64,000 nucleotides of DNA from Clostridia bacterium. GTDB taxonomy: Bacteria > Bacillota > Clostridia > JAAYHZ01. The DNA lies in assembly GCA_050950825.1 (NCBI GenBank), contig JBMNIH010000009.1, positions 192,001 through 256,000 on the forward strand, read 5' to 3'. Under the pieces are notes generated by a model. It worked only from the letters and a program-made list of their open reading frames with translations. It ran no database searches and was not told where the DNA came from. Below are positions 1-64,000 of this stretch, piece by piece. Position 1 is the stretch's first letter, and each line of letters begins with the position of its first letter. The position numbers and the translations under genes are program-made.

Positions 1-2
1 AA

Positions 3-134
3 AAGCAAATTGTCAATATGCGTTTTTTCCAAGGGCGTACCCAAATGGAGGTGGCCAACGAAATCGGAATATCGCAAGCACAGGTATCCCGATTGGAAAA
101 AAATGCTCTGAACAGTATGCGAAAATACGTATAA
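3..134 (+). CDS. sigG: 3' end of sporulation sigma factor, most likely SigG (partial, truncated by window edge)
   Basis: Frame from nt 3 reads KQIVNMRFFQGRTQMEVANEIGISQAQVSRLEKNALNSMRKYV*, a sigma region 4 with the SigG-type TQMEVA..IGISQAQVSRLEK motif. Followed by a ylmC-like gene, as in the usual sigE-sigG-ylmC order. Confidence 0.9.
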   Translation, partial: KQIVNMRFFQGRTQMEVANEIGISQAQVSRLEKNALNSMRKYV

Positions 135-227
135 ATTATGACGAAAATTTGATTCTTTCGATTCTATTCCGGGCACTTTTCTCATATACATGAATGAGAC
201 CCTGTGATCTTTCGAGAGAATCCGATT

Positions 228-485
228 ATGATTAGAATATGGGATTTCAAACAAAAAGAAGTCGTCAATGTATCTAACGGCAAGAAGCTAGGTTATCCGA
301 AAGACATTGAGATTGATCCGGATACCGGTAAAGTTTCCACGGTCATCATTCCTTTAGGACGTTCCCTTACAAGCATTTGGGTTCAGGAAAAGGAATTGAT
401 TATCCCGTGGAATTATATTGTCAAAATCGGAGTTGATGTTATCTTGGTAGATATCGATGAAAAAACCGTTAATGAATGGGAATAG
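228..485 (+). CDS. YlmC/YmxH family PRC-barrel sporulation protein
   Basis: KQKEVVNVSNGKKLG...DIEID...IPW..IVKIG.DVILV is typical of the family. Start chosen at ATG 228 rather than GTG 204. Confidence 0.9.
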   Translation: MIRIWDFKQKEVVNVSNGKKLGYPKDIEIDPDTGKVSTVIIPLGRSLTSIWVQEKELIIPWNYIVKIGVDVILVDIDEKTVNEWE

Positions 486-501
486 CAATTTTCACCCCGT
501 A

Positions 502-530
502 TCATAAGACTTTCCCGGTCGGAATATATA
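502..530 (+). promoter_or_regulatory. Putative mother-cell (SigE-like) promoter
   Basis: TCATAAG...GAATATAT resembles SigE -35/-10 elements and lies upstream of a spore GH18 gene. Confidence 0.45.
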
Positions 531-557
531 TATACCGTAACATACATAAGAACAGGC

Positions 558-1697
558 GTGATTCCCATACTGGTCCATATTGTAAAACCCGACGAATCCT
601 TGTTTGATGTGTCAAGATGTTACGGAGTACCGGTTGAAAAGCTTTGCAGCGATAATTTCATAGAAAAACCCGAGGATTTGCTTGCCAACCAAGCCCTTAT
701 TGTCGATATTCCCGATGGGGAGCATCAAAAAATGTCGTCTTTTATTGAAACCTTCGGCTACGTATATCCTACGGTGAAGAAGGATGCTCTTGAAAGAGCT
801 TTAAAGGATTTGACTTATCTATGTATCTTCAGTTACGGAGTTAACATGGACGGTACCCCGGATATAATTGACGATGAACCGATTATCGAACAAGCTTTAA
901 AGGCGAATGTCGCACCCGTCATGGTGATAACCAACAAATATTTCAGCAGCTACGCAGCAAGAGAAATATTGAATAATAAGGATGCGCAAGATCGTTTAAT
1001 CAATCACGTTCTATTCACTTTAAAAACAAAGAATTATCGAGGTCTTAACATCGACTTTGAATACATATTTCCTCAAGACCGAATCGCATACAACGAATTT
1101 TTAGAAAAGGTTACCGCTCTTCTTTATCCCATGGGATTGAAGGTCTTTTCTTCTTTAGCTCCGAAGACCTCGGAGGAAAACAAAATTCTATACGAGGCTC
1201 ACGACTACCAAGTGCACGGTAAACTGTCCCGGAGAGTCTGTTTAATGACTTACGAGTGGGGATACACTTACGGACCTCCCATGGCGGTATCTCCCGTAGA
1301 TAAAGTAAGAAAGGTTCTCGATTATGCCTCTACAAGAATCTCTGCGGAAAAGACGGTAATCGGTATACCGAATTACGGTTACGAATGGCGTCTTCCTTGG
1401 GTCGAAGGAACGGCGGCGACGGCCGTCTCATACGAGAGTGCCATTCGAAACGCCATCGAAAACAAAGCCGAAATCCGATTTGATACTTGCGCCCAAGCAC
1501 CGTACTTCTACCGATACGGAAAAGATAACAAGTTGTATGTAACCTGGTTCGAGGATCCGAGAAGCATCCGGGCCAAATTGGATTTGGTAGAAAAATACAA
1601 AATCGCAGGAGTGAGTTTTTGGATATCCGGTAATCGATTTTGCCTTATTCGGACCTTGATTTCTTCCATGTACAATATATTGAAAGTGCTCGAATGA
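558..1697 (+). CDS. LysM + GH18 spore cortex-lytic/germination protein (YaaH/YdhD-like)
   Basis: N-terminal LysM-like HIVKPDESL..V...YGV, GH18 motif GLNIDFEY, and MTYEWGYTYGPPMAVSP. Confidence 0.9.
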   Translation: MIPILVHIVKPDESLFDVSRCYGVPVEKLCSDNFIEKPEDLLANQALIVDIPDGEHQKMSSFIETFGYVYPTVKKDALERALKDLTYLCIFSYGVNMDGTPDIIDDEPIIEQALKANVAPVMVITNKYFSSYAAREILNNKDAQDRLINHVLFTLKTKNYRGLNIDFEYIFPQDRIAYNEFLEKVTALLYPMGLKVFSSLAPKTSEENKILYEAHDYQVHGKLSRRVCLMTYEWGYTYGPPMAVSPVDKVRKVLDYASTRISAEKTVIGIPNYGYEWRLPWVEGTAATAVSYESAIRNAIENKAEIRFDTCAQAPYFYRYGKDNKLYVTWFEDPRSIRAKLDLVEKYKIAGVSFWISGNRFCLIRTLISSMYNILKVLE

Positions 1698-1727
1698 TGA
1701 TATAATGTATACAACTCTAGGTTTATG

Positions 1728-1756
1728 TTGACAAAAGGTTGGACATAACATATTAT
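1728..1756 (+). promoter_or_regulatory. SigA promoter of nrdR
   Basis: TTGACA-17 nt-TATTAT. Confidence 0.65.
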
Positions 1757-1821
1757 TGAAATGTTAGTTTATATGAAACCTACCTAAACATAAGGCAATA
1801 GAAAAAGGAGATTACATAGCA

Positions 1822-2304
1822 ATGAAGTGTCCGTTTTGTGGATTTACCGAGGATAAAGTCATTGATTCGCGACCGACGGAAGAAAACGAGGCCATTCGAA
1901 GAAGGCGAGAGTGCAACGCTTGCAAAAAGCGCTTCACTACCTATGAGAAAATTGAGAAGATTCCGGTGATGGTGATTAAAAAGGATAAAACCGTAGAAGC
2001 TTTTGACCGCAACAAATTGATCAACGGAATGCTGAAAGCATGCGAAAAAAGGCCTGTAAATATCGTGAAAATCGAAAAGATCGCCAACGAAATCGAAAGC
2101 AAAATTCACAATTCTTTAAAAAGCGAGGTTTCTTCCACCGATATCGGCGAGATGGTTATGGAGAAGTTAAAGGATTTGGATGAAGTAGCTTATGTGCGGT
2201 TTGCTTCGGTTTATCGGCAGTTTAAAGATGTGAACACTTTCATGGAAGAGATTAAGAATCTGAAAAAAGAAGGTGTCGTAAAAAGCAAAGAGGTTAAAAA
2301 ATAA
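1822..2304 (+). CDS. nrdR: Transcriptional repressor NrdR
   Basis: MKCPFCG zinc ribbon, RRRREC..C.KRFTTYE, ATP-cone, [13 protein letters not shown]; AAGGAG RBS. Confidence 0.98.
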
Positions 2305-2314
2305 ATGTGGAATT

Positions 2315-2341
2315 GAAAAGGGGTGATCGGCACCCCTTTTC
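2315..2341. terminator. Bidirectional intrinsic terminator
   Basis: GAAAAGGGGTG-atcgg-CACCCCTTTTC inverted repeat between nrdR and the convergent minus-strand micropeptide genes. Confidence 0.8.
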
Positions 2342-2387
2342 TTACGATGTTTTTCGTCGAAAGTCCATTATTAAAGGATATCGCTTT

Positions 2388-2489
2388 TTAGTCGCAGCAA
2401 CGTCCGTATCCGGAGAACAGGCACAAGAATACCAAAATGAAGAACAATACGGTACAATCGCCTCCAAACAAATTCATCCCTTTACTCAT
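2388..2489 (-). CDS. 33-aa hydrophobic Cys-rich micropeptide (not in ORF track)
   Basis: MSKGMNLFGGDCTVLFFILVFLCLFSGYGRCCD*, with strong RBS AAAGGAGG; paralog of the neighbouring 39-aa ORF. Confidence 0.8.
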   Translation of the reverse strand: MSKGMNLFGGDCTVLFFILVFLCLFSGYGRCCD

Positions 2490-2526
2490 AATGTAATCCT
2501 CCTTTCACAGATTTGATAACGTTTCA

Positions 2527-2646
2527 TTAACCACAGCAAGTCGAAGCTCCGGCAACTCCGTATTGGCCGTCGGATGCGAACAACAAGAGGAATAAAATAA
2601 TGAAGAACAGTATCGCGCAATTATCTTTTCCGAAGAGACCTCCCAT
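2527..2646 (-). CDS. 39-aa hydrophobic Cys-rich micropeptide (not in ORF track)
   Basis: MGGLFGKDNCAILFFIILFLLLFASDGQYGVAGASTCCG*, with RBS GGGAGGT. Confidence 0.8.
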   Translation of the reverse strand: MGGLFGKDNCAILFFIILFLLLFASDGQYGVAGASTCCG

Positions 2647-2825
2647 AATTAAGTACCTCCCTTTCTTGGTTTACTACATGTTATTCAGGATTATGTAAAT
2701 ATGTTACTGTCGAGTTTTCATACTTTTCATCAAAGAGCGTCACTTTTTGGAAATATGCTTTTACAGAAAGGCAAATTTATGCTATGATGTGATTGATATC
2801 CTGTCTATATATGAGGTGTGACAAA

Positions 2826-3656
2826 ATGTATAACGATTATTATGAAATTTCATTTAAAAAGATACTCAAGTGGATCCTTGCGATTATCATACTCGTGATT
2901 TTGCTATCTCCCGTAGCCGTTATTACGTATTTGAATGTCAATACACCGGTTTTCTCATATAAGTACATAAGCACCCAGAACTTGATGCAGCAGTTGACAA
3001 GCAATGTCGAATTCAATTCGGCGACAAAAGGTATCACCGTCCGAGTGACATCCGATATGATCAACTCTTACATAGATGATGAAATTAAGAAAATGGATTT
3101 GGGACTGCCTGAAAAAATAGAAATTTTAGATGTTCATGTCGACACACAACAAGGAAGAGCCTTTGTGAATTTAAAGGCTTATTTTCTGAAGTTACCTATT
3201 TCTGCAGCCATAACGCTGAAGCAAACCGATACTACCGTCACAATCTCATTCTCAGGCTTCAAATTAGCCGACCTACCTCTAAAACAAGAATGGGTGGATA
3301 AATTCTTAAAAGGACAAAAATTAACATACTCCATGAGATTAAGCGAACTGGACGTGGTACCGTACTTTAAAATCAAGTCCATCAACTGGAAAGCAAACGG
3401 TATTGATGTGTTTTATGAAGTGGATTACCAACAGATTTACAACCAGTTAAGAAGACGTCCCGACCGTATAGCTGCCGAGCTGACGCAAATCATTGAGAAA
3501 AACCAAGCTCTTGCACCGATGTTGGATTTGGTAACGTATTTGGCGAATACCGATGAACTGACCTTAAATGAAATCAAATACTATTTGGATATGTTGTTGG
3601 AAAACCAACAGGTAGCCGATGCGCTGATCGACATGGTAAAAAGCGGACAATTATAG
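2826..3656 (+). CDS. Hypothetical membrane-anchored protein
   Basis: Long ORF with a single N-terminal hydrophobic segment (WILAIIILVILLSPVAVI); GAGGTG RBS before ATG 2826. Confidence 0.75.
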   Translation: MYNDYYEISFKKILKWILAIIILVILLSPVAVITYLNVNTPVFSYKYISTQNLMQQLTSNVEFNSATKGITVRVTSDMINSYIDDEIKKMDLGLPEKIEILDVHVDTQQGRAFVNLKAYFLKLPISAAITLKQTDTTVTISFSGFKLADLPLKQEWVDKFLKGQKLTYSMRLSELDVVPYFKIKSINWKANGIDVFYEVDYQQIYNQLRRRPDRIAAELTQIIEKNQALAPMLDLVTYLANTDELTLNEIKYYLDMLLENQQVADALIDMVKSGQL

Positions 3657-3674
3657 AAAATGAAAAATAGGACA

Positions 3675-3726
3675 GAATAATTGTTCGAATAAACCTCTTT
3701 ACAATGAACTTATGTTCTGTTATAAT
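3675..3726 (+). promoter_or_regulatory. SigA promoter with LexA/DinR (Cheo) boxes
   Basis: TTTACA (3698-3703)-17 nt-TATAAT (3721-3726). Perfect GAAC-TTAT-GTTC at 3706-3717 inside the spacer; second box GAAT-AATT-GTTC at 3675-3686. Confidence 0.85.
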
Positions 3727-3764
3727 GAGAACGGAACGAATGATTTGTAAAGGCGGTGAGCTAT

Positions 3765-4028
3765 TTGAAAGTGCTGATGAAACCCGTGGACATGATTTCA
3801 TACAATAGCACGAACGGCGATTTACAACCCATTAAGTACCGATTATCCGATGAAAACGGAATGACGAAAATCATAAAAATCGACAGGATCATACAAACCA
3901 CCGAAGAAAAGCTTTCGGGAAATCGTATGATCATATTTCGCGTCCAAAGCATCATTAACGGTTTGGAACGAGTGTACGAACTGAAGTACGAACCGGCCAC
4001 TTGCAAGTGGTATATATACAAAATGTAA
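3765..4028 (+). CDS. Small hypothetical protein, probably SOS-regulated
   Basis: ORF (L/M)KVLMKPVDMI...YELKYEPATCKWYIYKM; AGGCGGTG RBS before TTG 3765; lies directly downstream of the SOS promoter. Confidence 0.75.
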   Translation: MKVLMKPVDMISYNSTNGDLQPIKYRLSDENGMTKIIKIDRIIQTTEEKLSGNRMIIFRVQSIINGLERVYELKYEPATCKWYIYKM

Positions 4029-4106
4029 GGCGACTGAACACCGGCATGGTTCAAACAAAATGCCGGTGTGCACAAACCTTGTTTTTACAAAGGAGAAGCG
4101 AATGGA

Positions 4107-5174
4107 ATGAACGATCAGGTATACTGGGTTTGGTTCAGTATGCTGAACCGTATTTCCCCCCAAATGAAAATTTCTTTGATAAGACAATACGAAAATCCAT
4201 ATAACCTATGGACTTTTTTTAAGAAAGAACACAATCCCGCCGATATCTCTCCCGGAGCCTACCGGGACCTTGTATCGGATGAATTGAAAAAGAAATCCTA
4301 TCGAACGCTGAAACGAACATTGGACTTAGGTATCGGCATCATTTCTTATAACGACAAAGATTATCCTCCCTTGTTAAAACAAATACCGGATCCACCTGTG
4401 GTATTGTATTTTCTGGGTAATAAAGCGTATTTAAAAAATTGCTTTGCCATTGTAGGATCCAGAAAAGCCACGATATACGGCAAGAACAGCGCCATGGAAA
4501 TCGCATCCTATTTGGCGGAGCAAGGCATTGTCATTGCAAGCGGACTGGCCAAAGGAATCGACACCTATGCCCACAAAGGCGCTTTAAAAGCCGGAGGGAA
4601 AACCGTGGCGGTACTGGCCTCCGGAGTAAACGTGGTTTATCCGTATGAAAACAAAGCTTTATACAGCGAAATCATCGATCAAGGTACGGTCTTGTCGGAG
4701 CATCCTGTGGACACACAGCCCCTTCCTTATTATTTTCCTTTGCGAAATCGAATTGTCAGCGGCCTTTCGAAAGGAATCTTGGTTATTGAAGCGGGGGAAA
4801 AAAGCGGAACCTTAATTACCGTGGACTACGCTTTAGCCCAAGGTCGCGAAGTGTTTGCATTGCCCGGGAATGTTACAAGCAGCCAAAGCAAAGGAACCAA
4901 CCGATTGATTTATCACGGAGCTACACCGGCAATTGATCCCGAAGATATACTTCGATTGTATCGTTGGGATGTAAAAAATAGAACAATCGTACCCACGGAT
5001 ATGGACGAATCGGAAAAAATAATATATGATTTGGTTTACCAAGGAATATCCGATTTTGAATCCATTTCCGAAAAAGCGGGATTTGATAGGAAAGAAGCGT
5101 TGGCCGTTCTTCTATCACTGGAGTTAAAGCTCTATGTAAAAAGAAGAGAGGACGGAGGATATATTCCTTTTTAA
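4107..5174 (+). CDS. dprA: DNA-processing protein DprA
   Basis: YPPLLKQIPDPP, AIVGSR, SGLAKGID..AH.GAL, FPLRNRIVSGLS, EAGEKSGTLIT; immediately upstream of topA. Confidence 0.97.
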   Translation: MNDQVYWVWFSMLNRISPQMKISLIRQYENPYNLWTFFKKEHNPADISPGAYRDLVSDELKKKSYRTLKRTLDLGIGIISYNDKDYPPLLKQIPDPPVVLYFLGNKAYLKNCFAIVGSRKATIYGKNSAMEIASYLAEQGIVIASGLAKGIDTYAHKGALKAGGKTVAVLASGVNVVYPYENKALYSEIIDQGTVLSEHPVDTQPLPYYFPLRNRIVSGLSKGILVIEAGEKSGTLITVDYALAQGREVFALPGNVTSSQSKGTNRLIYHGATPAIDPEDILRLYRWDVKNRTIVPTDMDESEKIIYDLVYQGISDFESISEKAGFDRKEALAVLLSLELKLYVKRREDGGYIPF

Positions 5175-5345
5175 TTTTGACCGGATACATGAGAACATAT
5201 GTGGATTTTATAATAAATTACCGGTATTATGTTGATTGTTAAGGTTTTTGATGTATAATGAAATGACTTTTGTATTACAATGTTGTTTAATGAATATACA
5301 TATGAATGATTTCGATTCTTCGAATGAATGTACGGGGAGGAAAGA

Positions 5346-7454
5346 ATGGCGAAAAACCTAGTTATTGTGGAATCTGCATCCAAAGCTGCAACCATAAAAA
5401 AATACTTGGGCAAAAATTACAAGGTAGTTGCATCTGTGGGGCACGTAAGGGATCTTCCGAAAAGCCAAATGGGGATCGACCTTGAAAACGATTATCAACC
5501 GAAATATATCACCATCAGGGGGAAAGGCGAAATAATCGCAAAATTGAAAAAGGAAGCGAAGGGTATGGACAAAATTTATTTGGCTACCGACCCTGATCGT
5601 GAAGGAGAAGCCATAGCATGGCATTTGGCCTATATATTAAACATCGATCCTGACGAGAAAGCAAGAATCACATTTAATGAAATCACCAAAAGCGCCATTG
5701 AGAATTCGTTGAAAAAACCCAGAAGTATCGATCTTGATTTGGTAAATGCACAGCAAACCCGAAGATTTATCGATAGAATTGTGGGATACAGCATAAGCCC
5801 GATCCTGTGGAAGAAAGTAAAAAAAGGATTATCGGCAGGTAGGGTTCAATCGGTTGCCGTACGAATGATATGCGACCGAGAGAAAGAAATAAATGATTTT
5901 GTACAAGAAGAATACTGGACATTGGACATGAAGGGCCGTGTTGCGGGAACGGATAGCGTATTTGAAGCCGCTTTTTACGGCCGCGACAATGAAAAAATCG
6001 AGCTTTCAACCGGGGAGCAAACCGATAAAATTATTGAACAATTGAAAAAAAGCGAATTTACCATCACTTCCGTCAAGAAAGGTACGAGATCTCGCAGTCC
6101 GGCGGCGCCATTTACTACCAGTACGCTGCAACAGGACGCTGCTCGTAAGCTGTCTTTTTCAACGAAAAAGACCATGATGTTGGCACAGCAGCTTTATGAA
6201 GGCGTCGAGATTAAAGGTCTGGGGAGCACCGGTTTGATTACATATATCCGAACCGATTCCAGACGGATTTCCACCGAGGCTGCAGAAGCGGCAAAACAAT
6301 ATATTGCGAAAGAATACGGAGAAAAATATTTACCCGATTCTCCCAGAGTATATAAAAACAAATCTTCGGCCCAGGACGCGCATGAAGCCATACGACCTGC
6401 TCATCTGGACCTTCCTCCGGAAACGGTAAAAGATTCTTTGTCTAGAGATCAGTACAGGCTGTACAAGTTGATTTGGGATCGATTTATCGCAAGCCAAATG
6501 GCTAATGCCGAATACGACACGATTCGGGCGGAAATCACCGATTCCCAAGGTTATGTTTTCAAAGCCGGCGGTTTGAAAACCGTTTTCAAGGGATTTATGA
6601 AGATTTATACCGAAAGCCGTGACGAGGAGGATGAAGAGGAAAAAGAGTCCGAACTGCCGCAGTTGAACGAAGGGGATAAGGTAGAGATCGTGGAATTGAT
6701 TCCGAAACAGAACTTTACCCAGCCGCCTCCTCGATACAACGAGGCTTCCTTGGTAAAGGCGTTAGAAGAAAAAGGGATCGGTCGACCCAGTACGTATGCT
6801 CCTACCATCTCCACGATTATTTCTCGGGGATATGTGGCAAAAGAGAATCGCATTTTGTATCCTACGGATTTAGGGAAAATCGTGAATGAAATTATGACCA
6901 AATATTTCCCCGAGATCGTGGATTTGACATTCACGGCCTCGTTGGAAGAACGTATGGACGATATCGAAGAAGGAAAAGTATATTGGAAATCCGTCGTGGA
7001 TGATTTTTATAAACCTTTTTCCGTGGTTTTGGAGAACGCGCAACAGAAAATCGATAAGGTCGAGGTTCCGGAAGAAGTCAGCGATGTTGTGTGTGAAAAA
7101 TGCGGACGAAATATGGTAGTAAAGCTTGCGAAAACCGGTAAGTTTTTAGCATGTCCCGGATTTCCGGAATGTCGAAATACAAAACCGATCATTGTTAAGA
7201 CCGGCGTTTCTTGCCCGAAATGCGGCGGTGAAATTATCGAGAAAAAATCGAAAAAAGGAAGAACCTATTACGGGTGTGAGAATCATCCGGATTGCGATTT
7301 CTTCCTCTTTGATAAACCCATAAAAGAAAGATGCCCGAAGTGCGGCGATCTGTTGATACGAAGATATTCGAATATAAAATGCTCGAATCCGGAATGCGAC
7401 TACTTACGTAAAGCGGATAAAGAAAAGGATACCGATACGGATAACGAAGAATAA
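5346..7454 (+). CDS. topA: DNA topoisomerase I
   Basis: LVIVES, ASVGHVRDL, ATDPDREGE, SAGRVQS, ITYIRTDS active site, GIGRPSTY, C-terminal C4 zinc ribbons. Confidence 0.99.
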   Translation: MAKNLVIVESASKAATIKKYLGKNYKVVASVGHVRDLPKSQMGIDLENDYQPKYITIRGKGEIIAKLKKEAKGMDKIYLATDPDREGEAIAWHLAYILNIDPDEKARITFNEITKSAIENSLKKPRSIDLDLVNAQQTRRFIDRIVGYSISPILWKKVKKGLSAGRVQSVAVRMICDREKEINDFVQEEYWTLDMKGRVAGTDSVFEAAFYGRDNEKIELSTGEQTDKIIEQLKKSEFTITSVKKGTRSRSPAAPFTTSTLQQDAARKLSFSTKKTMMLAQQLYEGVEIKGLGSTGLITYIRTDSRRISTEAAEAAKQYIAKEYGEKYLPDSPRVYKNKSSAQDAHEAIRPAHLDLPPETVKDSLSRDQYRLYKLIWDRFIASQMANAEYDTIRAEITDSQGYVFKAGGLKTVFKGFMKIYTESRDEEDEEEKESELPQLNEGDKVEIVELIPKQNFTQPPPRYNEASLVKALEEKGIGRPSTYAPTISTIISRGYVAKENRILYPTDLGKIVNEIMTKYFPEIVDLTFTASLEERMDDIEEGKVYWKSVVDDFYKPFSVVLENAQQKIDKVEVPEEVSDVVCEKCGRNMVVKLAKTGKFLACPGFPECRNTKPIIVKTGVSCPKCGGEIIEKKSKKGRTYYGCENHPDCDFFLFDKPIKERCPKCGDLLIRRYSNIKCSNPECDYLRKADKEKDTDTDNEE

Positions 7455-7455
7455 G

Positions 7456-9513
7456 GTGATAGGATTGGCAGGCGAAACGCTTCTAAAATCGAATATCGGC
7501 ACCCTAAAAGGTGTAGGGAAGGTTCGCGTCGAATTGTTCAGAAAGTTAGGAATCGATACCGTCGAGGATTTGTTGTACCACTTTCCAAGGCGTTATGAAG
7601 ATCGGGGAAACATAATGAAAATTGCCGAGATTGTCCCCGAGGAATCTTGTTCGGTTTTAGGAACGGTTACGTATCCGCCTGTCAATATTCGTTCCCAAAG
7701 AGGTGTCCGATTGACGCGATCCTTGGTAAAAGACGGAACGGGGACATTGGAGATCGTATGGTTTAACCAACCCTACATCACTTCAAAATTGGCTTTAGGC
7801 AAGCAATATATTTTTTACGGTAAAGCGAAAAAAACATCCCGTATGCAAATGATAAATCCGACTATTATTCAATTGGAGGATATGGATAAAGAATGCGTGT
7901 TGGTGCCGGTATACCCGACCGTAGCCGGTTTAACGCAAGCCGTAATAAGGCAAACCATTCGACAAGCCTTGGATATGCTGAAGGATATTGAAGATCCTCT
8001 TCCCGAATCCGTCTTGCGTAAGTATCGCTTGGCGGATTTCGGAGAATCCATCCGTCATGTCCATTACCCGAAAGATATGGAATCGTTGGAAAAGGCCCGT
8101 CGTCGTTGTGTTTTCCAAGAGCTTTTGGAATTTCAATTGGCCCTTTTATCCATGCGGAAGCAAGACAACGAGGCTGCCGGAATTATGTTTAATAAAAGCA
8201 CCTTGACGGATTCATTTATTAAAAGCTTACCCTTTGAACTGACCGACGCTCAGCACCGGGTTTTTAACGAAATATATACCGATATGACCCTTCCGAAAAC
8301 CATGAACCGTTTGGTTCAAGGAGACGTAGGGTCGGGGAAAACGGTGGTTGCGGTTTTAGCCATGTTGGTAGCCGCCGAAAGCGGATACCAATCGGCAATG
8401 ATGGCTCCAACGGAAATATTGGCACAGCAGCACTTTAACACCGTATCCCGCCTTTTGGAAGGTTTTCCTTTCCGCGTCGCTCTTTTGACCGGCAGCACTA
8501 CGGCAAAAAACGCAAAAGAAATATTGTCCGGATTGGCAAACGGAGATATACATATTATAATCGGAACTCATGCTTTGATCGAGGAACGGGTCCAATATCA
8601 TAATCTGGGCTTGGTGATTACCGACGAACAGCATCGATTCGGTGTCAAGCAAAGAGCTCTCCTGTCTCGGAAGGGAAACAACCCGGACATGCTGGTTATG
8701 ACGGCAACACCGATACCGCGTACGCTGGCCATGATTTTGTACGGAGATTTGGATATTTCCATCATCGATGAAATGCCTCCCGGAAGAATAAAGGTAAAAA
8801 CCTATGTGGTCACGGAAGACTACAGAGAAAGAATCGATCGGTTTATTCTAAAAGAAGTGGGCGAAGGAAGGCAAGTGTACATCATTTGTCCTTTGGTGGA
8901 AGATTCCGAAATGATCGATGCTTACTCGGCCGTAAAAACGGCGGAAGAAGCGGCTGCCAAATTCAAAGACTGTAGGGTGGGTATCATTCACGGCAAAATG
9001 AAACCGGCGGAAAAAGAAGAGGTCATGAAAAGCTTTGCCGAAGGCAGCATCGATATTTTGGTTTCCACTACTGTCGTGGAGGTAGGGGTGGACGTACCTA
9101 ATGCTTCCTTAATGGTAGTCGAAAACGCCGAACGCTTCGGATTAGCTCAGCTGCACCAGCTTCGAGGCAGGGTAGGAAGAGGAAAAAATCAATCCTATTG
9201 TATTTTATTTAACCAAGGAAGCTCGGAGGTCTCAAAAGAACGCTTGGAAATCATGACGAAATCTACGGACGGTTTTTACATATCGGAACAGGATTTGAAG
9301 TTAAGAGGTCCGGGTGAATTTTTCGGTACGCGTCAGCACGGTTTGCCCGAGTTGAAAATTGCCAATTTGTATACCGATATGAACATATTAAAAGAAGCCC
9401 AAGAATGCTCGGAAAGAATATACCGATACGGATATTTGGAAAAAGAAGAATACTCTCGCTTAAAAGATAGGGTTTATCATTTCTACAATTTGAATTTCGG
9501 AGGATTGTTATGA
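7456..9513 (+). CDS. recG: ATP-dependent DNA helicase RecG
   Basis: QGDVGSGKT, DEQHRFG, MTATPIPRTL, QLHQLRGRVGRG, DLKLRGPGEFFG. Confidence 0.98.
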   Translation: MIGLAGETLLKSNIGTLKGVGKVRVELFRKLGIDTVEDLLYHFPRRYEDRGNIMKIAEIVPEESCSVLGTVTYPPVNIRSQRGVRLTRSLVKDGTGTLEIVWFNQPYITSKLALGKQYIFYGKAKKTSRMQMINPTIIQLEDMDKECVLVPVYPTVAGLTQAVIRQTIRQALDMLKDIEDPLPESVLRKYRLADFGESIRHVHYPKDMESLEKARRRCVFQELLEFQLALLSMRKQDNEAAGIMFNKSTLTDSFIKSLPFELTDAQHRVFNEIYTDMTLPKTMNRLVQGDVGSGKTVVAVLAMLVAAESGYQSAMMAPTEILAQQHFNTVSRLLEGFPFRVALLTGSTTAKNAKEILSGLANGDIHIIIGTHALIEERVQYHNLGLVITDEQHRFGVKQRALLSRKGNNPDMLVMTATPIPRTLAMILYGDLDISIIDEMPPGRIKVKTYVVTEDYRERIDRFILKEVGEGRQVYIICPLVEDSEMIDAYSAVKTAEEAAAKFKDCRVGIIHGKMKPAEKEEVMKSFAEGSIDILVSTTVVEVGVDVPNASLMVVENAERFGLAQLHQLRGRVGRGKNQSYCILFNQGSSEVSKERLEIMTKSTDGFYISEQDLKLRGPGEFFGTRQHGLPELKIANLYTDMNILKEAQECSERIYRYGYLEKEEYSRLKDRVYHFYNLNFGGLL

Positions 9514-10349
9514 TAAAAGAATTTCTGTTTAAAACCGGTGCCGTAATGGTAAGCAACCACACGGAGCCTTTTTGGTATGCATCCGGAACCTTCGGACCCT
9601 TTTTTATTAATACACATTACTTGTTCGGTTCGGAAACCGAAGCGAAAGCTTTTTTAAATATTATCGACCGTTATGTTTCCGATAAAGATACCGCTCCTTC
9701 GCTCTTTTGTAAAATAGTTAAACAGCAATACGAAAAAAGCCGAATATACAAGAAGGTCATCGACACGTTGATCCGATCCATATCGGATCGTCCTGAAATT
9801 GAGAAAATCGATTATATTTCCGGCGGTGAAAGAAGAGATTGGTTCTTTTCCTATATAACGGCCATTCTTTTGGACAAGCCCCACATAACCCTGTTCAAGG
9901 ATTTGAGCAGCAACGTTATTTACAAAGATACCGTCACGGAAACTCCGGATTTGTCCGGCAAGAGAATTATTCATATCTGCGATTTGGTAACACTGGCTTC
10001 AAGCTATATCAAGTCTTGGATTCCGGCATTGGAAAAATACAACGGAAAACTTCAAGAAACCTTTACGATCGTGGACCGATGCCAAGGAGGAAAAGACATT
10101 CTTGCACAACAGGGAATACGATTGCATTCTTTGGCGGACATCGATGAAAATCTTTTTATCGAAGCAAAAAACCAATTCATCATCAACGCGGAACAGCTGG
10201 ATATGGTTTTGTCTTTTATAAAGGATCCCGATCAATTCATGCAGGATTTTATTCGCCGAAACCCCGAGTTTTTGTCCCGATCCGTTGAAAAAGGGGGAAA
10301 GGATAAGGAACGGGCGGAAGCGTTTATGAAACAATTTTACAAAAGATAG
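9510..10349 (+). CDS. Orotate phosphoribosyltransferase-like type I PRTase
   Basis: PFWYASG.FGP, degenerate PRPP loop IHICDLVTLASS, IVDR.QGG; overlaps the recG stop (ATGA). Confidence 0.7.
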   Translation: MIKEFLFKTGAVMVSNHTEPFWYASGTFGPFFINTHYLFGSETEAKAFLNIIDRYVSDKDTAPSLFCKIVKQQYEKSRIYKKVIDTLIRSISDRPEIEKIDYISGGERRDWFFSYITAILLDKPHITLFKDLSSNVIYKDTVTETPDLSGKRIIHICDLVTLASSYIKSWIPALEKYNGKLQETFTIVDRCQGGKDILAQQGIRLHSLADIDENLFIEAKNQFIINAEQLDMVLSFIKDPDQFMQDFIRRNPEFLSRSVEKGGKDKERAEAFMKQFYKR

Positions 10350-10396
10350 TGATTTGTCGGCTTTGGGCTGCAGATCACGGAAAGAGAGTTTTGATC

Positions 10397-11062
10397 ATGC
10401 ACCAAGGACACAGAGAACGAGTCAGAGAACGTTTTTTAAAAGAAGGGTTGGATTCTTTTCAACCCCATGAAGTTTTGGAATTTTTATTGTTTTATTGCAT
10501 TCCCCGTAGGGATACCAATGAAATTGCTCATCGATTGATAAATGAATTCGGTTGCCTATCCAACGTATTGGAAGCTCCCGTAGAAAAACTGGCGGAAGTA
10601 AAGGGAATATCAAAAAATACGGCGGTTCTTTTATCGATGCTGCCGCATCTTTCACGTTATTATCTAAAAGATCGATGGGGACAAAGACCGGTTTTAAACA
10701 GCTCCCGAAAAGCCGGACAGTATGCGGCGGCGCTTTTAACCGGCAAAAGCTACGAGGAGTTTCTCGTGATATGTTTGGATTCCCAAAACAAGGTCATTCA
10801 AGTGGAAAATATACATAAAGGTACGGTTAATGAGGCGGTGGTTTATCCTCGTCTGGTTTTGGAAACGGCATTGAAGTACAAGGCCAACAGCGTCATATTC
10901 GCTCATAATCATCCCGGCGGCAGCTTAAAACCGTCCTCCGCCGATATCGAATTGACGGCAAAACTGAAGCATTTGCTCAACGGGATCTCCATTCGTGTAA
11001 ACGACCACATTATTGCAGCCGGTACCGAATTTTTCAGCTTTGCGGAAAACGGAATGATTTAA
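10397..11062 (+). CDS. radC: RadC (JAB/MPN domain) family protein
   Basis: HQGHRERVR.RF, IPRRDTN, HhH motif, AHNHPGG...PS.AD, DHII. Confidence 0.95.
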   Translation: MHQGHRERVRERFLKEGLDSFQPHEVLEFLLFYCIPRRDTNEIAHRLINEFGCLSNVLEAPVEKLAEVKGISKNTAVLLSMLPHLSRYYLKDRWGQRPVLNSSRKAGQYAAALLTGKSYEEFLVICLDSQNKVIQVENIHKGTVNEAVVYPRLVLETALKYKANSVIFAHNHPGGSLKPSSADIELTAKLKHLLNGISIRVNDHIIAAGTEFFSFAENGMI

Positions 11063-11123
11063 CCTGAATGTAACCTGAAAGGAACGTGGCTTCTGTTGAG
11101 TTCTTTTTTTTCTATGCTATAAT
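11060..11123 (+). promoter_or_regulatory. Extended -10 promoter with upstream 11-bp-period direct repeat
   Basis: TAACCTGAA at 11060-11068 and 11071-11079; TTGAGT at 11096-11101; TGcTATAAT at 11115-11123. Confidence 0.55.
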
Positions 11124-11286
11124 CAAAGCATAGTCCAAACGGACGAATGGCCTAGTTGCTACTTTAAGGAGCATTCCTGTAGTGAAATAAAATGAACTTT
11201 GAAAAAGAAGATGCCGTACTGTAGAATTTGAAATGTGAGTTGCACAACATGTAACCACAAATCAAAATCAACAGGAGGCATCTACA

Positions 11287-12570
11287 ATGAAGTATACCCA
11301 AAATGAAAGAATAATGCAAATAACAGAAAAAACATTGATTGTTGGAATTGATGTTGGAAGCGAAACACATTACGCCCGAGCATTCAATTTCAGAGGATTG
11401 GAATACGGAAAGCTATTGAAATTCAATAATGACGCGGAAGGGTTTTCAAGGTTTGAAGATTGGGTCAGGAAACTAGTCAATAACAATGGATTCAAGGATG
11501 TGACGATAGGTATGGAGCCCACCGGGCACTATTGGTTCAACCTTGGAGAATATATCGAAAGACAAAGCGGTATGAGGATCGCGTTGGTTAATCCTCACCA
11601 TGTAAAGAAAAGCAAGGAATTGGATGACAATAACCCGAGTAAAACCGACCGAAAAGATCCGAAAACCATCGCCATGCTGATTAAAGACGGCAGATATATA
11701 GAACCCTATCTACCGGAAGGGGTATACAAGGAATTGCGAACGGCTATGGACAGCCGTTGGCGAATTATGAAGGAGCTTTCCGCAATCAAGAATAGGATTA
11801 GCCGATGGCTTTGCATATACTTTCCCGAATTGACGAAGGTGTTTAAGGATTGGGAAGGGAAAGCGGCGATCCTCGTATTGAAAGAGTACGCGACACCGAC
11901 GAAGATAAAAGAGAAGGGTATTGACGGAATCATAGCCGTTTGGAAGGAACACAAGATACGAGCAGTCGGAAGAAACAGGGCAAAGATGCTGTTGGAGGCA
12001 GCCGTCTCGTCCGTAGGAACGACGGAAGGGCTAATTTCCGCCGAGTATGAGTTGGAAATGCTGCTTGAAGATTATGAAAGCAAAAAACGCCAATATGATA
12101 AAACAATGGAGTTAGTCGAAAGATTGACGAAAGAAATACCGGGGTTTGAGAAATTGCTTGAAATCAAGGGAATAGGACTTGTTACGGCGGCAGGATTCAT
12201 AGCGGAAATAGGTGACATAAAGCGTTTTTCGCATCCGAAACAGATACAAAAGTTGGCAGGACTAAGTCTGAAAGAGAACAGCTCCGGGAAACATAAAGGC
12301 AAGACCACCATATGCAAGCGAGGGAGAAAACGACTGCGATATTATCTGACATTTGGGATGATGCCGTTGTTATCCAAGAATGAGGAATTTAGAGCTCTGC
12401 ACGAGTATTACACAAGCCGGAAGGAAAATCCGCTGAAGAAGATGCAATCTTTGGTTGCATTGAGTAACAAACTGATTCGGATTTTTTATGCGATACTGAC
12501 GAAAAACGTAGCGTACGATCCGCAAAAGATGATGAGCGATATAAGAAGACCTGAAACCAAAGCTGCATAA
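11287..12570 (+). CDS. IS110 family DEDD recombinase/transposase
   Basis: GIDVG, GMEPTGHYW, KTDRKD (RuvC-like DEDD), IKGIG..TAA..IAEIGD, ENSSGK (catalytic Ser); AGGAGG RBS; ORF intact. Confidence 0.97.
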   Translation: MKYTQNERIMQITEKTLIVGIDVGSETHYARAFNFRGLEYGKLLKFNNDAEGFSRFEDWVRKLVNNNGFKDVTIGMEPTGHYWFNLGEYIERQSGMRIALVNPHHVKKSKELDDNNPSKTDRKDPKTIAMLIKDGRYIEPYLPEGVYKELRTAMDSRWRIMKELSAIKNRISRWLCIYFPELTKVFKDWEGKAAILVLKEYATPTKIKEKGIDGIIAVWKEHKIRAVGRNRAKMLLEAAVSSVGTTEGLISAEYELEMLLEDYESKKRQYDKTMELVERLTKEIPGFEKLLEIKGIGLVTAAGFIAEIGDIKRFSHPKQIQKLAGLSLKENSSGKHKGKTTICKRGRKRLRYYLTFGMMPLLSKNEEFRALHEYYTSRKENPLKKMQSLVALSNKLIRIFYAILTKNVAYDPQKMMSDIRRPETKAA

Positions 12571-12757
12571 CTTACACCGCTTATGGAAGGATACATTGCT
12601 CTCGTAAGACGGTCAAGGGCAAGACTGCGTTCGGCTTGCGCCGACCCTTGACAGTCTTCCTCGAGCAATGACGGAAGTAACTAAGCGGTGCAAGGGGACA
12701 GAGTAAAACTCAAGTTTTCACTATTCATTCATTATAGATTGAACATTGACAAGAAGA

Positions 12758-12917
12758 GCCGGATAGTCGGGATGAATTTTCACCATAAGGGCAATGACCC
12801 CGTGAAGGAGCTTGACTGACATCCACCTCCATGGGCAGGCAGAACGAAGGAATTAAGGGCTATGACCCCGTTAGACATGGGAGGGTTGCCACCGGAGAAT
12901 GTGTGGATACTAATGGC
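12758..12917 (+). ncRNA. Candidate structured IS110-associated RNA (bridge/seek-RNA-like)
   Basis: Manual pairing: closing GCC..TAGT/ACTA..GGC; AGTCGGG/CTTGACT; TTCAC/GTGAA; CCTCCATG/CATGGGAGG; ATCCAC/GTGGAT; two GGG-C(A/T)ATGA-CCC hairpins. Confidence 0.55.
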
Positions 12918-13130
12918 CGTAAAACAGCAAAACGACGCAGGTTTAATTAGTATGCACTATGGAATCCATAATTATGCAACAATGTATTGTCTGTCCATGT
13001 GGCTCATCTTGAAAAATGAGAAAATCTAAGAATGAGTGAGATATTCAAAGAAAATCAAAGTATTATTAGGGAGGTGAAGAGGGTTCTTTTACGCATGTTT
13101 CATTTGCGTTTCGTTTGAGCCCTCGGATTT

Positions 13131-14432
13131 ATGAAAATTGGAATAGCTGAAGGGAATATTAGAACGCCAATCGGGATGCAAATGACCGGATATGCCGGGA
13201 GAGTATTCGGAGCCATGGATATCCATGATCAATTAAAGATGAGCGCCTTGTACATCGAATCGGAAGGTGTCGAATCCATGATTATCGTTTGTCAAGTGTT
13301 AGGCTTCGACCCTGATTTTTCTCGTGTTACCGAAGCAAAGATCTGTCAAGCCATAAATATACCGGAGACCAATCTGATCTTAGGTGCCATACATACCCAC
13401 GGCGGTCCGGCATCGGGAACCTTGTACGGATGCGGTTGTGCGGATCCGGTATGGTTGGAGCAAACGCAGCAGGACTTGATTGATCTTGCGAAAAAAGCGG
13501 TGGCAAACTCCTTTGACGGCTACTTTGAATATGCGTCCGGCACATGTGAAATTGCATTGAATCGCGTTGCCATGAGCAAATATCCGAATTACATGGATAT
13601 GATCGACAAGGAAACGGCCGTTGTGAAGTTTTATGAAACCGCTACCGGACAATTGAAAGCCGTTTTCTTAAACTACGGATGCCATCCGGTTGTTTTAAAC
13701 CACAAAAACCATTTATACACCGCCGATTATGTATATTACGCCATTAAAAAACTGCAGGAAGCATACGGAGAAGACGTAGCCGTTATATTTTCCACCGGAT
13801 GCTGCGGAGATTTAAATCCCCGTTATCGCTTTACCTTTGAAATGGCAGAGAAAACGGGTAACCTGTTAGCCGATTCGGTTGTCTCCGCAAAAAAGATATT
13901 TACAAACCGCCAAGCCCAAATCAAATGCCATGCCAAGCAATTGGTCATACCCTTGGTGATTGACTACACTTACGATGATTTGGCGGAATTTAAGAAAAAA
14001 GCGCTTGCCGAGGTCGAAAGACTTACCGAGCAAAACTACAACGAAAACTTCATTATGATTCAAGTGGAAGCCGTTAAAGCATTATGGGCGGAATTATGTA
14101 TGAAAGGTTTTGAATCCGGAGATTTGAAAACAACGATTTATCCCATGATCAAGGTTCTGCAGATCGGAGATTTGAGCTTTATAGCGCTGCCTTTTGAAGT
14201 CTTTCATGAATTGGGGTTGAAAATAAAGGGGTTGTTTAATCGAGCCGGCCGTTCCATTGTCATGGGATATTCCAACGGTGTATACGGTTATTTGCCATAC
14301 GGTGAGCTCTATGAAAAAGCAAGCTACGAAGCGAAAACCGCATTCCGTTATTACGGTTATCCCGGTCCCGTATGCAAAGAAGCCGGAGATATTATTTACA
14401 AGTATTTAGAGGAAATAGTGGATACCAACTAA
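13131..14432 (+). CDS. Neutral/alkaline ceramidase N-terminal-domain-like hydrolase
   Basis: GYAGR...G...IHD.L, AIHTHGGP, NYGCHP, ADY, G.CGDLNP, PFEVF, GYSNG.YGY. Confidence 0.75.
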   Translation: MKIGIAEGNIRTPIGMQMTGYAGRVFGAMDIHDQLKMSALYIESEGVESMIIVCQVLGFDPDFSRVTEAKICQAINIPETNLILGAIHTHGGPASGTLYGCGCADPVWLEQTQQDLIDLAKKAVANSFDGYFEYASGTCEIALNRVAMSKYPNYMDMIDKETAVVKFYETATGQLKAVFLNYGCHPVVLNHKNHLYTADYVYYAIKKLQEAYGEDVAVIFSTGCCGDLNPRYRFTFEMAEKTGNLLADSVVSAKKIFTNRQAQIKCHAKQLVIPLVIDYTYDDLAEFKKKALAEVERLTEQNYNENFIMIQVEAVKALWAELCMKGFESGDLKTTIYPMIKVLQIGDLSFIALPFEVFHELGLKIKGLFNRAGRSIVMGYSNGVYGYLPYGELYEKASYEAKTAFRYYGYPGPVCKEAGDIIYKYLEEIVDTN

Positions 14433-14515
14433 AAAAATGTAACTAAAATCGACAAAATACAACCGAAACATCAAAAGCGGGTCTTTTCAATATTCTGCCG
14501 TGATACAATGGCGTC

Positions 14516-16807
14516 ATGAAAAGACCCGCTTTGTTTCTATTGATCGGATACATATCCGGCATACTGATATACGTCAATAGGAAATCCTTTGCCGTTTATT
14601 TAATACTCTTTTTGTTTTGGCTTATCGTTATTTTCGATACGAAGCCTGAAAAAAGAATCCGCGTTTTAATCTTCATGGTTATTCCGTTGGTGATAGGCTT
14701 CATATACTCCGCTTATACCTTCCGGAGGCTTTATCCCGACAATTTAAATCAATATGACGGCAGGTATACGGAAGGATACGCCGTCGTAAAAAATATCAAA
14801 GAAAAAAGCGAAACGAATTTGATTATTGCAAAGGTTAAAAGCATGGAAGAAGCAACCATGAATGTGACCGTCACCATGGAGGTTCCGAAAGATGAGGATG
14901 TTTTACCGGGCGATCTTATTCGGTTTTACGGAACGCTTTCCATCCCTACAGGACAAAGAAATCCGGGTAACTTCAATTCCCTTCACTATATGGCAAGCAA
15001 AAAGCACGGTGCAAAAATCAACGGCGGGGGATTGATTGTCATGCAAAAAAGCTTTAAAAAAAGACCGATTATAAAAGGGGCGATTGCCGTCCGAAGAATG
15101 ATTCTTACACGTATAGAAAAAATATATCCCGAAAAACATGCCGCTTTATTGTCCGGTATGACCATCGGATATACGGAGAATATGGATGATAACACCAAAG
15201 AAGCATTTTCTTTGTCCGGGATATCCCATATTATTGCAGTGTCGGGAGCACATGTAGCCTTTATTGCGATTCCTTTTCTTTTCGTTTTTAAAAGATTGGG
15301 CTTGAATATTTTTGTTTCGAACCTTTTATTTCTTCCGATTTTGTTTTTCTATGCTTTTGTCACCGGGTTGGAAGCATCCGTCGTAAGAGCGGTTGTGATG
15401 GCCGGAATCGGCTTTTTAGGAACACCTCTTTTGCGAAAACCCGATATTTTAAACACCTTGTGCGTAAGCTGCATTCTTTTACTTTTGTACGACCCCTTTA
15501 TGCTATTAGGCGTAGGCTTTATGCTTTCTTACGGCGCTACTTTAGGAATCGTTTTGATTTTACCGAAACTACGTGTTTTAAAACTATTTGTCAAGCTGCA
15601 GGGCGGCACTACCGATATTTTTCTAAGCTCCTTTGCCGCCACCGCAGCCATTCTTCCTATCACCGTCAAATATTTCTACATGTTCACCCCTTATTCTTTA
15701 ATCGCCAACATGCTTATCATTCCTTTTACCGCCATTATAACCGTATGCGGGTTGCTGTCCGTGTTTCTTCCTTTGTTTTTAGGAAATATCATCGCTTATC
15801 CCGTTACGGCTATGTTGGAATTTATTATGAGAATAACCCGAGGGATATCGGAGCTCCCCGGGGCTAAGCTGCTTATGAACATTCCTTCGGATTACCAAAT
15901 AGCCGTTTACTATATGATCCTTTACTATCTTTTGACGAAAAAGGAGCGCAAGCAAAAAATCAAACCTAAAAGAATAATTCTTGTTGCCGTTGTCATTCTG
16001 TCCGTTGTTCATGTTTCTCTTTTTTACTTCGATCGAACGCAGGTAACCTTTATCGACGTCGGACAAGGAGACGCAATTTATATTAAAACGGCAAGCAACA
16101 AAGTGTTCTTGGTTGACGGGGGAGGCAGTGCAACTTATGATGTAGGTCAAAACATTGTGATTCCTTTTTTACTTTCCCGGCATGCGAAAAAAATCGACGG
16201 GTTGTTTTCAACTCATAATGACATTGACCATATCGGCGGATTGGTTGAAGTTGCACGTCATCTCACGGTGAAAAACGCCTATTTGCCTTACTATTACCGG
16301 CAATCCGAAAGCGAAAGCGTTCAATCCGTTATACAAAACAGTTTGAATGTTACCTATTTATATGCCGGTCAAATCGTCCGGATCGATAAAGACACATCCA
16401 TAAAGGTTCTATGGCCGCCGGTTACGGTGAATCCTTCCGATTCAAGCAACCATTTGTCGTTGGTTCTTTTGTTTCAATACAAGAAGTTTAAGGTTTTGTT
16501 AACCGGAGATTTGGATGAAGAAGGAATAAGAAGGATGTTGTCCGATTATTCGAAGCCCTATTGTACGGCTTTAAAAATACCTCACCACGGCGGTAATAAT
16601 TTGGAAATGGAAACTCTTATCAAACATTCCGCTCCGGATTTGGCCGTCATTTCGGTAGGAAAAAACAATCGATACGGTCATCCCGCTCCAAGCGTTCTTG
16701 ATGTATTGGATCGGTACGGTATACCGGTTTTGAGAACGGACCAAAGCGGCGCTATTACCATTGTCACAAACGGAGCTTCTTATTCAATTAGAAAATATTT
16801 GAATTGA
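14516..16807 (+). CDS. comEC: DNA internalisation competence protein ComEC/Rec2
   Basis: RNPG.FN, SGISHIIAVSGAHV, ASVVRA, FIDVGQGD, metallo-beta-lactamase THNDIDHIGG, KIPHHG, ISVGKNNRYGHP. Confidence 0.96.
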   Translation: MKRPALFLLIGYISGILIYVNRKSFAVYLILFLFWLIVIFDTKPEKRIRVLIFMVIPLVIGFIYSAYTFRRLYPDNLNQYDGRYTEGYAVVKNIKEKSETNLIIAKVKSMEEATMNVTVTMEVPKDEDVLPGDLIRFYGTLSIPTGQRNPGNFNSLHYMASKKHGAKINGGGLIVMQKSFKKRPIIKGAIAVRRMILTRIEKIYPEKHAALLSGMTIGYTENMDDNTKEAFSLSGISHIIAVSGAHVAFIAIPFLFVFKRLGLNIFVSNLLFLPILFFYAFVTGLEASVVRAVVMAGIGFLGTPLLRKPDILNTLCVSCILLLLYDPFMLLGVGFMLSYGATLGIVLILPKLRVLKLFVKLQGGTTDIFLSSFAATAAILPITVKYFYMFTPYSLIANMLIIPFTAIITVCGLLSVFLPLFLGNIIAYPVTAMLEFIMRITRGISELPGAKLLMNIPSDYQIAVYYMILYYLLTKKERKQKIKPKRIILVAVVILSVVHVSLFYFDRTQVTFIDVGQGDAIYIKTASNKVFLVDGGGSATYDVGQNIVIPFLLSRHAKKIDGLFSTHNDIDHIGGLVEVARHLTVKNAYLPYYYRQSESESVQSVIQNSLNVTYLYAGQIVRIDKDTSIKVLWPPVTVNPSDSSNHLSLVLLFQYKKFKVLLTGDLDEEGIRRMLSDYSKPYCTALKIPHHGGNNLEMETLIKHSAPDLAVISVGKNNRYGHPAPSVLDVLDRYGIPVLRTDQSGAITIVTNGASYSIRKYLN

Positions 16808-16874
16808 CCAAATAACTTTAATTATAAGCCCATATGATATACTTTTAGTAAAGAGAATATATTAAAAGAAAGTA

Positions 16875-18378
16875 TTGTTAGACGGGCCGATTTTGCACAA
16901 ATGTTATTGCCCTGCATGCAGCAAAGAATTCAAGGCCGTATACGGAAAACCGATAACCGAAACTTCCTATGGCGAGCATTTAAGTTCCAATGTTGACGGG
17001 ATAACGGATTTTATGAAAGAAATTTACGGTATTGTAAAGTCCGTAAACCCCGAACTCATGCTGTACATTAACAACTCGGCACTTCGGGCGGATGTTACCG
17101 GCAGCAATACGCGAAAAGTGGAGCCCTATGTGGATACAGTGATTTTTATTGCGGGTGACTACAAACCCCGGTCCTTCTATATGCATACCTACCATGAAAC
17201 GAAGCTGTATTATGCCCAATCGTTGGCTAACGGAGCAAATGTATGGTATGGAATACAAGGTCCCTTTGACCAAATGAATACCGAGGGCGGAAAAGCGGCA
17301 ATCGAAATGAATGCATTCATCAACAAGCACAAGGATATCTTTGCAGGCTCTAAAGAACAATCATGAGTTGCGCTCATGTGGCCGCAGGACAGTGCGAATT
17401 ATTACTCGTCCGGTGTCATCAAAACCGATTTTACCGAAGCCGGTCAAATAGGAACGAAAAAAGCGGTATGCAGCAACCATTACAAAGCGTTTATGGGCTA
17501 CTACGAGGTTTTACAGCGCAGCCATATCCGGCACAGCATTATCGATGAGGACAGTATATTAAACGATGATCTTTCAAAATATGATTTGCTGATTTTGCCT
17601 GTCTGTGCTTGCATGAGAGATGAGGTAGCGAATAAAATTCGCGACTTTGTTGCAAAGGGCGGTAATTTGATATCCGAATTCGATACGGGATATTACAACG
17701 AATACGGAACAAAATCCGACGCTTTAAAGCTTGCGGTCATTCAAGGCATTGAAAAAGTCAACGGGTTTGTCGAGTACACGAACGGTATCGGAACAGGTTA
17801 TCAACGGGTAACCGATGAATGTGCCGTAACCGAAGGATTAAGCCGGAAGTATACGCCGGCACCGGTTCTTGCCGGATGTTATGCCGAACAAAAATGCTGC
17901 GGTTCATGCCGAATACTGCATCCCGATGGCAAGTCGCTATACGGAGATTCCGAAAGATTCTTATCCTTCGGTAATAAGTAACAAATACGGTAAAGGCGGA
18001 AGTATATACTTTTCGGTGCTCTCGGAGAGTTTTATAACGGAATGACAAATCCCGATCATAAGCAAATGATTAAAAATGCGGTATGTGATTTGGCGGATCC
18101 TTTGGTTTCGACTAATGCACCGGGGAGCGTTGAGGTTGTGCTTCGAAAACAAAACGACAGATTCCTTTTGCATATTATCAATATGACGGGAGAACCGGAG
18201 CGTCCGATTAAAAAGCTTACCCCCGTAAGAATATTCAATTTTCGCTAACACTTGATACGGATGTCACATCCGTGAAAACGGTTTCCGGTCAACATGTTGC
18301 TGACGTATCCAAAACCGAAAACGGTATAGAATTCATGTTACTGAGGTTTCGAATTATGAAATCATGCTCATTGACTGA
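16875..18378 (+). pseudogene. Fragmented glycoside hydrolase (GH42/GHL-like with beta-galactosidase trimerisation-like domain)
   Basis: Consecutive ORFs 16875-17366, 17376-17981, 18042-18248 and 18272+ read as one protein across frameshifts (DGP...CYCPAC; LSKYDLLILP; IRDFVAKGGNLI; FLLHIIN). The N-terminus is missing. Confidence 0.7.
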
Positions 18379-18489
18379 CATGACGGTTTTCTTCTTAATT
18401 TATGGATATCGACATTTGTGCAGGCATGAATTTTGCGACGTTTCGCCCGGAAGCAAGCCCGGATACTGCTAAAAAATTCTGCAAAAGTG

Positions 18490-18518
18490 TTGCAATTTTA
18501 AAAAAGGCATGTTATACT
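18490..18518 (+). promoter_or_regulatory. SigA promoter of rpsT
   Basis: TTGCAA-17 nt-TATACT with an upstream TG. Confidence 0.7.
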
Positions 18519-18581
18519 GAACTGCGTGTCTACGATAGACTTAATTTTACATAGAATCCTTGTCAGTAGGAGGTGAATCAA

Positions 18582-18845
18582 TTGGCAAATATTAAATCAT
18601 CTATTAAGAGCATTAAGAAAACCGAAGTTCAAACGTTAAGAAACCGGTCTATAAAATCAGCTATGAAAACCGCATGCAAGAAGGCGATTCAGGCCATTAA
18701 TGATAAAACCGCTAACGCGGAAGAGTTATATAAGACGGCAATCATCGCTCTTGATAAAGCTGCGACCAAGAACGTTATTCATAAGAATGCTGCTGCTAGG
18801 AAAAAATCACAATTAACGAAAGCTTTCAATTCAATGAATGCATGA
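18582..18845 (+). CDS. rpsT: 30S ribosomal protein S20
   Basis: ANIKSSIK...NRSIKSAMKT..KK...IHKNAAARKKS; AGGAGGTG RBS before TTG 18582. Confidence 0.97.
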   Translation: MANIKSSIKSIKKTEVQTLRNRSIKSAMKTACKKAIQAINDKTANAEELYKTAIIALDKAATKNVIHKNAAARKKSQLTKAFNSMNA

Positions 18846-18874
18846 TAAAAGACCGGGCAACCCCGGTTTTTATT
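18845..18874. terminator. Bidirectional terminator between rpsT and holA
   Basis: ATAAAAGACCGGG-caac-CCCGGTTTTTAT. Confidence 0.8.
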
Positions 18875-18885
18875 ATTTTATACGG

Positions 18886-19902
18886 TTATACAGCCTCTAT
18901 ATTGAATTTCTTTTCAGCTAAAGCCGGAATGAGAATATCCAGTCCGGCTTCAATGGACATTCTTCCCGATTTTATATCCATATCGATTCTATTCAGAAGC
19001 CCTATGGCTTCCTTTAGTCCTGCTTGTCCGTATCTTTCGGCATTGGTCATATTTTTCCGTGTTATAAAATCCGGTGTTTTCATTTTTGCCGATATATCCC
19101 GAACGGATAATCCGTTCTTTTTCATAAACAGAATATCGTTTAAGACCATAAATTGTCTTGCGATCATAAAAAAGATCATAAAATGCGGTTCCTTTAGTCG
19201 GATTAAACCGTACAGCTTACGGTAAGCCATATCCGTTTGCCCCGCCGCTAAAGCATCCGTTAATTCAAAAATTCCCGCTTTGATTGATGTCGCACAGACT
19301 TCTTCTACATCTTTTAAGGTAATTACGGGATTATCTCCGCCGTATAAAATCAATTTGTTCAATTCGTTTTCCAGTTCGTAAAGCCCGTTTTCCGCATTCA
19401 AGGTCAAACGAAGAGCGGCTTCTTTTTCAATGGTTTTGCTATGCTTTTTCAGCATTGATTGGATCCATTTGAGCAATTCGTCTTGGCTTCTGTATTCGAA
19501 ATCGAAAAATATGCCGTTATCGGAGACAGCTTTATACAAAGCATTTCTTTTATCGATTTTCGATTCCCAAAAAATCAAGCAGGTACTCTTGCAGGGATTC
19601 TTAACATAGGCAATCAACGGCTCCAGCTCTTCCTTTTTTTTCTGAAACAGCCCCGATTCTTTGACTACAACCAACTTTTTGTCCGAAAACATGGGCAAAC
19701 TGACGCAAGCATTTAAGATCCTGTCTATATCGCTGCATTCATCTAAAACTTCGTAATTCAATGTTTTCGTTGCGGGGTTTAAAATCCCTTCTTCAATCAT
19801 GGCGACATAGCTGCGGATCAAGTATTGCTCTTCGCCCGTGAATAAGTAGCAGTTTTGAAATATGCCCGATGTAATTTGCTTCTTCAATTCGAGTATTTGC
19901 AT
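18886..19902 (-). CDS. holA: DNA polymerase III delta subunit
   Basis: YLFTGEEQYLI, SLPMFSDKKLVVVK, IDKR, NELNKL, IFELTDAL, DMDIKSG; adjacent to rpsT and comEC. Confidence 0.95.
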   Translation of the reverse strand: MQILELKKQITSGIFQNCYLFTGEEQYLIRSYVAMIEEGILNPATKTLNYEVLDECSDIDRILNACVSLPMFSDKKLVVVKESGLFQKKKEELEPLIAYVKNPCKSTCLIFWESKIDKRNALYKAVSDNGIFFDFEYRSQDELLKWIQSMLKKHSKTIEKEAALRLTLNAENGLYELENELNKLILYGGDNPVITLKDVEEVCATSIKAGIFELTDALAAGQTDMAYRKLYGLIRLKEPHFMIFFMIARQFMVLNDILFMKKNGLSVRDISAKMKTPDFITRKNMTNAERYGQAGLKEAIGLLNRIDMDIKSGRMSIEAGLDILIPALAEKKFNIEAV

Positions 19903-19987
19903 GATTCATGGCTCCTTTTTGCTATTATACCATAGTTTCATAGCCGAATGAATATTGAAGTCTCGTCGCTAATTGTAATCAAAGGTT

Positions 19988-20018
19988 GTTATAAAACGCA
20001 CAAGTTATGAGAAAAATA
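19988..20018 (+). promoter_or_regulatory. Putative forespore SigF/SigG promoter of gpr
   Basis: GTTATA-15 nt-GAGAAAAATA resembles SigF/SigG elements; gpr is a known forespore gene. Confidence 0.45.
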
Positions 20019-20057
20019 CATGTATTAAATAATGATCAATCTGAAAGGAAGCGGATA

Positions 20058-21044
20058 ATGACAACTTATTCTAATCGAACCGATTTGACTTTAGAAGCAC
20101 AAGAATTGCTGGTAAGAGGCGAACCGGATAAAAAGGATTTTGACGGTATCATTACTCATACCCGTAGAGAAGGGAAGTTGAATATAACGAAGGTGGAGGT
20201 AACCAACGATAACGGTGCCGCTAAAATCGGAAAATCCGTAGGGACTTATGTTACGATCGAAATGGGTAACAGCGAGTTAAAAAGCAACGAGGATTACGTA
20301 CATGCCCGCTCGGCCATCGCAACCGAGTTAAGCGCTTTGATCCCGAATATCGAAAACAAAACCGTCCTTATCATAGGATTGGGGAACTGGAACGTAACCC
20401 CGGATGCATTGGGTCCGAAAGTCGTTTCAAAGCTTGCCATCACCCGACATATCCTTGAACACTTTCCGGATGAGCGGGAAAAGAATTTAAACCCCGTCTG
20501 CGCTATTGCTCCCGGAGTTTTAGGGATTACCGGAATAGAAACGGCCGAGATAATCAAAGGTGTAGCGGATCGTGTCAAGCCGGATTTCATTATCGCCATT
20601 GACGCCTTAGCATCCATGAGAACGGAGCGGGTGAATAAAACCATTCAATTGTGCGATACCGGTATATCGCCGGGATCCGGGGTAGGAAACAAACGTAAAG
20701 AATTGTCGAAGAATACCCTTGGAGTTCCGGTTTATGCCATTGGCGTTCCTACGGTAGTCGATGCCATTACCATGGCCAATGAAACCATCGAGGCTATAAT
20801 CAACGCATTGAAAGAAGAAGTCAAAACTTCCGAAAATATTTACTCGTTTATGAAGGACATTGATCCGCAAGATAAACAAGAGTTGATTTCAAAAGTGTTT
20901 AACCCCGGAGACGAGAACATGATTGTAACGCCAAGAGGCATAGACGAAGCCATTACGATTATGTCCAAATTAATTGCCGACAGCTTGAATGTATTTATCC
21001 ACCGTCATAACTACAGCTATTTGCAGCAGGCATATTTGATGTAA
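20058..21044 (+). CDS. gpr: Germination protease GPR
   Basis: RTDLTLEA, GLGNWNVTPDALGP, PGVLGITGIET, IAIDALAS, PGSGVGNKR, IGVPTVVDA. Confidence 0.97.
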   Translation: MTTYSNRTDLTLEAQELLVRGEPDKKDFDGIITHTRREGKLNITKVEVTNDNGAAKIGKSVGTYVTIEMGNSELKSNEDYVHARSAIATELSALIPNIENKTVLIIGLGNWNVTPDALGPKVVSKLAITRHILEHFPDEREKNLNPVCAIAPGVLGITGIETAEIIKGVADRVKPDFIIAIDALASMRTERVNKTIQLCDTGISPGSGVGNKRKELSKNTLGVPVYAIGVPTVVDAITMANETIEAIINALKEEVKTSENIYSFMKDIDPQDKQELISKVFNPGDENMIVTPRGIDEAITIMSKLIADSLNVFIHRHNYSYLQQAYLM

Positions 21045-21081
21045 AAGTCCCCTTCGGTATGATATAATTTAGGCATTATAA

Positions 21082-23121
<2,040 letters not shown>

Positions 23122-23149
23122 GTAGCTTTGATAGTATTTAAAGAATAAA

Positions 23150-23183
23150 TAGGGGATGAGAAATGAATTTTTCTCATCCCCTA
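23150..23183. terminator. Bidirectional terminator ligA/AraC gene
   Basis: TAGGGGATGAGAA...TTCTCATCCCCTA inverted repeat. Confidence 0.8.
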
Positions 23184-23188
23184 AATTT

Positions 23189-24130
23189 TTAGGCATTTAA
23201 GCTCCGATAATCTCCCGGAACACGACCTGTCAGCCTTTTAAACGTTCGGTGAAAATAAGATATATCGGAAAAACCGCATTCTTTGCAGATGTCGTACTGG
23301 ATACGATCCGTTGTTGCAAGTAATTCTCGCGCCTTTAGTACACGCAGATACAACAGATAATCTACAAAGGTTTTTCCCGTGATTTGCTTAAATATATGCG
23401 AAAAGGAGCGCACGGACATCATCGCAATTTTCGCTACGTCTTCCAAATAGATTTTTTGGTTGTAATTTGCATGAATAAAGTCCAGAGCATTTTGTATGGA
23501 TTCTCGATACTCCACAAACATTTGATTGCGCTCGAATGAATATTTCTCATTGTATTCTTTTAGAATCAAAGCAAGAAGTTTGATAATGTTCGCTCTGATG
23601 AACATGGAAGAAAACAAATCTCGTTTATAATATGCCTGATGTAATTCCTCAAATACGGCTTCAATTTCTTTGGCGGCATCTCCGGTAAAGTAGTGATAGG
23701 GCTCCATGAGATCTGCTTTTATGAGCAACGGTTCGATATATACAAGGTTAAATAAAGATGTATGCTGTTCCGAATTGGATGTATCGTTGATAAAGCTATC
23801 GGAAAACTCACAGCGATACAATGCGGAATCTTCCGACAAGCTGGTATCGAGGTAATGTGCACAAAATTGCGGTACTACTAATAGTGAGCCTTTCCCGAGA
23901 ATAAACTCACGATTTTCAAACACATGCCGATAAGTTCCGGATATTACATACCACATCTGAATGTAGTCATGGCAATGTATAGCATCTACAGCTTTTGATT
24001 TGTCGATGGATGTACGGAAATTGCTGATGTCGTTTCGAAAGCCTTGAACTATTCTTGCCGTATAACTCCGATTGGAAGCTACACTTAAGGTTTTAAAAGG
24101 AAGCGACATATAGAAGAGTACTCCTTTCAT
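23189..24130 (-). CDS. AraC family transcriptional regulator (cupin + HTH)
   Basis: HCHDYIQMWYVISG cupin; C-terminal FSHIFKQITG...RV.KA.ELL...CGFSDISYFHR.FK. Confidence 0.93.
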   Translation of the reverse strand: MKGVLFYMSLPFKTLSVASNRSYTARIVQGFRNDISNFRTSIDKSKAVDAIHCHDYIQMWYVISGTYRHVFENREFILGKGSLLVVPQFCAHYLDTSLSEDSALYRCEFSDSFINDTSNSEQHTSLFNLVYIEPLLIKADLMEPYHYFTGDAAKEIEAVFEELHQAYYKRDLFSSMFIRANIIKLLALILKEYNEKYSFERNQMFVEYRESIQNALDFIHANYNQKIYLEDVAKIAMMSVRSFSHIFKQITGKTFVDYLLYLRVLKARELLATTDRIQYDICKECGFSDISYFHRTFKRLTGRVPGDYRSLNA

Positions 24131-24199
24131 AAATCACAACATCTAGGCATCTCTATTATAATAATTCCGGTCAGTCAATACAATTATCTCTATATAAAA

Positions 24200-24308
24200 T
24201 GCAAAATAATTCAAATATTCATTTTTATTAACCGTGAAAATTTTCGGGTCTTTTAGAACGAAGATATGAATTGCCAAATAATTCAACCGCAAATGCTTAA
24301 CAGTAGAA
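24200..24308 (+). promoter_or_regulatory. Direct repeats, candidate AraC operator
   Basis: TGCAAAATAATTCAA (24200-24214) and TGCCAAATAATTCAA (24272-24286) match at 14/15 positions; a weaker copy lies 22 bp further on. All are in the divergent intergenic region. Confidence 0.55.
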
Positions 24309-24382
24309 CATTCTCATATTATGATAAAATTATAAATACAACATATACATTAATGCTATGAATGAGAGGGACAAGGAGTACA

Positions 24383-25966
24383 GTGGATATCATTTGTTTT
24401 GACTCGAATGTAGGTATTGGAAAACAGGGATTAAAAAACCCGAAAGAAATATGGAAAACCGAAGACATTTTATCCGTAATGGAGCAATGCGGCGTTTCGG
24501 CTTCTCTTGTTTACAGTCGTTATTCAAAAGATTATGCACCGAAATACGGTAATGAAGATCTGGCGAAAGAATTAGAGAAAAGCGGGCGCCTTTTTGGTTG
24601 TTACACAATATTACCGAGCTTGTGCGGAGATTTTTTAAATCCGGAAGAGACGACGCAAGATATCAAAGAAAAGAAGATGGTAGCTGCCAAAATTTTTCCT
24701 CGCTCGCATCGGTACTTTCCCGATGAAAGGACTATGGGTGAATATTACCGAGCATTGGCACAAGAGAATATTCCTCTTTTGGCGGATTGCTCGGAATTGA
24801 ATATCTCCCAATTGGAAAGTGTTCTTGAGAATCACCCGGATTTGAATATCGTATACCAAGGCGTAAGATGGGACGAAGAACGAATGATATTCCCTTTGAT
24901 GCGTGAATTCAAAAATTTATACTTGGACTTTTCGGTTTTGCAATCCAATTATGTAGTTGAACGTATGGTGGAATCATTCGGTGCCGACCGTTTTGTTTTT
25001 GGCAGCGGAATGCCTGCCATGAGTTTAGGAGCTGCCCGCGCCCTTATTGATTATGCGAATATTTCGGATTCGGATAAACAAAAGATCTTCGGAGGCAATC
25101 TGGCACGTTTATGTCATGTTCCGCTTCCCGGACCCCAAACGTTAAAAAACGATTCCATTGCCAAAGAAGCTTTGGAAGGGAAACCGATCTCGGTTTTTCT
25201 GTTTGACTCCCATACTCATGTCCTGGAGGATGGGGGTCACTGCGGAGGAGGCTTACCCATGATGAAGGGCGATTTGGAACATATGGACGCGCTTTACAAA
25301 CGAATCGGCGTCGATAAGTACTGTGTTGCTCCTTGGCTCGCCATTTGGACGGATTCGGAAGCAGGTAATAAGGTTATGCTGGATATGGTCCAAAGAAAAC
25401 CCGAAAGAGTGTACGGTTATGTGTTGATTGATCCGAATTATGTACAAGACATAGAAGGAGAAGCGAAAAAGTATCACTTGGATTACAAAATTCCCGGTCT
25501 TAAGATGTTTTATGCACGTACAAGAGTAAGGTATAACGACCCGGTTTATGATCCTTGGTGGAAGATAGCAAATGAAAATTCTTTGTTTGCCCTAACGGAT
25601 AATGGCAGTTATCCAAGCTTTCTCAATGATGTTGAAGAACTTGCCATACGTTATCCCAATGTAACGTTTTTCTTGGATCATGCAGGCCAAAGCTTCGATG
25701 TCGCCATTAATTATGCACAATACGCAAAAAAGTATCCGAATGTCTATTTGCAAATTACATATACATCCGTAACCCAAGGAGTCATTGAATATTTTGTTCA
25801 AGAAGGATTGGCCGGCAAAGTACTCTACGGTACGGATTCCCCTATGCGTGATCCTCGACCGCAATTAGGCTGGGTAGCTTATGCGAATATCTCGTATGAA
25901 GACAAGAAGAAAATCTTAGGTGAAAATATGGAAGGTATACTTAAGCGTTGTTTTAAAAAAAATTAA
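24383..25966 (+). CDS. Amidohydrolase family protein with two tandem TIM-barrel domains
   Basis: Domain 1 FDSNV...FGSGMP...IFGGN; domain 2 DSHTH...LDHAG...YGTDSP...ILGEN. AAGGAG RBS before GTG 24383. Confidence 0.85.
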   Translation: MDIICFDSNVGIGKQGLKNPKEIWKTEDILSVMEQCGVSASLVYSRYSKDYAPKYGNEDLAKELEKSGRLFGCYTILPSLCGDFLNPEETTQDIKEKKMVAAKIFPRSHRYFPDERTMGEYYRALAQENIPLLADCSELNISQLESVLENHPDLNIVYQGVRWDEERMIFPLMREFKNLYLDFSVLQSNYVVERMVESFGADRFVFGSGMPAMSLGAARALIDYANISDSDKQKIFGGNLARLCHVPLPGPQTLKNDSIAKEALEGKPISVFLFDSHTHVLEDGGHCGGGLPMMKGDLEHMDALYKRIGVDKYCVAPWLAIWTDSEAGNKVMLDMVQRKPERVYGYVLIDPNYVQDIEGEAKKYHLDYKIPGLKMFYARTRVRYNDPVYDPWWKIANENSLFALTDNGSYPSFLNDVEELAIRYPNVTFFLDHAGQSFDVAINYAQYAKKYPNVYLQITYTSVTQGVIEYFVQEGLAGKVLYGTDSPMRDPRPQLGWVAYANISYEDKKKILGENMEGILKRCFKKN

Positions 25967-26214
25967 TTATAAATCAAATTTAAGGAGGGATGTAACGGTA
26001 TAATGACGGAATAAGCAAAATTATTATAGGAACGGACAGAGTATCGCTAAAGGCGTATTACTCTCGATAACGTAATTTCCGTTTCCGAAGATTCATTACG
26101 GAACAAAAGCGAAACGTAAGAAGTTACTAACGTTTTTCTGTATTCGCCGTAACGGCAATGCAGGAATAAGAAGATCCCTATTATTAATTGAAAATTTTAT
26201 TCTGGAGGCTAAAA

Positions 26215-28101
26215 ATGAAAAAATTCATTATTTTTGCTTTGATTTTTTCACTGCTATTATCCTTTGCTGCTTGTACAAGTAAATCCGAGGAGAAAACTCC
26301 CGATGTAACAACGACTGCAGCATCTACGACGACAAAAGCGTCTACGACAACAAAAGCTACAACAACGACACAAGCAACGACGACGACAGCAGCTCCGGTT
26401 GAAGAAAACCCCTTCGAAGAGTTTTTTGAAATCACTTGGTTAACCGAGATGAATAAAGACTGGGTAGAAGGAAGATGGGATGAAGTGGAGCTTGAAGAAA
26501 GGTTTAACGTAGACTTCGATGTCTGGCCTATGGACTCCTATAACGACAGAGAAGCTATGGCCGCCCTTATTGCAGCAGGAGATATTCCGGATTTCATGTT
26601 CATGCCTGCAGGGCCGTTACAACCTCATGCTATGTATGAACAAGGTCTAATCCGTACACTTCCTTTGGATATGATTAAAAAGCATCTTCCGGGAATGTAC
26701 AGATTACTTGAAATGATGCCCATCGGTTTTAAGTACAATTTGGTTGAAGGAACAACGGATCAATACTATGGAATTACTCATATCGGTTTTGCTTCCGCTC
26801 AATATTTCTATGATGCAACCTGTGTCAATTTGGATTGGCTCGAAGCAATCGGATACAGTGTGGATTTAGATTCGTTTAAACCGGTTAAAATTCCGACTGT
26901 AGGCTTTGAAAGGTACGGTGAAAATTTACTTGTCGGAGAAGGCAATTTCACCTTTGACGAGCTGAACGATATCCTGAGAAAGTTTACCGAAGATGACCCG
27001 GACGGAAACGGTGAAGACGATACATACGGAATGGTGTACATCTCCGAACGTCCGAACGTTAACATGACTCAAGAAGGTCTTTTCGGATTTGTAAGCGACT
27101 TGAATTATCTTTACAAGGATCCGGTAACCGGTGATGTGGTTCCGAAATATGCTTACACACCGTACAGAGATTACTTGGCTTGGATTTCGGAAAATCTGCA
27201 AAAAGGCTATATGCGTACATTACCGGGACAACAAAGCTGGGTAACCGAATTCCATCAAATTGCAGCAACGAACAAGGTCGGTATCATGCAAATACATAGA
27301 GACGCCTACTTGCAACCGACCAGTGACTTGTTCATTAATTACCCGCCCGCAAGCATTATTACGGGAGTTGACCCCAACGCTCGCTTTATTATAGGTAAGA
27401 TCTTCAACGGTCCGGACGGTAAAGCCGTAAATATGACTTACAGTATCGACACATTCGGCGTAGGATTAAGCAGAACCGAAATGTTCGGTGCCCAAGTTGA
27501 AGATGCGAAGATGCAAAGAATATTGGAAATCCTGAACTATATACTCTACACCGATGAAGCGACATATAACCGTTACGTTTACGGTATTGAAGGTATTCAC
27601 TGGAAATGGGCCGGAGAACCCTTTAATAGCACAAAGATAATCACCCCGAATTCGGATTTACCTCCCGAATATAGAGCATCGAATATCTGTGTATTCGCAG
27701 GGTATCTGCTGCGTTGGCCTACGGCTCAGTTGGAAATCAATGCGGCCGTAAATGACGGCTATTGGTCATGGCCTGCCTATGCTTATACATACGACTTGTT
27801 TGAAAAGTATGCATGTATTCCGGAAAAATATATTTCGGCTGTTTACATGGGTAACGAATTATATGATAAACATACCCAGTTGAAGGCAGAGTTGGATCCT
27901 CAAATGAATCCGATTATCAACGACTTTAAGAATCGTGCTTTAAACGGTGAAATAGCCAACTTTAATACGGAATGGACCCAGTATATTGATCAGCTCTACG
28001 CGGCCGGGCTGGAAACATTGATAAAAGAAGTGTATAACTTGCAAGACTTCGCAAAATTCAATCCCGGTGACAAGTTCAAGGTTAAGGGGCCTCTATATTA
28101 A
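26215..28101 (+). CDS. Extracellular solute-binding lipoprotein (paralog 1, intact)
   Basis: Lipobox FAAC, Thr-rich linker, IAAGDIPD, LDWLEAIG, DPDGNGEDDTYG, YGIEGIHW, EW.QYIDQLYAAG. Confidence 0.88.
   Translation: MKKFIIFALIFSLLLSFAACTSKSEEKTPDVTTTAASTTTKASTTTKATTTTQATTTTAAPVEENPFEEFFEITWLTEMNKDWVEGRWDEVELEERFNVDFDVWPMDSYNDREAMAALIAAGDIPDFMFMPAGPLQPHAMYEQGLIRTLPLDMIKKHLPGMYRLLEMMPIGFKYNLVEGTTDQYYGITHIGFASAQYFYDATCVNLDWLEAIGYSVDLDSFKPVKIPTVGFERYGENLLVGEGNFTFDELNDILRKFTEDDPDGNGEDDTYGMVYISERPNVNMTQEGLFGFVSDLNYLYKDPVTGDVVPKYAYTPYRDYLAWISENLQKGYMRTLPGQQSWVTEFHQIAATNKVGIMQIHRDAYLQPTSDLFINYPPASIITGVDPNARFIIGKIFNGPDGKAVNMTYSIDTFGVGLSRTEMFGAQVEDAKMQRILEILNYILYTDEATYNRYVYGIEGIHWKWAGEPFNSTKIITPNSDLPPEYRASNICVFAGYLLRWPTAQLEINAAVNDGYWSWPAYAYTYDLFEKYACIPEKYISAVYMGNELYDKHTQLKAELDPQMNPIINDFKNRALNGEIANFNTEWTQYIDQLYAAGLETLIKEVYNLQDFAKFNPGDKFKVKGPLY
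26308..26395 (+). repeat. Coding Thr/Ala-rich tandem repeats (18-nt period)
   Basis: Encodes TTTAASTTTKASTTTKATTTTQATTTTAAP. Confidence 0.75.
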
Positions 28102-28118
28102 CTAATTTAATATAATCA

Positions 28119-28162
28119 AAAAACACAAAGGGCGAGGTTTTAACCTTACCCTTTGTGTTTTT
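28119..28162. terminator. Bidirectional terminator SBP/gltX
   Basis: AAAAACACAAAGGG...CCCTTTGTGTTTTT. Confidence 0.85.
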
Positions 28163-28190
28163 ATATAGATATCAATTTCTATCTTCCTTG

Positions 28191-29657
28191 TTATAGATTT
28201 TTCAATCTGTTCAGGCTAATCCGCATTCTTGATAGGGTTTCTTCTTTGCCGAGAAGGTCGGCAATTTCGAAGGCTCCTCCGGGTGTGGATTGTTTTCCGC
28301 TGATAGCCGTACGAACAGGCCATAGTATTTGGCCGTTTTTCACTCCCAATCGTTGAACGGTATCCATCAATGCTTGCTCGATGGTTTGGACGTTCCAGTC
28401 TTCAATCGGTTCTAAAGCCTTCAACGACTCTTCCAAAAATCCCACGGAATTTTCAACGGTGGTTTTCATTTTTTTATGCGCAAACATATTCAAATCGTAA
28501 TCTTCCGGCATCTTAATTAAAAAGTCTACCATTTCCGGTATTTGTTCAAAATATTCAACTCGCTCGATCAGTAATTTGCTGACCTTGCTCAAATCAATAT
28601 TCGTTTCGTACAAGCCCGCTTTTTCATACCACGGTAAAGCCTTTGCATGGAAGGAATCCATATCCAGCTTACGAATATATTCACGGTTCATCCAGTTCAG
28701 CTTTTCCATATCGAAAACGGAAGGTGACTTGCTGATACCGCTAATATCGAAGGCTTCCGCCAATTCTTGTAAAGAGAATATTTCTCGATTATCTCTCGGG
28801 CTCCATCCTAATAAAGCAACGTAATTAACAATGGCTTCCGGTAAATAGCCTTTTTCCACCAAATCCATGAAGGAAGCATCGCCTTCACGCTTCGACATCT
28901 TTCTGCCGCCTTCTTTTGTGATTAATGGCAAGTGAACAAATACCGGCACGTCCCAACCGAAAGCTTCGTACAACAAAATATACTTCGGTGTTGAGGATAC
29001 GTATTCACTTCCTCTTACCACATGGGTAATTTTCATCAAATGGTCGTCGATTACGTTGGCAAAATTGTAAGTAGGAAATCCGTCGGATTTTATCAATATT
29101 TGATCCTCCAATTCGCTGCAGGGAACGGTTATGGTACCGAAAACAGCGTCTTCGTAGGTGACGGATCCTTCTTGGGGCATTTTTTGTCGTATAACAAAAG
29201 GTACCTTCGCTTCAAGATTCGCTTTTATTTCCTCATCACTTAAAGAAAGACAGTGTCGGTCGTACTTGACTCCTTCGTGTCCTTGGGATTTTCTTAACTC
29301 TTCCAAACGCTCCTTGTCGCAGAAACAGTAGTATGCTTGTTTTTTTTCTACCAATTCAAGAGCATAGGGAAGATACAAGTCCTTTCTTTGGCTTTGGACA
29401 TAAGGACCGTAATCTCCGCCTACATCGGGACCTTCGTCATGCTGAATACCTGCCAATTTAAGCGTATCATATATTTTCTCTATGGCACCCTCTACCAGCC
29501 TGCTTTGGTCCGTGTCTTCAATACGAAGTATGAAGTCACCGCCTTGGGATTTGGCTATTAAGTATTCATACAGTGCCGATCGTAAATTTCCAATATGCAT
29601 AGACCCTGTAGGGCTCGGGGCATACCTGGTTCTCACACGTTTTTCTTTCATCTTCAA
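28191..29657 (-). CDS. gltX: Glutamate--tRNA ligase
   Basis: RYAPSPTG.MHIGN, LRIEDTD, YYCFC, ITHVVRG, KMSKR. Confidence 0.98.
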   Translation of the reverse strand: MKMKEKRVRTRYAPSPTGSMHIGNLRSALYEYLIAKSQGGDFILRIEDTDQSRLVEGAIEKIYDTLKLAGIQHDEGPDVGGDYGPYVQSQRKDLYLPYALELVEKKQAYYCFCDKERLEELRKSQGHEGVKYDRHCLSLSDEEIKANLEAKVPFVIRQKMPQEGSVTYEDAVFGTITVPCSELEDQILIKSDGFPTYNFANVIDDHLMKITHVVRGSEYVSSTPKYILLYEAFGWDVPVFVHLPLITKEGGRKMSKREGDASFMDLVEKGYLPEAIVNYVALLGWSPRDNREIFSLQELAEAFDISGISKSPSVFDMEKLNWMNREYIRKLDMDSFHAKALPWYEKAGLYETNIDLSKVSKLLIERVEYFEQIPEMVDFLIKMPEDYDLNMFAHKKMKTTVENSVGFLEESLKALEPIEDWNVQTIEQALMDTVQRLGVKNGQILWPVRTAISGKQSTPGGAFEIADLLGKEETLSRMRISLNRLKNL

Positions 29658-29868
29658 TTACTCCTAGTTAATGATACAGAAAGTATAAAAATAATTGTCT
29701 CTGATAATGTCTAATAATACCATAGATTCAAACAAAATTACACCGAAATGCGTTATTTTCTATGCTATAATAATGATAATCTTTCGTAAGAGATAAGATC
29801 GAACGATTTTTTTCGGAAAGGAGCGGTTCTTCTTTTGTTTCGAAAAACGTAAGAAGACCAAGGTTCTT

Positions 29869-31095
29869 ATGAAAAAATACGTTATTGCAGGTACGGGAAC
29901 AAGAGGCTTACATATGTTCGGAAAGCCGTTGGTTTCAAAGTATTCCGAATTTGCTCGGCTTGCAGGTGTTTTTGACACCAACGTAAAAAGAGCAAACGTA
30001 TTTAAGAAAATGACCGGCGGGGATTTCGAGGTTTTCGAGGACTTTGACCATATGCTGGATGCCGTCAAGCCGGATACCGTCATCGTTACCACCCAAGATG
30101 CGTTTCATGACGTGTATATCGTAAAGGCTTTAAAAAAAGGCTGTGACGTCATTACCGAAAAACCGATGACCACGGACGAGTTTAAATGTAATAACATTCT
30201 TCGAACCGAAAGAGAAACCGGTAAAAAGGTCACGGTTACCTTCAATTGCAGGTACATGCCTTTTCTATTGGAGATCAAAAAATTGATGATGCAAAACATT
30301 GTGGGTGAGGTAACCTCCGTTCACTTTGAATGGCTGCTAGACCAAGTCCACGGTGCCGATTACTTCCGGCGCTGGCACAGCAACAAGAGGATTTCCGGAG
30401 GACTTCAAATTCACAAAGCCACCCACCATTTTGATATCATCAACTGGTTAATTGACGATGAACCTCGAATTGTAAGTGCATTCGGTTCGCTTCGTTTTTA
30501 CGGCTCAAACGGTACCTACAAAGGCAATCACTGCTTTAACTGCGAGCACAAAGACCTCTGCAAATTCTATGTAGATAAAGCGAACAATCCTTTTTACAAG
30601 GAATTCTATTTCGACAATATGGATATCGACGGCTATGCTCCGGATATGTGCGTATTTCGAAATGAAATCGACATTGAAGATACATTGAGCGTCAGCGTCC
30701 GCTATAAAAAAGGAGCGGTGATGAGCTATACATTGACAGCGTATTCTCCTTACGAAGGATACAAGATCAATATTAACGGCACAAAAGGTCGCTTGGAGAT
30801 TGAAAATTATGCAGGGAAGCACTTGAAAGAACCTGTTAAGCAAGTAAGATATTTTGACGAAGAACACAAGATGACCCTCATCGACATTGAAGAGGGGAGA
30901 GGAAGCCACGGCGGGGGAGACAGCGCTTTGCTAGAGGTTCTATTTAAAGGATCCGATGAAGACCCTTACAACAGGCATGCGAACTCTCGTGCGGGAGCGA
31001 TGTCCATCGGTATCGGAATTGCTATCAACAATTCCATACGCGAACAAAAGCAAATCAAAATCAAAGATATTTTATGGGAATTGGATGTAGATTAA
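29869..31095 (+). CDS. Gfo/Idh/MocA family oxidoreductase
   Basis: GTGTRG Rossmann motif, ITEKPM, HGADYFRRWH, HKATHHFD, GSHGGGD. Confidence 0.92.
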   Translation: MKKYVIAGTGTRGLHMFGKPLVSKYSEFARLAGVFDTNVKRANVFKKMTGGDFEVFEDFDHMLDAVKPDTVIVTTQDAFHDVYIVKALKKGCDVITEKPMTTDEFKCNNILRTERETGKKVTVTFNCRYMPFLLEIKKLMMQNIVGEVTSVHFEWLLDQVHGADYFRRWHSNKRISGGLQIHKATHHFDIINWLIDDEPRIVSAFGSLRFYGSNGTYKGNHCFNCEHKDLCKFYVDKANNPFYKEFYFDNMDIDGYAPDMCVFRNEIDIEDTLSVSVRYKKGAVMSYTLTAYSPYEGYKININGTKGRLEIENYAGKHLKEPVKQVRYFDEEHKMTLIDIEEGRGSHGGGDSALLEVLFKGSDEDPYNRHANSRAGAMSIGIGIAINNSIREQKQIKIKDILWELDVD

Positions 31096-32925
31096 ATGGC
31101 TAAAGTATTTGTAAACTTCAAAGATCAGCATTATACGTTGGAAACCGAGGAAAACAAGGTGCTTTTGGATTTATTGAGAGAAAATAAAATTGACATTCCG
31201 GCACCTTGCGGAGGCAAATCGCGATGCGGTAAATGTACTGTACAAGTGGTAGGCGGTCATGTCAGCGACATGACGGAGCATGAAAAAAACATATTGGGAA
31301 AAGAACGCACGGATGCAGGTTACAGGCTGTCTTGCATGACGAAGGTTCTCGGCGATTGCCGTGTTATTGTACCGGATTTTTCAAGCCAAGCTGCCATTAT
31401 GACGGATTTATCCGGTATAACCTTTACGGGAAACGGTATTGTGAATAAATTAACAATAGAATTGAATAAACCCAATGTTCACGACCAGGTATCGGATTTA
31501 GAGAGGATAAGTCAAAAGTGCAGTATAAAATTATTCGAAAACAATCCGGTCTTTTTAAACAAGCTGCCGAAGCTTTTGCGGCAGCAGGACTTTAAACCTA
31601 AAGCCGTATTTATCGAAGGCATGCTTGCCGATATTCCGGACAGCAACCGCAAGAAAGACTGTTTTGGTATCGCCGTTGATATCGGCACAACGACGGTCGC
31701 CGTTTACTTATATGATTTTGTAAGTAAAGCGCCTTTGGACCAAATGTCCTTCTTAAATCCTCAAAAAGCTTTCGGAGCCGATGTCATTTCCAGAATAGAC
31801 AGCTGTATTCAATCGGAAGAAAATTTAATAAGGCAGAAAAATTTGATAACGGACGGAATTAATCGGAGTATTGAGACCTTATGCAATAAAAACGGATTGG
31901 AAAAAGAAGATATTTATACGGTGTCCGTCGCGGGAAATACCACCATGATGCATTTGTTTATGGGAATATCTCCGGTCAATATCGCTTTTTCGCCGTTTAT
32001 ACCCGTAACAACGGCAATGCACCGATTAAAGCCTGCAGACGTAGGCATTGCTATCAACCCCAACGGCCTTGTATATGCGCTTCCTTGCATTTCCGGTTAC
32101 GTAGGAGCGGATACCGTCAGTGCCGTCTATGCGGTTGGCATGCATAAAAAGGATAAAGTATCCCTTTTGTGCGATATAGGGACAAACGGAGAGATCGTAT
32201 TGGGCAACCGCGATGGCTTGTATTCTTGTTCTACCGCAGCAGGTCCGGCTTTTGAAGGCGCGAATATCAAATGCGGTATCGGCGGTGTCAACGGTGCCAT
32301 TGACAAGGTGAAAATTAACGAAACGGTAGAGTATACCGTGATTGGTGGAAATAAAAAGCCTATCGGTATATGCGGATCCGGCGTGGTAGACGTAATTGCC
32401 GAAATGTTAGACAAGGGAATTATCGACTACACGGGTCGGATTGTAGACAAAGAAGAATTGGATGATTCGGTATCCGACGATATAAAGAATCGGATTATTA
32501 CATACAACGGAGACAATGCCTTTTTAGTCGAAACGGCTTCGAAAACCGGCACTTCGGAAGATATCATCATAACGCAAAAAGACGTAAGAGAGCTTCAAAA
32601 TGCAAAAGCCGCCATTGCTGCAGGTATATCGATTCTGACTAAAGAGTCAGGGTATTCCTATGACGATATCGACGTCTTTTATTTAGCCGGGGGCTTCGGT
32701 AACTATTTAAAAATCGCCAGTGCCTGCAAGATCGGTCTGATACCGAAAGAATTGGAAGGCAAAATTAAAGGAGCCGGTAATGCCGCCGGAGCGGGAGCCT
32801 TGCTGTTCCTGTCGTCCGAAGATTCCGTCAAAGAAACGAGTGAGATTAAAAATCTCACCCGTTACATTGAGCTTTCCACAAATCCCGATTTCAGCAATCA
32901 ATATATTGATTGTATGTTTTTCTAA
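31096..32925 (+). CDS. 2Fe-2S + ASKHA protein (RACo/DUF4445-like corrinoid reductive activator)
   Basis: PCGG..RCGKC...RLSC, AVDIGTTT, GADVISRI, AGNTTM, DIGTNGEI, STAAGPAFEG, GICGSG, LAGGFG. Confidence 0.92.
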   Translation: MAKVFVNFKDQHYTLETEENKVLLDLLRENKIDIPAPCGGKSRCGKCTVQVVGGHVSDMTEHEKNILGKERTDAGYRLSCMTKVLGDCRVIVPDFSSQAAIMTDLSGITFTGNGIVNKLTIELNKPNVHDQVSDLERISQKCSIKLFENNPVFLNKLPKLLRQQDFKPKAVFIEGMLADIPDSNRKKDCFGIAVDIGTTTVAVYLYDFVSKAPLDQMSFLNPQKAFGADVISRIDSCIQSEENLIRQKNLITDGINRSIETLCNKNGLEKEDIYTVSVAGNTTMMHLFMGISPVNIAFSPFIPVTTAMHRLKPADVGIAINPNGLVYALPCISGYVGADTVSAVYAVGMHKKDKVSLLCDIGTNGEIVLGNRDGLYSCSTAAGPAFEGANIKCGIGGVNGAIDKVKINETVEYTVIGGNKKPIGICGSGVVDVIAEMLDKGIIDYTGRIVDKEELDDSVSDDIKNRIITYNGDNAFLVETASKTGTSEDIIITQKDVRELQNAKAAIAAGISILTKESGYSYDDIDVFYLAGGFGNYLKIASACKIGLIPKELEGKIKGAGNAAGAGALLFLSSEDSVKETSEIKNLTRYIELSTNPDFSNQYIDCMFF

Positions 32926-32928
32926 GAA

Positions 32929-34008
32929 TCAATCTTCATCATTATTGATATCGCTGTTTTCAGGCTTCTTCGAATCCTCCGATTCGAAAGAAGCCTTTTC
33001 TTCGGATAACGGATTGCTTAAGGCCGCACGACGGAGCCGGTTGTTATCCAAGTGGGTATAAATCTCCGTGGTAGAAATGCTTTCGTGTCCTAAAATGCTC
33101 TGCAAGGTACGAATATCCACATGACCGTGCTTATACATCAAGGTTGCAGCCGTATGACGCAGCTTGTGAGTAGAATACCTTTCCGGATCCAAGCCCGCCA
33201 TTTTAATATACTTCTTCACCAAATACTGTACCGTCTTATTACTGATTCTTTGCCTTCTTTCGCTTAAAAACAAGGCGTCTTCATGGCCGGCCAGCGGGGT
33301 AGGCCTTACCTTCATATATTCTGCTATGGCATGAAGGCATGCTTGGTTTAAATAGATGACTCTTTCTTTGTTGCCTTTACCGATAATCGTCAACGTGTCG
33401 TTTCGGATTTTGGATATGTTAATATCTACCAGTTCCTGTAAACGCAATCCGCAGTTTAAAAATAACGTGATAATGGCGTAATCCCGAATCTCATGTTTGC
33501 CGTCAATGGAATTTAATAGGCTTTTGCTGTCTTTTAAGTCTAAATAACGCGGAAGGCGCTTCATGATTTTCGGCGATTCCAATTCGGTTGCAGGATTCGA
33601 TTTTAAAATACCGGCTTTCGTATGTAAGTATTTAAAAAAGGATCGTATGCTGGCAACTTTACGGGCTCGTGCCGAAGCATTGTTTTGCCGATATTTGCTT
33701 AAAAAAGACATGTAAGCATACAAATCGCTTAAAACGACGCTTTGCAGCAAATTTTCTTGAACGTCCGATATATCGATGGAATCGATTTTTTCGCGATCGT
33801 TTAAATCCGCAACTTTAACCAAACCTTTTTTAATCTTTAAAAACCTTAAAAACAATCGTAAATCGTAAAGATATTCTTTAACGGTTTGCGGAGATTTTCC
33901 GCGAATGGTTTCCATATAGATTAAAAAATCATCTAATATCGGCGGTATTGCGGTTTCGTTAAGCACCGGTTCCTGAGCGTTTGTTTTTGCAGTTTTGGCA
34001 TCTTCCAT
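32929..34008 (-). CDS. XerC/XerD-family tyrosine recombinase
   Basis: ARKVASIRSFF, RDYAI..LFL.CGLR..EL, GKGNKER, HKLRHTAAT, LGHESISTTEIYTH. Confidence 0.95.
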   Translation of the reverse strand: MEDAKTAKTNAQEPVLNETAIPPILDDFLIYMETIRGKSPQTVKEYLYDLRLFLRFLKIKKGLVKVADLNDREKIDSIDISDVQENLLQSVVLSDLYAYMSFLSKYRQNNASARARKVASIRSFFKYLHTKAGILKSNPATELESPKIMKRLPRYLDLKDSKSLLNSIDGKHEIRDYAIITLFLNCGLRLQELVDINISKIRNDTLTIIGKGNKERVIYLNQACLHAIAEYMKVRPTPLAGHEDALFLSERRQRISNKTVQYLVKKYIKMAGLDPERYSTHKLRHTAATLMYKHGHVDIRTLQSILGHESISTTEIYTHLDNNRLRRAALSNPLSEEKASFESEDSKKPENSDINNDED

Positions 34009-34080
34009 GCTTAAATTCTCCCCTCGATTATACAAAATATTTATTTTGTCTAATCGCATGTTAATTCAAAAAATTCCTCC

Positions 34081-34914
34081 CTAAGCCTGTTCGTTGAATT
34101 TTAAAACGCGATCGCGAATTTCACAAAAGTTGTTTTTATTTACGTATTCCAATATAAACGGTTTGCCTTCGGCATATCGATGATACAATCGTAAGAATTT
34201 CGGCCAATCGATTTCACCGTCACCGACAACACGACCTTTGGCATCGTTCACTTTACGATCTTTACCGTGTATGTATGCCAAAAAATCTTTTAAATAATGA
34301 AACATGTCTTCTTCGGAGCTGTTTGCGATTAAATTCGCGGGATCCAATAAAATCTTTACATTGTCTTCGGCTACTTGGTTTATAAAATCATGAGCTCTTT
34401 TGGCGCTCGGTACAATATCAATAACGGACGGCTCCAAAACCACCGATACGTTGTATTTTTTACCGATTTTCGCTAAAGTCCTAAAAGAATATAACAAGCG
34501 TTGAAAAGTCTCTTCAAAAGTATCCGCCCATAAACCTCGTTTGCCGGTAATAAATCCGCATTCGGTAGCTACATACGGGATTCCGTTATTTGAAGCGATT
34601 TGAATATGGCGTTCGAAATAATTGATATTTTCTTCCAATTCTTTATCATCCGGTTCAATTAAATTGGTAAACACGCCGATCACAGGTATTTCAATTCCTC
34701 GATCGGTGTATGTTTTTACCACTTCCTCCGCTTTTTCATCCGTGAGGGTTGATAAATCCGACCTCCCGTTATACACCCAATACTTGCTGTCTTTGCATGC
34801 GAAGCACAATTCGGTTACGAAAAATCCGTTGCTTTGCATCAATTCCGCAGCTTCCTTGTTCGTTAATTCCGGAAAAGACCTTGACACGACACCGACTTTC
34901 AGCATATCCGGCAC
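34081..34914 (-). CDS. Sugar phosphate isomerase/epimerase (xylose isomerase-like TIM barrel)
   Basis: VLEP, LLDPANL, IHGKD, VGDGEIDW, ILEY. Confidence 0.88.
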   Translation of the reverse strand: MPDMLKVGVVSRSFPELTNKEAAELMQSNGFFVTELCFACKDSKYWVYNGRSDLSTLTDEKAEEVVKTYTDRGIEIPVIGVFTNLIEPDDKELEENINYFERHIQIASNNGIPYVATECGFITGKRGLWADTFEETFQRLLYSFRTLAKIGKKYNVSVVLEPSVIDIVPSAKRAHDFINQVAEDNVKILLDPANLIANSSEEDMFHYLKDFLAYIHGKDRKVNDAKGRVVGDGEIDWPKFLRLYHRYAEGKPFILEYVNKNNFCEIRDRVLKFNEQA

Positions 34915-35101
34915 CTCGTTTTTTAAATTTTATGCAATATATCACATATATTTATATCACATTTTCCAAAACAAGTATATGTTTTTCCAAATAATCGTAC
35001 GAATCGTACAATTGTTCTGTTTCGATAAATAATAAATTGCGCAGGTTTCGTGGTTGTGCTATAATTTATGGATAGATAAATTAACGGGTCTGAGGTTGAT
35101 C

Positions 35102-36853
35102 ATGAGCAAAAAAAGCTTTCTATTCATACTTACTGTTTTGCTTTCCTTTTCTCTTACGGGATGTACCGTTGTAGGCGATATGGTCGATGCATACAAAAAG
35201 GCGTCTCGTAGCTTCTATTTTAATGACAATGTAGCCCCTACCCTACGCTATATCGATCAGGAAGACAAAGAAAAAAAGGAAGAAGAAGAATTGAATCCGG
35301 CAATGAAGCGCTATTTGGAAATAGGAAAAAACAAAACCTATTATCCGGCTGTTAACGTAAGCGGATTATCCATTGACAAGAATGCCGATTTGGGTCAATT
35401 TTCTTTCGATCATGATATCATTTATAAGGGCGAAAAAGTGAAGAACTATAAAAGGGATGAGAGCATCTCTTTTCCGAAAGCCCAAGATTATAGCTTTATT
35501 GAAGGAATTACGGCTTTTCGCGGAAATCACTACCGCAATACGGCTTCTTACGGTGTAGCGGATATAAAGTCGGGCAAATTGGAGCAGATTTGGGAAGTAA
35601 GCATCGGCTATATCGATACTTGGACCGGGGTCGGCTGGACCGGACAGCCTGTGATTGTTAAATGGCCGGAAAGTACAAAGCTTGCCATGAATCTGTATTC
35701 CGATAAAAAGATAAAAAGCGATTTAAAAGAAGTGATTTACGGAACATTGGACGGGAATATCTATTTTCTTGATTTGGAGGACGGTTCGAAAACCCGTGCT
35801 CCCATCAACACCGGCTTTCCCATAAAAGGGTCGGTATCCGTAGATCCGAGGGGCTATCCCCTGCTGTTTGCAGGCCAAGGCATCAACACCAACGCCAATG
35901 CCCAAAGCGATTGTAAATTAAGAATATTCAATTTATTGGACCAATCATTATTATTTGAGTTAAGCGGTAACGATCCTCACGCATACCGTGCTTGGAATGC
36001 TTTCGATTCGAACGCATTGATAGATGCAAAAACCGACACACTGATCCAAGCCGGAGAAAACGGGATCATATACACGGCCAAATTAAACAGCGAGTATGAC
36101 GAATCGGAAAGGAAGATTTCCATCAATCCGGAATTTTCTAATTATCGCTACAACTCTCCTTACGGAACCGGTTTAGGAGTTGAAAACTCCCCGGTAGTAT
36201 ACCGTAACCTTATTTACTTTGTCGATAACACCGGATTTTTGCAATGCGTGGATTTGAATACCCTCACCCCTGTCTGGGCATATAACGTTACGGATGACAC
36301 GGATAGCACCCTTGTCTTAGAAGAAATTTCGGATAACGAGGTATTCCTGTATACCGCTTGCGAAGTGGACTTGCAAAAAGACGGCGGCTCTGCGTACATA
36401 AGAAAGTTTAATGCATTGACCGGAAAGCTGCTTTGGGAAAAAAGCTTCAAATGCCATTATGATGCCAATGTCAACGGCGGTGTATTGGCAACTCCCGCCA
36501 TGGGCGAATATGCCGTAAGCCATTTGATCTTTTATAACATTGCGAAAACCGTCAATACACCGGGATACGGGCTTTTATGCGCCATGGACAAGAATACAGG
36601 CGATATAGTTTGGCAAGTTCCTCAGGACTTTTATTCTTGGAGTTCACCGGTATTGGTTTACGATCCGAAAGGAAAAGGTTATTTGGTAGCGTGCGATTCC
36701 GGAGGAAAAATGTCGCTATACGATGCACTGTCCGGCAAATTGTTGGATTCGATTTCTTTAGGATCCAATGTGGAAGGTTCTCCGGCCGTTTATGATAATA
36801 TGATTGTCATAGGAACCCGAGGTCAAAAGATTATCGGCGTCAAGATCAAATAA
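35102..36853 (+). CDS. PQQ-like beta-propeller lipoprotein (tandem paralog 1)
   Basis: Lipobox LTGC; FRGN.YRN, WTGVGWTGQP, repeated ..tG..lW blades, NVEGSPAVY. Confidence 0.85.
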   Translation: MSKKSFLFILTVLLSFSLTGCTVVGDMVDAYKKASRSFYFNDNVAPTLRYIDQEDKEKKEEEELNPAMKRYLEIGKNKTYYPAVNVSGLSIDKNADLGQFSFDHDIIYKGEKVKNYKRDESISFPKAQDYSFIEGITAFRGNHYRNTASYGVADIKSGKLEQIWEVSIGYIDTWTGVGWTGQPVIVKWPESTKLAMNLYSDKKIKSDLKEVIYGTLDGNIYFLDLEDGSKTRAPINTGFPIKGSVSVDPRGYPLLFAGQGINTNANAQSDCKLRIFNLLDQSLLFELSGNDPHAYRAWNAFDSNALIDAKTDTLIQAGENGIIYTAKLNSEYDESERKISINPEFSNYRYNSPYGTGLGVENSPVVYRNLIYFVDNTGFLQCVDLNTLTPVWAYNVTDDTDSTLVLEEISDNEVFLYTACEVDLQKDGGSAYIRKFNALTGKLLWEKSFKCHYDANVNGGVLATPAMGEYAVSHLIFYNIAKTVNTPGYGLLCAMDKNTGDIVWQVPQDFYSWSSPVLVYDPKGKGYLVACDSGGKMSLYDALSGKLLDSISLGSNVEGSPAVYDNMIVIGTRGQKIIGVKIK

Positions 36854-36883
36854 CGCTTGTACTCCGTTGAGAAAGGACTTTCA

Positions 36884-38608
36884 ATGAAAAAACTTATTCT
36901 GTTATGTGTGGTAATCCTTTTTTTAATACAGATTTCCTGTGCCCGGGTAGAATTTTTGGAACCCGACTCTAGTCTTCCGAAAGAAGATCGGTCCGGTTTC
37001 AAGTTTGTTTACGACCAAGAGCAATATCCTCCTCAAAAACCGAAAGAAGAGGATTCCTTCGGGCGGTATTTGGATTTATCCTTAATAAAAGTATATCCTG
37101 CCCCCGTTGACACGAGCAAATTAATCATCCATCCCTCTTCGGAGATTTCAAAACACAACGGTTATTCGTACAGTATCATACATAAGAATCAAACGGTTTC
37201 GTCATATAAAAGGGATTATGTCATTTCCTTCCCTTCCCCGCAGTATTACAATTCCGTCGAAGGGATCCTTTCTTTCCGCGGAAACAATTACCGAAACACA
37301 TCGGCATACGGTTTGGCGGATGTTAAGGAGAAAAAGCTGGAGATCGTTTGGGATAATTTCATCGGTTCTATCGATACGTGGACCGGTGTCGGATGGACAG
37401 GCCAGCCGGCATTGGTAAAATGGCCTGAAGAAACCAAAGCCGTCATGAATATCGACCCGGAGAAAAAAGCCGATAAGGATTTGGTGGAAGTCATTTATGC
37501 AACCATGGACGGAAATATCTATTTTTTGGATTTAAAGGACGGCAAAAATACTCGCCCTCCCATTAATACCGGCTTCCCCATCAAAGGATCCGTTGCCGTA
37601 GATCCGAGAGGCTATCCTTTGCTTTATTCCGGCCAAGGAGTAAACTCCAATAAAGGCGTTTATGCGGATTTTAAATTCAGAATATTCAGTCTTATCGATC
37701 AAAAACAGCTGTATACGATATCCGGAAACGATCCATACCAATACCGAGCTTGGGGTGCATTCGATTCTTGCGCTTTAATCGACGGGAATACGGACACGTT
37801 AATCCAAGCCGGAGAAAACGGAATCATCTATACGGCAAAACTGAATACGAAATACAATCCTTCGGAAAAAACCATATCCATCGATCCGGAGTTTACGAAT
37901 TATCGGTATAAAACGCCCTACGGTACCTTGGGCGTCGAAAATTCACCCGTAGGATACAAAAACCTATTGTATTTTACCGATAACTCCGGTCTTTTGCATT
38001 GCTTGGACTTAAACACCATGACACCCGTCTGGGCTCACTATGTCAATGACGATTCCGATGCCACCATGGTTCTTGAAGAATTGTCGGAAAACGAAGTCTA
38101 TATTTACACCGCTAACGAAATCGATCTTCAAGGTCCCGGCGGCTCCTCCTATATGCGAAAATTCAATGCATTAACCGGAGAAAAAATATGGGAGAAAAGC
38201 ATACAATGCTATTACGATAAGGATATAAACGGAGGAGCTTTGGCCTCCCCCGTCTTAGGCGAAATGAACCTTTCGGACTATATCTACTTTAACATAGCAA
38301 GAACATCCGAAAGCCCGTGGGGCGGGATTCTGTATTGCTTTGATAAAAAAACCGGAGATGTAGTCTGGGAAAAGACACTAGGCTATTATTGCTGGAGTTC
38401 TCCCGTCGCCGTATACGATTTCGATCAAAAAGGTTATTTGATTCTGTGCGATTCCGGCGGATATATGCATTTGATTGACGGAAAAACCGGCGAAACTCTC
38501 GACAAAATTGCTCTGAACGCAAACGTTGAAGCATCTCCTGCCGTTTATGAAAACATGGTGGTAGTCGGTACAAGAGGTCAGCAAATCTTCGGTGTCCGAA
38601 TTAAGTAA
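36884..38608 (+). CDS. PQQ-like beta-propeller lipoprotein (tandem paralog 2)
   Basis: Signal peptide ending ISC; long near-identical stretches with the preceding gene (e.g. INTGFPIKGSV.VDPRGYPLL, DTLIQAGENGIIYTAKLN). Confidence 0.85.
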   Translation: MKKLILLCVVILFLIQISCARVEFLEPDSSLPKEDRSGFKFVYDQEQYPPQKPKEEDSFGRYLDLSLIKVYPAPVDTSKLIIHPSSEISKHNGYSYSIIHKNQTVSSYKRDYVISFPSPQYYNSVEGILSFRGNNYRNTSAYGLADVKEKKLEIVWDNFIGSIDTWTGVGWTGQPALVKWPEETKAVMNIDPEKKADKDLVEVIYATMDGNIYFLDLKDGKNTRPPINTGFPIKGSVAVDPRGYPLLYSGQGVNSNKGVYADFKFRIFSLIDQKQLYTISGNDPYQYRAWGAFDSCALIDGNTDTLIQAGENGIIYTAKLNTKYNPSEKTISIDPEFTNYRYKTPYGTLGVENSPVGYKNLLYFTDNSGLLHCLDLNTMTPVWAHYVNDDSDATMVLEELSENEVYIYTANEIDLQGPGGSSYMRKFNALTGEKIWEKSIQCYYDKDINGGALASPVLGEMNLSDYIYFNIARTSESPWGGILYCFDKKTGDVVWEKTLGYYCWSSPVAVYDFDQKGYLILCDSGGYMHLIDGKTGETLDKIALNANVEASPAVYENMVVVGTRGQQIFGVRIK

Positions 38609-38612
38609 ATAA

Positions 38613-39134
38613 TTATTGCTTCTTTCTTAAACTTTGAATTTGCATCAAATTTCGAAACGGCGGATAAACCGCCAAAAGAATACAGAGATTTAATAAAATC
38701 GCCCCCGGATGAACCGTATCTTTTGATGTAAGGAACATAAAAATCTTAAATCCATACGGAATGATGATCGCAAGCCCGGTGATGATGCCGGGCGTCAGTT
38801 TTTTTAATTGAATGCTCGCAAGCAAATGGATGAACGTATGTAAAAACAAAAACACGGTTATCGCGGCAAGCATGTTGTATCTTCGAAGCTCTGCGGAATA
38901 CAAAGTAACAAGGGTTATGGCGGCAAACTCCACAAAAGCGGTAGCATAAAAATAGGATGAAGACATAACCGTAAAAAATCGCAGTCTTTTCATCCTTTTG
39001 CCGGGGAATTTTAGAACAATGTCTTCAAAAGGGTCCCTTGTATTGTCCTGTACCATGATCATCTCTTCGAAGCGATGCAGCATAAAAACTACCGGCAATA
39101 GCCACAACAATGTATATTCACTGATATAGACCAT
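38613..39134 (-). CDS. HXXEE-domain membrane protein
   Basis: LLPVVFMLHRFEE motif, several TM segments, H..IHL, TPG.ITG. Confidence 0.85.
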   Translation of the reverse strand: MVYISEYTLLWLLPVVFMLHRFEEMIMVQDNTRDPFEDIVLKFPGKRMKRLRFFTVMSSSYFYATAFVEFAAITLVTLYSAELRRYNMLAAITVFLFLHTFIHLLASIQLKKLTPGIITGLAIIIPYGFKIFMFLTSKDTVHPGAILLNLCILLAVYPPFRNLMQIQSLRKKQ

Positions 39135-39350
39135 ATTTGACTCCCTGACTTGTCTTCTTTTTAATACTATTCTTTTTATTTCAGAATATTCCAATCGAAA
39201 GTAATCCGTCTATTCACGGTATAAATGGAAATTATCGTAGAACTATAATATCTTGCCATGAATAATTGTATATTGGCAAGTTTCCGTATTAACGCTCCAT
39301 TTTACGTAATGTATAATGAATGGAAAATAGATCAAAGGAGGAGAGACCGA

Positions 39351-41190
39351 ATGAAAAGGCTTCTATGTTTATTATTGGTTTTGATGTTGGCCATTTCTGT
39401 TGTAGCTTGTTCAAAATCGGAAGGCGATTCTAAAGTTACCACGACACCGAAGTCGACGACCGCCCAAGGTACAACAACTACACAGGAACCGGAGAAAAAT
39501 CCTTTCGAAGAGTTTTTCGAAATAACTTGGTTTGTTCAGACAAATCAAACGTATACCGAAGAACGCTGGGACGAAAAGGAATTGGAAGAATTGTTTAACG
39601 TGGAAATCCACGTTTGGCCGGAAGACAGCGGCAACACGGAAAGAACATCCATGATGATTGCTGCCGGAGAAATCGCCGACTTTTTCTTCATGCCCGGTGC
39701 TCCGATGGACCCGTATGACATGTATGAAAACGGCTTAATTCGTTCCATTACTCTGCAGCAAATGCGTGACTGGATTCCGGGTTATGTTGCCGACCTGGAA
39801 AAAATCCCCGTAGGATTTTTGTATCACCTTGTGCCCGGTAAAACGGACGAATATATCGGATTTTCTCACGTCAATATCGGGAACTGTCAATATTTCTATG
39901 ACGCTGCTTGTATTAACTTGGATTGGCTGGAAGCCATCGGGTACGGTGTGGATACAAGCAACTTAAAATCCGCTTATTACGATCCGGAAGGCGAATTTGC
40001 ATATTTCAACAACAAGATCTATTTTGCTCATAATCTGTTTACGTTCGAAGAGCTCAACGACATTTTGAAGAAATTCACGGAAGAAGACCCGGACGGCAAC
40101 GGCGTTGACGATACATTCGGTATGCTGTATATGCCCGAAAGTTCTTCTACGAACTTTGTTCAAGAAGGGTTATTCGGATTCGTTGACGATGTAACCTACC
40201 TGTACAAGGATCCTGTCACCGGAGACATCGTGCCCAAATATGCTTACACCTACTACAAGGATTACTTGGCATGGGTATCCGATATGCTTCAGAAAGGATA
40301 TATGGTAAGACTGCCCGGCGAACGTAGCTGGTATGATGAATACCAAGAATTGACTCGTACTAACAAATACGGTATCATGGGCATCAACGGCGGCGGTTAC
40401 TATTCCTTGACCAGCGATTCCTATAGAGTATTGCCTCCTCAAAACATTATTCTCGATACGGACAAAACCGCTCGTTTCATCGTAGGTCCCCTGTTAAACG
40501 GTCCGAACGGAAGAGCCGGAAGCCGTACATACGGTCTTGACCCCTATAGCCCTGCAGGATCTTGGAGATTGCAAATGATCGGCGGTCAAGTGAGCGATCC
40601 GAAGCTGCAAAGAATTTGCGCGATCCTTCAATACACCACCTTCGACGGCAATGGAATCTACAAGAGCAGATACTATCGAGGAATTGAAGGCATCCACTAT
40701 ACTTGGGAAGGTGAACCCGAATGGAGCTTGATGAAGACCGTTCCTTTGGATCAACAACCGGCGGAATATAAATTCTTCGGCAATAAGCTATACATTCTTC
40801 TTGTGGAACTTCCCGTCCACAATTAAAGAAAGCGTAGAAAAAGCAAAGAGAACGGGACAATGGAGCTTTATGACCTACGTTCATGATAACAACCTGTTCC
40901 AATATTACGCCATCGATCCGTTAAAACAAACTTCGGAAGCTTACATGGGTAGAGCGTTGTGGAATGCGTACAGAGAAGACAAGAGCGAAGTGGATCCTCA
41001 GCTGAACCCCATTATCAACGACTTTAAGACTCGCGTACTTAACGGTGAAATTGCCAATATCAATACGGAATGGAACCAATACATTGATCAGCTTTATGCA
41101 AACGGGCTGCAAATGTTGATAGACAAATACTTCAACAATCCCGAATTTGTCGAGTACGATCCGGGTCAAAAATACACCATGGTCGAATAA
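39351..41190 (+). pseudogene. Solute-binding lipoprotein paralog 2 with one frameshift near 40780-40800
   Basis: ORF to 40826 plus ORF 40801-41190 together align end-to-end with 26215-28101. This is a single frameshift that may be real or a sequencing error. Confidence 0.8.
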
Positions 41191-41222
41191 TTGTTAAAAC
41201 CTTGAGATATTGAAAATCTCTT

Positions 41223-41265
41223 AAGAAGGTGTTGCTCGATTCTTACGAAGCAACACCTTCTTTTT
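41223..41265 (+). terminator. Intrinsic terminator
   Basis: AAGAAGGTGTTGCT...AGCAACACCTTCTTTTT. Confidence 0.85.
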
Positions 41266-41339
41266 CCTTCTAAGCATTGACACACCGGCAAATTCTTTGT
41301 ACGGTTAAATTAAAAGAACAAATAAGGCAGGTGTAACCA

Positions 41340-43640
41340 ATGGTAAGGCAAGAAATGATCCTCGAAGACGGTTTTGAGGTGGCATTCGGGAGGCATTTGC
41401 AGCATGAAAAGGATGAAGGTATATGGCAAGCGATTCGTATTCCCCATGATTTGATTGCCGATGCTCCCGTATCGGAGAAAGATGAGGAAGGCGGAGACAA
41501 CCAAGGGTATGTTTCTTGTTTTGTTGATGCCACTTACAGAGCTTGTTTTCGCCTTGAAGATACCGAGGGATGCTTCTATCTTTATGCCGACGGCATATAT
41601 CGAGAAGCCGAGATATATGTTAACGGACATTATGTCGGAGGGAGTCCTTACGGGTATATTCCCATGACATTGAAAATTACCGATCGGGTGCGTAAAGGCG
41701 ATAACCTACTTGAAATCTATATCGACAATCGAAGCCGCCGCTGCGACCGCTGGTATTCGGGAGCGGGCATTTACAGGCGTCTTTCATTAATCAAAACTCC
41801 TTTGATCCACTTCCCTCCCCACCGCCTTTTTATCGAGACGCTAAAAGCCGAACCGGATTCGGCACAAATTCGTATCAGTGGGTCCGTTCAAAACGGAACG
41901 GAAGATACCGTTGTTTTCGTTGAAATATTTAATAAAGAAGGCAAGAAAATCCGTGAATCATCGCAGGAACTTGACCGGGAAACGGGTTCATTCTCCCTTA
42001 CCGTCGATTTAAAAAATCCCTGTCTTTGGTCACCGGAAAGCCCGTATTTGTATAAAGCCCAAACATCGATCCTTTCAAATGGCGTTTTTATCGACCGGTG
42101 TACAAACAATTTCGGTATACGCCGGATTTCGTTCGATTCGAAAAACGGCCTTAAGCTCAACGGAAAACCGATTAAGTTATACGGTGTCAATTTACACCAC
42201 GACGGCGGCTGTGTCGGCAGTGCATTTTTCCCCGAGCTATGGAGAGAACGTTTAACGGATTTGAAAAAACTCGGCCTAAATGCAGTGCGTACAAGCCATA
42301 ATCCCCAAGCTTCTCTGTTCTACGATTTGTGCGACGAGCTTGGTATCATGGTAATCAACGAGCTTTACGACAAATGGTATTCCGGATCCTACCATTCTCA
42401 TTTTTGGAATCGATACAAAGAAGACGTACGTGCCTTTGTCGAACGGGACCGAAATCATCCCTGCGTCATCCTATGGAGCGTAGGAAACGAATTGAGTAAC
42501 CAAGGTTTGCCTGACTTTTACGATCCTTTGGATAAGCTTGTGACGGAGGTTAAAAAATACGACTCCGGTCGGCCGGTCAGTGTGGCTTTGCATCCCCATG
42601 CTTGGCCGGATGAAATAAAGAATAAAACGAGCGATGAAAAAGCGGCTGTAACGGCCGAAATCTTTAAGCATACGGATCTTCTTATGTGCAATTACCAAGA
42701 GCAATGGTACGAAAAATACCATATGCTCGCCCCCGATGCTTGTATCATAGGGTCCGAAACATATCATTGGTATACCGGTAATGGCGAATCCCATGAAGGC
42801 AAATACGAGGTTCATCCCTTCCGGTATGTAAAAAACCTTCCCTATGTCTTGGGCGGTTTTTATTGGGCGGGTTATGACTACAGAGGCGAATCCCTATGCC
42901 GTCCGGCAAGAGGCTGGACATCAAGTCTTTTTGATATCGCGGGATTCATGCGTCCCCAAGGGATGTTAGCAAAAGCCTATTGGAGCGATGACCCTTCGCT
43001 TTATGTTACGGCCATCGATCCGAATCCCTCCGAAAGGTATGAACGTCCTAGCTGGAGTTTTCCGCCTTGCGCCGACCACACCATGCTTGACTACAAGGAC
43101 GGCGATACGGTTGAATTCTTAATTTTTACGAATTGCGGGACAATCGATGTCTACCAAGGCGGAAGATTTCAATGTACATTTAAGCGTCGTATCGACGACG
43201 AATATTGGGTACGTTTCCATTTAAAATGGGATTCTGCTGCCGATATTACGGTGATCGGAAAAAATGAAGGAAAAGAGGTCTGCAGACATTCCATCGGAAG
43301 GCATGCCCTACCCGAGAAAATCCGCGTAACCTTAAGCAAATCGAATCTTACCATGAGAGCGGACGATGTATGCGTTGCAAGGATTTTTCTTTTGGATGAG
43401 CGCGGAAGGCTTTGCGTCTCAACGGACCGCACGGTACACATCGAGCTTGAAGGATTGGAGCTTCTCGGCATCGATAACGGCGATCCTGCAAACCGCCGAT
43501 CCTATACGGACCCAACCATCCGAACCTTCGGCGGACGATGCATGCTGATGGTCCGCGGTAAAAAGAAAGGTTGCGGAATTTTATCCATAGAAGCGGAAGG
43601 TGTTCCTTTCAAAGAGACGGCAACAATTTATGTGGTATAA
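41340..43640 (+). CDS. Glycoside hydrolase family 2 (beta-galactosidase-like)
   Basis: RWYSGAGIYR, LWSPESPYLY, GVNLHHD.G..G, RTSHNP, DRNHP.VILWSVGNE, GSE, DYRGE, DNGD. Confidence 0.93.
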   Translation: MVRQEMILEDGFEVAFGRHLQHEKDEGIWQAIRIPHDLIADAPVSEKDEEGGDNQGYVSCFVDATYRACFRLEDTEGCFYLYADGIYREAEIYVNGHYVGGSPYGYIPMTLKITDRVRKGDNLLEIYIDNRSRRCDRWYSGAGIYRRLSLIKTPLIHFPPHRLFIETLKAEPDSAQIRISGSVQNGTEDTVVFVEIFNKEGKKIRESSQELDRETGSFSLTVDLKNPCLWSPESPYLYKAQTSILSNGVFIDRCTNNFGIRRISFDSKNGLKLNGKPIKLYGVNLHHDGGCVGSAFFPELWRERLTDLKKLGLNAVRTSHNPQASLFYDLCDELGIMVINELYDKWYSGSYHSHFWNRYKEDVRAFVERDRNHPCVILWSVGNELSNQGLPDFYDPLDKLVTEVKKYDSGRPVSVALHPHAWPDEIKNKTSDEKAAVTAEIFKHTDLLMCNYQEQWYEKYHMLAPDACIIGSETYHWYTGNGESHEGKYEVHPFRYVKNLPYVLGGFYWAGYDYRGESLCRPARGWTSSLFDIAGFMRPQGMLAKAYWSDDPSLYVTAIDPNPSERYERPSWSFPPCADHTMLDYKDGDTVEFLIFTNCGTIDVYQGGRFQCTFKRRIDDEYWVRFHLKWDSAADITVIGKNEGKEVCRHSIGRHALPEKIRVTLSKSNLTMRADDVCVARIFLLDERGRLCVSTDRTVHIELEGLELLGIDNGDPANRRSYTDPTIRTFGGRCMLMVRGKKKGCGILSIEAEGVPFKETATIYVV

Positions 43641-43741
43641 CCGACAAGGCCGGAAAACAAAATATTGTATGTATTATTGAATGTTCCTTTGAAATATGAG
43701 AAAATCAGAAACGAACACGAATGTAAAAGGAGTGATTAACC

Positions 43742-45244
43742 ATGGGTAATGGCAACACGGAAATTAAAAAGGTTACGATTAACGGTTCCTTCGGTTCAAG
43801 AGTCATGGTAGCGATGCCGAGAAACAAATACGCAAACACGTATGTTCACCACGATATCGACTCGATTTCTTTCGTTGTGGAAGCGTCTCCCGGAGCAAAG
43901 ATTTTCATCAACGAAAAACAAATCGAAGCATCCGTTCCTTCTTTCGAAACTTCTTTAGAGTGCGGACGCAATTTATTTAAAATAAAGGCCGTTTCTCCGG
44001 ACGGCGATTCCGAACATTCCATAGAATTAAAGGTATTTCGAGCCTTCCCTTCTCCGGTATGGAAAAAAGTCATCGATCATGCGCCTTGGGTTCCGCGAGA
44101 TTCGGCCGGCGAACTGGTATACAAAAATAGAATATGGCTTTTCGGCGGTTATATTCCTCAAACGGTCAACGATGTTTGGAGCACATCCGACGGAATAGAA
44201 TGGATACGACATAACGATGTTCCTTCCTCCGTAGGAATCGATATACCGGTTGCATTGAACTACAAGGACAAGATTTATCTGTTTGACATCGCCGGAATTC
44301 TTTACTCCACCACGGATGGTAATACTTGGGAGGTCGTTTCGGACCAAACTCCCTTTACGGGAAGACACCATATGGGCGGTGCCGTATTCCAAGGCAAAAT
44401 GTGGGTTATGGGCGGCGTGAAAGACAAAACCATATACAACGACGTATGGTCGTCTACGGACGGTGTGAACTGGACTTTGGAGTTGGAAGAAGCGCCGTGG
44501 TGCAAACGTCAGATCCATCATACTCCTTTGGTTTATGACGATAAAATGTGGTTGTTTGGCGGCGGTGTCATGGGATCCTCTTATTTCCCCTTCATAGCAT
44601 ACAATGACGTTTGGTGCACCTCTGACGGTATTCATTGGGAACTGAAAACCGCGAACGCACCTTGGCCTGCAAGAATATGGGGATCTACCGTTGTGTACAA
44701 AAACAGAATGTGGATGATCGCAGGCTATCGATCCGAACCGGAAAGCCGTCATTTCGGAGACGCTTGGTACTCCGTCGACGGTGCCAACTGGACCGAGTTT
44801 AAGCAGCATGCAAGCGATTGGAAAAAAGCAAGCGGTACTGTACCGGTCACCGTAGAAACTCCCATGTGGGAAGATCGCCACGAGTCTTCCGTGACAGTCC
44901 TAAACGATACTTTGTATCTAATGGGCGGTATGATCTGGCCTTTGAGAAACGATGTTTGGAAACTGAAAATCGACGCTCTTTGCTTTTTGACACAGCCGAG
45001 GTTTGAAAGCTATGTAGATTGCCTGTACGAGTATCATGCCTTTGCCGACTTTGCGGCAAGCGGACAAAAGGCGAAGTATCGCTTAATTAATCCTCCGGAA
45101 TGGCTTTCCATCGATTCCGATACGGGACGTGTTTACGGCATACCGAAGGAACCTTTCCACTCCACGGTAACCATCGAAGCATACGATGATTTCGGTGAAA
45201 CGGCAAGACAGGAATACTTCCTTGATATTGTTCCTTTAAATTGA
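43742..45244 (+). CDS. Cadherin-like + Kelch-type propeller + Ig-like (He_PIG-like) protein
   Basis: Repeats APW..R....VY....W.fGG....NDVW.s.DG..W; C-terminal PEWLSIDSDTGRVYGIP. Confidence 0.8.
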   Translation: MGNGNTEIKKVTINGSFGSRVMVAMPRNKYANTYVHHDIDSISFVVEASPGAKIFINEKQIEASVPSFETSLECGRNLFKIKAVSPDGDSEHSIELKVFRAFPSPVWKKVIDHAPWVPRDSAGELVYKNRIWLFGGYIPQTVNDVWSTSDGIEWIRHNDVPSSVGIDIPVALNYKDKIYLFDIAGILYSTTDGNTWEVVSDQTPFTGRHHMGGAVFQGKMWVMGGVKDKTIYNDVWSSTDGVNWTLELEEAPWCKRQIHHTPLVYDDKMWLFGGGVMGSSYFPFIAYNDVWCTSDGIHWELKTANAPWPARIWGSTVVYKNRMWMIAGYRSEPESRHFGDAWYSVDGANWTEFKQHASDWKKASGTVPVTVETPMWEDRHESSVTVLNDTLYLMGGMIWPLRNDVWKLKIDALCFLTQPRFESYVDCLYEYHAFADFAASGQKAKYRLINPPEWLSIDSDTGRVYGIPKEPFHSTVTIEAYDDFGETARQEYFLDIVPLN

Positions 45245-45259
45245 TGAAAAACAAAAAAG

Positions 45260-45295
45260 ACGCTTCTTTCTGATTTTTTAATCGGAAAGAAGCGT
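45260..45295. terminator. Terminator between convergent genes
   Basis: ACGCTTCTTTC...GAAAGAAGCGT. Confidence 0.75.
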
Positions 45296-45384
45296 AGTAT
45301 AGTGAAAGTAAAGTAGTAGTGATAAAGTAGTAGTGGTTAAATGAAAAATATTAAAAGCCGTAAAGCTTGTACTCGTTTGTTCTT

Positions 45385-45921
45385 TTATTCCGTTTCTCCG
45401 GATTCAATGTATTCGAAATACTCGCCGTCCTCGTTTACAACGTTAAAATTGTTCGTAACGCCTTTCATGGTCACAATGGTATAAGGATAAGTGATGACAG
45501 TGATAACCATATCGCCTTTATTTGGAGCCGTTTCTTTCACGATCACATTGGTTTTTCCTTCGTTGTCTTCAACGCTTACCACTTCAATACCGTACCCGCC
45601 GGTGTTCTTTTCCCCCATAAATACCAACAGCATATATCCGTCTTCATATTCGAAATAGGTATAGCCTCTTTTTTCTTTATTGTTTAGTATAAAATTGATC
45701 ACCGACTCGGGCAGTTCGGATGCATCGGTAATCTTATTAAAATCAATTTTGTTCACGGTTATTCCTTTCGGTGGATTGTTTGTTTCATCGATTGTGGTCT
45801 CTTCTTCGCTCGTTTGGTCGTTCAATTCGTCATTTATTGACGAGGTTTCTTTTCCGCAGCCGACAAGAAGGGTCAGCATCAACATGAAAATAAGGATCGT
45901 TGCAATAATTTTCTTCAACAT
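45385..45921 (-). CDS. PrcB C-terminal-domain lipoprotein
   Basis: Lipobox LVGC; MGEKNTGGYGIEV..V and P..GDMVITVITYPY motifs. Confidence 0.85.
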   Translation of the reverse strand: MLKKIIATILIFMLMLTLLVGCGKETSSINDELNDQTSEEETTIDETNNPPKGITVNKIDFNKITDASELPESVINFILNNKEKRGYTYFEYEDGYMLLVFMGEKNTGGYGIEVVSVEDNEGKTNVIVKETAPNKGDMVITVITYPYTIVTMKGVTNNFNVVNEDGEYFEYIESGETE

Positions 45922-45968
45922 AATTCACCTCTTCGTCTGAATAATATCTTTTAGCCTTCATATCTTTT

Positions 45969-45993
45969 GACGAAGAGGTGATAAAAATGTTCC
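45969..45993 (-). promoter_or_regulatory. Putative ECF-sigma promoter
   Basis: Minus strand GGAAC-16 nt-CGTC, the typical ECF -35 AAC / -10 CGT arrangement. Confidence 0.6.
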
Positions 45994-46009
45994 GCAAAAT
46001 TGAAAAAGT

Positions 46010-48028
46010 TTATTCTTCTTTATTGATTTGGCTCGGATGTTTCTTGAAAAAGTCCACCCTCGGCTCTAAGAATTTAAATACATGGTTTTCGGGATCGGGC
46101 ATCAGTTCATACAATGTTTTGAAGATATTATCCCAGCTCCATAAGGACTCGTCGATATTTAAGTATTCGCGAATCATTTCCGTTCCTTCCGGGGCAATAG
46201 GATGCATTAATACGGCCGCCGTTTTCACCATGTGGAAGGTATCCACTAAGGTTTGTGCTCGAAGCTCCGCATCGTTCTCGGTTTCGGCAATACGAATGTA
46301 TTTGGACCAATATTTATTTATATTCCGAATGTAAACATCCAATAGATTCATCACTTGGTGGAATTCAAACCGGGACATAAGCTGCTCGTATTCCAATACG
46401 GTCTTATTCGCTTCCGATAAAACTTCCTCGCTAATTCTCCGAAGCGGAATTTTACCGTCAAAGTATTTTTGTACGGTATAGAAGCAGGAACGAACGGCGC
46501 GATTAAATACATTGGATAATAAATTTCCTTCCTTTAGCACGGGATCGGCATCTCGTTCCGTAGCGTTAGGATTAAACGGCTTCGGCTGGAAGCCCACGCT
46601 TCGAATTCCTAAACCCAACCCTAAAAAATGTGCCCTTAATTGCTCCGCCGTATAGTGATTCAGCAACTCTTCGGCGGAAGGAGGCTTTATTTTTCCGCTG
46701 CTGCTCGCTTTTTTATTCAAAAACAACAAATGATTGTTGACAATAAGCAAAGGCAGCTGCATCTGTCCGTCTTCAGGATAAGCCGTAGGATTTTCTCCCT
46801 GCTGTCCCATAAACATGGCCATTTCTACGGGACCGTAGAAATAGACGTTGTCTTCCCCGATAAATTGGAACACTTTTGCTTCTTTCGAACACCAATACGT
46901 TTTCCAATCTTCCGGATCTCGACCGATCTTCTCCAAATAGGTTTTGGTAAAGGATAAAGGTGCCCACAAAGATTCCGGCCATACCCATATCGTCAAGCCT
47001 TCCAAACCTTCCAAATTCGGTGCCGGTACACCCCAGTCGATATTTCCCGTCAAGCGGAACGGCACCAAGGTTTTACCGGTTCTAAAGCGTATGGTATGCT
47101 CCGCAAGAATGGTACAAGCTTTTTCTCTCAACTCGAGAGAATCGAAAATCATTAATGCGGAGGACTTGTTCTCTTCGTTTTGAAACTCGTAAGGAGGCAG
47201 CTTGTCCTTTATGGCTTCCAAAGCTTCCAATTGGTCTTTTTTAATGTAAATTACAGGGGGTTCTAAAAACTCTTCGATACTGGTAATAACGAAATTACGG
47301 TATCCGGGGATCTCCTTTAATTGCTCTACCCACTGCTTCAATAAATCGTGGAACTCATTCAAATTAAAATACCAATTGGTCACATCCACCATCGCCGGTC
47401 TCTTGCCTGATAAAGTACTTTTCGGATTGATCAAATCCTGAGGCATGTATTGATGCCCTAATGAACATTCGTCGGCATAACCTTTATCCGATTGGCATCC
47501 GTCAATGGGGCATTGTCCTACAACCTGCCGACCGTTGAGCAAAACGTTGTATTCCGTATCATAAAACTGGGAGGTTGTCATCTTTCTAAGATGCTTGTTT
47601 TTATACAGATTCTCAATAAACCATTTGGACATTTCCCGATGAATCTCTTTTGAGCGACCCAAACCGGAAGCGGCATAGAGGTTCAAACTGATATTGTATT
47701 CTCCAAGCACCCTTTTTTGATCTTCATGATAATATTGCACGAATTCTTCAATGGTTCCTTCGAATTCGCCTTTTTCAACCAACTGTCGGTAATTTTCCGA
47801 AATGGGCGATCCGTAGCAATCCGTACCCGATATGAAAATGACGTTATCCTTCCCTATCCGGTCTCGTAAAAAACGAGCAAATGCGTCGGCATGAACGAAA
47901 ACGCCTCCGACGTGCCCCAAATGAAGGCCTTTATTCCCATAAGGCATACCGGCCGTTACGACCGCTCTTTTCGGAAACACGGGTCTTGATAATTCGATAT
48001 TTTCGTTTTTCAAATCCATGTTACTCAT
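46010..48028 (-). CDS. metG: Methionine--tRNA ligase (atypical)
   Basis: TAGMPYGN..LHLGH, SGTDCYG, zinc-knuckle GQCP..GC..D..YADEC, DWGVP, IGEDN..F; KASSS replaces KMSKS. Confidence 0.85.
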   Translation of the reverse strand: MSNMDLKNENIELSRPVFPKRAVVTAGMPYGNKGLHLGHVGGVFVHADAFARFLRDRIGKDNVIFISGTDCYGSPISENYRQLVEKGEFEGTIEEFVQYYHEDQKRVLGEYNISLNLYAASGLGRSKEIHREMSKWFIENLYKNKHLRKMTTSQFYDTEYNVLLNGRQVVGQCPIDGCQSDKGYADECSLGHQYMPQDLINPKSTLSGKRPAMVDVTNWYFNLNEFHDLLKQWVEQLKEIPGYRNFVITSIEEFLEPPVIYIKKDQLEALEAIKDKLPPYEFQNEENKSSALMIFDSLELREKACTILAEHTIRFRTGKTLVPFRLTGNIDWGVPAPNLEGLEGLTIWVWPESLWAPLSFTKTYLEKIGRDPEDWKTYWCSKEAKVFQFIGEDNVYFYGPVEMAMFMGQQGENPTAYPEDGQMQLPLLIVNNHLLFLNKKASSSGKIKPPSAEELLNHYTAEQLRAHFLGLGLGIRSVGFQPKPFNPNATERDADPVLKEGNLLSNVFNRAVRSCFYTVQKYFDGKIPLRRISEEVLSEANKTVLEYEQLMSRFEFHQVMNLLDVYIRNINKYWSKYIRIAETENDAELRAQTLVDTFHMVKTAAVLMHPIAPEGTEMIREYLNIDESLWSWDNIFKTLYELMPDPENHVFKFLEPRVDFFKKHPSQINKEE

Positions 48029-48123
48029 AACTTATCTATCCTCGTTTATTAAACTGCTTACCTATATATGGTACTTATTTTACCACTTTCGACGCAATTT
48101 TTAAACCGTTTCGTCTAATCTTG

Positions 48124-48891
48124 TTAGGATTTTAACCAATATTCACGACAATCTCTTGTTCTCTCCATAAAACCATAGTCGATTAAGTATCTTCTTATGG
48201 TAACATAATCGTCGTATATGTCTTTCAATACCGCATTGACTTCCTTTTCGGTATATATTTTACCCGGTTCGAATTGCTCGGCAATCTTCTGTAAGATCAC
48301 GAATTTTCTTTTTGCTTTGGCGGAAAAGTTTTTCAGTCTCAACGGGTCAAGGGAATAAAATACGAGAGCAAGGATTTTGTCTCTTTCCTCTTCCGTTATC
48401 AAATACATATCCTTCGGAATCGTGGCACCGGAAGGCACTTCGATTAACTTGTCTTGCTTGTTGTTTTTATTCTTCTCGTATTGCTCCGTAACCGTCTCGT
48501 AAATGGCTAAATATAGTTTTGCTTGTTTCGCCTTTTCTTTGAAGATAAATCTTTTATGACGGACGGTAACCGGTTCTACCCCCGTTTTCTTCGCCATTTC
48601 TTTGTCCGACAAACCTTCAACCATCATTTGAAGTATTTCCTTTTGGCTCTCCGTTAAACCGGTATATTTTTTATCTATCGAAGTCAATACATTCAACATA
48701 CCGCCGTGCTCTTTACGTATGTGAATATCCATCATTTCATCCGCATCGTAAACGCTTCCGTCCGTATCGTATTGTTCGCTGTCATCGTATTTTTTACCGC
48801 ATACATGGCACACATAACACCGGTTTTCAACATCGTAGCCGTATCCTTTTTTCAGCTCCTCCATAGGTAAAGTCAAAAGTTTTTGAATCAT
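48124..48891 (-). CDS. DUF2087-domain protein with zinc finger and LuxR-like HTH
   Basis: YVCHVCG...HIRKEHG, GLTESQKE..GLSDKEMA, YTEKEVN..LK..YDDYVTIRRYLIDYGFMER. Confidence 0.88.
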   Translation of the reverse strand: MIQKLLTLPMEELKKGYGYDVENRCYVCHVCGKKYDDSEQYDTDGSVYDADEMMDIHIRKEHGGMLNVLTSIDKKYTGLTESQKEILQMMVEGLSDKEMAKKTGVEPVTVRHKRFIFKEKAKQAKLYLAIYETVTEQYEKNKNNKQDKLIEVPSGATIPKDMYLITEEERDKILALVFYSLDPLRLKNFSAKAKRKFVILQKIAEQFEPGKIYTEKEVNAVLKDIYDDYVTIRRYLIDYGFMERTRDCREYWLKS

Positions 48892-48912
48892 TTTTTGTAT
48901 TCTCCGTTTTGC

Positions 48913-48962
48913 GTTTATGAATTTCATAAACACATCATATATCATTACAAAACAAATGTCAA
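48913..48962 (-). promoter_or_regulatory. SigA promoter with downstream palindromic operator
   Basis: Minus strand TTGACA-17 nt-TATGAT, followed by the perfect inverted repeat GTTTATGAA-N-TTCATAAAC (48913-48931). Confidence 0.75.
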
Positions 48963-48997
48963 ACGGAAATCCGAATTTCGATATAAAATAAAATAAA

Positions 48998-49040
48998 AAA
49001 ACGGAAAAACCTCGAAATCATCGAGGTTTATTTTCCGTTT
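48998..49040 (-). terminator. Terminator after tRNA-Leu
   Basis: AAACGGAAAA-ACCTCGA...TCGAGGT-TTATTTTCCGTTT hairpin; the A-run on the + strand gives a U-tract on the - strand. Confidence 0.75.
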
Positions 49041-49048
49041 CTGCTTGT

Positions 49049-49135
49049 TGGTGCCGCTGGCCGGAGTCGAACCGGCACGGTGTTGCCACCGGTGGATTTT
49101 GAGTCCACTACGTCTGCCAATTCCATCACAGCGGC
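49049..49135 (-). tRNA. tRNA-Leu (anticodon CAA)
   Basis: Reverse complement GCCGCTGTGATGGAATTGGCAGACGTAGTGGACTCAAAATCCACCGGTGGCAACACCGTGCCGGTTCGACTCCGGCCAGCGGCACCA: 87 nt, long variable arm, encoded CCA. Confidence 0.97.
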
Positions 49136-49158
49136 GTCTTTTGCCTTACGCAAGTGTT

Positions 49159-49188
49159 ATTATACAACACATCGATTTTATATGTCAA
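49159..49188 (-). promoter_or_regulatory. SigA promoter of tRNA-Leu
   Basis: Minus strand TTGACA-18 nt-TATAAT. Confidence 0.8.
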
Positions 49189-49258
49189 CACTTAAAAAGT
49201 GTTTTTCTTTGGAATTTTGATCGTTTTTCTCGTATTTTTATTTCCATAATCCGGCATT

Positions 49259-50803
49259 TCACTTTTTTATATCTTCAATATATTCCATCAGGGCTTCCAA
49301 CAACATTTTTTGTTTTTCCCCATCCAAGGTTTCTTGGATCAACAAATCATATGGCATCTCTTCGAATAAAGCGGTATTCATAAGCAACAATTTATTAATT
49401 AGATCTCCTCTTTGTTGCAAAGCTTCATTTATTATAGGATCGTTACTGAGTTTTTCGACGGCACCCGACATGAAAAAATTACTCACTCCGGGTAGGATAT
49501 TCTTCGGGTATCGATGAAGATCCTCTACGTATTGCTCGACACCTTCCGGCTCATGGTCCATGGGGATTCTGTACCTTTCATTTATTAAAGAAGGCCACCA
49601 ATTCTTCGTATAACGATATTGTGTATTCGATATCATCTCGATTCTGCCGTCATTTCGCTTGTAATGGGTGTTTTCCAAGCCGTACTGTATCATTCGATTT
49701 AATTGTTCATCCTCGTAAAGAAGCCTGAGCATCATGATGGAGCGTTCCGTATTTTCATTATCCATAATCATTGCCATGGGAACGAGGTTTTTTTGTGGAT
49801 ACGGTTCATAATCGCCGACAAACAAAACTTTGTATTTTTGATTAAAATGCTCGGGCCAATACAAGCTGTTTTTCAAGCTATTGTAAGAAGTTAAACCCAT
49901 TCCAATATCACTATTTTGTATTTGTGACATTACCCCTGCTTGTGCATGTACTACCGCATTTTTCTTAAACAAATCTTTTACGGTATAAAACCAATCGCTT
50001 AACACGTTCGTATCTTCAAGAGGCATGATTTTTCCGTCTTTGATTACAAGCATAAGCGCTGCCGGAATATATCCGTTTTCTTGACAGAATAGCTGCAGAA
50101 ATGTATGAAACTCCAATACAAAATAAAGCTTTCGAGAAGGGTCTAAAAACATTCTTCCTCTGCTATCCGTATTCTCCAAGCCGTACTCATATAGCCTTAC
50201 GATGTCTTCAACGGAATTTACTTTCGGACTTCCGGCGGATTCGTAGAATTCTCGGTTGATGATAAGGCATATTCTATCGTTATAAGCATTCGTTACGATC
50301 TTCGGCATAACATAGATTCGATCGTTTATGAAAATGTCTGCAAAATCCACATTTTCTTCATAGATCTCAGGATAGTATCGTATCAGCTTATCGGTTAAAT
50401 CGACAACGGGAAAGTCTTGAAGGATCTGCGGCAGTTCCTCTGTTTTCGGTATGAAATCGATGATATCCGTACTTATTCCGGAAAATAACCTTTCATATAT
50501 TTCTTGAATTTGATTATGGTAAATAACATGTTCAAATTCGATTTCCGTATTGATTACAGATAAAAGTATTTCGTTCATTTCTTTTACGGTATCCGTATGG
50601 GCTTGAAAGTTTTGAGGGACGGCATTCAAAGCGGGAACAATGACGTGTAATTTTTTATACTCGAGCCGACCCGGATTGAAATCATCAAAATTCGGCTTGT
50701 ATGTATTCGTGGCTTCGCCTTTTTTACCCGTTCCTATTACACTGCAGCCGCTTAAGATGATCGTGAAAGAGATAAAAAAGGACATGAAAATTTTATATTT
50801 CAT
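49259..50803 (-). CDS. Solute-binding lipoprotein (divergent from the three paralogs)
   Basis: Lipobox LSGC; NTERSIMMLRLLY...MIQYGLENTHY resembles carbohydrate SBP C-terminal motifs. Confidence 0.7.
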   Translation of the reverse strand: MKYKIFMSFFISFTIILSGCSVIGTGKKGEATNTYKPNFDDFNPGRLEYKKLHVIVPALNAVPQNFQAHTDTVKEMNEILLSVINTEIEFEHVIYHNQIQEIYERLFSGISTDIIDFIPKTEELPQILQDFPVVDLTDKLIRYYPEIYEENVDFADIFINDRIYVMPKIVTNAYNDRICLIINREFYESAGSPKVNSVEDIVRLYEYGLENTDSRGRMFLDPSRKLYFVLEFHTFLQLFCQENGYIPAALMLVIKDGKIMPLEDTNVLSDWFYTVKDLFKKNAVVHAQAGVMSQIQNSDIGMGLTSYNSLKNSLYWPEHFNQKYKVLFVGDYEPYPQKNLVPMAMIMDNENTERSIMMLRLLYEDEQLNRMIQYGLENTHYKRNDGRIEMISNTQYRYTKNWWPSLINERYRIPMDHEPEGVEQYVEDLHRYPKNILPGVSNFFMSGAVEKLSNDPIINEALQQRGDLINKLLLMNTALFEEMPYDLLIQETLDGEKQKMLLEALMEYIEDIKK

Positions 50804-50891
50804 ACCGGAGACCTTTCGTGAAATGTATAATCGCTCTACAATTCCATATTACACCATAAATACCATGCAGTCAACGGGTATATGCGGCTTG

Positions 50892-52010
50892 CTAGTTACG
50901 CAATGTCATCACGCATTCCAATCCGTATGTAATGTAGAGAATGAGGTTGTTGATATATTGAGGTGTCGGGTCTATGTATTCCATATACCCTGCGGAGAGA
51001 CATAGTATAAATCGGTCGGAATTTCTGCTTTCAATGACAGTGTTACGGATAAGGCTTCTTACCTCCTCTTCGCTGCCCAATAAAAGAGAGGAGATCTCGA
51101 TATTGCCTTCTAACCCCATTCCATTACCCGTTATTTCAATGGCTTCCTTTAAAGTGATATCTCCCAAAGGAGGCGGTTCTATCGGGTTTAAGACATCCAC
51201 TCCCATGGCCATAAACCGGGTCAGAAGCTTTCCCACACGCCCGTGGCAATGAACCCATACATACCCTCCCGCATCATGGATCAGATCGCATAAAGGTTTA
51301 TCCGTATTGAATACAAAATCCTCAAACTCTTTTTCTCTTACTAAAGGCGGAATGCATAACTCGGGTCCCACCCATCCGAATACCGGTTTTATGCCCGTGT
51401 CCAGTACCGTCTTTACATGTTCTCGAATTCTTGCGGCATAAGTTTCCACGGCCTCCGCTATGAGTTCTCTTTCGTCCATGCACATAAGCGCAAAGCATTC
51501 CGAACCCATCAAGCGGTATACCGCATAAGCGGCATGGTCGAGGCTAAATAAGACAATACCCTTATCTCCCGTTTTTTCAACCGTATTGATATAAGAGCTT
51601 ATATCAACGGGATACGGCAAATACTTTATGCGAAGGAGAGCTTTTAGATCCTCCGGTTCTTTGACAAAATACTCCATATCGTATCCGGGATGTCCGATCG
51701 TACTATATCGGTATACGGAACGCAGCCTTCGATCCGGCAAACGGATATACGTCACTCGGTCCGCCCAATGGCTGTCGGGCAACGGTTTATTTTCATAAGA
51801 TATTTTTACATCTTCGCCGGCTCCGAAATAAATATTAAACTTGCTCGAAGCTCCGTCCATGATATCCGTCATTTCCGTCGCCAATTCATAAACCGGTTTG
51901 TATGCCGGGTGTATTAATTTTTGACCGATCCGGGCTCCCCAAAGCTTTAATGCGGGTCGGTCCGTTTCTTTGCCTTGAAAAATTCTCATGATTCTTTCTT
52001 TACCGGTCAT
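50892..52010 (-). CDS. Uroporphyrinogen decarboxylase/MtaA-like family protein
   Basis: MTGKERI.......DRP, WVHCHG, GVDVLNPIEPPP.GD, GNIE, RFIL. Confidence 0.82.
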   Translation of the reverse strand: MTGKERIMRIFQGKETDRPALKLWGARIGQKLIHPAYKPVYELATEMTDIMDGASSKFNIYFGAGEDVKISYENKPLPDSHWADRVTYIRLPDRRLRSVYRYSTIGHPGYDMEYFVKEPEDLKALLRIKYLPYPVDISSYINTVEKTGDKGIVLFSLDHAAYAVYRLMGSECFALMCMDERELIAEAVETYAARIREHVKTVLDTGIKPVFGWVGPELCIPPLVREKEFEDFVFNTDKPLCDLIHDAGGYVWVHCHGRVGKLLTRFMAMGVDVLNPIEPPPLGDITLKEAIEITGNGMGLEGNIEISSLLLGSEEEVRSLIRNTVIESRNSDRFILCLSAGYMEYIDPTPQYINNLILYITYGLECVMTLRN

Positions 52011-52025
52011 ACCAAATCCTCCTTT

Positions 52026-52061
52026 AAAAAAATCGACGGCAAGAGCATACTTCTTGCCGTC
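52026..52061 (-). terminator. Intrinsic terminator
   Basis: GACGGCAAGA...TCTTGCCGTC with an A7 run on the + strand (U-tract on the - strand). Confidence 0.7.
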
Positions 52062-52080
52062 ACTAGGTTATCCTTATGTT

Positions 52081-53223
52081 CTATTTGCAGTTAGTCATCG
52101 TGATGCCTTCCGGGTCCACCGTAAATAACACATCACCGTCCGGCCTGTTTTGTATTACGTTGTTAATCCATACGTTTTTAACCGGATCGTTAAACACAAT
52201 GGCGTGTTTTGAGGAGTTGGACACGATATGATTGATCTTTATATCGTGCATATCTCCCGGGTTATACCCGGAACCGTATCCTTTATAGGAACCGATGATG
52301 GCTAATCGCTTGGATTCGGATATGGGATTGCCGTCGATGACATTGTTGATATAGACATTGTAGATTTGATGACCATGCCTGGAAAGCAGCGCAATGGCAT
52401 GGCTGTATAAAGAAGTGGAGGAATAGACATTCGATACGGTAATGTCATGAATATCTCGCTCGCGAATATCCTCTCCTTCATTGATCAAGTAGCTGGAAGG
52501 ATCCAAAGGGTACACATATCTTGAACAAGGATAGGTCGTTCCGATTGTCGTGGTGTTTAAGGCGATAAGGTCGTCGGATGTATGTCCTTTAATGTTCTCG
52601 ATGGTGATGTGATGGCATCCTAAACGAAGATTGACTCCGTCCCCGTTTTTGACCTCGGAAACAATATCCAGATCGTGAATGTAGCCATAGCTGCATCGAT
52701 CGAAGGAGTTTGCCCAGCTTCTCGGCTTTTTATAGGTAAACCCGGCCAATTCAAAATTCGTACATCTCGATAAGGTTACTTGGAAATTACGCCACCCCCA
52801 ATAATCACCCACCATCACTTGCTCCTCTCCCATGGTTGGATGCATCATTCTCGGCAATACATCCGGTCCTTCCAATATCGCTCCGTTCTTACCGAGTATT
52901 CGAATGTTGGATATGGGGTGTATTTTTAAAGGAAATCCGTTGGGGTTTTTCGGATCGATCTCAAAATTGTCTCCTCTGAAAATGGCATCAAACATTAAAT
53001 CTTTTTGCTTAATCTTCACGCCGTCTACAATCACCGTGGTGTTTGAAGGAAGCAATATGGCACGATCGATAAGCCAGTCTTTTCCGTCAAAAATGACGGT
53101 TCGGGGTTGGAATCCGGAAGCAAACTTCATACATTCTTCGATAATTTCGCTGTCCGTCTTCTTATCGTTGTAAAAATCCAAAACGCGAACCGGATTTATA
53201 TATCCGTCTTTATAGCTATACAT
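52081..53223 (-). CDS. Right-handed beta-helix (pectin lyase/GH28-like) protein
   Basis: NGDGVNL..GC.HITIENI.G.TSDD.IAL resembles the GH28 NTD/DD catalytic region. Confidence 0.7.
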   Translation of the reverse strand: MYSYKDGYINPVRVLDFYNDKKTDSEIIEECMKFASGFQPRTVIFDGKDWLIDRAILLPSNTTVIVDGVKIKQKDLMFDAIFRGDNFEIDPKNPNGFPLKIHPISNIRILGKNGAILEGPDVLPRMMHPTMGEEQVMVGDYWGWRNFQVTLSRCTNFELAGFTYKKPRSWANSFDRCSYGYIHDLDIVSEVKNGDGVNLRLGCHHITIENIKGHTSDDLIALNTTTIGTTYPCSRYVYPLDPSSYLINEGEDIRERDIHDITVSNVYSSTSLYSHAIALLSRHGHQIYNVYINNVIDGNPISESKRLAIIGSYKGYGSGYNPGDMHDIKINHIVSNSSKHAIVFNDPVKNVWINNVIQNRPDGDVLFTVDPEGITMTNCK

Positions 53224-53268
53224 AACTTCTACCTCTCCTACATTAAATTATTAATGTAAATGATAAAC

Positions 53269-54705
53269 CTATTCGAATACGGACTTAATCATCTCCAATG
53301 TTTTTTCCACCAAAAGCGCTCCTCCCTCTTTTCCGGTACGCCCGCTGGCCACCACGGCGCTGTAGTGACCGCCTTTTTCCGCTTTTTCCGTCGGAAGATA
53401 CATTCCGTCACTATTGGCCAATTGTACGATAAAGGTTTGGTCGGCTATGCTTCGAGCTTTGATGCATAAGCCGTAGTCCAAAAACAATTCGAAAGGATTG
53501 GTTGCAAAAACAATGTTGCCTACACGCACCACATGGATATCGGCACTGAATCGAGGCGATTGGTCTTGTATTTTTCGTCTTTTCATGATACCGGCATAAC
53601 CGTGTAGATCCGCCATTTCTCCCGAACCGTAGCGCTTGGACTGTTTTGCCGCAACATATTCTTCAAAGCATTTCTTTGCATGGATGTACTCTTGTTCGGT
53701 CACTCTTCTTGTTGGAAAATCCAAAATCTCACTACGATGCTTCAGTTCGATTTCAAAGGCAATATTATTCTTTGCAACCTTATACTCCTCCAAAACCGCT
53801 GCGGATATGCGCCTTCCGATTTCCGTCAATCCGTCAAAATTATTAAAGTTCGCTTCGTGTATGTTTTTATATCGCCGTATCAGATCTCGCGGAGATTGGT
53901 CTCCTGCGGAGCTGCACTGAGCCAAAACATACAAATGATCTCCGAATTCTTCTTTTAGCATCCTTCGGACTTCTCCCCAATAGTCGGAAGACACCACCTT
54001 CATATGCTCAACTACTTGGGAAGGACACGCTACGTTGATGACGATACCGGTCAGCTTTTCATTGGTATCGAATAAATACAAAAGTTCGATTCCCGAATCG
54101 TTTCCGCCTTCAAGAAAAGCAAAGTCTTCTCGGTCGGTCATGCCGTACATCAATGCCGACCCGTCTTTGTAGACGGTACGGCGGCAGTGTCCCACAACAG
54201 CTCGTGCAAAGCCCGGAGCAACTCCTCCCGGCTTTCTGTTGTTCCATGCTTCCGTAACGGCTTCCGCAATACGATCCTTTAAAAAAAGGCCGTATTCCAA
54301 AGGAGTCATTACGTTATCGGGCAATGCTTCTTTTAATGGCCTTAAGTGATCAGGCAAAAACTCTGCCGCCACATGAAGCCCCAAGGTTTCGTCTTCAGGC
54401 CGTAATCCGTAATTCGGAGCCGTATGGGTATGGGTAGCGAAAATGATGATTTTGGATAAATCGAGTCCTTGGCATTTTCCCTGCAGACTTTCTCGAACGG
54501 CCTTCGTTAAATCGGAAGAAATCCCGCACAGGTCGCAGGAACAAAGGACGATATGATCCTTTTCATTTTCCATAGCCAAGGCGGTAACAAGGATGGGCGA
54601 ATGAACGTTTTCGGATATTCTTGTATAGAATTGACCTCGTAAAGTAACCGGTTTGTTGGGCGTAATGTCTTTTTGAGACCAACCAATATTTAACGGACTT
54701 TTCAT
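53269..54705 (-). CDS. Ceramidase-N-terminal-like hydrolase
   Basis: GWSQKDITP, ATHTHTAP, N.ACPSQ, SDYWG, AGDQSP, PFELF, YLPT..A..GG.YSA; GGGAGG RBS. Confidence 0.7.
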   Translation of the reverse strand: MKSPLNIGWSQKDITPNKPVTLRGQFYTRISENVHSPILVTALAMENEKDHIVLCSCDLCGISSDLTKAVRESLQGKCQGLDLSKIIIFATHTHTAPNYGLRPEDETLGLHVAAEFLPDHLRPLKEALPDNVMTPLEYGLFLKDRIAEAVTEAWNNRKPGGVAPGFARAVVGHCRRTVYKDGSALMYGMTDREDFAFLEGGNDSGIELLYLFDTNEKLTGIVINVACPSQVVEHMKVVSSDYWGEVRRMLKEEFGDHLYVLAQCSSAGDQSPRDLIRRYKNIHEANFNNFDGLTEIGRRISAAVLEEYKVAKNNIAFEIELKHRSEILDFPTRRVTEQEYIHAKKCFEEYVAAKQSKRYGSGEMADLHGYAGIMKRRKIQDQSPRFSADIHVVRVGNIVFATNPFELFLDYGLCIKARSIADQTFIVQLANSDGMYLPTEKAEKGGHYSAVVASGRTGKEGGALLVEKTLEMIKSVFE

Positions 54706-54778
54706 GATTTTTTCCTCCCGTTGATGCAAAATTCCGGAATTCGCATGCTTCAAGAATATTCTACCATAAATATTGTAG

Positions 54779-55996
54779 TCATAATACTTCCATAACATTC
54801 ATAATGCCTTTGGTGTGATATTCCGTGTATTCGTTTAATAATTCGGGAGTTGTTTTCCCGATGACACATGCTCTTTCTTTTTTATCGTCCTTGACGGTTC
54901 GATATTCCATATCAAATGCGGGAATTCCGAATTTTTTATAAACATAAGCCGGCACGCTTCCTGCCGTCGTCCCGTATCGGAGAAGCGTACCCTCCTTTTC
55001 TACGTCGCGAAAACCCGCCGAATAGGCCGTAACCTGCTTCATGCATTCATCTTTATAGGCCGTATCATTTGCCGAGTCTTTTGACGTCAAAAAGCAATCT
55101 CCGCATATGGATGAAAGGCAGTGACCGCAGAATACGGCTCGGGGACGGACCTTATGTAAAAAGTTAACGACGGCTTTCGTCTCGTCTTCCGATTCGGGAA
55201 AAGGTCCTCTGTAAGTGATGGAACCGTGTATGGTTGTGTTAAGACCGTACATAAGATCTACCGTATCCCAATTGGCATCAAAATTCCTGTTTAAATCCAC
55301 GCCGTTGGGATTGCATCGTAAATATTGGGGAGTGCCTGTAGCCATATCTTCTCTGCAATCCGCATTCACCGACGGCAGAATGGCAAGACCCGTTTTTTCA
55401 AGGAGATCAGGACGGTTTTTGACGATGTATTCGGCCGCCCTTAAGAACAGCTCCGGTCCGGATTCGCCGGCATGAACGGCACCGATGAGTGCGATGCATC
55501 GTTCTTTGTTTCCTAAAACAAGCCCTTTCAATACTTTCTTGCGGGTAGAATATCCGTAAGGCTCCAAGCTTTTCGGACCTCGGTATAAGGAATGGATTTT
55601 TTCCATCTCTTGATTGATTCTTTCAAAAGTCCACCAGACATCCGGATGCCGTACCGTTATTCCTACCGGTCCCGCAGGAATCGTATCATCCTTATATGCG
55701 ACCCAATAGGCATATGTATCTAAAGGCTTTACGTTTCGGTCCGTATAGATAAAATAATACGATTCTTCTTTATCCAGCGGCCCGTCATAGATCAATTCCG
55801 CATCTTTGAAATCGATGGAATCAAAGTATTCGTAATAATCGTTTCCCTGTTCAAAAGCATCTTCTTTTTTTCTGTAGATACGAAAATGCAGTCGATCCCC
55901 GTTGTTATCGTACAAAAGGGATCCTCTTTCGATATATAAACGGACGATTCCGTCCTCACTCTTCCCTCTTAAAAAACGAATGCTTTTCCGAGCCAT
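54779..55996 (-). CDS. M14 family zinc carboxypeptidase
   Basis: VHAGE zinc motif, LPSVNAD, RCNPNGVDLNRNF, YRGPFPESEDET, downstream His and Glu. Confidence 0.88.
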   Translation of the reverse strand: MARKSIRFLRGKSEDGIVRLYIERGSLLYDNNGDRLHFRIYRKKEDAFEQGNDYYEYFDSIDFKDAELIYDGPLDKEESYYFIYTDRNVKPLDTYAYWVAYKDDTIPAGPVGITVRHPDVWWTFERINQEMEKIHSLYRGPKSLEPYGYSTRKKVLKGLVLGNKERCIALIGAVHAGESGPELFLRAAEYIVKNRPDLLEKTGLAILPSVNADCREDMATGTPQYLRCNPNGVDLNRNFDANWDTVDLMYGLNTTIHGSITYRGPFPESEDETKAVVNFLHKVRPRAVFCGHCLSSICGDCFLTSKDSANDTAYKDECMKQVTAYSAGFRDVEKEGTLLRYGTTAGSVPAYVYKKFGIPAFDMEYRTVKDDKKERACVIGKTTPELLNEYTEYHTKGIMNVMEVL

Positions 55997-56000
55997 ATGA

Positions 56001-57029
56001 TCACCTCTTTCTGTCAGGTACCGGTCCCGTTGTGTTTCGAATAACGGCTTCGGAAGTAATTCTCGTTATTGTTTTCGATTTATCGATGCCGTTTACGATT
56101 TCGTTCATGATTGTGGAAATGGCAATATCCGCTACCTTATGTATCGGTATTTGAATCGTAGTAATGCCGTTAAATACATATTCGGATATGCGGATATTGT
56201 CAAAAGAGAATATGGAAAAGTCCTCAGGCGCTTTAAAGCCGAAATCCTGTGCACACTTCAAAGCTCCTATACATATTTCATCGTAGGACGCCACAAAGGC
56301 CGTGGGAAAGTCTTTTTTTTCAAGGAAATAATTCATACCCTCCACACCGGCGATTTGGTTTCTCTTGTCCGTAATGTATATTCGGTGTTCCGGCAATTCA
56401 ATTCCTTTTTTCTGCAAGACGGCTTTTACCGTCTCCAAACGGTTGTAGTCCAGCCGATCAAAGATCAACCCGAATTCTCGATGCCCGTTTTGAATCAATT
56501 GATCTGTCAAGGTTTCTATAGCATGGTAGTCATCGATCATTATGGCGTTGCAATGGCTGTTAAAATCCCGATTGGTGGAGGATTCGATAACCAGCAAGGG
56601 AATTTTATTGGCGTTGCACACGGAAATGATTTTTTCGTATTGTTCATCGGATATATCGCAGGAGTCCACCACAATTATGATACCGTTCAATTTTTTCGCC
56701 GTAAACAATTTCACGTACTTTTCGACTTTACTATACTCAAAATTGTGGATGCCAAGGAGTAAGTTGTATTTCGAATCTTGCAGCTTTAATTCCAACTTCT
56801 CCAGAATGTTCGAATGAAGAAAGCTGGTGACTTCCGGCAATATCACACCGATTGCACTGGTGACGCTGTTTTCTGCAGCCATGTTTTTGTAATTGAACAT
56901 AACCGCCGCATCCATCACCTTTTTTATGGTTTCTTCATTGATTTCTTTGCTGTTGCTCAAAGCCTTCGATACGGTGGATACACTTACTCCCACATACTCC
57001 GCAATATCTTTTAACGTCGGTTTTATCAT
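56001..57029 (-). CDS. LacI family transcriptional regulator
   Basis: TLKDIAEYVGVSVSTVSKAL HTH; PEDFSIFSFDN, ITTIQ.P. Confidence 0.95.
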   Translation of the reverse strand: MIKPTLKDIAEYVGVSVSTVSKALSNSKEINEETIKKVMDAAVMFNYKNMAAENSVTSAIGVILPEVTSFLHSNILEKLELKLQDSKYNLLLGIHNFEYSKVEKYVKLFTAKKLNGIIIVVDSCDISDEQYEKIISVCNANKIPLLVIESSTNRDFNSHCNAIMIDDYHAIETLTDQLIQNGHREFGLIFDRLDYNRLETVKAVLQKKGIELPEHRIYITDKRNQIAGVEGMNYFLEKKDFPTAFVASYDEICIGALKCAQDFGFKAPEDFSIFSFDNIRISEYVFNGITTIQIPIHKVADIAISTIMNEIVNGIDKSKTITRITSEAVIRNTTGPVPDRKR

Positions 57030-57066
57030 AGACTATCCTTTCATACTCTTTTATATTAAACGCTTC

Positions 57067-58761
57067 TTAAGCATTTTTATTCACTTGCATACCGGGTATA
57101 ATGTTGCCTTGCGGTACGGGATAGAATTTTCGGTATGCTTCATACCAAGGTGCTTCCATACGCTCCGGTATAAAGATGTGACGCATCAGCCCTAACCCGT
57201 ATACATATCGATACATCTTGCCGAAAAGCTTTTCTCTTTTTTCGATCAAAGGCAGTACGGCATCAAGGTCCGATTTTTCTTTCCAGAGAGTATAGTCCCC
57301 GATTTTATAATCCAAAGCCATCAGCTGTGCTTTTAACATTATCTGTTCAAAAAGCCAAGTACTCTGTTCTTCGTTGACGGAAACATGCTCTTGTAAATCC
57401 GTTAAATCCTTTTCCCATTGTACCGCTTTTTCCAAATCATAAAACTGCATTTCGTTCATGATTTTAAGTAAAGTCTTGGAATTTTCACCTTTTAAAGAGA
57501 ACATATCATAGATATATTCCAAAGTCAATTCATCTATATCCGCATCCGGATCTCTTGCTAATCTTGAAATGATGTATTCGTTATAATGGTCTCCGAAGGA
57601 TTCGTTATAGGTATTAAAGCCTGTACACCCGGCTTTTTCAAAGGAGCGGATAACGGAACGAATTCTTTCTTGTGCGCAATGGATGCCTGTTTTTAGATAA
57701 GTATCTTTGTTCACATGAGAAAAACCGATATGAACAAAGGTGTTTAAAGGAAGAGGATCGATTCTCTTTTTAATATCCACCGGAACCTCGAATACTCCGT
57801 ATGTAACACTGTACATAAATTCTCCGAAATGACCGGAAATTTTTTCGGCAAAGTTTTTCAAAAGATGAATGTCGTCATCCGAGGTCCACCAGCCGCATAT
57901 ATCCACTTTAATATCCGGAAAATACTTGATTACAATTTGAAAGATATCGTAAACCATGTTTAAAAAGGTGTTGTAATAGGGTTGGCATTTGTCACATGCA
58001 CAGCCCCCGTCGTCGTACGGTCCGCAGACAATCCTGTCGATATGAACATGGGAGGCGATAAAATCTTTCATGAGATTCTCTACGTTTTTCAAGCATACGG
58101 CACGAGCTTCGGGATTGGAAGGACACAAAACCTGCCCTTGCACCTTGTGAGCGTGACTTCGTACTCCTACAAGTCCCGGCAGCAATTGGTCGGTAAAAGC
58201 TACGTTGTGAGCTACATAGAGCTTGGTTTCCATGCCCAATTCCTTTGCATAGCGAAGGAATTCTTTCTTTTTTCGCCAAAGGCTCATGGAGGAGCTGCAG
58301 TATACATGGGGATTGTACGGGTCGGGCATATCGTTCGGGTCAAACCAATCGGCATAACCGTTGGCTCCGAACAAGGCCAAATCCTCCAATAAATATTCCA
58401 TTTCCGAAGGCCAGCAAACTTCATAAGCGTTTCCGAAATGCCCCGGCATGTAGTGGTTTCGATGAGGATATTTCGGTCGATTGGTTACGGTAAACCGTTC
58501 GGGAAGTTTTTCGCCTTTGCAAATAGCTTTAACGATTTGCCGAATCAGTTCACCGGCTCCGGCGATAAACTCAATTTTCGATTTGGCCCAAACCGTCGCT
58601 TTTGTTCCGTCCACATCCACACGATACCCTTCGATATCCGCATACTCGAACAAAACATCCGAAAAAGGCATTGCTTCTTGATTTCTGTCCAGCCAATCCT
58701 TTATTCTTTTTTCAAAGATTTCTCTTGCCTTTTCGGCAATCGGTGTCGTTACTGTTATCAT
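57067..58761 (-). CDS. Putative glycoside hydrolase (GH20/67-like N-terminal domain + TIM barrel)
   Basis: EGYRV....ATV.A......GAGEL, PKYPHR, LCPSNPEAR, PYDDGGCAC..C. Confidence 0.6.
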   Translation of the reverse strand: MITVTTPIAEKAREIFEKRIKDWLDRNQEAMPFSDVLFEYADIEGYRVDVDGTKATVWAKSKIEFIAGAGELIRQIVKAICKGEKLPERFTVTNRPKYPHRNHYMPGHFGNAYEVCWPSEMEYLLEDLALFGANGYADWFDPNDMPDPYNPHVYCSSSMSLWRKKKEFLRYAKELGMETKLYVAHNVAFTDQLLPGLVGVRSHAHKVQGQVLCPSNPEARAVCLKNVENLMKDFIASHVHIDRIVCGPYDDGGCACDKCQPYYNTFLNMVYDIFQIVIKYFPDIKVDICGWWTSDDDIHLLKNFAEKISGHFGEFMYSVTYGVFEVPVDIKKRIDPLPLNTFVHIGFSHVNKDTYLKTGIHCAQERIRSVIRSFEKAGCTGFNTYNESFGDHYNEYIISRLARDPDADIDELTLEYIYDMFSLKGENSKTLLKIMNEMQFYDLEKAVQWEKDLTDLQEHVSVNEEQSTWLFEQIMLKAQLMALDYKIGDYTLWKEKSDLDAVLPLIEKREKLFGKMYRYVYGLGLMRHIFIPERMEAPWYEAYRKFYPVPQGNIIPGMQVNKNA

Positions 58762-58800
58762 GATACCATCTCCTCTTCCGCTTTTTTATATTAAAAATTC

Positions 58801-58831
58801 GACAGGATGCATACCCTAATTGCACCCTGTC
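58801..58831 (-). terminator. Hairpin/terminator after SBP paralog 3
   Basis: GACAGGATGCA...TGCACCCTGTC. Confidence 0.6.
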
Positions 58832-60091
58832 GGTAAGTTCTACCAAATTACATTCTTATTTAATCCAACGAGATCCCTTGTACAGCTCCGTTGTCAACGG
58901 CCACTCGTCGCTGCCGTATATCTCTACCAATTTATCATACCCTGCCGCATACAAAGCGTCAATATACTGGCTCCATTCGCTTCTCATGTTGGCAACTTGC
59001 CCCTGGAATACACGTTGCTTAAACTCGTTGTATACGGTATTGACGCTACCCGCAACTGCCCAGTTAATTTCATTAAACTTATCTTGAAGTTCCACACCGA
59101 GCATACCCCAGTCCGCGTTTTTATCGGGAACCAAACCGTATTTTTCGAACCACTCGTTTTCTCTCCAATAGTTTTCCAAAAGATAATTCGTCCATCGGTA
59201 TCCTACCCCGAGATATTCGTACATCGTCATGGTAAATACCCCCGGATTGAAAATTCTTTCAAAAGCGGCGCCCGGTGAGGCGTATTTTGGCGGAACCTTC
59301 GAAGGATCCGTTATGATCAAACGGCTTTTTATGGGCTCGCCTTCCCATGTATAGTGAATACCTTCGATTCCTTTCGAATAGCGCAAAGACGCTTCTCGGT
59401 CAAAACAGGTGTATTCTAAAAGTTGTAGGAGTCTTGCCATTTGCGCATCCGTCGTATCCGCACCGATGTAGCAAAGAGCGCCGGTCCATTTAGTAAATGT
59501 ACGGATATACATGTTCCCTTCCCCGCTCGGACCTTGGGTAGGAGGCGTAATGACCAAGGTGATATCGGGATTTTCGCGGAGCAAGGCGTTCGGCGGAGAT
59601 ATTTGATGGGCTTCCATTGCGGAGCGAACAGCAAAAGCAGGAGGATTAATGTGTCCTACGTTGGGAACCGCTAACAGCGTATTGTAATCGGAAGCAGGCG
59701 CTTGTCGCACATATCCTTTATAGATTTGATCGAATATCCATTCCCAAAAATCTCTCATACCGGTATATCCGCGGAAATCTACATAGTCTCCTGTGGTCGG
59801 ATCTTTATAGATATACCGATCAATAGGTACAAAATTCCACATTCCCGGTCAAATTGCCTTCCCATTCCGCCTGATCGGTATACAGGTAGCCGTATGTATC
59901 GTCCTCCCCGTTTCCGTCAGGGTCGGCAACGGTAAACGCTTCAAGGATATCGTTGAATTCTTCGAATGTAAATTGCCTGTTGGTAATGAAAATTTTCTCT
60001 TCGTAGTCAACAGGATAAAGATCATCGAAATCGTATCCTAAGTTTTCCAGCCAATCCAATCGGAACATGGTATAGGTCCATGGGAAGGTAT

Positions 60092-61456
60092 CTATTTAGC
60101 CCCCTAATATAATTGGAGAAACCATACGAATTTAGTAAAATGAATATAGGGGGTTAATCCAAATGAAACACTATGATGATAAGTTCAAGGAACAAGTAAT
60201 AAAAGAATGTCAAGAAGTGGGTAATATTTCCCTTGTTGCTAGACGCCATGATATATCCAAAACTACTATATATGGTTGGATAAAAGCTTATAAGAAGAGA
60301 GGTTCAGTCACTCCACTTCCTTAAAAATAAAGACAATAGAGTAAACAGAATTAGAACATAGGCTTAATGTTGTAAGCACAGAAAATGATAGATTAAAAAA
60401 GCTTGTTGCAGAAAAAGAGTTAGAGCTGCTAATACTTAGAGAATTAAGGGATAGAGTAAACCCCAAGTAGCCGACAAGGTTGCAATTGCATTAAGGTGGA
60501 TAAATAAAGGTTATGAAATATCTTTAGTACTTGGCTTTGTCGGCATTGCTGCATCCACCTATTATGAATACATAAAAAGGCAATCAAAATCTAATAGAAA
60601 TCATAATATTGCAGCATCTAATAAAGATAATGGAAGGCCTAGACCTGGTTATTCATATACAAAGACCGGTAGAAAAGTATCTGATGAACAAATAAAGGAG
60701 TGGTTATGCAATTTAATATCAGGAGATGGTTTTCCCTATGGTTACCGTAAACTAACAATATGTCTTAGAGAAGATTATGATCTAATTATCAATCATAAAA
60801 AAGTATATAGGCTGTGTAAAGAATTAGATATACTAAGACCTCAAAGAAAAATAAAGGAAAAGAGTTCTAAGCATTTAGCTAAGAAAGAAACAATATCAGC
60901 TCCCAATGAGCTTTGGGAAATGGATGTAAAATACGGATATATAAGGCGGAGAAGATAAATTCTTCTTTCAACTATCTCTAATAGATGTATTTGACAGAAG
61001 CATTATAGATTATCATATAGGCTTATCCTGTAAAGCTTCTGATGCTTGCAATGTATTGAGAAATAGTATAAGAAAGCGCAATATATATGGTGGTTTAAGG
61101 ACACCTAAGATAAGGACAGACAATGGCCCTCAATTTGTATCTAAAGAATTTGAAGAATTCTGCAACAGCAATAATATAGTTCATCAAAGGATACCAGTAA
61201 AAACTCCTAATATGAATGCACACATCAGAATCATTCCATTCAATATTGGAAGATGAATGTTACAGTCGCAATGAATGGAACAATTTTAAGGAGGCATACG
61301 AAACAATAACTGAATATATGAATTATTATAATAATCGCAGAAGGCATGGAAGCATAAAATATATGGCTCCAAATAAATTCTATGAAGCAATTATGAGAAA
61401 GAATGTAAAAGCTAAAGCATTTGCTGCATAATCTCCATAATTAGGGGGTCAAACCG
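60092..61456 (+). mobile_element. IS3-family insertion sequence (1365 bp) with 4-bp target duplication
   Basis: IRL CTATTTAGCCCCCTAAT..TGGAGA vs IRR (revcomp) CGGTTTGACCCCCTAATTATGGAGA; GTAT duplicated at 60088-60091 and 61457-61460; visibly AT-richer than flanks. Confidence 0.92.
60163..61431 (+). pseudogene. IS3 OrfA/OrfB transposase with extra single-base insertions
   Basis: OrfA MKHYDDKFKEQVIKECQEVGN..LVARRH.I HTH is broken at CCTTAA. OrfB carries YGYRKL, INHKKVYRL, WEMD, RTDNGPQF, ESFHSILE, YNNRRRHGS. The OrfA/B overlap is at GTAAACCCCAAGTAG. Confidence 0.85.
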
Positions 61457-62279
61457 GTATCTTGAGGTGTAGACCAAAGTATTCCGTAATATTCATCTTC
61501 GGTATCCGTTACTTTTCTTAAATTCCATGCAAACGGGTTCTTCATCCAAGTATCGGGCTAAAGTCGGGATGTATTTGTAGAGCATATCCCTTTTCACGGT
61601 ACGAATCAATTTGGAATCATATAAAAAGCCCGTATCCCAATACTGCAGTTGGGCAAAATTGGGAAAGTCTCCCGCAGCAAGCATCATGACGATTTGTTCG
61701 GTGTTGTGATTGTCAATGTTCCACACCTTCAAATCCACATTAAACTTTTCTTCCAACTCCAATTCATCCCATCGGCCTTCTACGTAGTGCAAACAGTTCG
61801 CAGTAAGCCAAGAGATTTCGAATCTTTCGGCAAAGGGATTCTCTATTTCCGTAGTTGTCGCTTCCGCCTTGGTTGTCGTCGTTGCTTGGGTCGTTGTCGT
61901 TTTTTGTTCCGTAGCCGAAGATGGTCGAAGCGGTACTTGTTGTGGTCTCCTCCGAAGAAATTTCTTCCCCGGAACAGCCGATTAGGGTACCTAATAAAAG
62001 TACAACCAACAATACACAGGTTATACGCCTAAAACGTATCATTTATAAACCCCCTTTGCAATAAAATTTCGTATAACGAAAATTCTTTTAATTTTATTGT
62101 ATAATATTTTTATGGAAAATAATAAGTAAAATTAAATTTTTATAAATTAATTGACAACTTTTAATATATCAATTAATGAAAATTTATATTATTTCTTGGT
62201 TATTTGTATTCAATTATATATACTCTGTTGCCTTTTAGAAAAAAATTCGTTAATGCGCAAAAATTTTAAGCATAAAAAG

Positions 62280-62308
62280 AGAGTGCAGCAATATATCATC
62301 TGCACTCT
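62280..62308 (-). terminator. Terminator after clpB
   Basis: AGAGTGCAG...CTGCACTCT flanked by A/T runs. Confidence 0.75.
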
Positions 62309-62328
62309 TTTATAATAGTGTTTGAAGT

Positions 62329-64000
62329 TTACTTGATAACAAATTTCAATTGATCTTGATCGGCGTCCACATTTACCGTCATGTTATCCAAAATGTAACC
62401 GCTGACCATTTGGTAAGCCAATTTGTTTTCAATGTTCTGCTGCAAGTATCTCTTCACCGGTCGGGCTCCGTATACCGGGTCGTATGCATGATCGGCAATA
62501 TAGTCTTTGGCTGCCTCCGACAGGATGATCTTAATGCCTCGGTCCGCTATCCTCTTGTTAATGTCTTCTACAGACAGATCGATTATCTTCTTGATCTGTT
62601 CTCTTGTTAAAGGAGCAAACAGAACGGTTTCATCAATTCTGTTTAAAAACTCCGGCTTGAAGGTCGCCTTTAGCATGGTCATAACATTGTCTCGGGCATC
62701 CCAAGTAATCATTCCGTGATCCGTTATGCCTTCCAACAAGAATTCGCTACCTATATTGGACGTCATAATGACAACGGTGTTTTTAAAATCCACCGTACGT
62801 CCTTGGTTGTCGGTTAAACGCCCGTCGTCCAGCAATTGCAGCAAAATGTTAAATACATCGGGATGAGCTTTTTCGATTTCATCCAATAGAATAACGCTGT
62901 AGGGCTTTCTTCTTACCGCTTCGGTTAATTGCCCTCCTTCGTCATATCCTACGTATCCCGGAGGGGCACCGATTAATCGGGACACGGAATGCTTTTCCAT
63001 GTATTCGCTCATGTCGATGCGAATCATGTTCTGCTCCGTATCGAAAAGACTTTCGGCAAGGGCTTTCGCCAATTCGGTTTTTCCTACCCCGGTAGGACCT
63101 AAAAAGATGAACGAACCGATGGGTTTTCGAGGATCTTTTAATCCCGCTCTGGCCCGTATCACCGCATCGGCGACAGCTTTTACCGCTTCATCCTGCCCTA
63201 CCACTCTTCGGTGCAGAATTTCCTCTAAATGCATCAATTTGTCTCGTTCCGCTTCCATAAGCTTCGCTACCGGTATCCCTGTCCAATGGGAAACAATTTC
63301 CGCGATTTCCTCTTCGGTTACCTCTTCCTTTAGTAAGCGGTTTTCTTGCAAATTCTTCATTTGCTCATATTCCCGTTCCTTCTGCGGAAGGATTCCGTAT
63401 TTCAATTTGGCCGCCAATCCCAAATCGTATCCTCTTTCGGCTTCTTCGATTTCCTTGCGAATATTTTCGATTTCCTCTTTCAGTCGTTTCTGTTCGCCGA
63501 TCTTTTTCTTTTCTTCTTCCCACTGAAGCGTAAGGCGGTCATTTTCGGCTTTCAGTTCCGCGATTTCTTCCACAAGCGCTTCGTAACGTTTTTTCGATTG
63601 CAAGTCCGTTTCTTTCTTTAATGCTTCTCGTTCAATTTCCAACTGCAGAATCTTACGGTTGATTTGGTCCAGCTCCGTAGGCATACTGTCCACTTCCGTT
63701 CTCAGCTTCGCCGCCGCTTCATCCATCAAATCAATGGCCTTATCCGGCAAGAATCGATCGCTGATATATTTATCCGACAACGTCGCGCATGCAATGATGG
63801 CATTGTCGGTGATACGGACCCCGTGATGGATCTCGTATTTTTCTTTCAAGCCTCTTAATATGGAAATGGTGTCCTCCACATTGGGAGCTTCCACCAAAAC
63901 CTGCTGGAATCTTCTTTCCAATGCGGCGTCTTTCTCAATGTATTTTCTGTATTCCGATAAGGTGGTGGCACCGATGCAATGCAGCTCGCCTCGGGACAAA
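62329..64000 (-). CDS. clpB: ATP-dependent chaperone ClpB (3' part, truncated by window edge)
   Basis: [37 protein letters not shown], long coiled-coil middle domain, [30 protein letters not shown]. Confidence 0.97.

Follow-up and report, generated by a model that had tools for sequence, protein, structure and literature searches.

An IS110-family element with a candidate two-loop guide RNA in its long 3′ non-coding end and insertion at Shine-Dalgarno sites

The element, its ends and its insertion site

The window, that is, the whole stretch of 64,000 nucleotides that was analysed, carries on its forward strand an IS110-family element of 1902 bp (11172-13073), delimited by homology with copy C10 and by the conserved ends CATTCCTG... 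and ...TTAGGGAG. Its left non-coding end is 115 nt long (11172-11286), begins with CATTCCT, the left donor arm, and contains a promoter-like site, TTGAAA-17-TAGAAT (11199-11227), recognized by its match to 10 of 12 consensus letters alone. The transposase gene (11287-12570, 427 aa) follows on the same strand. The 3′ non-coding end (12571-13073), put at about 500 bp in the first-pass annotation, measures 503 nt. It holds a long, imperfectly paired hairpin that follows the stop codon closely (12575-12691), the conserved core of a putative guide RNA gene (12749-12930) and the right-end tail (12931-13073), which terminates in ...TTATTAGGGAG and, together with the first base of the flank, gives a GGAGG ribosome-binding motif. 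The next gene starts 57 nt downstream, and the insertion in the window is not directly before a long ORF.

Three copies in the same genome have the common ends ...GAG|CATTCC and ...GGGAG|G, and the 64 relatives with both ends defined show the same form. Contigs from four public RNA-library runs stop at 11166/11167 and at 13074, with loose flanks that differ. The left target flank TTTAAGGAG (11163-11171), the left half of a Shine-Dalgarno-like site whose final AG is the shared core, is defined by the junctions of the three own-genome copies and of relatives and by empty-site contigs from two RNA-library runs; the right target flank GTGAAGAG (13074-13081) is defined by junctions in copies and relatives and by contigs. 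The empty site was taken from public-run contigs. In the same-genus genome G001 radC and a ceramidase-like gene are adjacent without the element and the spacer is too diverged to place the junction; for copies C10 and C11, the neighbouring genes have orthologues with their own Shine-Dalgarno sequences but no alignment across the junction. Contigs of runs X1 and X2 contain CTAGTTGCTACT followed by 13066-13173 with one mismatch, which is the uninterrupted site ...TTTAAGGAG|GTGAAGAGG. In these contigs the left flank is joined to the right flank, so that the insertion is precise and leaves no target duplication. The full insertion site is the Shine-Dalgarno site TTTAAGGAG|GTGAAAA, or, written longer, TTTAAGGAG|GTGAAAATG. 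In every clade examined, left flank and right end have this AG in common.

Homologous elements and empty sites, to which the first-pass annotation had looked for the ends and the core, fix the ends at 11172 and 13073 with an AG core. The left end had earlier been set near 11134, about 38 nt too far left, giving a 5′ non-coding end of about 155 nt; likewise the circle junction TTAGGGAGTCCAAAC predicted there is replaced by TTAGGGAG|CATTCCTG. The Shine-Dalgarno-like target AAGGAGGTGAA had been offered tentatively and proves correct, with TTTAAGGAG as the true left flank; the doubt about it arose because the left boundary was misplaced.

The transposase and the place of the element in the family

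The transposase combines an N-terminal DEDD RuvC-like domain and a C-terminal Transposase_20 domain (DEDD_Tnp_IS110 and Transposase_20; PF01548, E 4.7e-25; PF02371, E 2.7e-24). It scores 215.5 bits against NF033542, ‘IS110 family RNA-guided transposase’, with a cut-off of 140, and is similar to the IS621 transposase (E 2.8e-10) in the C-terminal part alone. The precise insertion with a short shared core and without terminal inverted repeats or duplication is also that of the IS110 family. Within the family the features are mixed. The long downstream non-coding region and a top-strand guide placed 5′ of the bottom-strand guide are those of the IS1111 group. On the other hand, IS1111-family transposases are described as having 330-350 aa (PMC11187229), which the 427 aa found here exceed, and the subterminal inverted repeats of 7-17 bp expected of that group were not found: when the first 70 nt are compared with the last 70 nt, the longest exact inverted match has 7 bp, is equalled in 74 of 500 shuffles and does not keep its position in most relatives. 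No such repeats had been seen at first pass either. In the IS110 group sensu ISfinder the guide RNA lies upstream of the gene; here each of the 76 loci with a detected core has it on the 3′ side of the gene.

A conserved structured core downstream of the transposase gene

The core (12749-12930, 182 nt) matches covariance model R1 with 184.7 bits. It is found downstream of the gene encoding the transposase in 76 of the 78 related loci with enough sequence, and all 75 matches in the loci of fetched relatives are on the transposase strand. The helices were set by eye on 13 sequences and tested, after which the sequences were re-aligned with the covariance model. In the 13-sequence alignment, which is not fitted to the model, 88.4% of the cells are paired, as against 28-48% with slid partners, and 15 of 32 pairs have compensatory changes, a count that none of 500 shuffles equals. 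In the alignment of 71 distinct rows, which is fitted to the model, 92.9% of the cells are paired and 19 of 32 pairs are compensated over seven helices. The conservation and the covariation, the latter proposed as a check in the first-pass annotation, support its central claim of an IS110 element with a guide-type RNA in the 3′ non-coding end.

The same alignments correct several details of the structure. The 18-nt direct repeat is exactly where it had been placed (12786-12803 and 12854-12871), with one mismatch, and each copy folds into a GGG...CCC hairpin that relatives retain with compensatory changes, the paired cells amounting to 98.6% and 98.5%. The helices ATCCAC/GTGGAT and GCC/GGC are real. 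In contrast, the TAGT/ACTA helix is paired in 63.5% of cells, with equally good controls, and arm 1, read as AGTCGGG/CTTGACT, is paired in 74.7% of cells and was in the wrong register; in the register GUCGG/CUGAC (12766-12770 / 12816-12820) pairing is 100% and 3 of 5 pairs are compensated. Arm 2, CCUCCAUG/CAUGGGAGG, is pairable in 92% of cells in the subclade of the window but has no compensatory pairs.

The folding energy of the core alone is no better than that of shuffles (z +0.59); the support for the domain comes from conservation and covariation and not from folding energy. Plain RNAalifold on a 66-sequence MAFFT alignment gave a sparse structure of 19 pairs, the subclades being out of register, and an all-against-all column scan was too noisy; both were set aside. 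A K-turn for the UGA conserved in both apical loops found no basis in the one paper checked. An Rfam scan of 10500-13600 with E up to 1 returned StyR-143 alone, at chance level (21.9 bits, where the gathering score is 176).

G-U pairs are frequent in the model-fitted alignment (55, 44 and 43 rows as examples), which fixes the strand. From these pairs and the strand bias we infer that the product of the core is RNA. The conserved region might instead work as DNA, with subterminal sites for transposase binding or synapsis and with the matches described below as DNA-DNA or protein-DNA recognition. This fits its position inside the element near the right end, and the transcript evidence consists of contigs, with no promoter-like site just upstream of the core (the complete scan gave five sites, with 4.1 ± 2.1 expected). 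However, helices kept through G-U pairs, which the other strand would show as C-A and DNA as G-T, together with compensatory changes in 19 of the 32 pairs, are hard to reconcile with it; the core is 143 nt from the right end and not terminal; and the identical two-strand logic is reported as proven to be RNA in IS621 and ISEc11 (PMC11208160, PMC11187229). We consider a function as DNA improbable.

The scan found no terminator-like site. Contigs from 18 runs labelled RNA contain most of the element; they give no strand, ends or level, and DNA carry-over is possible. Contig depth was rejected as a measure of expression: the 3′ part is deeper than the transposase part (56.3 versus 15.6, 210 versus 93, 55 versus 30), and the depth is unusable because contigs, relatives and solo copies all contribute to it.

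Module 1 follows the insertion site

Module 1, the putative target-binding loop (12766-12820), is closed by the stem 12766-12770 / 12816-12820 and capped by the apical hairpin 12789-12791 / 12798-12800. Its 5′ strand UUUUCACC (12777-12784) complements G|GTGAAAA on the top strand, that is, the last core base and the right flank. Its 3′ strand AAGGAG (12805-12810) agrees in sense with the left flank and core and would pair with the bottom strand. One loop is complementary in this way to both target strands, with overlap at the core, as expected of a bridge or seekRNA; the first-pass annotation had already noticed that TTCACC and AAGGAG beside the first hairpin match the target.

Across the elements the 3′ strand agrees with the left flank at 195 of 323 positions against 155.7 ± 5.7, a value equalled in none of 20000 permutations, and rare variants agree in guide and flank (ATGAAG, AGAAAG, GGAAAG, ATGGAG, AGGGAG, TTGGAG). 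For the 5′ strand and the right flank the match is weak, 143 of 336 against 125 ± 8, equalled in 282 of 20000 permutations; it often needs a shift of 1 nt and is poor at many single loci (L010, L016, L026, L035, L045). At the site of copy C11 the first 9 of 10 compared letters of the 5′ strand agree. Module 1 is fully re-written in a Bacillaceae clade that inserts at GGGGCAG|NTTAGT: 5 of 5 plasmid copies carry GGGGCAG and CAACUAAAUU in the loop and ...GGGGCAG|NTTAGT as flanks, with module 2 and the ends unchanged. The target for the re-written letters would be, in its longer form, AAAGGGGCAG|TTTAGTTG. These comparisons support the view that module 1 tracks the insertion site, which in the clade of the window is a Shine-Dalgarno site.

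Module 2 follows the ends of the element

Module 2, the putative donor-binding loop (12821-12908), contains the stems 12821-12826/12903-12908, 12832-12834/12892-12894 and 12838-12842/12886-12890 and the apical hairpin 12856-12859/12866-12869. CACCUCC (12824-12830) resembles an anti-Shine-Dalgarno sequence, and CACCUC is unchanged in the Bacillaceae copies.

The 5′ strand AGGAAU (12848-12853) is complementary to bases 2-7 of the left end (ATTCCT), and the 3′ strand GGGAG(G) (12879-12884) reads, in the same sense, like the final bases of the right end. Of 65 elements, 64 have a left end that five letters of the 5′ strand fit, in three states, and the 3′ strand, GGGAG or AGGAG, equals the right end in 68 of 70, counts that reflect few independent changes, as guide and ends are inherited together. 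The second loop is complementary in this manner to the joined ends, the donor; in the subclade of the window the pairing stops short of the core, and the 5′ strand pairs neither with the first base of the left end nor with the core. The alignments support module 2 as the part that tracks the ends of the element. The proposal that the two duplicated modules are the guide loops is borne out on both sides, by the permutations and the Bacillaceae re-writing for module 1 and by the element ends for module 2.

The two modules also bear on another explanation, which assigns the structure to the 3′ UTR of the transposase mRNA, as an element acting in stability, processing or translational control, and takes its Shine-Dalgarno likeness as a matter of the ribosome and its anti-Shine-Dalgarno sequence. 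It is located on the transposase strand directly 3′ of the gene, AAGGAG and GGGAGG are Shine-Dalgarno-like, and CACCUCC is anti-Shine-Dalgarno-like. Nevertheless, such an element would hardly change to GGGGCAG / CAACUAAAUU alongside a non-Shine-Dalgarno insertion site in every Bacillaceae copy, mirror rare left-flank variants in its loop or follow the ends of the element; CACCUC stays the same in Bacillaceae and is therefore structural. Regulation of the mRNA seems to us as unlikely as a function in DNA form. We conclude that the element, an IS110-family insertion sequence, very probably encodes a guide of the bridge-RNA or seekRNA type on the transposase strand.

The additional hairpin and copies without transposase

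The hairpin at 12575-12691 (z -4.31) is present only in the nearest relatives of the window: of the 80 loci fetched, L009 and L010 alone gave a detection, and a degraded form is seen in the remnant in genome G148. Its stems are kept, and its large internal loop differs among the window, L009 and L010. That this hairpin is the real guide and the downstream domain secondary, as the best folding z-score and the variable loop could suggest, is the least probable explanation of all, as relatives without the hairpin show identical ends and Shine-Dalgarno targeting and its loops have no consistent match to flanks or ends.

A solo copy without transposase on contig C11, a module of 500 bp, is 100% identical and seated exactly at a Shine-Dalgarno site, and a further transposase-less remnant is the one in genome G148. 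A pseudo-end or microhomology at 12570-12600 that could explain the origin of the solo copy was sought, with nothing convincing found. We put forward, as a tentative and rather doubtful idea, that this is a clade of bridge-recombinase elements which home to ribosome-binding sites and rebuild them with the right end, the guide-RNA module being a unit of its own and the clade-specific third hairpin an extra guide-like or processing module, and that the unit persists or is moved in trans without a transposase.

Proposed mechanism

The scheme builds on the observed ends of the element, the conserved structure and the covariation of the guide strands with target and donor. We suggest that the RNA is expressed, probably as part of the transposase transcript, from the promoter-like site in the left end, and that it binds the transposase. 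The core (12749-12930) consists of two modules that a short helix closes; module 1 would bind the target and module 2 the donor. The strands of module 1 would jointly specify the Shine-Dalgarno site AAGGAG|GTGAAAA. In module 2, AGGAAU is expected to pair with the left end (C)ATTCCT and GGGAG to match the right end ...AGGGAG, and both strands together would define the joint between the two ends in the excised circle, TTAGGGAG|CATTCCTG, with the predicted circle junction ...TTATTAGGGAG|CATTCCTGTAG.... Strand exchange would take place at the shared AG (CT on the other strand), with no duplication left behind; the GGGAG end of the element and the G of the flank would then rebuild a ribosome-binding motif for the downstream gene. 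By analogy, the reaction chemistry is presumably that of IS621 and ISEc11.

The clade may serve as a second natural template of bridge recombinases, with the target- and donor-loop code mapped to single nucleotides and with natural re-programming between the Clostridia clade homing to Shine-Dalgarno sites and the Bacillaceae clade homing to GGGGCAG|NTTAGT. The guide order considered typical of IS1111 is combined here with a long transposase of the IS110 type, in an element that lacks long subterminal repeats, and these mixed features bear on the move of the RNA between the element's ends during evolution. Homing to Shine-Dalgarno sites in the orientation of the gene, with restored GGAGG, could preserve the ribosome-binding motif for the downstream gene, and this restoration may explain the retention of transposase-less remnants. 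We also suggest that such 3′ tails be annotated as RNA genes.

Comparison with known systems

Two loops, each paired with both strands around a CT core, are the published logic (PMC11208160). The IS621 bridge RNA (Durrant et al. 2024, PMC11208160; 8WT6 and others) likewise works with a DEDD and PF02371 recombinase, and in one RNA it has target- and donor-binding internal loops with the target loop 5′ of the donor loop, as here. In both elements each loop contacts the two DNA strands by pairing about a common core, which is CT in IS621 and AG (CT on the other strand) here, and insertion is precise and without duplication. The IS621 RNA is described in the left end, whereas here it is 3′ of the gene; the IS621 transposase has 328 aa, as against 427 aa with a significant alignment confined to the C-terminal part; and the element of the window has no evident junction promoter (best 8 of 12 letters).

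The seekRNA elements ISEc11, ISPa11 and ISKpn4 (Siddiquee et al. 2024, PMC11187229) are closer in layout. Some IS110-family elements are described there as having a 3′ non-coding region, and for elements with the non-coding region on that side the match to the top strand is given as 5′ of the one to the bottom strand. As here, the non-coding region follows the transposase gene, the top-strand complement precedes the bottom-strand one, the matches overlap at the insertion point, and natural re-programming is seen between related elements. The difference is in the IS1111-family repeats and transposase length given above. So the ‘unusual layout’ of the first-pass annotation stands in a narrower form: two loops are standard and the IS1111-type order is published, while its occurrence together with a transposase of 427 aa, in an element that lacks long subterminal repeats, is unusual.

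ISPpu9 with Ssr9 (Pares-Guillen et al. 2025, PMC12288879), an IS110-family element, also has an RNA gene downstream of the transposase gene, and further copies of this RNA module without transposase are found at other places in the genome. Ssr9 is reported to be dispensable for transposition, whereas here the 3′ module carries the guide loops, and ISPpu9 targets REP sequences, unlike this element. A literature search that did not extend to ISfinder and the supplements of papers found nothing relevant on Shine-Dalgarno targeting by IS110 elements. CazIS110-1 of Caloranaerobacter azorensis (bioRxiv 10.1101/2025.10.25.684509) is described as a Clostridia IS110 element with a two-loop bridge RNA, for which loop-only RNAs are reported in addition to the full-length RNA. 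The element of the window, with a two-loop guide of the known bridge/seek RNA kind, is a fresh example of a known mechanism.

Organization of the element and its ends

On the basis of sequence comparison, the 3' non-coding region of the element very probably encodes a bridge/seekRNA-type guide of a Clostridia IS110-family clade homing to Shine-Dalgarno (SD) sites. The first-pass annotation had read its duplicated modules as the two guide loops. This reading holds, as module 1 tracks the target and module 2 tracks the element ends, with the left end and two helices corrected.

The own genome (11 contigs) contains three copies of the element: the window copy, a second full copy on contig C10 (170866-172699, minus strand; locus L002) and a 500-bp solo copy on contig C11 (100517-101016, minus strand; L003:1501-2000). 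All three end with ...TTATTAGGGAG, then G, and both full copies start with CATTCCTGTAG preceded by ...GAG. These ends were set by reading the junctions; the BLAST match of the C10 copy ran to 11157 through chance similarity of the flanks. In the related loci fetched with the transposase protein (best 80 of 586 candidates, 51-77% identity) the left flank ...(A)AGGAG is followed by C(A)TTCCTGTA..., and the right end is ...GGGAG, GAGGAG or AAGGAG with the next base mostly G. In four public RNA-library runs the contigs break off at 11166/11167 and at 13074, and their differing loose flanks represent further sites where this element has inserted. A contig in each of two runs from two studies (X1 record 8 and X2 record 24) joins CTAGTTGCTACT to 13066-13173 (one mismatch), which is the uninterrupted site ...CTAGTTGCTACTTTAAGGAG/GTGAAGAGG (here and below a slash inside a site marks the insertion point).

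Hence, the own-genome junctions, the ends of the relatives and the uninterrupted site define the element as 11172-13073 (1902 bp), inserted without duplication, with non-coding ends of 115 nt (5') and 503 nt (3'). The point of strand exchange is somewhere inside the shared GGAG. Homologs and empty sites, proposed in the first-pass annotation as the means of fixing the ends, thus agree with its right end (13073), which is seen in all three own-genome copies and in the junctions of the relatives. They displace its left end from near 11134 to 11172, as junctions, relatives and empty-site contigs all indicate, and with the true ends at 11172 and 13073 the circle junction predicted there is also wrong.

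The ORF at 11287-12570 encodes a 427-aa transposase with the domains DEDD_Tnp_IS110 (PF01548) and Transposase_20 (PF02371), which matches the NCBIfam model 'IS110 family RNA-guided transposase' with 215.5 bits against a cut-off of 140. Its likeness to the solved structures of IS621 (E 2.8e-10) and ISCro4 (E 2.9e-09) is distant and limited to the C-terminal part. A RadC-like gene lies upstream of the ORF. Five more IS110-family transposase genes are found in the genome (contigs C2, C3, C7 and C10) with 27-28% identity to that of the window; three of them have equal scores and probably represent a single other element in several copies. At C3:44104-44238 there is a short piece of a relative with 76% identity.

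Conserved core and fold of the predicted RNA

The sequence 12751-12858 and beyond is 68-81% identical in related loci, even at about 52% transposase identity, as found by searching the loci's downstream sequence. With the profile search of the best 80 of 586 loci the core (12749-12930) is found downstream of the gene for the transposase in 76 of the 78 loci having at least 100 nt there, and is not found in L023 and L041; 71 matches are full-length, 65 of them distinct. The covariance model built from the core gives 78 matches in 83 sources. All 75 matches in the loci of the fetched relatives (best 80 of 586) lie on the transposase strand, and the C10 and C11 copies, present in reverse orientation in L002 and L003 respectively, are matched on the minus strand. 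At least 10 of 150 sampled same-class genomes are matched by the model, a floor, as the number of candidates scored in each genome was small.

An automatic consensus fold of 66 sequences gave a sparse structure, the two subclades being out of register, and seven helices were set on 13 sequences of the window's subclade. The closing helix H0 pairs 12758-12760 with 12915-12917. Module 1 contains H1 (12766-12770 with 12816-12820, GUCGG/CUGAC) and the apical hairpin H2 (12789-12791 with 12798-12800). Module 2 contains H3 (12821-12826 with 12903-12908, AUCCAC/GUGGAU), H4 (12832-12834 with 12892-12894), H5 (12838-12842 with 12886-12890) and the apical hairpin H6 (12856-12859 with 12866-12869). In the 13 sequences 88.4% of the cells are paired versus 28-48% with the partners slid, and 15 of 32 pairs change on both sides versus 6.3 ± 1.6 in shuffles, none of 500 shuffles reaching this number. 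When all matches are aligned anew to the model (71 distinct rows; an alignment that leans towards the model), the share of paired cells is 92.9% and 19 of the 32 pairs are compensated, the outcome of the covariance analysis of the 3' end proposed earlier. Many pairs are G-U in most rows of this alignment (55, 44 and 43 rows), which fits an RNA of the transposase strand and does not fit the opposite strand. Both modules consist of a stem, a large internal loop and a hairpin, which is the design of bridge-RNA loops.

The 18-nt repeats, read in the first-pass annotation as hairpins, are the apical hairpins H2 and H6. Its register of arm 1 is 74.7% paired with one compensated pair and gives way to H1, which is 100% paired. 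Its arm 2 is well paired (92.4%) but has zero compensated pairs; in our model CAUGG belongs to H4 and GGGAG stays in the loop. The proposed TAGT/ACTA helix, 63.5% paired, is no better than controls.

Both apical loops (CAAUGA and CUAUGA in the window; CAUGA and GGUGA in relatives) end with a conserved UGA just 5' of the CCC strand (12794-12797 and 12862-12865), which may be a protein-recognition feature. CACCUCC in lower module 2 (12824-12830) is the complement of the GGAGGTG that spans the insertion point, and it is similar to an anti-Shine-Dalgarno sequence. CACCUC is kept unchanged in a Bacillaceae clade despite a different target and therefore looks structural, rather than a guide.

Module 1 follows the target

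The 3' strand of the module 1 loop, AAGGAG (12805-12810), equals the left flank, and the 5' strand, UUUUCACC at 12777-12784, is reverse-complementary to G/GTGAAAA; at the C11 site 9 of 10 compared letters agree with the 5' strand. Over 56 distinct pairs from 61 the 3' strand matches the left flank in 195 of 323 letters versus 155.7 ± 5.7 when re-dealt, a value equalled in 0 of 20000 permutations. The terminal GAG was not counted, and the C10 copy (strand deleted), rows without a left end and rows with more than three letters unknown were omitted. Loop and left flank are identical, and different between loci, in L019 (ATGAAG), L065 (AGAAAG), L011 (GGAAAG), L018 (ATGGAG), L020 (AGGGAG) and L009 (TTGGAG). 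The agreement of the 5' strand with the right flank is weaker (143 of 336 versus 125 ± 8, positions 3-8; 282 of 20000 permutations equal it) and needs a one-base shift in several loci; several others show no match. L011 is a clear positive, with the loop UAUAC and a flank beginning with TATAAAT.

The strongest test of the target reading is provided by Bacillaceae plasmid elements, with transposases about 48-50% identical and RNAs matched by the model with 118-121 bits. Module 2 and the element ends are as in the window, and module 1 carries GGGGCAG and CAACUAAAUU. All 5 copies, each from a different species, have the flanks ...GGGGCAG/ and /NTTAGT..., Cytobacillus firmus having TTTAGTTG. The insertion site GGGGCAG/NTTAGT is not a ribosome-binding site, and the loop has changed along with it; therefore, the module 1 loop follows the target, not the ribosome. 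Covariation of the loop with the target, suggested earlier as a check, is thus present in both sets.

Module 2 follows the element ends

In module 2 AGGAAU (12848-12853) is complementary to bases 2-7 of the left end, ATTCCT, and GGGAG(G) (12879-12884) has the same letters as the right end. To each of three left-end states belongs a loop state of its own (ATTCCT with (C)ATTCCT, CTTCCT with CTTCCT, CTTCT(C/T) with CTTCTT), in agreement in 64 of 65 elements (exception L048), and the loop's GGGAG or AGGAG is identical to the right end in 68 of 70, all but L027 and L035. The elements with cut or deleted RNA (C10, L009, L069 and L073) were omitted. The expected covariation with the donor is thus seen, and these counts represent few independent switches, because loop and ends are inherited together.

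Insertion at ribosome-binding sites

The GGGAG end of the element and the G of the flank restore a GGAGG motif. Of 55 distinct right flanks of at least 140 nt, 39 have a start codon 3-15 nt past the element that begins an ORF of 40 or more codons, oriented like the element, versus 210 of 900 random positions in the same flanks, a crude control. The ATG of a long ORF lies 9 nt from the C10 copy and 6 nt from the C11 copy; the window copy is an exception, with 57 nt to the next long ORF. In Sporomusa (transposase 61% identical) the insertion site is again an SD. We found nothing relevant on SD targeting by IS110 elements in the literature; the supplementary element lists of PMC11208160 and PMC11187229 may include the clade.

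In the window the first base 3' of the element opens a 14-codon frame (GTG...TGA), and within 13074-13130 there is no evident ribosome-binding motif directly upstream of the ceramidase-like gene, which starts at 13131. In the same-genus genome G001 this gene is preceded by AAGGAGG with a 9-nt spacer.

Expression and the circle junction

In 18 runs labelled RNA (all biogas-fermenter, digester and sludge metatranscriptomes) 62-94% of the element's sampled words are found; what the contigs show is limited to presence, boundaries and the empty site. The left end has a promoter-like site (11199-11227, 10 of 12 consensus letters), and the scans found neither such a site immediately 5' of the core nor a terminator-like site. 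We infer that the RNA is co-transcribed with the transposase gene and processed later. In 44 of the 64 relatives whose two ends are both defined, a promoter agreeing with 10 or more of the 12 consensus letters would arise across the circle junction where the ends are joined, mostly TTGAC(T/A)-17-TATAAT in Lachnospiraceae-type relatives (L016-L087). The window's element has no such junction promoter (8 of 12), and the best scores of its subclade are 7-9 of 12.

Altered copies, remnants and an additional hairpin

The C10 copy is 99.3% identical to the window copy; its transposase gene is intact and differs in 5 amino acids. A stretch of 68 bp, reaching from the first 18-nt repeat to the second, is missing, which merges the two RNA modules into one: the 5' half of the target loop continues into the donor loop's 3' half. 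The model score is 48.9 bits versus 184.7 for the window copy. The letters of the hybrid loop would match an integrated right junction.

The C11 solo copy corresponds to 12579-13078 with 100% identity and has no transposase gene. Its left boundary is 9 nt past the stop codon, its right junction is normal, and its position is exactly ...AAAAGGAG/G ... GGGAG/GTGAAAATGATG, before a long ORF. Either the module was mobilised alone, or a deletion stopped exactly at the left terminus. Mobilisation of an RNA module alone is reported, in the part of PMC12288879 on ISPpu9, for its ssr9 module. Plain deletion does occur, as is evidenced by L105, a transposase-less remnant of a related element in another genome (G148:C14:214800-217000, positions about 1053-1597), whose left boundary is different and lies inside the end of the gene. 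Retained in this remnant are the gene's final 45 nt, the core of the RNA (166 bits) and a right end ...ATTAGGGAG/GTATATAATTATCATG, before an ORF; a window-clade query gave no match to a transposase of the clade in G148 (99% complete) at E up to 1e-30. Remnants may be kept since the right end now gives the downstream gene its ribosome-binding site.

Directly 3' of the transposase stop codon there is a long imperfect hairpin (12575-12691) with a strong fold (z -4.31). Among the best 80 of 586 loci it is alignable in L009 and L010 only, and G148 holds a degraded copy. In the window, L009 and L010 the stems are kept, with one compensated pair, and the 10-12-nt strands of the large internal loop vary in these and in the G148 remnant. 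A comparison of its loops with the flanks and element ends showed no match. The hairpin could serve in processing, e.g. as the site of an RNase specific for double strands, or be an additional guide-like module.

Comparison with known guide systems

The mechanism is a known one; what is new is a further element with a well-resolved natural guide code. As described in the bridge-RNA passages of Durrant et al. (PMC11208160), a single RNA contains one loop for the target and one for the donor; around a CT core, each of them pairs to the left with the bottom strand and to the right with the top strand, and in IS1111-group elements the RNA is predicted in the right end. The AG on the transposase strand here is CT on the other strand. 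According to the sections of Siddiquee et al. (PMC11187229) on non-coding regions, a 3' non-coding region is also present in some IS110-family elements, and in elements with a downstream one the top-strand match is 5' of the bottom-strand match, reversing the IS110-type order. The window element is similar to these, with the guide downstream of the gene and the top-then-bottom order. However, unlike IS1111 elements, which by the same sections have transposases of 330-350 aa and subterminal repeats, it encodes a 427-aa transposase, and no long subterminal repeats were found in it.
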